Assembly (NCBI RefSeq): GCF_963506605.1
Contig: NC_083287.1
Location: 46,686,001-46,750,000 of the forward strand
From: Zootoca vivipara
Lineage: Eukaryota
Direction of reading: 5' to 3'
Length of the DNA: 64,000 nucleotides
Each line of letters opens with the position of its first letter. Position 1 is the stretch's first letter. Below are positions 1 to 64,000 of the stretch, one piece after another. Below the pieces are notes generated by a model. It did no database searches and was not told where the DNA came from. It saw only the letters and a list, made by a program, of their open reading frames with translations. The position numbers and the translations under genes were made by a program.

Positions 1-790
1 CTGACATAATACCTGCTACTACAGCCATTAAGGAGCACCAAATGGCAGCAGGATCCAATGAACAGCCTGTTTTCCAACATACAAAAGTATTTTAATAGGA
101 AAATTTCCACCAAAATACTCTGAAGTCTTCAACCAGAAAACTCCATTACATAAATGGGAACAAATTGTGTAAATTTGAAATATATGTGTAATGTTTTAAT
201 ATATTTATCTGCTTCAAATAAGAGAGAGAAGAGAAACAGAGCTCAGAATAAGATGAACATGAGAGTTCAGGAGCTGTACCTCCTGACCACCTTCACATTT
301 TAGTAGTTTCTGAGGATGTGTACACTTGTGAAGAAATCCATGACCTGGAGCACAGAAGGAAGATTGCTACTTCCCCTCCCTTCCTGTACGGTCTATTTCT
401 TTTGAACAGGTTATACTCCTCAATTCTTACATTCTAGTCATGACTCATCTCACCATGTTTCAGTAATGCCTGCTAGGTATATTTGCCATCCTATATTAAA
501 GTTCCAATTTGTCTTGCTTGTTTCCCATACTTTGTGCATTAGTATAGAGATAACTGAAATCATGAGTCATTCCCTCCAGCCGCTTACTTCTTGTAGTTTC
601 TTGCCCTTTGGCAGATTTCTGGAGCACCACCTCAGTTTCCTGTGCACCAATGAAGCTATTATCCCTAGTACCATATGTTCTTCTGCTGTCAGTAATGTTG
701 TCTCTCTCCCTCAGGATCTAGTTTAAAGCTCTCCTGAGCAGGAAGATTGAGAGTTTATGGGTAAAAATTGTAGGAGAGACAAACAACAAA

Positions 791-820
791 GTCCCTTCCA
801 ACTCTACAACTCTATGATTC
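791..820 (+). mobile_element. CR1 LINE 3'-terminal fragment
   Basis: gtcccttccaactctacaactctatgattc resembles the CR1 3' end and (ATTCTATG) tail. Confidence 0.6.
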
Positions 821-827
821 CAATGTA

Positions 828-1052
828 CAGTCGTACCTTGGTTGTGAAATGGATTCCGTTCCAGAAGTCTGTTTGACAACCAAGACATGGCTTCCGATTG
901 GCTGCAGGAACTTCCTGCACGCAATCGAAAGCCGCATTGGACATTCGGCTTCCAGAGAACGTTCGCAAACCGGAACACTCACTTCCAGGTTTGTGGCGTT
1001 CGCGACCCAAAGCGTTCAACTCGCAAGGCGTTCGGGATGCAAGGTATGACTG
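828..1052. mobile_element. Tigger/pogo-like MITE
   Basis: TIR CAGTCGTACCTTG / CAAGGTATGACTG (12/13), with TA on both sides. Confidence 0.85.
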
Positions 1053-3080
1053 TATATATTATGTCCATATATTAAAAATAAGGATGAAGCCAGTTGAAAG
1101 ATAGTCAGGGTTGTGTGTAGTGTTTGACGTGCTGACCTTTGATTTGGGCAGGGGGTGGTTTCCAATTGCTGATTATTAGGCCCATCATCATCTCTCAACC
1201 TCTTCTACGTTACCGTAAGTTCCTTGCAGGAAGGGTATGATACAAATGTGTGAACATGGAAGGTATTAGTGTTCCCTCAGTATCGCTTCTTCCTCTGGAA
1301 ATGGATATATTATAAACTCACCCAGACCATGAGGGTTAAACCAAAATGCTTCTATAAATAAAATTTCCCATTCCCCCCCCCCCAATTATTCAAAGAACAT
1401 TTTTTTTAAAAAAAAACCCTCAAATTATTCAGCTAAAACTTGTGGTGTTGACAGCAGAGCTTGTTTGGTTGTTCCCACCTTGGATTATTGCTCTGCAGCT
1501 GTCTGAAATGCAGATTAAGTAAGTGCCTCAGGGTGACATGGGAAGATCGGTCTCTTAGCTGGGAATTAATTGAAATCCAAGTCTTCTGAGTCCAGCACCA
1601 CATCTGCTAGGTGTACTCTCTGCTGCTACATTTGACAATTTCTTTGAAAAAGAAACAGGTAGTTTTAATACAACCTGAGCAGTAGGCAATTCACTGGGCC
1701 TTTTGTACTGCCATTCATTTCAACGTGAACTTTATATGTAAACAAAGTAGGAATAAAAAGTTTAAATGGTAGCCTTTACAGCAGTGGTATTATGGTAAGT
1801 CATTTAGGTTCACCCCACATTGCTGCAGCACCATTTAAAGGCTCAGCAACGTATGGGAGTGTGTGATCATGCACATAATTATCACCCAGCAAGTATCAGG
1901 AGCGATGGCTGGGTGGAAAGAACCATTTACAAATGGTCCTGCTCATGTGGTACCAGGCCTTTAAATGTTACAGCTCCTACCCCACTGGTGTAATGCCAAA
2001 GGCACTAATATCCTAGCATTTTTCTTCCTACATTGTCTCCCCATCTTCTGCATATTATAGCTACAACTGAATTTTTGTGAAACTTGGGAACACTTTATAT
2101 CCCATACCTTATCTTCCCATCTAGGATTATCATAACATCTAGGGTTATGTTAATCATTTTTAATTGGTTTTCCATTTCACTCCAAAAAGCTCAGGAAGGA
2201 ATATATGCGATTATCCTACTTTACTCTTGCAACGGCTGAGGCTAAAGGAGAGTGAATATCCATTATACCACACTAAAGGAGAAACTAGCTCCTGTTGAAT
2301 GTTCCACATTACTAAAAGTGAGCGTCACTCAGAATTTTTTAGGCTTTGTCCTAAAAGCACCATGTGGTTACATAGCATACAATTCTGATGACCCTCCTAC
2401 AGGCCAGAATTGTTAATCCTCCTGAGATTCGGTAATCCCTATGCCAGCTGCTTGATGCCAGACTTCTTGCTTCTCTACCACACAAGGGGAAAGATGGCTT
2501 AAGTTTACATTTATCAATGTAGTTTCTTTCCCTGACCACCAAGCAAAATAGGATTCAGTCCACTTTGGTAACTTCATTCTGTTGTTTTTAGTGCAGACAT
2601 TTTGTTCCAAGTTCCAGTGATGCTTAAGGCGACTCACAGAATCTTCTCCCTTCATATGCTAACTATATGGTGTTTGGTGGGGGAAACACAGCAAGAAAAG
2701 AAGTTACCACTTTGCATTGCAATCCTACACTTAAACTGGTTGTGTAAATCTGCAAATATTTACTTTTGTGTGTGTGGTGTTTTATGTAGTTCACAATGTG
2801 AGTAGTGAGAGAGTTTCTTATGTAGGATCTTATGAGTATTTAGTTTAGTCTGTGTGTTTTACACCCCCAGGCCACATGGAAAGGCACGACAAGAGAAATT
2901 GAGACAATGCTAAGGCAAATCAATAGCCTTAACAAAGCAGAGATCACTACTGAAAAATAATGGTTTAATGTAAGCATAAATGGATCCTCACTGTGGTAAA
3001 AAACAAAACAAAAAAAACCCCTAATTTCAGATATGATCTTGAACCCTGGAAAGAGGACAACTGGGTGAATAGTTCTCAAG

Positions 3081-3081
<1 letters not shown>

Positions 3082-3125
<44 letters not shown>

Positions 3126-3126
3126 C
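3082..3126. repeat. (CA)n(TA)n microsatellite
   Basis: Seen directly in the sequence. Confidence 0.95.
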
Positions 3127-3993
3127 ACGCAAACAGCATTTGGGGCAGCTTTACCTTATAGTGCCTATATGAGGACAAAAGGAAAGCTAAACTGGCTGCT
3201 CATGTTCTTAAAAAATGTACAAGCCAGAATACTTGTACGATGCCAACCTTGTAATTATTTTAAGTTACAAAAGATCAGGACACAAACCCTCACTCAAAAA
3301 TATTAATCTAATATGGATTTTGGTTTTTTAGCCCAATGGCAGAAAATGAAAAAATATAGACCCTTCGTGTGTGTGTGTGTTAATAAACTTTAAAGGTGTC
3401 ATGCAGGGGGGTGGGGACCCTACAGCTGTCTGCCTATCTGGCAACCTTGAGCTACTCTTGAGGAGCTTCTGTGCCTGCAAATTTCACCCACTTTTGCCAA
3501 GAGAGTGAATATGGAACACAAATCTTGTTATACACCGAGTGGCTCAGGACTCAAATCACAGACAGACAAGAGCAACCTAGGAACAGATCTTGGGGGGGGG
3601 GGGTTAAAGTAGATTCAAAATGAATCCTGAGGCCAGTCCACACCCCTAATATATACATTTACGAATGAATTTGAAACACTGAGTTAATTGTCAATAATTG
3701 CATTTTGCTGCCTGTCAGCATCAATACAGACATCTTTTAATGATTCTTTATCATTTTTTTCTCAAAAAGTAACTAATGCTAATCAACGCTATCCTTGGCT
3801 TTATTCTTCCTGCGTTTCTGAATGCCAATTCTTGAGCAGCATGCCAAGTCTGCTGAGAGATGACTGTATAATTTTCAATTGGGCTCGTAGCCCAAAGGGA
3901 ATCCAGTAGCAGGAGATTGACAGATGGAGCATACATTATCATCACTTTGAACTCAGTCCAATTGGTGATTTATTTTATTTTTATTTCCGGCAG

Positions 3994-4067
3994 GTGCTAA
4001 AGAGATTGATATTGCTGCTACTCTGGAGCACTTGAGAGACCAGAGACCTGGCATGGTCCAGACAAAG
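3994..4067 (+). CDS. PTPRN2: PTPRN2 (IA-2beta/phogrin) penultimate coding exon, (G)[24 protein letters not shown]
   Basis: 74-nt exon between a T-rich tract ending in CAG (3991-3993) and a GTACTG donor (4068). The translation matches the PTPRN2 C-terminal PTP domain as I recall it. [16 protein letters not shown] distinguishes it from the paralogue PTPRN (GVKE..VRDQRPGLVRSK). Confidence 0.97.
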
Positions 4068-5840
4068 GTACTGTCAATAAATCCACTTGGGTTAAATACC
4101 TTAATACTTTGCTTTAGTTCTCCCAAAAGAAAAGGAGGATAGGGCATAATTTAACACAAAGTCCATTCTTTTGTGTTTGCTTTTTCTTCTGAAAATTCTT
4201 ACTGATGATTTGGATTGAAATGTTAAATATAGCAATCTTTAGATGACCAAAGAAAATATGTGTTTAGAAGAAAATGCTTACCTAATCTTCAAGGATAGGT
4301 TGCTTCCTAAAAAATAATGCAAGTTCACTGAAAATATAGTGACTGTTATCTGAATGGTAGTGTTCATCAAGCATACTTAGGAAGAAGGTTGGAGTTCAAG
4401 ACAAGATTCTCAAGTTATACATTAAGTTGATGGAATATGTCAAAGAAATCATGCATTTGAAAAAGTCTTAAGTAGAAGTACTACTAGGCCACAGGAGTAA
4501 TATAGTACCAGGTATGCATTGGCTTGGACCTAAAAGTTCCTTCTCGTGCTGTGACACTTTTGCTTATGCAAGTGTGAGTCTCCTGTTTTCACCAGTTCCT
4601 TCTTCCTGCTAGCCCACGCTGTTCTCCAAAGGTTTCCCTAATCCTCAAGAGCAGGTTTTTGGAAGTTGGGTAAGGGACTAGGGTAGGAAGTGGAAGGCAG
4701 TAGAGCTCCGTTATTATTTGAGTAGGAAGTATGTTAATGGAAGTCAAGATCACTTCCGGATCACAAGCCATTATCACTTCCGAAATTGATTTTGATAGGA
4801 AAAAACCACTGCTAGGGAGACAGAACAGGTTGAAACAAAAATAATAAAGTTGTGTAATAATAGATTATATACGCAAATTGAATAAGTCGTGCTACGATGG
4901 GAGATCCTCTTTAAAGGTTGTGTGTGTTATTTATGCAATTAGGGTATGATCTAGAATTCTGGTTTATTCTGTTCATTTACGTTTTGCATGTTGTCACAGA
5001 TCGGCTCTGGGCTAAAGCTTTTTTAAAAATGTATTTGAAAGGACTTCATAGTATCAGGCTAAAGTTATTGATGATCTGGTATTTTTAAAAAATATGGATT
5101 CAAGGTTTTGCTCACCTTCCTTTTAACTATCCACCCCCTTGTTAAAATTGCCCAAGTTACTTTGTTGTGCCAAGGACACTGCAAACTCTAAATATTTGGC
5201 TATGAGCCAGTAATGGGCAGTCTCCAGAGAATTTTGTACATGTGATAGATTTAAACAAACCATGTTCTCTCCCAGCTGAATACAAATAAGGGATGAGCCT
5301 CTTGCAGTAATTTAAAACAGTGGATTAAAAATCAGGATAGAAATGCCAATTAGAGTGTATCTCTAGGCAAAATAAACAGCAGTGACATTGGGTTTACAAG
5401 CAGACACTGCACCATGTTTTCATAGCTCACTGGTTGATGGAAATGATCCCTTTTAGTATGTTTTTTTAATAAATAAAAAATCATGACTGTCTTCCCTATA
5501 TTTGGGGTCTAGAAGTTACAGGGGAGACACTTAGCAATCCACATAAAATGAACACACATTTTCTCCTTAAATTTATATCCCACCTTTCCTTCCGTTACGA
5601 AGCCCAAAGTGGTGCATTTATGGTTTCCAAGTAGTCTCTCAATTATGGTTGTAAATTTTTTAGTGATTATGTTATGTACATCTGGATCCTGGTGATAAGG
5701 ATACACATACACATAGGCATCTGGTTAAATACGTACATGTAGAATCTTGGAACTGAGCTGCTAGCATGCATTTCCCAGAGTTTAAGTAGTAAAACCTCTG
5801 AAAATCTTGTGACAGAGTTGCACAATAATTGGCCTAAAAG

Positions 5841-5973
5841 AGGGCTGAGAACGCTGCACACCCCCTCCAGATGATGGGATATTCCCATCAGCTCTGACCA
5901 CTGACCATGCCAGGTATGGTTGATGGAAGTTGTAGTCCAGAAATATCTGGAGAACCGTAGGTTCCTCAGCCCT
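5841..5973. mobile_element. Degenerate hAT-type palindromic MITE (ctccagatg...catctggag family)
   Basis: Similar to the intact copies at 31873, 54996 and 62578. Confidence 0.7.
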
Positions 5974-6009
5974 ATTCTATAATCACCCGGTGTTGAAACT
6001 AGGAGAGTG

Positions 6010-6185
6010 TGGACAGATCTACACTATACATTTAAAGCTCATCTAATGCACATAGCTTCCCCCAAAGAATCCTGGGAACTGTAGTTTGTTGGGAATTATA
6101 GCTCCGTGAGGAGGAAACCACAGTTCCCAGGATTCTTTGGAGGAAAGTCATGTGTTTAAAATGTGCATTGGGTGTGCTTTGTATC
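6010..6185. mobile_element. Palindromic MITE, possibly PIF/Harbinger-like
   Basis: Inverted arms ccaaagaatcctgggaactg / cagttcccaggattctttgg. Related partial copies lie at about 49661-49750 and 51995-52080. Confidence 0.6.
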
Positions 6186-6205
6186 TCAGGTGGAGGGAAA
6201 GTCCT

Positions 6206-6435
6206 TGTGGTGTGTAGTGGTTAGAGTGTCACTCTACAACCTGGGAGACCAGGGTTCAAATCCCCACTCAGCAGTGAAGCTCACTGAGTGGTCTTGGGGC
6301 CAGCCACTGCCTCTCAGCCTAACATACCACACATGGCAGTTGTGGGGATTAAATGGGGAGGGGGAGAACCATGTACGCCACCTTGAGTTCCTTCAATAAA
6401 AAGGTGGGATATAAATGCAGTAATAAATTAAATAA
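6206..6435 (+). mobile_element. tRNA-derived SINE with MIR/L2-type tail (Squam3-like)
   Basis: A-box-like gtgtagtggttagag, B-box ggttcaaatccc, and tail ...ggtgggatataaatgcagtaataaat. Confidence 0.8.
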
Positions 6436-6828
6436 CTGGGCTGCTCTCATTGATTATATTAGGTCTGAGGTATGTTTCCTATGTTACTCTCCCTGTTTCC
6501 TGTGCTTTGCTGTCCAATTTTCCCTTACAAACTGGCAGGATTTCCAGGTTGATCACTGCACACAGGCCATTCATGCAGGCTAATAGCTAGCATTACTAAT
6601 GGTGTTGATGAGTTATTTGTAGTTAAGGTCACTCTGAGCTGCAGTGATTAAGCCACATGGTGGGCACACATTGAGTCTATAATCTTAATCTCAGGACATT
6701 TTCTTCTTTGCCTTTCCCCCCTTTTTCTTTTTGTTCTGTACAGTTAGTCCCTAGATATTGCTAAATGTTTCACCAGGATTATTCCTGGAAATGCTCCAGA
6801 ACATTAATCCCAACTGTTCTATCTACAG

Positions 6829-6900
6829 GAACAGTTTGAGTTTGCGTTGACGGCAGTTGCAGAAGAAGTGAACGCAATCCTCAAAGCTCTTCCGCAGTGA
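6829..6900 (+). CDS. PTPRN2: PTPRN2 last coding exon, [23 protein letters not shown]
   Basis: Follows a ...ctacAG acceptor (to 6828) and joins the previous exon in phase 0. It encodes the conserved IA-2-family C-terminus and ends in TGA at 6898-6900. Confidence 0.97.
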
Positions 6901-8875
6901 GCGACTCGTCATCCCCGGAAGGTTCCCAAGGCGCCCGTCTCCCTCTTCCATCCTCCTCGGTCCCTGTGAATGTCATTGGAAACCGTGGCCTGACCTTAAC
7001 TTGTGTGTCTGCTATTGTAACCACATATTGATAGGGATCTTTACAAACTTCTATCACCGGTTAGAAGTCCAGCAGTTAATATATATCCTTGTTCTTGTTA
7101 GGGTATTCAGAAATAATACACACTTGGCTTAAGAGACAAGAACAATCCCTCTAGTTCCTCTTAACATCCACAATGTTCTGAATCTCATGCGTTAAAAGCA
7201 CATGTACACCTTGTTAATAGAAAATACACCGTGTTGTGGATGCGCAGTGCATTCAGTGTATCTTTGGCAACATAGTGCTCTCTTGTGTATCTGTAAACTT
7301 GTCCAGGACTGAATAAAAGAGGCAGGGGGTCTAATTATTACTTTTTTGGAAGAAGAAGAAAACAAGCATAGGGGTTGTTCTTACAAAGGCCAAGCAAGAT
7401 CAGCGAACAGTGCCACGTGTTAGTAAACACAGCTCCGGCTTCTTGCATAAAGAGGCTGTGCCACTTCATGCTGTGCCTTGGCAAAGGGAACACTTTTCTA
7501 AACAGTTGTTTACTTTTCATCTTCTGTGCAATGAATAGAGGCAAATCTGAGCTCTTAAGTCCAGAGGCCCACACAGTTAGCACAGCTAGGGATGAAAAGT
7601 CGGTCACGTTAGCAGGAGCCCAAGTTTCCAAAGAGCACACTAAACTTTTTATTATTATTGTGTATCACTGCCCTAACAGGGGGAAAGAAAGGCAAAGTAA
7701 TTGAACTTCACAAGAGGGTTTGAAAGCCCCTGTGTTGGCAAACTGCTGAATGTTGGTTTTCTTTCTTTCTTTTTTTAGAATTAGAAGAGAAATTGCATCT
7801 ATCCTTGTGTTTATATCTCAAGATTAATTTACCTTTTTAAAGAATTCAAAAGTGCATGCTTTTTTAAATACAAGTAAAGAGATTTTTTTAGGAGCTTTAG
7901 GTCATATCTGATTGAATTGCTAGCATAGTTATTCAAAATTATAGCAGGTTCCTTTTTCCACTTCTGTTTCCAAATTTGCAGAATAATTTAAAACCAATAG
8001 TTGTTGCCTTTAGTTCTTAATCCACTTACAAGTAGCCTTATTTTACATTATGTTACTTGCACATAAGTGCTTTTAGGATTGTTGTCTTTTACTATAAAAC
8101 TGTCCAATAATTCCCTTTTAAACATAAGAGGGAGCGATCCTGCCTCCTCCTACTGCACATGCAAAGCTGCAAAGAAGGAGGCTTCCATGCCCCTGGCATT
8201 TGCTGATTTCAGTTTGCTGATTGAAACGTGCTTTTGCAGGAAACATCTTCATTTGCTTGAGCTTTGAATTAAAGAAGATTACTTGAATTACTGTGTAGTA
8301 TGCTAGCTATTAATTATTTGTTTCCATGCTTCTAGCACTTAACTGTGGATCTCAATCTGAGGTGTATGTCTGTAAATTTCTGTACAGTTATGTTTTGTTT
8401 TAAATGTATAATTTGGCTAGAACAGTTAGATCACAGCATCCTGTGAATGAAATCACATGTTTCAATTCTTGAGCACAATCCACCAAGCACAGCTGAAGCA
8501 CACTCTTGTCGGTTTCAATGGGACTTCCATGGCCCAGCCACTAGCCACTACTGCTACGCATCCTGTCTTATTCACACTTGCAAGCCCCACTGAAATATAC
8601 GGAAGATGTGCATTAGCAGCGCTTAGAGGATTAGACTCTTAATCTCCATTGTTTAATGTAAGCATCTATGCGGCCTCCTAGTAATTAAAGAATTGTTTTT
8701 AAAAGCTCCAGATGTGTTAGCTTTCGTGCGTACATTTCTGCACACAGTTCCTGGCACATGGAAAATGTTTGGTTTGCACATTTCATTAGCGTATTATTCC
8801 TGTAGAGCAGTTAAAGCGGACTTTTCTATCCTCTTTGTCTACACCTGCTGTATATTTAGCCACATCTTTTATTCT

Positions 8876-9006
8876 ATCCCCAAACTTTGGCCCTCCAGAT
8901 GTTTTGGACTACAATTCCCATCATCCCTGACCACTGGTCCCGTTAGCTAGGGATCATGGGAGTTGTAGGCCAAAACATCCAGAGGGCCACAGTTTGGGGA
9001 TGCCTG
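8876..9006. mobile_element. hAT-type MITE, left terminal bases missing, in the putative PTPRN2 3' UTR
   Basis: atccccaaac...ctccagatgttttggactacaa...ccaaaacatcc...gtttggggatgcctg. Confidence 0.85.
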
Positions 9007-9040
9007 TTCTATGGCATCAGCACTTTAGAGCTTCTGTAAA

Positions 9041-9046
9041 AATAAA
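9041..9046 (+). terminator. Candidate polyadenylation signal of PTPRN2
   Basis: AATAAA followed about 15-55 nt later by GT/T-rich sequence (gggtgtggtt...ttggttgttttttct). Confidence 0.45.
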
Positions 9047-9311
9047 AATGGAAAGTTTTAGGGTGTGGTTAAGGAAAGGGCCTTTTCATTGGTTGTTTTT
9101 TCTTAACAGGTTTCCTTTATTACTTTAGGAGTTTAGCGAAGGGAAAAAAATCAGTTGGACAGCATCTGCTAGCATTTTGAATTTGATAAATGGTTTGCTA
9201 TGGATTTCTGCACACTCATGCATCAACTCTGACATCAAAGCGTAGATTCCGAAAAGGGAAGCTTGGCATACAGCTCTTTGTTACGAATTTATTCTTGGGG
9301 ATGGTGCATTA

Positions 9312-9400
9312 CAGTGGTCCCTCAGTTTTCGAACGTCTATGTTGACGAACATTTCGAACACAGCTTGGAAGTCGAACATGCCACGTGGTTTCTGTATTGA
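9312..9400. mobile_element. Tigger-like MITE, one end only
   Basis: TA-CAGTGGTCCCTC start with repeated cgaac motifs; no matching right TIR seen. Confidence 0.45.
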
Positions 9401-12400
9401 GTGTCTGGTTATGCTTCCCACTAAAGAGGATTCTGGATATGCCCTTATATCTGTAGTGCACCATGTTGGCCGTCACTCCAGGTCTACATTCAACCAGCTA
9501 TTAGAACTATTCTCAAAACCCACTGAAAGAAAGAAAAGCCAGCTATTTTGTACACTTGTTCCTCACTGAATCTTTAAGGGATCCCAGTTATTGGAAATAA
9601 TAACCAACCTTCCTATCTGTATGAATAGTTTCGACAAGAAAGTTAAAAGTTTTTTTAAAAAACTGAGTAAGCATGCATAGGATTGTGCTGCAAGTCCATT
9701 TTCTTTGTCCTGATCTCCCTTTCCCAGCTCTAGAGGTGCTAAAGTATCCATGATTAAAGTATTCCATACTCTCTTAACCCTGCTGTCCTGTAATGCTGAT
9801 TTATAAGTCCCACTGAAGGCAAGACACTCTACAGAGCAAACGTGTATAATTTGAACTGTAGGCGGTTACTTCTGTTTCTGTTCTGAACCAATTTCAAGCC
9901 TTCTCCCATAGCTCACCAATTGGCTATTCAACCATTTCTTTGAAAGTTTCTAACACAACTCCATGTAAACGCCCTGAATCCTGCAAGACACATGTTCAGG
10001 CACTGTCCACTTTAATCACACTGTGCCCTTTTTTGAGAAAGGGTGGGGTTTTCAATTCTGCCCTATACATTAAGCCCTAAATCTTAAATACATTTGGCAT
10101 GGTTGCACCTGACAGCAGCGGTCATCTGTTTGTTCAATACTGCATGCACAACTCCTAATTCAGTAATCAGAACGGTCTGGAAAACTGGATTACTGAAAGC
10201 AAGTAACTGTCCTGGGTACCAGTTTTGCAGCACTGTATCACTCGTGCACATCTTGATGAACCCAAGAACCCTGCTCAGATGGATCCAGGTTAATATGCCC
10301 AATTGTAAGAGAGTGTCTCATATGGTGCAGTCCAGTGTGCTGAGTTTGTATCTAAGCTGGGTAGCCATAATAGCACTGATTAATATTTTGCACTCAAGAG
10401 GTTGCCTGTGTGATGTTCCTATGGCTGGGCTCAGAAACTGAATCCAGGCTATATAAGAATACAGCAGTGAACTGCTCCACACACACATATATTTGGATCA
10501 GGGTCGTGTACATAGAGTGCCATTCTATTAGAAACATTTGGCCCATCATCAGCAATCCTCTGCCCTTGAATCTATCCATCTTTCATTCCAATGAACTGTG
10601 ATTTTAGAATTTTCACCATTTTAATCTTCTCTGTTCTGGATGTATAACTTAAGTGTTCGTGGTTTGTGTTAATAGCTAATTGAGGGAAAGGAATATCACA
10701 AGCACTCCGATTTTGGGATGAACTGCAGATGAACACCTGAGAAGTTCTGCTTCTTATTATTATATAACTATACTTTTCATCACTGTTTAATTTTCAGTAC
10801 TGCTTTAAATAGTTTAGACTTACAATGGAAGCAAAGACATCTCCTGGAACAGTGATGTCACACTGTTACAATGATATTTAGGTACCTGGCTCACCTCCGG
10901 CAAATCACTGGGTTTTTATTATTCTAATTTCCAGAAAAATTGGTCCATTCCAATTTCAAAAAGGAAGTTCTAAGCTGGGGAGGAAATGCCAACACGCATA
11001 AGCTCCTTTTGTGAGTTCCAGATCACTGGGACAGTTGCTTGTGTTTCATAGGTTGACCTGCTGCAGACATGCTCCCATGGAGATGCTCAGCCTGGCACAT
11101 CATGTGTCCTAAAAACCTGAATAAAGCTTATGGGAATGGGCATTTCCACAGTTGCCAATTGTATGGGGAAGAGCCACGCAATTCATCATTCTCATGCAAT
11201 GCTCAGCCAACTGGGATGGCCTTAGGAAAATGGCTTGTTATGCAGCAGTGCAAGTACAGCACTTCAGTATCCAGGATTTCTTATACACAAGAAGAGGCCT
11301 TCTGGTTCAGACCAAAGGCACATCTAGTCCAATAACCCAAGAGATTAAAAAGTAAGCTCTTCAAAGTTAAATATTAGAGAAGCCACTCTAGCCAATTACG
11401 ACAACATTAACCATAGACAACAATTTCCTTCTATTGTCCATGCACTTCCCATGAAATTTGTGAGGAGGGATTTTATAGCTATCACCAAACCTCCTGATGT
11501 ATAGTTCCATAAAATCCAAATTACAAGGGGCTTGGAGAATAGTCTTCCAACGTTCCAAAAGCCAGCAGATATTCTCCAGGGGCTGCTGGAATGACTGGCT
11601 CTGAATGGGCTGATGTCACAAATAAATGAAACTCAGTCCATACACCAGCCCTTCAGATGAGTGAAATTTAATTCTTCCCCAGCAGTTACTGAAACCCTAG
11701 AGTAAAATGTCCATTGCACGTATTTCCTAAAATAGATGTATAATGCTACTCCAACACATCCCAGAGGAATGACAGCAGGATTGCCTGTAATTTGTGGGTT
11801 TGTGCTTTATTAATCAAGTAGAATGTTAATATAAAACAGCCCAACCTCATAATTACTGGGACAGACATTATTTTTCTTTAAGGAACAAAGCCCGTTTATT
11901 GGAATAGAATTTTGATTAGTTTTTGTTACAGAACAATAGTTACCTTTTTAATTTACGTTACATCTTGCCTATGTGTTTAGGGAACTCTCTTAGTGAACAT
12001 GTTTATGATGATTCACTTTTTTAAAATGTATAGTTGCTATTACTTTGCTTTGCAAACTGTTGGCTATGCCTTTATGCTTAAAACTTCATGTGGCATTTTA
12101 AAAACATTTCATCATTTAGGCCGTTTGTAAAAATCTAATAGCTGAACAAAAAAATGGAATGTGTGAGGCTGAAAGCACAATCCTATACATGCCTATTGCA
12201 GACCGAGTCCCACTGACCCAAGGCAATTTATTCCCTGTCAGTCTGTAAAGAATTGCAGCTTTAATCTAATTAAAAGCTTGGCAGATTTCCCCTTAGTTAC
12301 CTCCTTCTAACAAAACATTAACACCAGCAGGATTTTATCTGACAATGGGTGTGATCCACCAAGTATGGACCACTTCCACGCATTTCAGTGTGACTTTGGC

Positions 12401-12440
12401 AGAGTCCCAGTGGGGTTCTGTGAGAGCAGTCATTTTAGTG

Positions 12441-12564
12441 CATGGGTGGGAAGAACCTGTGGCCCTCCAGGTGTTGCCGGACTACAACTCCCACCATCCC
12501 TGACCGTTGGCCATACTGGCTAGGAGTTGGAGTCTTCCAAGAGGCCATAGGTTCACCATCCCTG
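12441..12564. mobile_element. Degenerate hAT-type MITE
   Basis: ggccctccaggtgttgccggactacaactccc core with inverted ends gaacctgtggcc / ggccataggttc. Confidence 0.65.
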
Positions 12565-13164
12565 TTTTTAGTAGATCACTCCTGGTATCCCTCTGCATGG
12601 TGTTTGTACTGTATCCATCCAATCACATAACTTGTTTGGTCTTTGAAAAGTTTCTCTTGCTCAGTTAAATATATTAGATATGTATATAATTAAAGCAAAA
12701 ACAAAAAATAGAATACAAAGTATTTTGTTCTACCTCTGTTAAAAAAAATCACTTGTGAATAAAGTTATGCTGGAGTTATGTGACTACTGCAAAAAAGAGA
12801 GAGAGAAAGGTCTGGTGTTCTGTTTCTAAAGCAGAGGGGTGGCTTGAAGATGGGGAAGTAGGCTCAAAGGTTCTGGAACTCTTCTTACCCTACAAGACTC
12901 TCTACAACTCTGCCCCCACCAGCTAAATATTTCCTTCCCTTAACACTGCCATTTACATCCATCTCTGCTGGTCCTGATAGCCCAGAATGCTTCCCCATGA
13001 TTCTACAGATGGACACAGATGTATGCAGTTTTGAAGAAGGTGGCCTTTTTTAAAAAAAAAACCCAGTGCATATGCAAATACTATAAGGGAGGAAGAGACT
13101 GAGCCTGGAACTGGGCACCAGCAGCCACTAGGAAAAGCAAGAGTGCAAGCTGAGTATTAATGGG

Positions 13165-13415
13165 GAAGACTCTGTGGCAGAGAATCAGCTTTGCACAGAA
13201 GGTCCCTGGTTCAATTCCCAGCCTCTCCAGGTTAAGCCGGGAAAGACTCCTGCCTGAGACCATAGCTGCCAAGTTCTCCCTTTTTTTAAGGGAAATTCCA
13301 TTATGCTGAATAGGCTTCCTCACGAGAAAAGGAAAAACTTGGCAGTTATGCCTGAGACCCTGGAGAACTACTGTCAGTCTGTGTAGACAATACTGTGCTA
13401 GATGGACCAGTGTAT
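13165..13415 (+). mobile_element. tRNA-derived SINE with CR1-type 3' part, interrupted by a mini-MITE
   Basis: B-box ggttcaattccc and ...agacaatactgtgctagatggacca. Related copies lie near 30197 (+) and 56292 (-). Confidence 0.7.
13261..13350. mobile_element. 90-bp mini DNA transposon (CATAGCTGCCAAGT termini; hAT- or P-like)
   Basis: TIR catagctgccaagtt / aacttggcagttatg; perfect 8-bp TSD cctgagac (13253-13260, 13351-13358). Confidence 0.9.
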
Positions 13416-27442: not shown

Positions 27443-27579
27443 CACTGTTTCCCAAACTTGAGTCTCCAACTATTTTTGGACTACAACACCCATTGTTCCC
27501 TAGCTAGCAGGGCCAGTGGTCAGGGATGATGGGAACTGTAGTTCAAAAACCGCTGGAGACCCAAGTTTGGAAAACACCG
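27443..27579. mobile_element. hAT-type MITE
   Basis: Palindromic, with TSD ctttaagg / atttaagg (7/8). Confidence 0.85.
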
Positions 27580-30196
27580 ATTTAAGGTTACATTAGTTTT
27601 GCATGCCATGTGGCTTTATTATGTTGTATGCATTGCGTTTTCTTTTATATTGTACCCTGTTCTGAAGTCAAATAGAATGAAAAGTAGGCTGGCAGTGCCT
27701 CAAATAAATAAATATCCTCATGTCACAGAAATACATTATAGGGGACAGGGCTGGGGGGAGGAGTGACCAAGGTTTGCAGAAGCCTCCTGCAAAATGTTAG
27801 GACAAATATATATATATCCTAAGGAAAGGGGAAACCCCCCAACAATCCATGCTAAGCATGCTTAATGGACATGGAATGATGAAACAGGAGGGGATCAGAA
27901 AAATGGGGAAGCAGGAATGGAATGGAGTATGCTACAAAGGGGCATGCCCAGCTGGCTGGCTGGCAGGCTGGTCCCCTGAACAGGAGCACTCCACACATCA
28001 ACATTTGGACATAATCATGTATCCCATTGGGTTTTTGAGCTGCATTTTATGTAGCCCCAAGATGCTGTGATAGATTATTTGGGAGTTCTGCAACAAAGGA
28101 GACTGGTGGCGGCACAAAGCAATATGGTTATAGAACTATTTCTCTCTCCCTGGAACCGTATGGTGTTAGTGCTCATTGAAGGCAACAGCACAGAGAAAGT
28201 TCCCTGCAGCCTGTCCAGCGTTTTCCTAGCCGAGAGAAACAGGTCCTGAGGTGCTTTATGCGCACGCCAGAAAGTGGAGCCAGCAGCAGCAGAGGGTTAG
28301 TGAAGGGTCAAGCCAATATCTATCCCTGATGGACGCATTATTCTGAGCCCCCTGAGCTACTCATGCCAGCTTTGGGCATGAGATGTGGGCAAAACGAGAA
28401 GCAGACTCATACAGCTGCATGCGAAGTGAGATGCAGAAGGCGTCTATCAGAAGAGCACGCACCTAAGAGTGGACAGATTGGTCCATTTCTGTTTCATTTT
28501 GTGTCTCATAGTTCTCTGTCAATAATCCGTCCCACCCTGATTCTGCATCAGACAGTGGAGGGTTTCAATGAACAAAAAAAAAATCACCTACGATATGCAA
28601 CCAAATATTCACATTTTCACTGTATTTTGCAGTCTTTGGGGCTGCGTTTTTAATGCATTTTGTGCATTCTAATTATTGAAATGATAACCACATCACATCT
28701 GACGGTTGCATTATATTGCAAGGTGTGGTCCATGAATTGTAACCCCCACTGCATAAGTGGGGGGGGAAGGACCCCTGTAACTCATATTCATGAATTAAAC
28801 AGTGGAGGCTGTGGAAACCCACCCTACGTCCCAGAAGCTCTTAAACCATGGCAGCGATGGAGAAGCTGTGCTTCCATTACCCCTCCCCTCAGGCCACCTT
28901 GGCTGGGGCTGGTGAGAGGGGCCCAACAACTTCTCCACACCTTGTCCAGGGATCGGCTAACAGCGCGACCCTAGCCATGTCTTCTCAGATGCAAGTCCTA
29001 TTGAATTCAGTGGGGCTTAATCTCAGTGGGTTTAGGGTTGCAGCCTTAGTAGCTAATGCTTGAGTGATCCACTGTAAAGAATGCAAAAGTTCCCAGAAAG
29101 CAAGGGACTGCAAGCAATATATTTGTGGGGTTTTTTTAAGTGTTCCTTTCAAACTCTTCCCTTTTAATGCCTGCTATGGCTTGATTAGAATGAAACCCTT
29201 CATTCTCCCTGGTTATTTTTTACTAATAAGTATGACGAGTGTCTAGCAACCGTGCTCTTTAATTAGCAGCTCCTTTGTATTCCGGTCCCTGTGCATCCGT
29301 CCCCATTCCCCCCCCCCTTGCAGGAAGACATCCCTATAAATAGTGCCTTCACCAGTGCTGTGTGTTGGCGTTAAAAACGTCGACTGTTGGATACAGACCC
29401 CTCTTGCCAAAGGAGACTCGCTGAGGCAGGGTGCTCTAACACACGAGACTGCAAAGGTCACCCCCCTGCTGGGCTCTGGACCTGATTTATTACTCATTCA
29501 GTTTGTTTCTGTTTTCTTGCCAGGGCTTTCTACCTGCTTTTGTCAAAACCAGCAAGGGAGGCTTGTGTCAGCCAAGGAGCTACATGCTAAAAGCTCTCCT
29601 GTGCAACCTTTAGCCACGACTGCCAAGCCACTTAGAACCACCAGCTCCACTCTCTGGAAGGCTTGGGAAGAGCCATAATTACTTTGACAGAGAGAGGCCA
29701 AGTAATCACAAGTCTGCATCGACTAGAAAGGCGCCTTTCGTGACTTCTGCAAGCTGGATGCAGAAGCCCCCCAACTACACCTGCCTCTAGCACCACGGAA
29801 TGAATCTCTCTGCCCAGATACTTCCAATACATCAGCAAGGCTTCTCTGAGATTCATGGAGGTTGAACAACACTCAAGGGCTCATAATCCCAACACACACA
29901 CACACACACACACCCATCCATCCCACAATCTCAGAAAAAGAAAGGGCAGGGGAGGGGGAAATAAGAAAACAACGCATGGAAGTGTTGCTTGTTTCATCCT
30001 TGTAGGTTCTTTATCCAGCCTAATGTAGAAACTGCAGATCTTCACAGAAGCTGCTTCTCTGTTGAGATTTTGACCCTTAGCCATCCACTGAAACTGTCTG
30101 CAGGTCCTACAGTCCACTCCAGAGGGAAGAGCCTGGAGTTCGGACTGCCAGGAGAGATTGCCATAAACACCACTTTATGAGCTGTAATTATAACTG

Positions 30197-30350
30197 GGGG
30201 AGGGCCATAGCTCACTGGTCCCAGCCTCAATCCCTGGCATCTCCAGGTACAGCTAGCAATGTCCTCAACCCGGAATTCTAGACTGCCAATCAGTGTAGGT
30301 AATGCTGACCTCGGTGGACCAATGTCTGGACTCAGTATAAGGCTACATTC
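30197..30350 (+). mobile_element. Degenerate tRNA-derived SINE with CR1-type 3' part
   Basis: gggccatagctca...tccctggcatctccagg...ggaccaatgtctggactcagtataagg. Confidence 0.6.
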
Positions 30351-31174
30351 TCCAGCCACCCGTGAAAATCCCCCAGTCCTAGACAAGCAGGAACCAAATG
30401 TTCAGCTTTTTTCACCCTCTTCTGACCACGTGGAGTTCATTGGAAGTGGTGTCGATAGCAAGCCAGAGTAGTGTCGTATAGGTTTCCCTCTCCCACCAGA
30501 TCAGACTTGCCTGGGAAAGCAACCCGAGCAGAAGATGATTTAAGCTGACGATTTCAGCGAGACAGGACTCTGCAATCTTCCCTAAGAGACGTGACTAAGC
30601 AGAAACACACACACACCCAAGTCTGCCTCCGCCCTTTGCAAAGTTGCCTTGCATTAGGGCATGGATGAGCAAGCCACCTCTCATTACCACTTCCATCTCT
30701 CATGCTGGCTTTTGTGGTGTGATAAAGAATTAAGTTTAGCAAATTAGGTGAGGGAGAGGGAATTTAGAAATGACACCCCTGATGATTGATGATACTAATA
30801 AGCCGTATGCTAAGGAGATTCCCCTCTCCACCCCCTCTTTACCAGCCACACCAAACCCTATCCCTGAGCTCAACACAAAGAGGCTCAACATCAGATGCTC
30901 TCATTTAAATATGTACTGAAGCATCTGTGAAACAACAAATGGAAAACATGGGGTGGTAGGGAGGGGAGCAATGTGAGGTACTGGCTTTCAAACCCAGGAC
31001 ACTTCCGTTTTGTTTTGCCAGCCTGTTCTTCAGCTACGTAATTACGGCAGCATCTACATTACAACCACAATCCCATTTTAACAACAGCTTTTGCCAAGCC
31101 AAAGGAATTAAACCATCCTCAGCGCAGACACAACTTCCCCCTCTCAATGGTACAACTGTCCCTTTCCCCACAAC

Positions 31175-31618
31175 TAGGAATGGGCAAATCTGTGAGTTTC
31201 TCATTTTTCCACACTAAGTCCAGTTCTCCACAGTTCCAAACCAATCTGTGGTATGGCTGCCGTTTGTTTTTTTTGTTTTTGAAAAAAAATGAGTATCCCA
31301 TGAAAATACAGTAGCATTTCAGTGCAAATTTCTGCTTAATACAAGTGTTTGAATGACATTTCCCCTCGTATACACGCTTTTGCAAAACAATTTCCCCTAA
31401 TATAGCAAAAAAAGTATGTTATTTTCAGTAATTTTTACACACATTTCACTAGTACCTGTTTTTGTACCTGTTACTCGGGGGGGGGCAGAGAACTACACTG
31501 CAAAATTCAGGGAATTGTTTATTTCAAGAGACCTTGGTTGGCATGTGGTTTCAGAAAGTGTGAATTAGGTAGATTCGCCTATAAACATGAACTGAATCAA
31601 ATTTCTCCTCCATCCTAA
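31175..31618 (-). mobile_element. Old non-autonomous hAT-like element (family of 19742-20130)
   Basis: Reverse-orientation homolog with ends taggaatg / catcctaa and a possible decayed TSD cccacaac / cccgcagc. Confidence 0.7.
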
Positions 31619-31872
31619 CCCGCAGCTCCCTTCCCCTGCCTATTGTTATTATGTCTGTGCTGTGATTCTCTGGCGTCAAAATTACAGTATCCATAGGGGT
31701 TTTAAAAGTGCCCTACCCCTTCTGTTTACATAAATAACCACTAAGGTAGGATTGAGCTCTAGGTTAATAACTCATTGCACTGGTGTTAATATTCACTCGC
31801 ATTTCATTTTGCAACCTTGGACATATAGTTGGAGGCACTGTGCACAATGACATTCAGCAAAATGCTCTAGCC

Positions 31873-32008
31873 CAGGCATGTCAAACCTGCGGCCCTCCAG
31901 ATGTTTTGGACTACAATTCCCATCTTCCCCAACCACTGGTCCTGCTAGCTAGGGATCATGGGAGTTGTAGGCCAAAACATCTGGAGGGCCGCAGGTTTGA
32001 CATGCCTG
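31873..32008. mobile_element. hAT (Charlie-like) MITE
   Basis: Perfect 37-bp TIR caggcatgtcaaacctgcggccctccagatgttttgg; TSD ctctagcc / ctctagac. Confidence 0.95.
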
Positions 32009-34656
32009 CTCTAGACAGAGCTCAATGCAGGGGCTGCTTTCAGTTTCTGATTTTTACTGAAGGCCTGTAGGATACAGTACAATGACAGCCATGTTGGATA
32101 TTGCAAACAAGTAGCAACAGAGAAGGCAAAAAACTTTTGATCCATGGTGAGATCCACGAGATCCACATGCATCCAGGGATCAAGTAGAAGATCATGCCCT
32201 ATTTTTGTGTGTTGCTTTGTAAAATACAATATACATTCGTGTCAATGGGGATGATATATTAGTTCTACAGAAAGCCTAGACTCATGAGTTACTCGCGCTT
32301 CATCTGTGATGTCTGCAGCAGTTCCATGGGAAAACTGTTCTGAGAAAAGCAATCAATAGCTGTTGCTACAGAATTTGAGTGGGATCATATAGATTCCATG
32401 GAACTCTGCAGCTGTGTGAGAGAAACACATATAATTGTATCCAACTAAGTTCCACTGAAATTAATAGGCCTAATGTCCATTAATTTTGATGGGTCTACTC
32501 AAGAAGGACTAACATTGGATACAACCCACGAACTCTGCTTGCAAGACGGAGGGGAAGAGCATGCCAGCTCTCCTCTCACCATCTTAGCCAAATGTCTGCA
32601 GCAAGAACTCAAGTTGGTTCTATATGCAGTTTAGAACCCTGGAATGTGAGGGTTCTCGATCACATTGGGAGTTGACACAAGTCAAGCAGGCTCCCCATTT
32701 CTAAAACCATCCCTCCAACTCATGGCAGGGGGTGAGGGGTCTGACAGCAGTGCTCTCCCTCATTGCAAGAGGGATAAGAATGTCTGAATAGGGCTTATGT
32801 AGCCATGCATTCTGCACATGCTCAATGTTTCCCACGTCCAAGCTGTGGGTGAAGTTAAAACCTGGACTCCCTACCCCCAGGATTTTAGTAAAAGGTAGCA
32901 TTGGTGTGTGCCTTTGTGTTCATTGTCCGTGCAAAAAACTAGCCATGTGCATTTTCCATGGCACAATGGCTGTACAGTACCCCGTCTCCCCAAAACCAAA
33001 CAGGCAAAGCTACGAGAGAATGCTAAATTTGTGACCTAAGTAGAAGGCACAGTGCTCGTATTCAGCATGCATCTTTTATGTTTCATAGAAGCCTTTCCGC
33101 ATGTACTCTGCAACTGCTCAGCCACCTGAGACCACAGTACAGGGACAGCGAATTATCTAACAGCATTCCATCCTATAATAGCACAGGCCTCTGTGCTCTC
33201 TTAAGCACTGATGTGCATCATGATCAGAGCCTAACTTTCACCTGCAAAAAGGGAAGAAAGGAAAAGAAAAAAACCCAAACAGCGAGTTTCCATCACAGTT
33301 GCTCTATATACTAAAGCTGCTACTTCTGATCAGGAGAGAGCAAAACACTGAGCCAGTATTTGTTTTAACTCCTTTATTCTATTCCTTTGGTGCTTTTGCT
33401 GTGAGCTGCATAGCTAGCTATCCTGAACTTGTGCTCGAACTGAACTGAAGCTGAAGCTGACTGTGTGCTTCAGTCTCATAATTTCCCCACCCAGTTCCTC
33501 CACAATCAAGAGCAAAGCAGAAGGCCAGTTGAAACCGAGGCTGTGCATATCTATCCTATTGTAAAATCTCAGGAGACCGAACGCTTGTTTTCTCCAAAAA
33601 TTAGTCCACACGTTATCTAGATCTGTTGCATATCTTTTGCCTCTGAAAAATGCTTATTGAGAAACTGATTTCGGTCCAAAACAGAAAGCTCACTGCAGAC
33701 CGATACCTAGTATTATATTAAAAATATGGCAAATGGTGCAATTGGAACAATTTATAATGATGCCTTCTGTCCTGGAGTAGGTACATCTGCCCAAGAGGAC
33801 TTGCATCTAGTCACGTAAATGAGCCAGTCCCCGTTCTGCCTTCTCCTGCTTTGTTCACTTCTCCCCCACCCTCCGCCCCCAAATCTTGGACTCATTCAAA
33901 ACAAGATCCTCATCTTCATGTCTAACCTTCACCCACACTTTTTTTGCTAGCCTTGTGAATTCTGCCTAATTAAGAGCCTTTCAGATTCCCCCGTGGCCCA
34001 AGTTTTGTCATGCAGAACATGGAACTGGGGGAAAGGAAGGGTTGGAGGAAACGTGTTTTGAACATTCCCTACCCCCATCCCTCTCCCCTGGGTCCGGTTG
34101 GTGCTCTTAAAATTGGCGTTTGTGTTATATCTGGGTGAATTCTCGAAACATATTAACGGTGCTCATTAATTAAGACTCAGCGGTGATGTTCTTTAGATGA
34201 CATTTTGTACTTCAGATATCCAAGCACATAATGTATATGTGTTCTGAAGAGTGCCCACGTGTATGAATCACATCCTGGTTTGGGTTCAAAATACATCCAA
34301 GTATAATTCAGACCTTTAGAGCGCAGTTTATGATCTTAGCTCCCCCACCAACTCTATCACCCTCTTGTATTCATGTTTCCTGCTCCCTTAAACATCTTCA
34401 TCATTTTCCCCTTGGTGTCCTGGAATCGTGGAACACCCTCCTAGAACGCTAACAAAACTGTCTTTTCTCTGTGTCTCTCTCTTCCTCCAAACCCTCTCCC
34501 AAATCCATTAGACTTTTGGTTTATCTCTTAAACCACGGGCAGGAAACCTTTGTTGCGGATGGGCCTTGTTGTGCGGGGGGTGAGCAGTGAGGCCAAAATT
34601 TCACACACACACACACACAAAACCAGCCTTCACATTGCCTTTCCAAAGCAGGCTAA

Positions 34657-34807
34657 NNNNNNNNNNNNNNNNNNNNNNNNNNNNNNNNNNNNNNNNNNNN
34701 NNNNNNNNNNNNNNNNNNNNNNNNNNNNNNNNNNNNNNNNNNNNNNNNNNNNNNNNNNNNNNNNNNNNNNNNNNNNNNNNNNNNNNNNNNNNNNNNNNNN
34801 NNNNNNN
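34657..34807. other. Assembly gap
   Basis: Run of N. Confidence 1.
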
Positions 34808-35003
34808 CTGCTTTATCACTACCCTAAGGAGTCTCAAAGCGGCTAACATTCTCCTTTCCCTTCCTCCCCCACAACAAACACTGTGGGTGAGTGGAGCTGA
34901 GAGACTTCAAAGAAGTGTGACTAGCCCAAGGTCACCCAGCAGCTGCATGTGGAGGAGCGGGGAAGCGAACCCAGTTCACCAGATTACGAGTCCACCGCTC
35001 TAC
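34808..35003 (-). mobile_element. Squam3/MIR-like SINE
   Basis: ...gtgactagcccaaggtcacccagcagctgcatgtggaggagcggggaagcgaaccc (reverse B-box). Confidence 0.75.
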
Positions 35004-35518
35004 AGTGTGGTGTAGTGGTGTAGAGGAAGAGGCACAAGGCCCTGGAAGGGTTCCAGAGCCCACCCACCTCCTTCTCAAAGCTGAGAATGTGCTCTCTAGG
35101 CTTTGGGAAGGAGCAAGGACTCCTCAAGGACCCTGTGAGGGCCCCTACAACAGCTTCCTATGTTCCTGTGTTAGGAGCGTTGAAGGCCAACTTCTCCAAG
35201 CTGGAGCTCTGTGTAACATAGGCAGCAAAGCACAGGGTAGTACTGTTGTAGGAACACTTCTAACACTAATAGACTTCTCTCCCAGTTTCTGAACCCTACA
35301 TTTAGCACTCACTCAATAGCAAGTAGCACTATCTACTGACCAATCAGCATCACCCAGGGGAGGCGCACCAAGGGTGATCGAACTCAGGTTTGCACATCAT
35401 CACAACCTGAACTGCTTTGCTCCTTTTTGTCAAATGAAAAATATGTATTTTAAAAATTCCTCTGAAGGTTTTGTTCTTAAAATCAATCTTGATTCAATAG
35501 GAGAGCCACAGAACTAAT

Positions 35519-35578
<60 letters not shown>

Positions 35579-35581
35579 AAA
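35519..35581. repeat. (GAAA)n microsatellite
   Basis: Seen directly in the sequence. Confidence 0.97.
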
Positions 35582-36921
35582 GTTGTGCCCTTTAAAAGAT
35601 TGATTCCAATTTTTTTCGCTAGCCCTCAGATCTAAATATACCTTGCATTTATGGGCAAGAAACAGAACGCGAAGAGAAGAAAGGAAAACACAATATTGTC
35701 CAACACATAATTGTGACCGCAAGGATTTCATTTGTGGAAACAAATTAAGCATAGATTGTTTCCTGTAACTCTCTAACAATTATTAAATTTCCCCACAGCC
35801 ATATTGGCAGAAGGCAAGGAAATAAACCTCATTAGAATGTAATAGAAACAATATTTGTCTGTCCTCCCCTTACTAATGGGAAAACACAACTTTCCCTCTC
35901 CCTAAATGTTTTTAATAAATCTTAGTTCACACTGTTTATTGATTTTTGCTGTAAGAATGGATCAAGTCATACTGCATGTTGCTAACTGTTTGGGCCATGA
36001 TCCATGAATAGTAGGCAGCACATGCTTGAAATACTGTGTGCTGTTTGTTGGTTTGTGGTATTTTTTGTTTTTGGTATTTGGTAAAATAGAATGGAGAATT
36101 CCCTGGATGCCTAGATCCAGGTTTGGGGCAAGTACTCTTTGGTGAGAGACAGCCCCACCAGAGATTTAAAATCACAAAACATGCAGCATGGAAATATACC
36201 TTTAAAATGTCCCCTTCTAAGTTTCCTCCAAAGTTCCTCACTGCCCTTTACATAGAGAGAGACATGTTTGGTAAGTTTAAAATGGTTTACCTACAAATTC
36301 TTCAAAGGTCAGATTCATGTGCTTTTCCATCCAGCACCAAGAAAAGACAAGGCAGTATAACTTAGGTTCCAAAAAGTGGCAAATGTTTCTAAACGATTTG
36401 TATAGAAACACAAAGATGGCTTGCTAAAGCCACGTGGTCTAAGCTTGGAGCATCCAGCTTAGACGTCCTTACTGGTAGATTCACATGGTGGAAACAGAGA
36501 GAAATAAGAGTTTTGTAACCCCTCCTCCAAAGTTAAGGGGATGTGACCTAGCTAAGCCTGGCAGCTTAATCTGTGGTCAGAACCTCTTTATGCATTAATT
36601 AGACTTAAGCACCTTGGTTATATGAGGTTGGATATATCCCACACAGTTCTGGTCATTACACCTAGGGGCTATGTACCCCTTTTTGCCACTTGAAATGCCA
36701 CCCTGGCATCCTGCCATGCCACCTCTGCCACTGATAAAGTGGCACTAGCATCAGCACTGATTTCCAGTGAGATCCTGCCGAAAGAGCACAAGATATTGCC
36801 CGCTCCACAGGATCTCACAAGCTTTTGGCAAGATCGTGCCCTTCCAACTCTATGATTCTATTGTTTTATTTCACTGGAAATCACTGGAAATATTTCACTA
36901 CACCTCAAAAAGGATGCTGTA

Positions 36922-37296
36922 GCACAGGTGGCGCTGTGGTCTAAACCACTGAGCCTCTTGGGCTTGCTGATCAGAAGGTCGGCGGTTCGAATCCCCACGA
37001 CAGGGTGAGCTCTCGTTGCTCAGTCCCAGTTCCTGCAAACCTAGCAGTTCAAAAGCACGTTGAAGTGCAAGTAGATAAGTAGGTACTGCTCCGGTGGGAG
37101 GGTAAACAGCCTTTCCATGCACTGCTCTGGTTTTGGTGTTCCATTGTGCCAGAAGCGGCTTAGTCATGCTGGCCACATGACCCAGAAAAACTGTCTGTGG
37201 ACAAACACTGGCTCCCTTGGCCTGTAAAGCGACATGAGCCCTGCAACCCCAGAGTTGTTCGCAACTGGACTTAACTGTCATGGGTCCTTTATCTTT
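36922..37296 (+). mobile_element. Sauria SINE (Squam1)
   Basis: ggtggcgctgtggtctaaacc head, B-box ggttcgaatccc, gtcatgctggccacatgacc body, and BovB-related 3' end with cctttatcttt tail. Confidence 0.93.
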
Positions 37297-40200
37297 TTTT
37301 AGTGCTGTAAAGAGTACAGAGAACAGAAACTCTCCAAATCCCATAAGAATGAGGAAAGGTTATAACATTTGGGGATTTTTAATTTTGGGGGGGGACAACT
37401 AATTGTGTGCAGGGGGCGGGGGGGCTGACATGATATGAAATTCTGCATGGGGAGGTATCTGTGCATTGCAATTTATATGATTCTACGATTGCTATGGTCT
37501 TACAAGCAAACTATTCTCTTAAATAACCTGAGAGGTTGAGAAGCAGGTAGAAATGGCTACAGATCTTGGCTGTAATAATCTGTATTCGTTCAGTATACCA
37601 AAAGAATTGAGTACATAGACTAGAGAAAGGGCAAGGTATCAGAGGAAATTAGAATGTGCAGTATTCTGAAATTGCTATTTTCTTCTGTGTGTGAAGGTGA
37701 CTTCCAGTCTTGCCATGTACAGACAGACACACACCTCTGACTGCACCAGTAATAATAATACGCCACTGCTGTGCAAGACTAGGGACCCAGCAATAGGATG
37801 GATGCTCATTTGAAGAAATAGGAGGTGGCCTTTATAAAATTGCACTAGGCTGATAAGGTCTGCCATGGTTTTCACTTGAGGATCCAATGAACCTTAGTTC
37901 AGGAGGCTGGGATAGAGACACTGGAAAGCCTTTCCTCGGGGCTACAGTTTGATGGATCTTGGGGAGGTTCAAAATGCAACACCTAATAAATCAGTCATCA
38001 AAACACACAGAATTTAACCAATGCTTTTTTGCCTCCATCGTCCATTTCCCCTGCAATAGTTCAACGAGGGCAGTGTTGATAAAGAAAGAGAAAAGGACAC
38101 AAAGAATAATGATGATCAGAAGACAATAAAAGGAGAAGGATGGAATGAAGAAAGGATAAACTTCAAACCTACATGGGGGGGAAAAGAAGCTTACCAGGTT
38201 GACTTCCACATTGAAAATAATAGGGATTTTGAAAAAGAAAGAGTTTAAAAGGTTTTAAAAGGTCATTATGCATTTAGCAGCCAAAGAGCAGTATGAATTT
38301 CTAAGCAGCAACATCTGGAAGATCAAAAGAAATCATACTTCAATCAACATGAAAATATCTGCTCATTACATGCAATCATATTTAGTTATTAATAGACACT
38401 GGCTAGACACTGACATTTTACACATTTCATCGTATGATGCACCAGGGACACTTCTGGCATTTAGTTTATCATTTTCATCAGTGTCATGGAAATAGTGACC
38501 GATCTGACCCCCAAAACCCTCAGACTGTCACTCATCGTAAGTGAATTTATCAACACATACAGAATGGGAATACACAGGAGAGTTTTAACTGTTTGCATAC
38601 AAAATCATTTCATTCTTCACGCTTCAAAAAGAGGGAGGGAGAGAAGCCAGCACCTTCACTTTTGCATAATAAATAATAAGGGCCAGCAGACAATTACATA
38701 GGTGGAAATAGTATGCGAAATGATTAGAATTCAAATTTGTTGTGCAAATGTAACTGGAGGTAGCTTAAGTAATCAGCTGCAACGGGCTGATTTTCCTCCA
38801 TTGTTAGAGGTTAATACAAAAGCTCTCCAGCTTATATTAGAAGCAGCCTTACTTCAACTGCAAATTGGCACATATCCCATTAGTATTTTCATTCTATTAC
38901 ATCTCCTCTGATAGACTTAGATGTGCAGGCTGGCAAAAATTAAAATTAATTGGGCTATTATATTTAAGGCAGAGGGGGAAACAGGAAAATTCTGGGGGAC
39001 AAGTAGGTCTGACCCCAATGTCCAAGACACCCTGGAATTGAATGGAAGCTTTTTCTCCCCCTATGTCAGAATGGTTTGCTAAACTGGCACATCCCACTGA
39101 CTGGGGTTAAATGATTGCAATTAAAGGAACAACAAGAGCAAATCTCTCCCCCCCCCAACTGTACTAATCATGATTGCAAAAAAAAAATGCCAAGGAGCAT
39201 CTTCAGCCTGAAATGCGATTTTATTTCTAATGACAATTATTTGGGGATTGGATTGCAATTTTAGTTTTGCTAATTAGATCCACTGCTGCATTTTCATACT
39301 CGCTCATTGCATCCTTTGACGATTCTCACCAGAACTGCATTTCCACACTGGTCACTTTGCAGGCTACGCTTTAATAATTCTCAAGACAAATATGAGAGGG
39401 GCTTGATTATATTTTGTGACAGCAGTAATGTAAACCTTCTTCCATGTTTCAGTTTCAGAAATCATCCTGGTTGCTGAACCATTAATCCTAAGAAAGAACG
39501 ACTGTTTCAGAGGGATTATCCAGAAAAAGATTATAAGCATGTATATCGGTAATTCTTATGCAATAAATTGAAATTAATATACTGTTTACCCAAAACCTTA
39601 AATTAAAAAAAGGTAGGCGTGTGTGTGTGTGTGTGTGTGTTTAATTTGGACATTCTATAATACATTGAACAGCAAGCACAAGCAATGTGCGGATTTGCTT
39701 TAAAATAACTGGAGGATTTAGAACAAATTTATGAATGTGTTAGCTTCTCAAATGTATTAGGGATCTGAAAACAGCGCTCAAAACTCCCATTGTTCTAGGC
39801 ACATTTTGCGACAAGGAATTTCATTAGCGAGAAGCAGTTTCTGCGCTCAGGGCGCAGTCCTAAAATTTCAGATTAAAACTGCAGAGTGGAAGGAAAAGGA
39901 GGACCCTTTTCTGCCTCCCCACTTCCAGCCACTGTCTGGAGAAGAGACCCTCTTAAGAATATTAGGGGGGGCAGGCAGAGGAAGCATGGCTTTGTTTTTT
40001 GCAGTCTTCAGATGAGGATTAGCCCATGTGAAAAATGAATCTAAGATTTTAGCCGGTTCATTCATTTTCAGATTTGTATTCTTGTTATAAAAAAAGTGTG
40101 CCGAGACATTCCATTGTTGTGCCCATAACCTAAGTTTAAGGTGCCATTATCTCCTAGCTTTCATATCTCAGTTTCTAACACTGTTTGAAAATGCAATAAG

Positions 40201-40604
40201 GTCTCCCAGGACCTCTCTAATCTTGATTTCTCTTTATGCGGCGACTGTATGTCTATATAGGGGTGTGTTGTTTTTTCTCACCACCCATAACATTTGCTTC
40301 CAATGATCAGATTTAATTTCCTAAAAGGAATGTGCTCATGCTAAGATTCTGTCCATGCTTAAAACAGCTTGCAGGGTCTATTAAGTGCTTGTTCAGTTTT
40401 GGCCACACAGATTTCTTGGGCCGCTTCCATCCCTTAAAAGTTTTATCGGTCAAAAAGGAGCTGCAAGGTGCCAACAATGCACCTATTTCTGGGAGGAGTG
40501 ATGCTGATTTGGGAAAGTTGCAGCAGAGATTTCTTCCACATGATCATGAGCTTATGTGTCCTGGAGAAGAGAGCCACATGGCTCAGTCTCCCATAAACAC
40601 AATA

Positions 40605-41352
40605 TGGTGGTACCTTGGTTTAAGAACAGCTTATGAACAACTTGGATTAAGAATGCTGCAAACCCAGAAGTAGGCGTTTTGGTTTGTGAACTTTGCCTTG
40701 GAAGCAGAACATGTTCCGCTTCCTGTTGAGTGTGTTCAGTTTGTAAATTGAGTCCCCCGCTGCTAATCAGAGTCTTCCTGTTGAGCCTGTCGGCTCTTGA
40801 GTCCCGAGCACCCACACAACACAGAGGTGATATTTGGAGCTTTTGTTTTTGCTATTTATTTATTTTTGCGTTTTTGTTTGTGTGGCTTTTTCATTTTTTT
40901 GACTGTGGCTTGTTCTTCGTTTTATGGGACAAACTTGTGACTGTGGCATGTGACTTCGTTTCTGTGCCTTGTTTTTGTGACTGTGTGGAACCTAGTTCAG
41001 CTACTGGTTGATTGTGTGACTGCGGAAATGGATAAAAGCCCCCCATCCAAACAATGACTACCATCAGTGCACATAAGAAAAAAAATAATTTTAATTTTTA
41101 TCATCTACAATACTGCCTTATTCATTTTAGAGTACAGTACATAGATTACTGCCTTCATTTTATGGATCAATGGTCTCGTTAGATAGTAAAATTCATGTTA
41201 AATTGCTGTTTTAGGGGTTGTTTTTCATCATCTGGAACAGATTAATCCATTTTCCATTACTTTCTATGAGAAAGCACGCCTTGGTTTAAGAACGCTTTGG
41301 TTTAAGAACGGACTTCCAGAACGGATTAAGTTCGTAAACCGAGGTACCAGTG
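40605..41352. mobile_element. ~750-bp non-autonomous Tigger-like DNA transposon
   Basis: Ends ta-tggtggtaccttggtttaagaac / gttcgtaaaccgaggtaccagtg-ta, with reiterated ttggtttaagaac. Confidence 0.8.
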
Positions 41353-41705
41353 TATTTTTGCAAGCACTGAAAAGCCACAATGACATCATTTTCAACAATG
41401 CCCCAATCACATAAAAAAAATTCAAAATGCAGTGTCTCTTGATTCCCAATACATGGTGGAGGACTAACAGGTGGACAAAGACCCTGTGAGCCCTTATCAT
41501 GGCAAAGAGACTTACATTGCAAGCAAGAAATGATAAACACCCACCATCCACTGTACAGTGAGGCTCTCACTGCCCTTTCTACACTGGAATTAATGACTTA
41601 TGATCGTTCATCTCATTTAGATACCTCTTTGGAGACATGGACTGCTTATATGAATCTATAGACTCTGGAAATGTTTTTCTCACTTTGCCTCCCTTGCCTT
41701 CTGTT

Positions 41706-42178
41706 GTTGTTGTTGTTTAGTCATGTCCGACTCTTCGTGACCCCATGGACCACAGCACACCAGGCACTCCTGTCTTCCACTGCCTCCCGCAGTTTGGTCA
41801 AACTCATGTTGGTAGCTTCGAGAACACTGTCCAACCATCTCATCCTCTGTCGTCCCCTTCTCCTTGTGCCCTCCATCTTTCCCAACATCAGGGTCTATTC
41901 CAGGGAGTCTTCTCTTCTCATGAGGTGGCCAAAGTATTGGCGCTGATTTGATGCTTTTGAATTATGGTGCTGGAGGAGACTCTTGAGCAGGCATCCCCCA
42001 ACTTTGGCCCTCCAGATGTTTTGGACTACAATTCCCATCATCCTCTTAGCTAGGGATCATGGGAGTTGTAGGCCAAAACATCTGGAGGGCCGCAGTTTGG
42101 GGATGCCTGCTCTTGAGAGTCCCATGGACTGCAAGAAGATCAAACCTATCCATTCTGAAGGAAATCAGCCCTGAGTGC
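41706..42178 (-). mobile_element. 5'-inverted BovB LINE insertion containing a nested hAT MITE
   Basis: 41706-41940 is a minus-strand BovB 3' end. About 41941-42178 is the upstream BovB segment in plus orientation. 11-bp TSD tgccttctgtt (41695-41705, 42176-42186). Confidence 0.9.
41988..42109. mobile_element. hAT MITE nested in BovB
   Basis: caggcatccc...gggatgcctg with perfect TSD ctcttgag (41980-41987, 42110-42117). Confidence 0.95.
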
Positions 42179-43696
42179 CTTCTGTTATATTTGAGAGTTT
42201 ATACACACACACACACACACAGTCCAGCACACAGTGGGACTTCACTATTTTTATGACACACAAAGACTCGCAGACATATTGAGCAGATGATGAAGAAAAT
42301 AACCAAGGATCTGTCCCCTAATACTGATACAAAACTCCAAGGAGCCCTCAAAACCAACACAGTGTAACACAGTGCAGCAGTATTTATGGACAGCATTTAA
42401 AATATTTTACAGAAATCCCATTTTATGGTAATGTTGCTTAATAATTAATTTTGTTAATCTTAGGCTTCGACTTCAATTTCATTCAGGTCTGCTTCAAAGT
42501 GGCAACTTCTGTTATTTAAAGGAGCATTAGAGTGGGTTGAGGCACGGAACATTTTTAATGAACTTACTATAATTGAATGCACAAACTCAAATAACGCAAT
42601 CTGAGGAAAAATAAGGAACACTGCAATTACTGAAGCAATCATAAACAGGGCTTGATAGACGAAAATACAATTTCTAGCTTTACAAAGGCACTGTGAATTA
42701 CTAGAGGTGGGAGCAAAGATCCATCTTAAGAGTGTGGGGGGGGGGGTACTACGCAAAGAGTAGAAACTTTTTGATTTTCTGAGGCTGAAAAGGAATGAGA
42801 ACACCACCACAGCAATTTGGGGTGGTTTCCAGAAAAAGCTTGAATTATGGGAGGAAAGGAAGAGAGACCTTAATGAAAGCCCTGGAATGCCTTTATTTTT
42901 TCCCACCAAATCATACCAACAGTTCCACAGCCTTCTAAAAAGATTAGTTAAATGGGAAAATGGTCTAGGCCCCCTGTAACTCTCCTGTAATTCAAACACT
43001 GATTTTAACCCAAGATTTAGCGATCTAGTCTAGCGGCTAGATTCTAGCAGAAGTTAACTGTTAGACAATATGAGAATAAAAAAATAAAAGCATGTATCCA
43101 ATAACTAAGACTTTTATTAGCTACTTCATGATCCTAAAGCAGTATAATTCTTCACCCTCGGAAACTCATGGCACAAGCACTTTATTAGTCGATAGCAACC
43201 TCGTGCCAGCATTCCTTGGGAATTCTAATAAATAAATAAAAATCACTGCAGTTTTGGAACCAGCAGTAAAAAGCAGGATAGATATAGATTGCAGCTCACA
43301 TCATATGTGCACCACTTCCCAAACCAATGGTGGGAGCACACTGGATGCAGCTGATGTGCGGGCAAGCAGCTAGTGCTGCTGTGCTACCCCGAACATCAGC
43401 TGTTCGGCGGGGAAGTTGAGCAGCTCAACAAAGCCTCCCTGCCCCTCCAAATTGCAAGGAAACCCGGGTCTCTGGGGTGAGTGTCCTCCAGGGCCAGGAA
43501 GACTCTCCAGGGTGCTCCCCGTTTTACACAATTTTGCGTAAATGAGGAGTCACCTGCACACCTCTCAATACCAGTTGCTGGTGAACAACAGTGAGAGAGG
43601 GTGATTGTGCTCATGCCCTGCTTGCGGGCATCCCACAGGCTGTGAGAAACAGGAGCTGAACTATACGAGCTTTTGGTATGATCCCATATGATTCTT

Positions 43697-44277
43697 GTTT
43701 ATCTATTTTATTTCATTTATATCCCACCTTTCTTCCAATGAGCTCAAAATGGTGTACATGGTTCTCCCTTCCCTCCTAACAACCCTGGAGGTAGGTTAGG
43801 CTGAGAGGCATACCTGCCAAATCTCCCACTGAAAATGTGTGATCAGCAGCAGCGCAGCAGCGGAAGTTGCGTAGAAGCAACTTCCGGGGCTGCTCTTCCC
43901 ATGTGTGGGCACCGGAAATGGGGCAGAGCGGCACCGGAAGTTGCTTCTACGCATGCCCGTTGGTCATCTTGGTGGTGGCTGCCGGGCATGCGTAGAAGCG
44001 ACTTCCGGTGCCACTCTGCCCCATTTCCGGTGCCCACACATGGGAAGAGCGGCACCCAAAATGGAGGCTCCCTGGCAGGTAGGAAATCCGGGGGTTTTCT
44101 GGGATTTTTCTCCATTCGGGAGAACAGCGGGAAACGGATTAAAATCCGGGGGTTTCCCACGAAAAACGGGATACTTGGCAGCTAAGCTGAGAGGCGGTGA
44201 CTAGGCCCAAGGTCACCAAATGAGTTTCATGGCAGAGTGGTGTCCCAACCAGACACTCTTAACCACAACAGCACACC
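43697..44277 (-). mobile_element. Squam3/MIR-like SINE split by a DNA transposon
   Basis: tttatatcccaccttt...ggtaggttaggctgagagg | cggtgactaggcccaaggtcacc...cttaaccacaacagcacac. Confidence 0.8.
43809..44186. mobile_element. CpG-rich non-autonomous DNA transposon (CATA[C/G]CTGCCAA termini)
   Basis: TIR catacctgccaaat / acttggcagctaag, perfect 8-bp TSD ctgagagg (43801-43808, 44187-44194), and a long internal inverted repeat. Confidence 0.9.
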
Positions 44278-45409
44278 GACTGTCTTATGTTCTTATAATG
44301 ATGATACCTCGTTAACTAGGTCTGCAGTTACACAAGCACTAATTCAATCCCTGATTTGCCACCTCCACCACTTTCCTCCACCTCTATTTGCCAAGCTTCG
44401 AAACTGCATTAAAACCAGAACAAAGATTGCTTTGCTTAAATCCTTTCAACACTGCTGAGTGATAAATCTTCACACATAGAGTCCTCTAAAGGAAATGGTA
44501 AGAGACTATGCTATAATGGTACTGATGGATTTTAATACCTCATTTCCTTGCTTCTTCCACCTTAAGAGATTCTTTTCTCTCCCTTCAAGTATGATATAAT
44601 TGAAATGGAAGAAAAATTCCCATCTAATTGTGCAGATGCTCTGTTAATCACTTATTTCAATTCAATTAGTTTCAACAGGATAAGAATGTAATCTGACAGT
44701 CTAGGGAGCAATAGACATTTTGGGGTATAGCAAATTCCGCAATAGCATCTTGCTCTGTTCCCCCCACTCCCAAATCAACCAAATGAAGCTAATATGTTTG
44801 CTTAGCAATGTTTTTAAAAAAAGAAAAGAAAAAGAATAACAGGATGGCTTTTAATAAATGTAGTAGATTTAAGGATGAAAATAAAATCCCCATTATGGTG
44901 CTTCATAAATATTAGCAAGTTTTATTAAAAGCAAATACAGGTGCATTTGTGCAAATATAAGTGGTTCTCTCATCAAGGTATGTGGAATTTGCTTAGCGAT
45001 GGAGCTTGATCGGCAATATCTGTGCTGGTAACACCCAAGTACACCCACACTAACCATAACAACCCCAATATATCTTGCCAGTTGACACAAAACAAGAAAT
45101 GACTCGAAAACCTGAATCCTTTCCTTTTGCACATCTCTCCTCCTTCTATCACTTTCCCACAACCCAAATCATCCCCAAGGTGTTAAAAGATGTATGGAGA
45201 TGATCAAGTAATCTCAAAGGGCACAGTCCTAGCCCTGGCTGTTGACTGTCATATGCTCAAATCCTGTACCCATGTCTAGGGCTGTGTACCAGCTGGAAAC
45301 ACGGCTAAGCCATTCGTTTTCTCAATTTCAATCAAAGCTGGTTTGGAGGGGAAACTGCATCAAGGGCAAATGCAGGATAGATGTGGATTTCAGCTCACAT
45401 TATGCATAT

Positions 45410-45742
45410 TGTTGTTGTTGTTTAGTCGTTTAGTCGTGTCCGACTCTTCGTGACCCCATGGACCATAGCACGCCAGGCACTCCTGTCTTCCACTGCCTCC
45501 CGCAGTTTGGTCAAACTCATGTTCGTAGCTTCGAGAACAGTGTCCAACCATCTCGTCCTCTGTCGTCCCCTTCTCCTTGTGCCCTCCATCTTTCCCAACA
45601 TCAGGGTCTTTTCCAGGGAGTCTTCTCTTCTCATGAGGTGGCCAAAGTATTGGAGCCTCAGCTTCAGTATCTGTCCTTCCAGTGAGCACTCAGGGCTGAT
45701 TTCCTTCAGAATGGATAGGTTTGATCTTCTTGCAGTCCATGG
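45410..45742 (-). mobile_element. 5'-truncated BovB LINE
   Basis: BovB RT C-terminus (ORF 45422-45634); 13-bp TSD acattatgcatat (45397-45409, 45743-45755). Confidence 0.95.
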
Positions 45743-46101
45743 ACATTATGCATATACCACTTCCCAAACCAGCAGTGGGAACACAATGGATGCAGAGTAC
45801 ACAGGAACTTCCTTAACGGCCTAGGTGTTAAGGAAAAGGAGACCTGGCTCATCTATTGCTTATATGCTTCTAGACCCAATTCAAGGTGTTGGCAATGGTT
45901 TGGGGGCAAACTACCCAGGTTGCACCTGCACCGACACGAAACTGCCAGAGATTTGAGGTCGGTTACAGAGACCCTGCTCACCGGGGTCAAAGGCCCACCA
46001 GGAAAGGTTAGACTGGCTGGTACAGTCACAGCCAGTGTGGTGAGGCAGATGCTCTCACATTAAATCCCATTTTAGGGGGGGAAAACACTAAGCAGCCTTA
46101 G

Positions 46102-46434
46102 TGAAATATACTCTGAGTCGAGAGTGAATTTCATGCTCTTTATTCAGCTCGTAGTCATCAAGGAGAAGAAGAGAAGAATACCCTTTCCCCAAAACCATCT
46201 GCTTATATACATTATTTACACAATGGGCTTTGCATGATTGGCTACTTCAGGGCTACACCTGTGGGCCAATCAGTTTGTGGATTGACTTCTGCCAGCAGCC
46301 TGATTGGTTGCTCCTGCAGGCCAATCAGGTTGCGGATTCACTTCCACCTGGAGTTGGATTGGGTGGCTCCTGCGGACCAATCAGACTGCTGATTCTGGAT
46401 CCTATTGTTCTATGATTCAGCTCAGTACATAACA
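46102..46434 (-). mobile_element. Solo LTR (333 bp)
   Basis: TG...CA ends and 5-bp TSD cttag (46097-46101, 46435-46439). Read on the minus strand it shows CCAAT boxes, then TATATAA (about 46203-46209), then AATAAA (46139-46144), in LTR order. Confidence 0.88.
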
Positions 46435-48028
46435 CTTAGGTAAGCCACTGTTTCAGTCTCAGCCCGCTCCCAAACAATTAATATGGAAATATTAATACTG
46501 ATCTACCTTGTAGGGTTCATCTAAGTATTGCTGAGCCATAGAATGCTGGACCATTATTTCTTATTTTTTGCACCGTTCCTGGCTATTTAGCGCTATATGC
46601 ATGAGCTGCAACAAGTCTCAGCAAGGTTAAACTCTGGCTGGTTTCTCCAGCATCATGTTTGAAGCTGGCTTGTTCTGGAGCTGACCAGGGTTTGTTACAA
46701 ACCATGGTCCCCGGTTCATGCTCCGTTGCTCCCAGATCTTGTGAAAGTGAAACTAAAATCTGCCACACGGACATGGAAGCTTGAGTCTCACTTGGGCTCA
46801 TTCCAGCTCTCACGCACAGCCTTAAGCCATGGTTTTTAACACACAGAAACGAAGCAGCTGAAACTTTTACAGCAGGGCTGGCTAACCTCTGACTGTCCAT
46901 ATGTTATTGGACTCCCATCAGCCTCAACCAGCCAGGACTGGTGGAAAAACTACACCTATTTAATTTGTGTGTGTCAAGACAGCTGTTAGGTGGTAGGCTC
47001 ATAACTGTGCTGCTCACCTAATTATGCATGTATAAGCCCCATATACAAATAAGCAGACGATTCCAAGGAGGTATGCTTATGATTGCCACCATAATAAGTT
47101 AACCCAAATCCCTGAACTTGCACACCCAACTTGGGTCTGTTTTATGCCTAAGGATTTCTCCCTCTATGCCTTCAAAAATTGCAAGACATTTTACAGCTCT
47201 GGCTTTCATTGTAGTGAGAGAGATCTTCCAAGGAGCAATCCCAAGAGGTAGAGGCAATGAAGCCTGGAGAATTGATTATCCCAGAGTTTATTCCCCTTTT
47301 GATCCCTTTTATTGGGAGAGGATCTCTCTTCCTGCCACCTGACAGGACCCCCGCATACCCATGCCTTTCTCCCCCACCCCTGACACACACATATTTCTGC
47401 TTGCAAAACTAGGAAGTAAGCTGGGTTGCTAAGGGCCAAGCCATTTCTATTTCCTCCAAAGAGGGCAAAAATAGCTTACCAGAATCCAGAAAATCTCCCA
47501 CAAGGATGCTACACACTTTAAGGCTGCTGCTGCTGCTTCTCTCCCCCTCTTTCTTTCCTGAGATCCAATCATTGGCAGGATAAATCCTAAAGCTAGTTTC
47601 ACTCCCGGTTTTTCCTCTCTCAAATTGTCAACACCTTTCTTATCAGCGGCATAGGTTAATTTCCCAGCTCTCTCTGCCTACCTCACGTTGCTTAAGGGTC
47701 TCCTTCCTGCCTTGCGGTTAAAACTGTTTTAGAAACACCATTGAAGTTCATCTTTCTGATCAATGATCAGCAGCCTTTAAAAGCTTTTCTCAGTAGGCTT
47801 AGTTGCAGCATAACCCTTCTCTCCACCCCCACCCCCACCCATCACAAATCAGGTGCTCACAAAGCTGTTCTCGAAAATGCCATGGACTGATTCAAACCAG
47901 CACGTTGCAGAAACATGGGGTTGCCTTTGCTGCAGCTGCTCAGAGACTGGATAGCACCAATTGGAGCAGGGAAGTCCCCCAAAGCTGGTAGGCGCTGATC
48001 AAATTAGTCAAGCGAGGACTGAATACAT

Positions 48029-48377
48029 AGGTAAAGGTAAAGGGACCCCTGACCATTAGGTCCAGTCGTGACCGACTCTGGGGTTGCGGCGCTCATCTCG
48101 CGTTATTGGCCGAGGGAGCCGGCGTACAGCTTCCAGGTCATGTGGCCAGCATGACAAAGCCGCTTCTGGCGAACCAGAGCAGCACACGGAAACGCAGTTT
48201 ACCTTCCCGCTGTAGTGGTACATCTACTTGCACTTTGATGTGCTTTCGAACTGCTAGGTTGGCAGGAGCTGGGACCGAGCAACGGGAGCTCACCCTGTCA
48301 CAGGGATTCGAACCGCCGACCTTTTGATCGGCAAGCCCTAGGCTCTGTGGTTTAACCCACAGCGCCACCCGCGTCCC
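48029..48377 (-). mobile_element. Sauria SINE (Squam1), full length
   Basis: Minus strand starts gggacgcgggtggcgctgtgggttaaacc, has B-box ggttcgaatccc, and ends (ACCTTT)n. Confidence 0.95.
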
Positions 48378-49589
48378 ATTACTCAGCCTCAAATGGTGGA
48401 TTTAGACAGGGGGAACCTTCTCTGCTGCTTACAGGCACAATTCCCCATCCCCAAAGGAGGAAGGATGTGAAAGACTGTTTGGGCATGTGCATGACCCCCT
48501 TAGCTCGTGGGCAACTCAGTGTGTTGCCCTCCTGGTGACCTGGATAGACTACAGCTCCCGTGATCCCTGGTTGGGGCTGATGTGAGTTGGAGCCAACAAC
48601 TTCTGGAAGGCATCCCGTTGGCTATCCCTGCCCTAGCTAGATCCAGGCATTTGCCTAATGTAGTTATCCTTCAAATTGTCATATACTGTATATTTAAAAT
48701 GAATGAAGAAGGGCCTGCATCAAAAGGTGGGTTGTTCCTTGAACACTGGCCAGAGCAGTCCTGCCAGCCCCAGAACTTCAAATCAAGTTGTGGATATTTT
48801 TGTATACAGTATTTTTGGTATGGGTTGGAAAGAGAGCAACAGAAAGGGCGTTTAGAGGGTGCTCCCCACTTTAGGCGACTTCACCTATGCACGTGGATGT
48901 AACCCATAAGTGGGTGGGGAGTTGCCTGCACTTGGGCATATTCCGTCCGTCCCATCTTTTAAGAAAATCCCAGCAACACAAGGGGGGGGGGGGTCTGGTC
49001 ATTATGTGCTGCACTATAATGTATCTCAGAACAATTAACTTGGTTCAACCTCAGATTGCCCTTGTATGCTGTTATATCCTTGTGCCAAAGTCAGAATCCT
49101 TAATCCTGTTCTACGAGCTGTGCCTATGCAATGGATCCTAGTTCTGAGCCATAAGACTTCTGTACTTCTTCCTGTTTGTAGCTATTAGGAATAAATCCGA
49201 AGAGCAGACCTACTCAGTGCACTCTTTCCAAATGAATAACACGGATTATTATCATCAGCAGGCTTTCTGGCATCAGGTGGATTGAGAGTGCATTCACTGA
49301 GAAATCTGGTAAGCTCAGCTGCCTCTGTGTGCGCCTGCTTTTGAACTATATTTAACTCTTGCTCAGCATTCTGTTCACACTCCTGTAAAATGTTGCTCCC
49401 TGGAATCGCAGCGGATGAGGATAGCGCTTCGATTCTCATTTAATTAAGTGCTCCGCGTCTTAAGAGGGTGATACCGCTGATTAGTGTTCTCGTTCCAAAG
49501 CATTTCATGAAGGAGAAAAGAAGGTTACTTTCTGGTAAACAGAGTTCTCCGATTTCATAATCTCCGTCGGGACCTACTGCCCATCAATG

Positions 49590-49594
<5 letters not shown>

Positions 49595-49640
<46 letters not shown>
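49595..49640. repeat. (TA)n microsatellite
   Basis: Seen directly in the sequence. Confidence 0.97.
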
Positions 49641-49642
<2 letters not shown>

Positions 49643-52199
49643 AAGACAAAGAAGAAACAAGGCCACATCTTCGCCATACATTTAAAGCATCGTACCATTT
49701 TGTCATGGCTTCCCCACCAAGAATCCTGGGAACTGTTGTTGGTTAAAGGTGCACATCCCGCGCATAGCTTGGCAGGGATTAGGCACAATAAATTAAATAA
49801 CTAGCAATTAGTTGGCCTTTCAACGGACACCCCAAACTAGCTGCCGGAGCTAACCACATGAGAGTGAGGGCCAATGAGATGCAAGGGGGCAAAGGAGCCC
49901 AATCAGACATGGCTGAAAGTAGAATGCTAAATGCCTGACACAAGTGCCAGACCTCAGTGGCAACCGACTGATCAGCCAAGCAGATCCCTCAGCGCTTCAG
50001 CAATTGCTCCAAGCTGTCAATAGATGCTACAGTCTACTCCTATGCTGCATGGAAAGAGTGAGACTGTCATTGAAGGGGACCCCAGGGGTCTTGTAGTCCA
50101 ACCCCCTGCAATGCCAGAATCCTATGCCTGTTTCATTCCCTCTTGTTGCCTAAACAGAGAATTCGGCACTTGTCTCTCCGTTTTCCATTTCTGGCTGACT
50201 TGAGAAACCAATATGGTATCTTACCTCTCTACAACCCATGTGCTCAAACCCACAAATCGCATGCAATGGGTACAAAAGGAACAAACAAAAAATATTATTT
50301 AAAAGCTTCTCTACAAATCACTCAGCACTAACGCCAGGTAGGAAGGAGAGAGATGTGGGGCGGAGTCTGGGTCTCCCTCCCCACCCCCAAAGACGGGTGA
50401 CCAAGTGGGGTATTAGGGCCCAGCACACAGGAAAGACAGGAGGACGGGCCTTCCTCCATCCCTTCCAGGCTTCTAACTGCCCCCCACCCCTACTTGGTCC
50501 CAGCCAGTTTGTTTGCAGCAAGCACACACTGGCCAAAGGGCAGGCCCAGCAAAAGGCCAGGACTGACACCGGCCGAGAGCCCCAGGACGGCTCAGAAGGG
50601 CCCCTCGCCAGCCTGAGCCGGACACAAACCACACACCTTGGCAGAGTCGTGTTTATGACACTAGCAGGGGAGCACGGAAAGGCTGCTCATTTTCTTTCTG
50701 AACGAAACCGGCAGAGATTTCTTTCCTCCGGATCAACCTGGGAATTCCCATCTCCTTCCTTCATCCACCAACCTTTTCCTTGTCACATAAACAGAGATGT
50801 AAGCAGAGATAAAGAGGGGCTGGCGAGAGAGAGAACATCGCTGCAAAGAGACAACAGCAGTCAGGGAAGGTGTCTGTGTGTATTGGGGGGGGGGAGAGAA
50901 GCCTAGAGTGGAGTGGCAGACCTGCAAAGGGGGGGGGGTCCTCCAGTCAGAACAGCAGACAAGAGAAAGGAAATAATTTCAGTAAGGGCTGAAAGGGAAG
51001 AAGGTCTCTAAGATCAGACAAAGGAAAACAGGCAAGGTTGTTTGCCCCCATTGCTTAGTGGAGCCTTGAAATGCGCAGTGAATAAACCACTACAAAAAAT
51101 ATAGTTTTATAAAAGGGACTGAAAACCCGAGGCATCAACAAGAGGGAGGAAAGCAGCCATTTTGTGCCTTCTTTTGTTTCCTATGAAGAAGTTCTAAAAC
51201 GGGGAGGAAACCACATATATTTAACAAAATGTATATACCGCTTGATTGCTAATGGAAACGTCTAGGCAGTTTACAAAAAAATAAAGCATTAAAATGCTCC
51301 GAAAAAAAGGTTTAAAACCGGGGGGGGGGGGTTAATTTAAAAAAACAACCAGGATAAACTTAAAACCAACGGTTAAGTGAAAAACAGATAAAAACACAGG
51401 CTTCCCTGAACAAAAATTCTAAAGAGTACATGAAAGGAGTGACGTTGTAGGTGAAGAGAACAGGGAGGGGCTCTCAGACTTTTGCTCTTGCCTTCCCCTA
51501 AAGAAATCCCTGTCAGGCCAGAAAAAGGAACAGGGTTAGTTTGTGGGAGGCGCAAATTCCTCCCACAAAATCAAATCTTTCCTGCAATACGCTTTTGTGA
51601 CGATTTTCAGCCAAATGAGAGCAAAAGGATGCAAATTTTCTCTTAATAATTAATTCCAACCTTCTTCATTCATACAAAATATGCTATTTAGCAGAGGCCA
51701 TTCAAGAGCGCAAGTCTTTTGACACAATCCTCTTTTTATAATTTCTACTGAACTGCGTAGGGGGCGGCATTGTCAGATTGCAAAGCCATTGCAACTGAAG
51801 GGGGGGGAATGATCAAAAGTGTGGGTGGGGGAGACCCCTGGCATGACAAGCAAAACAACGACAAATTAGATGCAGTATCAGCAGCACATTAAAAAAAAAA
51901 ATTACAGAGCTGTTTTCCAGAGAGCGTGTTGGGGGAAAGGTGCAAGACACATTGCTGTACAAAAGGATTTTTTTATTTACATTTATGTAACATAAAGCAC
52001 CATGCATTTAAAGCACATGATTTCCCCCAAAGAATGCTGGGAGCTGTAGTTTGATAGAGGTACTGGGAATTGCAGCTCCGATTTGCAGATGCGACTCTGG
52101 AGCTCCTTGGATGATTAGCAGGGATTACTGAGTGGGAAGGTGGTTATTACTAGTTTATATTATATTAGTATATTCTATTATATTTATTATATTATATTC

Positions 52200-52560
52200 A
52201 TTAGTTCATTCGCCCTAAGCTCTGAATGCGAGTTGCAACAATTAAAACAATATTTAAAACAGTTTAAGACAACTTAAAGTTACAGAAATAAGTTGGGTCC
52301 TAAAAATGTGCGTCTTAAAGTTCCAAATGACAGGATAAAGATGAGTGTCTTCAGCATTCAACAAAAGCTGCATAATCTCTATGAGAAGGGAGTTCCACAA
52401 CTTGGGGGCTGCCACAGAGAAGGCCCTCTCCCAGGCTGCCACAAGCACACACCCCAAACTTCTTAGTACCCGAGAGAGATGGTGGCCTTTCAGGTATTTG
52501 GGGCTCTAAACACCAACACGAGAACTTTGAACTGGGCCTGGAAATGACCAATGATCAATG
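52200..52560 (-). mobile_element. Degenerate L2 LINE 3' part
   Basis: ORF 52254-52457 contains ERAFSVAAPKLWNSL, a typical L2 ORF2 C-terminus. Confidence 0.8.
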
Positions 52561-52816
52561 CAGCTGTGTTAAAATGTGGCATTGTATGAGATCTGAAGGG
52601 ATCTGGCTGCTGCATAATGGCCCACTGTTGGAATAGCGGGTGGACTTCCATAAAAGAGAACCACCAATACTAATCTTCTTGATTATTTAATTTCTGCACT
52701 GCTTAACATATTTAAAATGTCTGAACGCGGTGCACAAAAAACTAAGGCAACAACAGACAGCTTAAACAAAATGATACAAAAATAGTTACGTATAAAAGTG
52801 TTGCATTGATGCAAAG

Positions 52817-52817
<1 letters not shown>

Positions 52818-52860
<43 letters not shown>

Positions 52861-52885
52861 CTGACACAGAGAGAGAGAGAGAGAG
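52818..52885. repeat. (GT)n followed by short (GA)n
   Basis: Seen directly in the sequence. Confidence 0.95.
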
Positions 52886-53139
52886 TTTTCCTTTGACACA
52901 CCCTTCCTCTCAGCCTCCGGGTTCTCACTCAGGGTTCAAACTCTCAGCTCATCCACAAAAGTCTCACAATGACAAGAGGTCCTGCAAACAGTGGCCATCA
53001 GCCTGGTCTCACTTTGTCTCACTTTGGGCTTGCCTTCTATGGGCAGGACCAAGGTGGATGGCACTTACTCAGGCTGCCCACATTTCTGCCCCATTCATCT
53101 GCCCTGTCTACATCTAGTTCTAGGGTACAGGAGGTTTGT

Positions 53140-53249
53140 TTAATGTATTTTAAATCTTTGTTGGAAGCCGCCCAGAGTGGCTGGGGAAACCCAGCCAGAT
53201 GGGCGGGGTACAAATAATAAATTGTTGTTGTTGTTGTTGTTGTTGTTGC

Positions 53250-53280
<31 letters not shown>

Positions 53281-53281
53281 G
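53140..53281 (+). mobile_element. L2-type 3' end with (TTG)n tail
   Basis: ggaagccgcccagagtggctggggaaacccagccagatgggcggggtacaaataataaa followed by (TTG)n. Confidence 0.75.
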
Positions 53282-53809
53282 CGTTTCCCGGTGTTTCAAA
53301 ACATGAGGAAAGGGCTCCCCCTCCAGTCACAGCAATTTCTTTGCCCTCTGCAGGTAAGTAAATTTAAAGGGGGTTCTCAGATGCTAGAAAGTTTAAAAAT
53401 CATCAGCCCCTAGTATAAAGTAAGTAGTTTAAGCCATAGTCACCCACCATCATTGCACTATATTTCTGGTCTGCTGGGGAAAAAACCTGGCTCTAATGTG
53501 GTTCTTCCTTGTCTTTTGTATCCTCCAAAGAAGATTTCCCACAGAGGATGCCAATGTGTGCCTTTAAAGCAACTATTGTTAAAAAAATATCCCCTCTAAT
53601 ACTAACAACATGTTTACTTCTTTGTAATCTCATCAACTGTGACATTGTGTAATTGCAGTTTGCTCAAAAGCTTCATCTACCCACTCATTCTTGGAATGAA
53701 AAACAACTGAAGAAGAAGCCTCAAAACCAAGGATCTCAACCATGGAGCTGAGAATGGTATTGGAACCAATTGGGGGCAGCGGCAGGTGTTTAACAAAGAG
53801 TTATTACAA

Positions 53810-54265
53810 GCAGAAACATTCGTTCCGGTTCACATTTTAATGTGAACTCACCTAATTCACGCTTCCCAAACGGGTGGTTCTCTAGCCAACGCAGGCATGC
53901 AAACACGCATATATTAGGGGAAAGTGCACAGGGGAAAAAATGAGTATATCTGTAAACTTAACATGCAAAGGTACAGTATATTAGGGGAAATGGTTTGCAA
54001 AACTGCATATATCAGGGGAGATGGGTACCAAAATAAGTGTATGTGCCTGAAAATGAAGACGAATTTTCACACAGAGCATTCTTATTTTATTTTATTTTCC
54101 TGTTGCAACAGAGTCCCCCCGCACACCTTGCAAGGAGGTGAGAAGGGCACATAGAGCATTTTTAAATAAATTAATCACAAACTTATGAGGAAATGGGGTG
54201 AACCTGAACTCAAGTTTGGGAAAATGAAAAACTAAGAGCAAATTCCAATCAACAGATTCTTCCAT
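53810..54265 (+). mobile_element. Old non-autonomous hAT-like element (family of 19742-20130)
   Basis: Shared gttcacatttt..., tatattagggga and gggaaaatgaaaaact blocks. Confidence 0.65.
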
Positions 54266-54535
54266 TTGTAGTGCCAAGAATAGTCACTCATCTCAGAGCA
54301 CCGCCTTAGATCATGGGATGTTTACAATGACAGTGACATGTTCCCATACTTCCAATAATGTTTTACTTTATTGTCTTGACAATTTATTCAGTAGCTCAGC
54401 TCTGTGTAGAAGTCTGACCAAGAAAGAAGTCTCAGGATAGGATTACACAGAAGAAATCCTCCGACTGTAAAACATATCAGGACACATACAGGTTTAACCT
54501 GCATATGTGATGATCTTTCAGGAAAGAAAAAGATT

Positions 54536-54536
<1 letters not shown>

Positions 54537-54569
<33 letters not shown>
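54537..54569. repeat. (GT)n microsatellite
   Basis: Seen directly in the sequence. Confidence 0.95.
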
Positions 54570-54570
<1 letters not shown>

Positions 54571-54694
54571 CTTGGCTGGCAAAGGGCAGTTAAGAGGTAA
54601 ATGAACACGAAGTAGTTTAGCCTTACCACCCTGAACACACCTGATCTTTTCTAAACTAGGAAAATAAATTTGTTTGTGGGTGGAAGGCCCAATA

Positions 54695-54939
54695 TAGTGG
54701 ACGCTCAGGTTGCGAACGTGATCCATGTGGGAGGCACGTTCACAACCCGCAGTGCCGCATCTGTGCACACGCGGGTCACGATTTGGCGCTACTGCGCATG
54801 CGCAAAGCGCAATTTAGTGTTTCTGCGCATGCGTGAGTGCCGAAACCCGGAAGTAATCAGTTTGGGTACTTCCAGGTTCAGCGCGGGACGCAACCTGAAA
54901 AGACGCAAGCTGAAGCGTCTGTAACCTGAGGTATGACTG
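54695..54939. mobile_element. CpG-rich Tigger-like MITE
   Basis: Imperfect TIR tagtggacgctcaggttgc / gtaacctgaggtatgactg with TA flanks; the right end resembles that of 828-1052. Confidence 0.75.
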
Positions 54940-54995
54940 TACTCAATAGTGAACCAGGCCCAGAAATCCTGTTGGCTGGCTTGGTTACATAAGAC

Positions 54996-55132
54996 CAGGC
55001 TTCCTCAACCTCGGCCCTCTAGATGTTTTGAGACTACAATTCCCATCATCCCTGACCACTGGGTCCTGCTAGCTAGGGATCATGGGAGTTGTAGGCCAAA
55101 AACTTCTGGAGGGCCGAGGTTGAGGAAGCCTG
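54996..55132. mobile_element. hAT MITE
   Basis: TIR caggcttcctcaacctcggccctc; perfect TSD cataagac. Confidence 0.95.
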
Positions 55133-56291
55133 CATAAGACAATACACAAACTAACAGTATTGTCTACCTTACCCTTCCTCTTTCCCTTTTTTAACTGAGC
55201 ATCTGAAGTGTTTCTAAAATGCCATTCTGGGGTGCTGGGTTCAACCCCCCTGACAAAAGCTTGTGATCAGTGTTGTTTCAAGTCACAAAGCATGGCAAAT
55301 GCAAGCATTTTCCTATAATCTGTAAAACTGGGGAAATAGCATGTCAAGGCAGCTGGGCTGACTCAATGCTACCTGAGGCAAAGGACAATATGGTGCCTCC
55401 CTCATTACATGTACAACAGCTGCCTAGACTGTCATTTGGATGTTACTTCAACACCGGTAATGAGACAAGAGTCTTCCGCCACACTTAAGGGCAACAAGAT
55501 AGTTTACAGCGTACAAAGTAGGCACATAGCTCTGTCTACTATCCATCACTCAGCATTTGCCACTTGAGGCTGCACTGTGCCTCATGGTAGGGCCGGCCTT
55601 CCAAAGCAGAAATACAATTGCATTGCCAGAAGCAGATAAAACCTACAGTACAAGATTTCTTAACTGGTATACTGAATTATTCATCTCTAAAAGAAGCACG
55701 TGGGTCTTCTCATGAATGCCCCCCAAACAGTAGACTGACTCTAGGCATTGACAAAAGTAACGGCTTTCAAAAAATTATATCACATTGTAATTTACAAGCT
55801 GAACCAGTTGAACATTCAAATGCTACATTGCTAACATAGAACCATACCCTAGATATGACTTCTAAGAGTTTGGTGAATGAAATTTTGTTTAGTACAGTAC
55901 ATGTCTTTATACATGCTATTCTAGTTACAAGACAGCTCAGCTGGAATTCTAGGTAGTAGATTTTGATGCACAATCTCTACTGAGTCTTCAGGGCGTGACT
56001 AATTCAAATTCTGTACAAATAGTTAATTTAATAGAAACATACCCAGAAGATCAGTATGATGCTGATATTGATTACAAAAAATGTGTTTCAAGGCCCAGGC
56101 AAATGATAAAATTTTAAGATAACCAACTCACTGGGGGGGGGAGGCTGAAGGTTACAGTCATGGTGGAAGAACTACAGAGTAGGTCAATCTAGAGCTGGAA
56201 TCAACAAGCCTGGCAGAGACCAGATAACATATCTGAACCCATAATGCCATAATGTATAGAAAGGCTGGAAATAAGTTGAAATATTAAAGAG

Positions 56292-56400
56292 GAACATAGG
56301 GAGCTGCCAATTTATTGAGTCAGATCATTAGTCCATCTAGCTCAATATTGCCTACACTGACTGGCAGGACTGGGGTAAAATCCTGGAGAGCCACTATCTG
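56292..56400 (-). mobile_element. SINE/CR1-type 3' fragment
   Basis: gaacatagggagctgcc...gagtcagatcattagtccatctagctcaatattg. Confidence 0.65.
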
Positions 56401-57229
56401 GAGATGTCAGGAATATATGATCAAATTAATGGTGTTGGTGGCATTAATTATAGCACTGGAGTCCTGAATATCTACCGTATTTGGCAATTATTGTCTACAG
56501 CTCATGACTGGCACATGCCAGAACCAATCTTGGCTTACAACACAGGGGCTTTTCCATAATGCTGCACTTCTTGCTCAGAGAAAAGCCAAACCACACACAC
56601 AGCTCTGTGGCATGCACAGAGTTTCAGATGAACCTTCCTACTTGGTGACCATCTTTCAGCATCAGCGAGGGAATTTGGCAGAGTCATCTGGATGGCAAAG
56701 CTCCAGGCTGAGCACACACAGAGTAGACGCTCAATGTACATTTTAGCAGACAGGTATTTACAAGATTGGAATTTGGGAATCTTAGCTCAAGGAAGTATAG
56801 CCAACAGTTAGCCAAAGAACTGTTGAGAATCTTGATGGTGTCATATGGCAGGGATTCATCTTACTTGGTTTTTAATTAATTAATTAATTCTGCCCTACTA
56901 AAATAGTGTCCAAGGCAACTTAGCAGATGGATGAGACCTGCAGGTATAGGGCGGTATGCAAATTTCACAAACAAGCAAACAAACCTGATATGACAGAAGT
57001 TCATATGACACATAATGACAGGCTAAAACAAGTTTGTGATGGATTTTAGGAAAGGAAATGTGAAAATGAATAAAGAAAAATGTGTACTTGGCAGGTGAGA
57101 AATAAAATTATCAATACAACCAAAGGTGTTTTAAAAACAGATGCAACTAAAATAGAGGCTATACTTACAGTGCCTCACTCAAAGAGCAAAGCTGGACTGC
57201 AAAAAGTTGTAGGAAAAAATCAACAATAC

Positions 57230-57487
57230 TGCAATTGTACGCATGTCTAACCAGACACAAGTTCCAATGAGTTCACCAAGGCTTACTCCCAGGTAAGTGT
57301 GCATAGTTTTGTAGCCTTAAAACACAGTATTTTGCAAATTTACCCAAAAGTTCCTCTTGAGTTCTGTGGGACTTACTCTCTGGTAAGTATTTAGGATTGT
57401 GGTGCAACCCTATGCATCTTTACTCAGAATTAAATCCCATTATGTTCAATGGGGCTTATTCCTAAAAAAGTATACAAATATTGCAGT
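57230..57487. repeat. Three tandem degenerate copies of a ~85-bp palindromic squamate mini-element
   Basis: Repeated ...(g)cttactc...ggtaagt...(agg)attg.. units. Single copies at about 12170, 28960 and 61557. Confidence 0.55.
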
Positions 57488-57806
57488 TGTAGACCCAAAA
57501 TGTTGAGTTTTATTGTATACAGCAGCCTGAGGGTGGCCCTTCAAAGTGTGGAAACAGACCACGAAACCACTCACACCAATTGGGAAGGGGGGATAATTAT
57601 ATAATGCACTTCCAAGAATTTAGAGATCGTTACTGACAACACAGAAATATCAACTGCATATAGTCACCAGACCACACAAATATTTGGCAATACTGGCAAT
57701 CTAAGGACACAAAGGGAACAAGGAGGTGGAGAATGTTCTGAGGAGGCTGGTATTGCCCTACATCCCTCGCCAACCTCAGAACCAAAACTGAAAGTATGCC
57801 ATACAA

Positions 57807-57943
57807 CAGGCATCCCCAAACTCGGCCCTCCAGATGTTTTGGGACTACAATTCCCATCATCCTTGACCACTGGTACTGTTGGCTAGGGATGATGGGAGTT
57901 GGTAGTCCCAAAACATCTGGAGGGCAGAGTTTGGGGGTGCCTG
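57807..57943. mobile_element. hAT MITE
   Basis: caggcatccccaaactc...gagtttgggggtgcctg; TSD ccatacaa / ccatacgt. Confidence 0.9.
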
Positions 57944-58159
57944 CCATACGTCGTCTTCAATCAGGAATTTCAAACACCTCAGTTAGTGGGAAGACGTACC
58001 AACAGAGAACCAAAACTAAATTCGAAATCAGTTTGAAGTAAGAGTTGCATACCGTGTTTCCCCTTTTTTAATACGTAGTCAGAGAGTAAGCCATGGCAGC
58101 ATTTTTTAGCATTAGTGAAACATAAGACACCCCCCGAAAATAAGGCATACCTCCATGCC

Positions 58160-59290
58160 GTGTAGAACGAGACCGTCGAGCGCCCCAGCCAGCCAGCGGG
58201 ACCCAGCCAGCCAGAGGGGCCTGGAACCGGCTGCTGCTGCAGCAGCGAGCGCCTGGAGCGCCCGCGCCAGCAGCCTGGCCTCTCTTTTTTTTGCCTGCCC
58301 GAGGCAGCCTGCCGCCCCGCCACCGGAACCGGCGGCTGCAGAGCAGAGCGCTCCGCAGCGCCGGGCAGAGCGCAGCGGCCTGGCCTCTTTATTATTATTT
58401 ATTTGCCGGCCGCCCCGCCACCGGAACCGGCGGCTGCAGAGCGGAGCGCGGCCAGCGGGGAGGGCTGCGCGTTCCCGTGCGGTGATGGCGGTGCGTGGAC
58501 GCGCGGCGGTGGTAGCAGCAGCAGCAATGGCTGCTGTGGATCGGCGGCTGCCGAATCTCGATGACTTCGCGGGGCAGAGCTGGAGCGCCTGGGTGGAGAG
58601 GGCCGGGCCGACCGCAGCCGAGACAGGTGAGCGCGCCCGCCCTGCCCGCGGGCCCGGAGGTGGCGGCAGGCGGCGGCGGGAAGCAGGGGACCCTCCGTCG
58701 CCGTTTCTGCTGCTGCCGCCGCCGCCATCGAGCTTCCTCCCTCCCTCCCTCGCCTCCCCTCCTCCTCCCTCGCCCCCTCCCTCACCCCGCCCGCCCCAAA
58801 CAAAGGAGCCGCCGGGTCCTAGCGCCGCCTCACTTCCCGCCCGATGGATCCTGCCTTCCTTTTCCTGCCGCTTCGATCGGGTTCCCTAGGATCTCTCGAT
58901 CCTCCTGATGGGATCCCCTCTCCCCCAGCCTGATTTCACCGGGGGGATGCTGTGATCAAGTCAGGATCTTTGTCCCACGCGTTTTCCAGCTCCTTATGTG
59001 CTTCTCGTTCCTACTTTGATCCCTTATTACAGGAGCATGGGTTTTTTTTTACAGGAGCACAGCGGCCTGGCCTCTTTAATTTTTTTTTTTTGCCGGCCGC
59101 CCCGCCACCGGAACCGGCGGCTGCAGAGCGGAGCGCTCCGCAGCGCCGAGCGCTCGAAACGCCCAGCAGCACCAGGCGGAGCACTGAGCCAGCAGCCTGC
59201 TGCCTTGGTGCTTGGAACCGGCTGCTGCAGCAGCACCGCACAGAGCGCCCAGCAGCACCCCGAGCCAGCTGCCTGGCCCCTCTGAGGAGG
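58160..59290. promoter_or_regulatory. CpG island wholly contained in the TIR element
   Basis: Very GC- and CpG-rich against a CpG-depleted background. Confidence 0.8.
58485..58626 (+). pseudogene. ATXN7L2: Transposon-borne copy of ATXN7L2 coding exon 1 (MAVRGRAAVVAAAAMAAVDRRLPNLDDFAGQSWSAWVERAGPTAAET-G)
   Basis: Closely resembles the human ATXN7L2 N-terminus as I recall it (MAVRERAAAAMAALERRVPSLDDFAGQSWSSWVERA). ATG is in good context (gtgATGG) and the exon ends at a phase-1 AG|GTGAGC donor. No further ATXN7L2 exon was recognised in the window. Confidence 0.88.
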
Positions 59291-59447
59291 CCTTAAGGTA
59301 CAAGACATCCCCTGAAAATAAGACACCGTGGGTTTTTTTGAGTAAAAAAAAGAATAAGACGGTGTCTTAAAAAGGGGGAAACACGGTAGTATTAGATCAG
59401 TTTTACTTGTTTCACGCATAAGTCTCTTGAGGCATCCTTTCATATGA

Positions 59448-59720
59448 TCATAAGATGATCCCGGCTGGATCAGACCAAAGGCCCATCTAGTCTAGCATCC
59501 TGTTTTCACAGTGACCACCCAGATGCCTCCACAAGCAGGACACAAACACAATAGTACTCCCTTTACTCATTATTATCAGCAGGTGGTATTAGAGGTGTAT
59601 TGCCAATGCCACTGCAGGTAGTACACAGCTATCAAGACAAAAAGCCATTGACAGCCTTACCCTCCATGAATTTGTGGGATCTGCTTTGAAAGCCACTCAT
59701 TGCAATAGCCCACAAACCCA
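59448..59720 (-). mobile_element. CR1 LINE 3' UTR fragment
   Basis: ctggatcagaccaaaggcccatctagtc...cctccatgaatttgt...ctttgaaagcca. Confidence 0.75.
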
Positions 59721-61769
59721 ATGTGTTGTCGTGGAGAGTTGTTTTCTCCACACAGGCCGATACAGGGGGGGTGAGCTCCAGCCTGAATATGGGCCTTGAT
59801 ATTGAACTTCCCATTTGTCGTGGGGATCTGTTCTGCCTTCAGCCAATTGCAACAACCTATGGCCTTCCTCAAGATTAACCACATAAGGCAATAGTCGTTT
59901 GAGCTGCCGTAACATATCTTAGACTGTACACAATAAAGAGTGTCAAAGGTATTCGTCAGTTCAGCCTGGACTGGGACTCAGAAAGAAAACTGCGCCTATA
60001 CGTAGAAAAGTATTACCATCTAGTGTAAATGGGTAATTCCAATTGCACCTGTTTATTAGATACATCTCAGCGGCTGTGCAATTTACTTCTTGGTTAATAT
60101 TAGAGCTTTTCTACCAATTGTCTCTTATTTGGCTGTTGGCAAAATTCAGTCTGCCTTACCTGGCAATTGGATCTCATAGCCATTAATGTATACAGGATTT
60201 TAGAATTCAGAATACTCCTTGTCTTTCAAGAAAGAGGCTGAATATGCTATACAGTAAAGATGTTCCCATCTTAAAAAATTAATTGGTGGGATACAGTGCC
60301 TGGTTATAATGAAGCAACTATCTAACATGGTTCCCATATTAAATATAAAACAAGTGTCTTTTTTTCTGCATTTGATATTGGAAGGTATGCCACAGACATT
60401 TCTTAGACATATAGCTCAGCAGTTTTAAGTTCTACCTGGGAAGGCCTTCCCTGAGAGTCTTTTGCACCCCAATCCAGTTTGGGGCAAGGAAATTCTGGTG
60501 TGTGTTTGATGGTCCCTTACCTGCAGAAGTCTTCTCATTCAATTCAGTGTTGCAAGAAGCTCTACTCAAAGGCAGAGTGGGAAGCTCTACTCAACCAAGC
60601 GGCTTTCAGCTGCTGTAATATACAGTTATTGACTCACACCTGTGTACATGAAACCCTGAGCTCCTTACCATGGGAGGGGATAAGCCGGTTCCCAGCAGCC
60701 TCTGCTCCCTGCCCCCCCTCAAAAAAAACTTCCTGGAGCATGCTGGAAGCCCAGAATCTCTCCATAAGAAGGTTTTTACCGCCTGCATCTTTAAGACTGC
60801 ATAATTCTCCTGCAAGTTACTTCTTTTTAAGTCATTTGGAACTTTTTTCGTCTGTATTTTACTGCCAACAATTTGGAGGCTTGTTTGCTGTAGCTTCTGA
60901 AAACTGAGTAAAAATTTCACTTATTTGTAAAGCTAAGTGTAACTTATTCCATCCAAAGTATTTTTGTGGGGAATGTTTGTTTGAAGGTGGGTGAGGTCAG
61001 ATGCAAATATAAGTTTTAATGTGCTTGGAGCAACTGCCATTGTGCTAAATCTGCTATGATAGAGTAATGAATCTCTCTCTCTCCAGCATCAGCAAGCCTC
61101 ATAACCTTGTTTGCAATAATGGGTAAATACTGAGCTATCTTACAGGGTTGTTGTAAGGTAACAAATGCACCTGAAAGTGCAGCAAAATAATGACTGGTAG
61201 CCTTGCCTCCATTCCCCCCCCCCTTTCCAATAGGCAGTCAATATTTGTGTGTTTACAGAGCAAGCTCCATTTTCATTCAGTGTTTTGTTGCCCACTTTGA
61301 TTCCCACCCCAAATATCATTACATTTTTGTTAACTTCCGGAGCATGCCATTGCTGCCTTGTTTCTTCATCTAACCCCATTTGGTTCTAATCCTGTCAGCA
61401 CTCCTCACCTAAGTTCACTATTGTGCATATGAACACCCAAAAGCACTACGTAAGTGCAAAGTATTATAAACGGGTAAGAGCAAAGGTTTAGAGAAATGAA
61501 AAAAATTATCTCACTGCAACTCTCTCCCACCTCACGGTAATGTCAGTGAAATGAACGCTGTGATCCTATATATGTCTACTCATAGAGTTCTAGATGTACT
61601 TCTTCAAGTAGAACCTAGTTAAACTATGGGACTTGCTTCCATAAGGGAGCAGTCATGGCAACCATTTTTGATGGGTTTAAAAGAGGACTGGACAAATTCA
61701 TGGAGAAGACTACTGATGACTACCATTCATGATGGTTCTTGCTCTGCCTCCATGGTCAGAGGCAAAACA

Positions 61770-62550
61770 TGTTAAGGGTTTGTGAGAAACGGCAGCTTTG
61801 AAGAAGCAATTAGTTAGCTGGCAAGAAGCCAAGTTAACAGGAGTACATGACCAAAGTCTGCCTAGAAACTGGGAAGCCTAGCAACAGGCTGTGATTGGTT
61901 GAAGGTTCCCTGATAAGTAGTATGACACAGCAAGTCTCTGTTTGGAGTTAGTTGGTCTATGTTAGATGAGAGAGTATAGTAACTGTCATAGCTGCCAAGT
62001 ATCCCGTTTTCGCCGGGAAACCCCCTTTTTTCCTACCGTTTCCCGGCGGTCTCCCGTATAGGTTTTTATCCCATTATTCTCCCTTAAATCCGCTTCTGCC
62101 GGCAGCCATTTTTCTGGTGCCGCTTTGCCCTTCTATGGGCACCAGAAAATGGCGCCGCCGGCACCGGAAGTTGCTTCTACGCATGTCCGGAAACGCGTAG
62201 ACGCAACTTCCAGTGGCGCTTTGCCCTTCTATGGGCACCAGAAAATGGTGGCGCCGGAAGTCGCTTTTACGCGTTTCCGGTCATGCGTAGAAGTGACTTC
62301 CGGCGCTGGCACCGCCATTTTCTGGTGCCCATAGAAGAGCAAAGTGCCACCGGAAGTTGCGTCTACGCAACTTCTGGTGTCGCGGGCTGCCGGTCCCGGA
62401 TTTTTCCATCCAGGACTTGGCAGGTATGGTAACTGTGTATATCGAAAGCTGCGCTTTACCCTGCTGTATATAATAAATGCAACTACAACTCAAGTTACTG
62501 TTCTGCAAGTTCTGTTCCTGAATCGGTATCCTGGACTGCAACGTCTCGCA
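61770..62550 (+). mobile_element. LTR (about 331 bp after removing the nested element) followed by a tRNA-iMet PBS
   Basis: TG start, reverse CCAAT near 61894, AATAAA at 62472-62477, CA end, then a 2-nt spacer and TGGTAGCAGAGG (62553-62564), complementary to the tRNA-iMet 3' end. Confidence 0.75.
61987..62428. mobile_element. CpG-rich non-autonomous DNA transposon (same family as 43809-44186, opposite orientation)
   Basis: TIR catagctgccaagt / acttggcaggtatg (13/14); perfect TSD gtaactgt (61979-61986, 62429-62436). Confidence 0.92.
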
Positions 62551-62577
62551 AGTGGTAGCAGAGGGCTTGGTCTAGAT

Positions 62578-62715
62578 CAGGCACCCCCAAACTGCGGCCC
62601 TCCAGATGTTTTGGGACTACAACTCCCATGATCCCTAGCTAACAGGACCAGTGGTCAGGGATGATGGGAATTGTAGTCCAAAACATCTGGAGGGCCGAAA
62701 GTTTGGGGGTGCCTG
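62578..62715. mobile_element. hAT MITE
   Basis: TIR caggcacccccaaact; perfect TSD gtctagat (62570-62577, 62716-62723). Confidence 0.95.
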
Positions 62716-64000
62716 GTCTAGATCCATCAACAAAACAGTTCCTGGAAACCACAGGGAGGGAAAGTGATCTGGCACTCGGGTCCTGTTTGTGGGTATCCAA
62801 GAGGCAATTTTTGTGAACCGCCCCGAGATCTTCAGATGAAGGGTGGTATACAAATTTAATAAATCATTATCATCCTCAACTCTTTGGCCAAAGTGCGGAT
62901 AGGAAGCTGAACTAGATGTGCCCATGGCCTGATCCAGCAGGCTCTTCCTATGTTCTCAGTAATCCCCACTGATTTCAAATGACTTCCCTCCCAGTTTAAG
63001 CAGCATTCCCCACACCCCCAAACTTGAAGCCAATACCACAGTTTATGTCTGGTGCAACAGAGATGCCACTTTATTTGCCAAGCAATAGGCATTCTGTATG
63101 CTTTATAACAGCCACTGAATTAGCACTTCTAGCCCGTGGAAAAGCTACAGATACTCTAGATCAAAGCGCATGCTGTGAACATCCTGGGGTCACATTTGGG
63201 CAACAATTTTGTTGACAAAGGCAACAGAGGAAGCGGGAATTCTGTTAACTAGTCCGCAACCTAGTCTTGGACCCCCTGCTGAGAATAATATTACCATATA
63301 CAGAATAGCATTTATTTCTAACGGCTCCTCTTCTGAGCTCTGTACACCATATGCTGCCTTTTTGCAGCAGCAATAATAATAATGATAATAAGAATGATAA
63401 TAATAAAAAATTAAAAAGAAAATACCCCAGCGGTCTCCGCGTTCAGTGCAAATCCTACAAGGTTTTCCTGAACAAATAGCAGATAGTGACCTTTTGGCCT
63501 TTGTTTTGCATGAGAATTAACATCAGTATTCAGTAGTTACTACTGTGACTAGGGACTACTGCAAATGCCAGATTCTGATTTAAAACTCTGGTGTGTGTTT
63601 TTTAAGAACCCAGAAGAAAAGGGGGTCCTTTGAAGCTCATCTGCATTACAGATCAGGCCTCTCTGAGAAAATCAACCATCCATAATTCATTACATGTTTC
63701 CTGCAGGGCTTGGAGACAGCAGCGATCCTAGCAACAGCAGAGTCATAGCAACAGCTGCAAAGCCGGCCAATCCAGCGTCATCCTTCCTTATGCAACGTAA
63801 CCAATCAAGACTGGGGAGCACCAGGCTGAAATGTTGTCAGCCAACTGGTTATTCTGTCATAAGCCTAGTTTTTAAACTAATGTGTGCTATTGGAATTTTC
63901 ACTAGCATGCTGAAGGGGGAAAAGGTCTGAAGCCATTTTTTTGCTGAAATGTAGAATGAAATGAAATGCAAAATTGTGGACTTGAAAAAATACTCCGTTC

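Follow-up and report, generated by a model that had tools for sequence, protein, structure and literature searches.

How did the first coding exon of ATXN7L2, a gene that in amniotes belongs to the SYPL2/CYB561D1 block, come to lie between the two ends of a DNA transposon downstream of PTPRN2? The question is raised by a 64-kb stretch of DNA from the lizard Zootoca vivipara, which is called the window here. The exon sits close to the end of the window, together with its splice donor and the beginning of its intron, inside a short element that has a copy of the same dinucleotide on either side. The element is probably a Pack-TIR, in which the 5' end of ATXN7L2 was copied by template switching into an internal break of a resident non-autonomous transposon, in situ and as a single copy.

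Ends and target site of the element

The element extends from 58052 to 59386 (1,335 bp) and is recognised by the TA on both sides, by 23-nt terminal inverted repeats (TIRs) and by subterminal ATAAGRC motifs. Its outer parts are as follows:

58050-58051, no strand: left TA, putative first copy of a 2-bp target site duplication (TSD), read directly from the letters and the same as the TA at 59387-59388
58052-58074, + strand: left TIR, from the repeat search and an end-to-end alignment
58075-58150, + strand: left subterminal AT-rich region with ATAAGRC twice (58122 and 58140), from motif enrichment and a direct repeat
59295-59363, + strand: right subterminal AT-rich region with ATAAGRC twice (59318 and 59354), from motif enrichment and a direct repeat
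59364-59386, - strand: right TIR, from the repeat search and an end-to-end alignment
59387-59388, no strand: right TA, putative second copy of the TSD, read directly from the letters

In the repeat search the arms 58050-58074 and 59364-59388, each 25 nt long including the TA, are 92% complementary, and when the TA is left aside the match is 19 of 20, exactly as the earlier note had described it for a TA-flanked element with 20-bp TIRs. Scanning the 64 kb with a 19-mer of the left TIR and allowing up to three mismatches gives two sites, which are the two TIRs themselves, against 0.05 expected from shuffled sequence. The TA stands directly outside both TIRs and cannot be extended to a longer duplication. 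The subterminal repeats that had been noticed at both ends are also real: the motif ATAAGRCR has 11 matches in the window, four of which fall into two subterminal stretches of about 100 bp, all four on the + strand (58122, 58140, 59318 and 59354), and the two stretches have a 24-nt direct repeat in common (58124-58147 and 59302-59325).

The window contains one copy of this TIR element according to both the 19-mer scan and self-BLAST, and the repeat family to which it would belong is a putative one, proposed from anatomy alone. BLAST of the flanks against the window, singly and joined, gave no uninterrupted copy that could serve as a paralogous empty site, and a full-text literature search with the TIR string returned unrelated papers only. 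Scans of metagenome and prokaryote contigs for the exact TIR and repeat unit were empty, as is natural for collections in which lizard DNA would not be sought. Apart from open reading frames (ORFs) that arise by chance in GC-rich sequence, the element encodes nothing, and Pfam finds no transposase domain in the window, where the 450 longest stop-free segments were scanned. Its composition sets it apart from its surroundings, as the observed/expected ratio of CpG is 0.7-0.94 across the element versus 0.06-0.27 in the flanks, with a sharp change at the TIRs. There are no runs of N in or near it.

Identity of the enclosed sequence

Three adjoining pieces in the middle of the element are of host origin:

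58450-58484, + strand: captured 5' leader of ATXN7L2, 35 bp 5' of the ATG, from a translation match to squamate leaders
58485-58626, + strand: coding exon 1 of ATXN7L2, with the ATG, 47 codons and base 1 of codon 48, from translation, phmmer and alignment
58627-59054, + strand: captured 5' part of intron 1 from the GTGAGC donor, from the letters and from tblastn of intron read-through ORFs

The letters and the translation agree with an ATG-initiated exon of 47 codons followed by a GTGAGC donor, which lies at 58627 directly 3' of the exon, and the Kozak-like context of the start codon is intact. When the 47-aa peptide was compared by phmmer with 1.84 billion representative proteins, 46 matches were found. 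The best full-length one is P0003, an ataxin-7-like protein 2 of Elgaria with 782 aa that is 91% identical at the N-terminus; full-length proteins of this type carry an SCA7 domain at about residues 260-330. The protein searches also gave fragments named as human (P0007 and P0048) and an ORF from JGI that may be mammalian (P0051). Annotated squamate orthologues were then gathered by a search with P0003, and their N-termini were aligned to the peptide from the window, with the following number of identical residues:

Zootoca vivipara ATXN7L2, isoforms X1 and X2: 47 of 47, including Thr43
Podarcis (four species) and Lacerta agilis ATXN7L2: 46 of 47 (Pro43)
Pogona ATXN7L2: 44 of 47
Elgaria ATXN7L2: 43 of 47

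The identification of the peptide as the N-terminus of ATXN7L2, which the earlier note had made, therefore stands with a complete match to Zootoca vivipara. In all aligned orthologues residue 48 onward (…SDVEENG…) belongs to exon 2, and this exon boundary agrees with the donor in the window. The translation of the leader, PAGRAARSRAV, is in frame and matches Rhineura P0069, Ahaetulla P0068 and P0004.

Behind the donor, the earlier note had seen about 400 bp of intron-like sequence. The segment measures 428 bp and is genuine intron 1 sequence of ATXN7L2, because squamate read-through ORFs, namely P0001 (Varanus), P0002 and P0004 (Logan assemblies), keep matching the translation of the window in tblastn until about 58848. 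These comparisons support a cargo in which ATXN7L2 exon 1 and its donor are followed by a part of intron 1. A processed retrocopy is ruled out, as had been argued before, since the donor still precedes 428 bp of intron and no poly(A) is present. Nor is this a functional copy of the gene, which would encode a protein of about 780 aa with a zinc-binding SCA7 domain: when the window was searched by tblastn with ATXN7L2 of Elgaria, Zootoca, Podarcis and others, exon 1 (residues 1-47) was the only part to be found, even with the E-value limit raised to 100, and neither the SCA7 domain nor any other part of the protein is there. The true ATXN7L2 gene should thus be located elsewhere in the same genome.

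The copy is probably young, since its peptide equals the Zootoca protein including the Zootoca-specific Thr43 and since its CpGs are undecayed. Most likely it is also inert, because it came without a native promoter (the leader is only 35 bp long) and because its donor faces 4.6 kb of DNA that is rich in transposable elements (TEs) and has no recognisable exon. The GC-rich core with its undecayed CpGs could act as a cryptic promoter.

It is worth noting that an in-frame ATG at 58155, inside the element, opens an ORF of 244 aa (58155-58889, + strand) that runs through the exon into the intron. The exact sequence of this ORF has no match in the protein collection. It is probably a by-product of GC-richness, and it was given no weight because stop codons are rare in such GC-rich sequence.

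Tandem units and breakpoints

The limits of the cargo can be read from a repeat that belongs to the transposon itself. On either side of the cargo lies a GC-rich part of the element:

58151-58449, + strand: left internal GC-rich part with tandem units of about 98 bp (unit 1 at 58270-58367, unit 2 at 58368-58449), from repeats, self-BLAST and a three-unit alignment
59055-59294, + strand: right internal GC-rich part including unit 3 (59055-59151), from repeats, self-BLAST and a three-unit alignment

The cargo is directly flanked by a direct repeat of 82 nt, 58368-58449 and 59055-59136, whose copies are 94% identical and differ at 5 of the 82 positions. A third, more diverged copy was found at 58270-58351 by the repeat search and by self-BLAST, and the three align as successive units of about 98 bp in a GC-rich tandem array. 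Because unit 2 stops at unit position 82 and unit 3 restarts at position 1, the cargo can be set to 58450-59054, a length of 605 bp to which the leader contributes 35 bp, the exon 142 bp and the intron 428 bp. A larger cargo that would include the GC-rich repeats is ruled out, as these are direct copies of each other on both sides.

The left breakpoint is at 58449/58450, with placement limits of 58431-58460. It lies 2 nt beyond the centre of a 14-nt palindrome of the unit, GCGGAGCGCTCCGC. An intact unit could form a hairpin of about 34 nt; its folding is no better than that of shuffled sequences of the same composition (z = -1.15), and a role of the hairpin at this breakpoint is only suggestive. 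The right breakpoint is at about 59054/59055, where ACAGGAGCA occurs twice, 22 nt apart, in a 9-nt duplication that looks like a footprint of slippage. Taken together, the palindrome at the left break and the duplication at the right junction appear typical of template switching in animal Pack-TIRs (PMC8277862). Comparison with other squamates places the left boundary at nearly the same point, as the similarity to their in-frame leaders, PAG(R/W)AARSR, goes back only to about 36 nt 5' of the ATG. Upstream of about -36 the window has the element unit, and P0004 and Rhineura P0069 have a different motif in common. This argument for the boundary is only a moderate one, because Salvator and Ahaetulla lack the motif of P0004 and Rhineura and thus also differ there.

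Genomic neighbourhood

The start of the window falls inside the 3' end of PTPRN2. Two of its exons were found by motif search of the six-frame translation, and each was compared separately and not as part of a joined model:

3996-4067, + strand: penultimate coding exon of PTPRN2, with 24 of 24 residues equal to PDB 2qep (PTPRN2) versus 19 of 23 to 2i1y (PTPRN)
6829-6900 (coding to 6897), + strand: last coding exon of PTPRN2 with the stop, starting with EQFEF as in PTPRN2 and ending in ...KALPQ before the stop

These exons (3996-4067 and 6829-6897) confirm that the site is downstream of PTPRN2, and the element follows the stop codon after about 51 kb, on the same strand. In the roughly 57 kb beyond the PTPRN2 exons, the captured exon is the only recognisable coding exon. 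Pfam gave nothing for the 450 longest stop-free segments (at least 54 aa) except one weak Y_phosphatase match, which is the PTPRN2 exon, and no synaptophysin-type, cytochrome b561 or DnaJ domain was detected among those segments. The window continues for 4.6 kb past the element and 5.4 kb past the exon.

How the exon came to lie inside the transposon

A systematic account of such elements was given by Tan et al. (2021, Nat Commun 12:4280; PMC8277862), who described 370 Pack-TIRs in 100 animal genomes. The locus has two hallmarks of a Pack-TIR: both TIRs of one DNA transposon are present with a TSD, and the segment between them is host sequence, here the leader, exon 1 and the start of intron 1 of ATXN7L2 between 82-nt units of the element. 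Single-copy animal Pack-TIRs mostly arise by gap filling that is independent of transposition and leaves microhomology at internal breakpoints (PMC8277862). Applied to the lizard, the starting state would be a TA-duplicating, non-autonomous TIR element in the gene-poor stretch downstream of PTPRN2. Free of cargo, it would have measured about 730 bp, with AT-rich ends carrying ATAAGRC and a GC-rich core of tandem units of about 98 bp. A break in this core, within the tandem array, may have been followed by repair synthesis in which, after a template switch, 605 bp were copied from the 5' end of ATXN7L2 before synthesis returned to the next repeat unit of the element. Copying most likely took place in this way, in situ by gap filling and not before a transposition, and the loaded element is therefore expected to be single-copy.

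The same anatomy could come about in a different order, the one that the earlier note had in mind, with the capture at or near the parental ATXN7L2 locus and a later move of the loaded element to its present site, perhaps as one of several copies. This is rather unlikely. Both TIRs and the TA duplication are intact, and a transposase could formally still act on the loaded element; however, intact ends are equally to be expected if a resident element was filled in place. The cargo is GC-rich, as it is in multicopy Pack-TIRs (PMC8277862), the undecayed CpGs suggest youth, and the window holds other MITE families that look young. Against this stand the absence of a second copy in the 64-kb window and the rarity of the outcome, since multicopy Pack-TIRs number only four in the survey of 100 genomes, three from frog and one from alligator (PMC8277862). 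Protein collections contain no chimeric ORF that joins element and exon, which is a weak point, as seven ORFs of the window are likewise absent there. In that search the 244-aa query was swamped by low-complexity words and gave P0004 alone, and a query with the exon region gave P0001, P0002 and P0004 as the only squamate matches, none of them chimeric. In-place filling of a resident element fits the anatomy equally well or better, with the cargo between the element's own units. Both readings are compatible with the data, and in-place capture is favoured because the breakpoints are internal, embedded in repeats and in line with the gap-filling model.

It is also conceivable that no capture occurred, and that this is the native and only exon 1 of ATXN7L2, with the remainder of the gene past position 64000 and transposon ends that bracket the exon by chance. 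The full match to the annotated Zootoca protein, including the lineage-specific Thr43, is what a native exon would give, and a very young copy predicts the same. The start codon, its Kozak-like context, the donor and the CpG-island-like composition are all intact, and the window ends 5.4 kb past the exon, so that a long native intron 1 is compatible with the distance. Chance, however, would have to bring together two half-elements that are oriented alike, have complementary ends and are each bordered by a TA, and also to place the same 82-nt unit of the element right before and right after the exon block. Sequence 5' of -36 is element unit where P0004 and Rhineura have another motif in common, and the limits of the CpG island coincide exactly with the TIRs. 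On the upstream side the neighbouring gene is PTPRN2, across 51 kb of TE-rich DNA with no other recognisable exon, and tblastn finds no exon 2 in the window. A native exon is for these reasons very unlikely. A misassembly, in which reads from the CpG island of ATXN7L2 were misjoined into the GC-rich repeat of the transposon, is scarcely credible. It is true that GC-rich tandem repeats are hard to assemble, that the junctions lie inside such repeats and that the window has gaps elsewhere (14539-14797 and 34657-34807). Yet the element and its immediate surroundings are free of N runs, each junction is marked by microhomology or a short duplication and not by a blunt fusion of unrelated sequences, and the flanking units are unlike at 5 of 82 positions, which is what true paralogous units would show.

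Comparison with known elements

Like the Pack-TIRs of other animals, the lizard element is a TIR transposon with intact ends and TSD whose interior holds a few hundred base pairs of host sequence. Its breakpoints are internal and not terminal, and the junctions show short stretches that are homologous or duplicated; it appears to be single-copy, and exonic cargo of this kind can supply a new first exon or splice site. It differs in that its cargo is a start-codon exon with an intact donor, placed between two units of a tandem array. The published definition also requires a parental copy and an element consensus (PMC8277862); the lizard element is classed from its anatomy and cargo. The earlier note had called such captures uncommon in amniotes, which overstates the case: alligator has 38 Pack-TIRs and human has 12, although there are 0 for Anolis (anoCar2), the sole lizard in the survey, whose TIR elements were barely annotated (PMC8277862).

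The Pack-MULEs and Pack-CACTA elements of plants are also non-autonomous and carry gene fragments, introns included, between their TIRs, with a preference for the GC-rich 5' ends of genes. They belong to other superfamilies, with TSDs of 9-11 bp or 3 bp and long TIRs, and are often multicopy and mobile, with thousands per genome. The lizard element, in contrast, has a 2-bp TA TSD, 23-nt TIRs and no sign of mobility after the capture. Closer in structure are the vertebrate MITEs of the Tc1/mariner-pogo type, with which it shares the TA TSD, short TIRs, the lack of coding capacity and a length below 1 kb once the cargo is subtracted. The placement in this superfamily, which the earlier note had labelled Tc2/pogo, is putative, as it is taken from the TA and the TIRs alone. 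The TIRs of Tc1 and Tigger start with CAGT or CAGG, whereas the lizard TIR starts with CCGTG; its subterminal motifs also differ in being direct and not inverted.

Meaning of the probable capture

The element is a clear but unexceptional case of a process that is already known, the capture of gene fragments by DNA transposons, and the current view of the origin of such captures is left unchanged by it. It is possibly the first Pack-TIR to be described in a squamate, and a literature search found no paper linking Pack-TIRs with squamates. If confirmed, it would add a squamate case to the animal catalogue, whose single lizard genome gave none. The case is unusually legible, as the breakpoints can be read to a few bases and the cargo is a complete module of start codon and splice donor. 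A break within one of the element's tandem repeats, which contain a palindrome, also fits the model of gap filling at fragile sites.

For genome annotation the consequences are practical ones. An exon at a second locus that is identical to the true exon 1 of ATXN7L2 can mislead gene predictors and the mapping of reads. Present or recent mobility of the loaded element in lacertid lizards, which would spread a portable first exon or promoter in several copies, is quite unlikely. If it did occur, the start exon of ATXN7L2 with its donor and the CpG-island-like core could be spliced to downstream host exons and lead to chimeric N-termini.

Other repeats in the window

Several other repeats were seen in the window. 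A palindromic MITE family of about 137 bp, with ends that read CAGGCA.CCCCAAACT..., has at least seven copies of 78-92% identity, one of which precedes the Pack-TIR element by no more than about 100 bp:

57807-57943: copy of the MITE of about 137 bp
62578-62715: copy of the same MITE
54996-55133: copy of the same MITE
8876-9013: copy of the same MITE
31873-32009: copy of the same MITE
41987-42110: copy of the same MITE
27451-27570: copy of the same MITE

A CpG-rich element of about 440 bp is found in two diverged copies (61987-62428 and 43809-44184), with a CpG observed/expected ratio of up to 1.09. It has 14-nt TIRs (CATAGCTGCCAAGT) and a long internal palindrome with arms of about 100 nt, and looks like another young non-autonomous DNA transposon. 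The two assembly gaps of the window are runs of 259 N (14539-14797) and 151 N (34657-34807). A further repeat family occurs on both strands at about 21700-22060, 23420-23940, 41670-41950 and 45390-45820; it translates to ...TPWTIARQALLS.TASRSLVKLMFVASRTLSNHLVLCRPLLLVPSIFPNIRVFS... on one strand and to ...AMVHGVTKSRTRLND on the other, and presumably resembles tails of the BovB or Sauria-SINE type.
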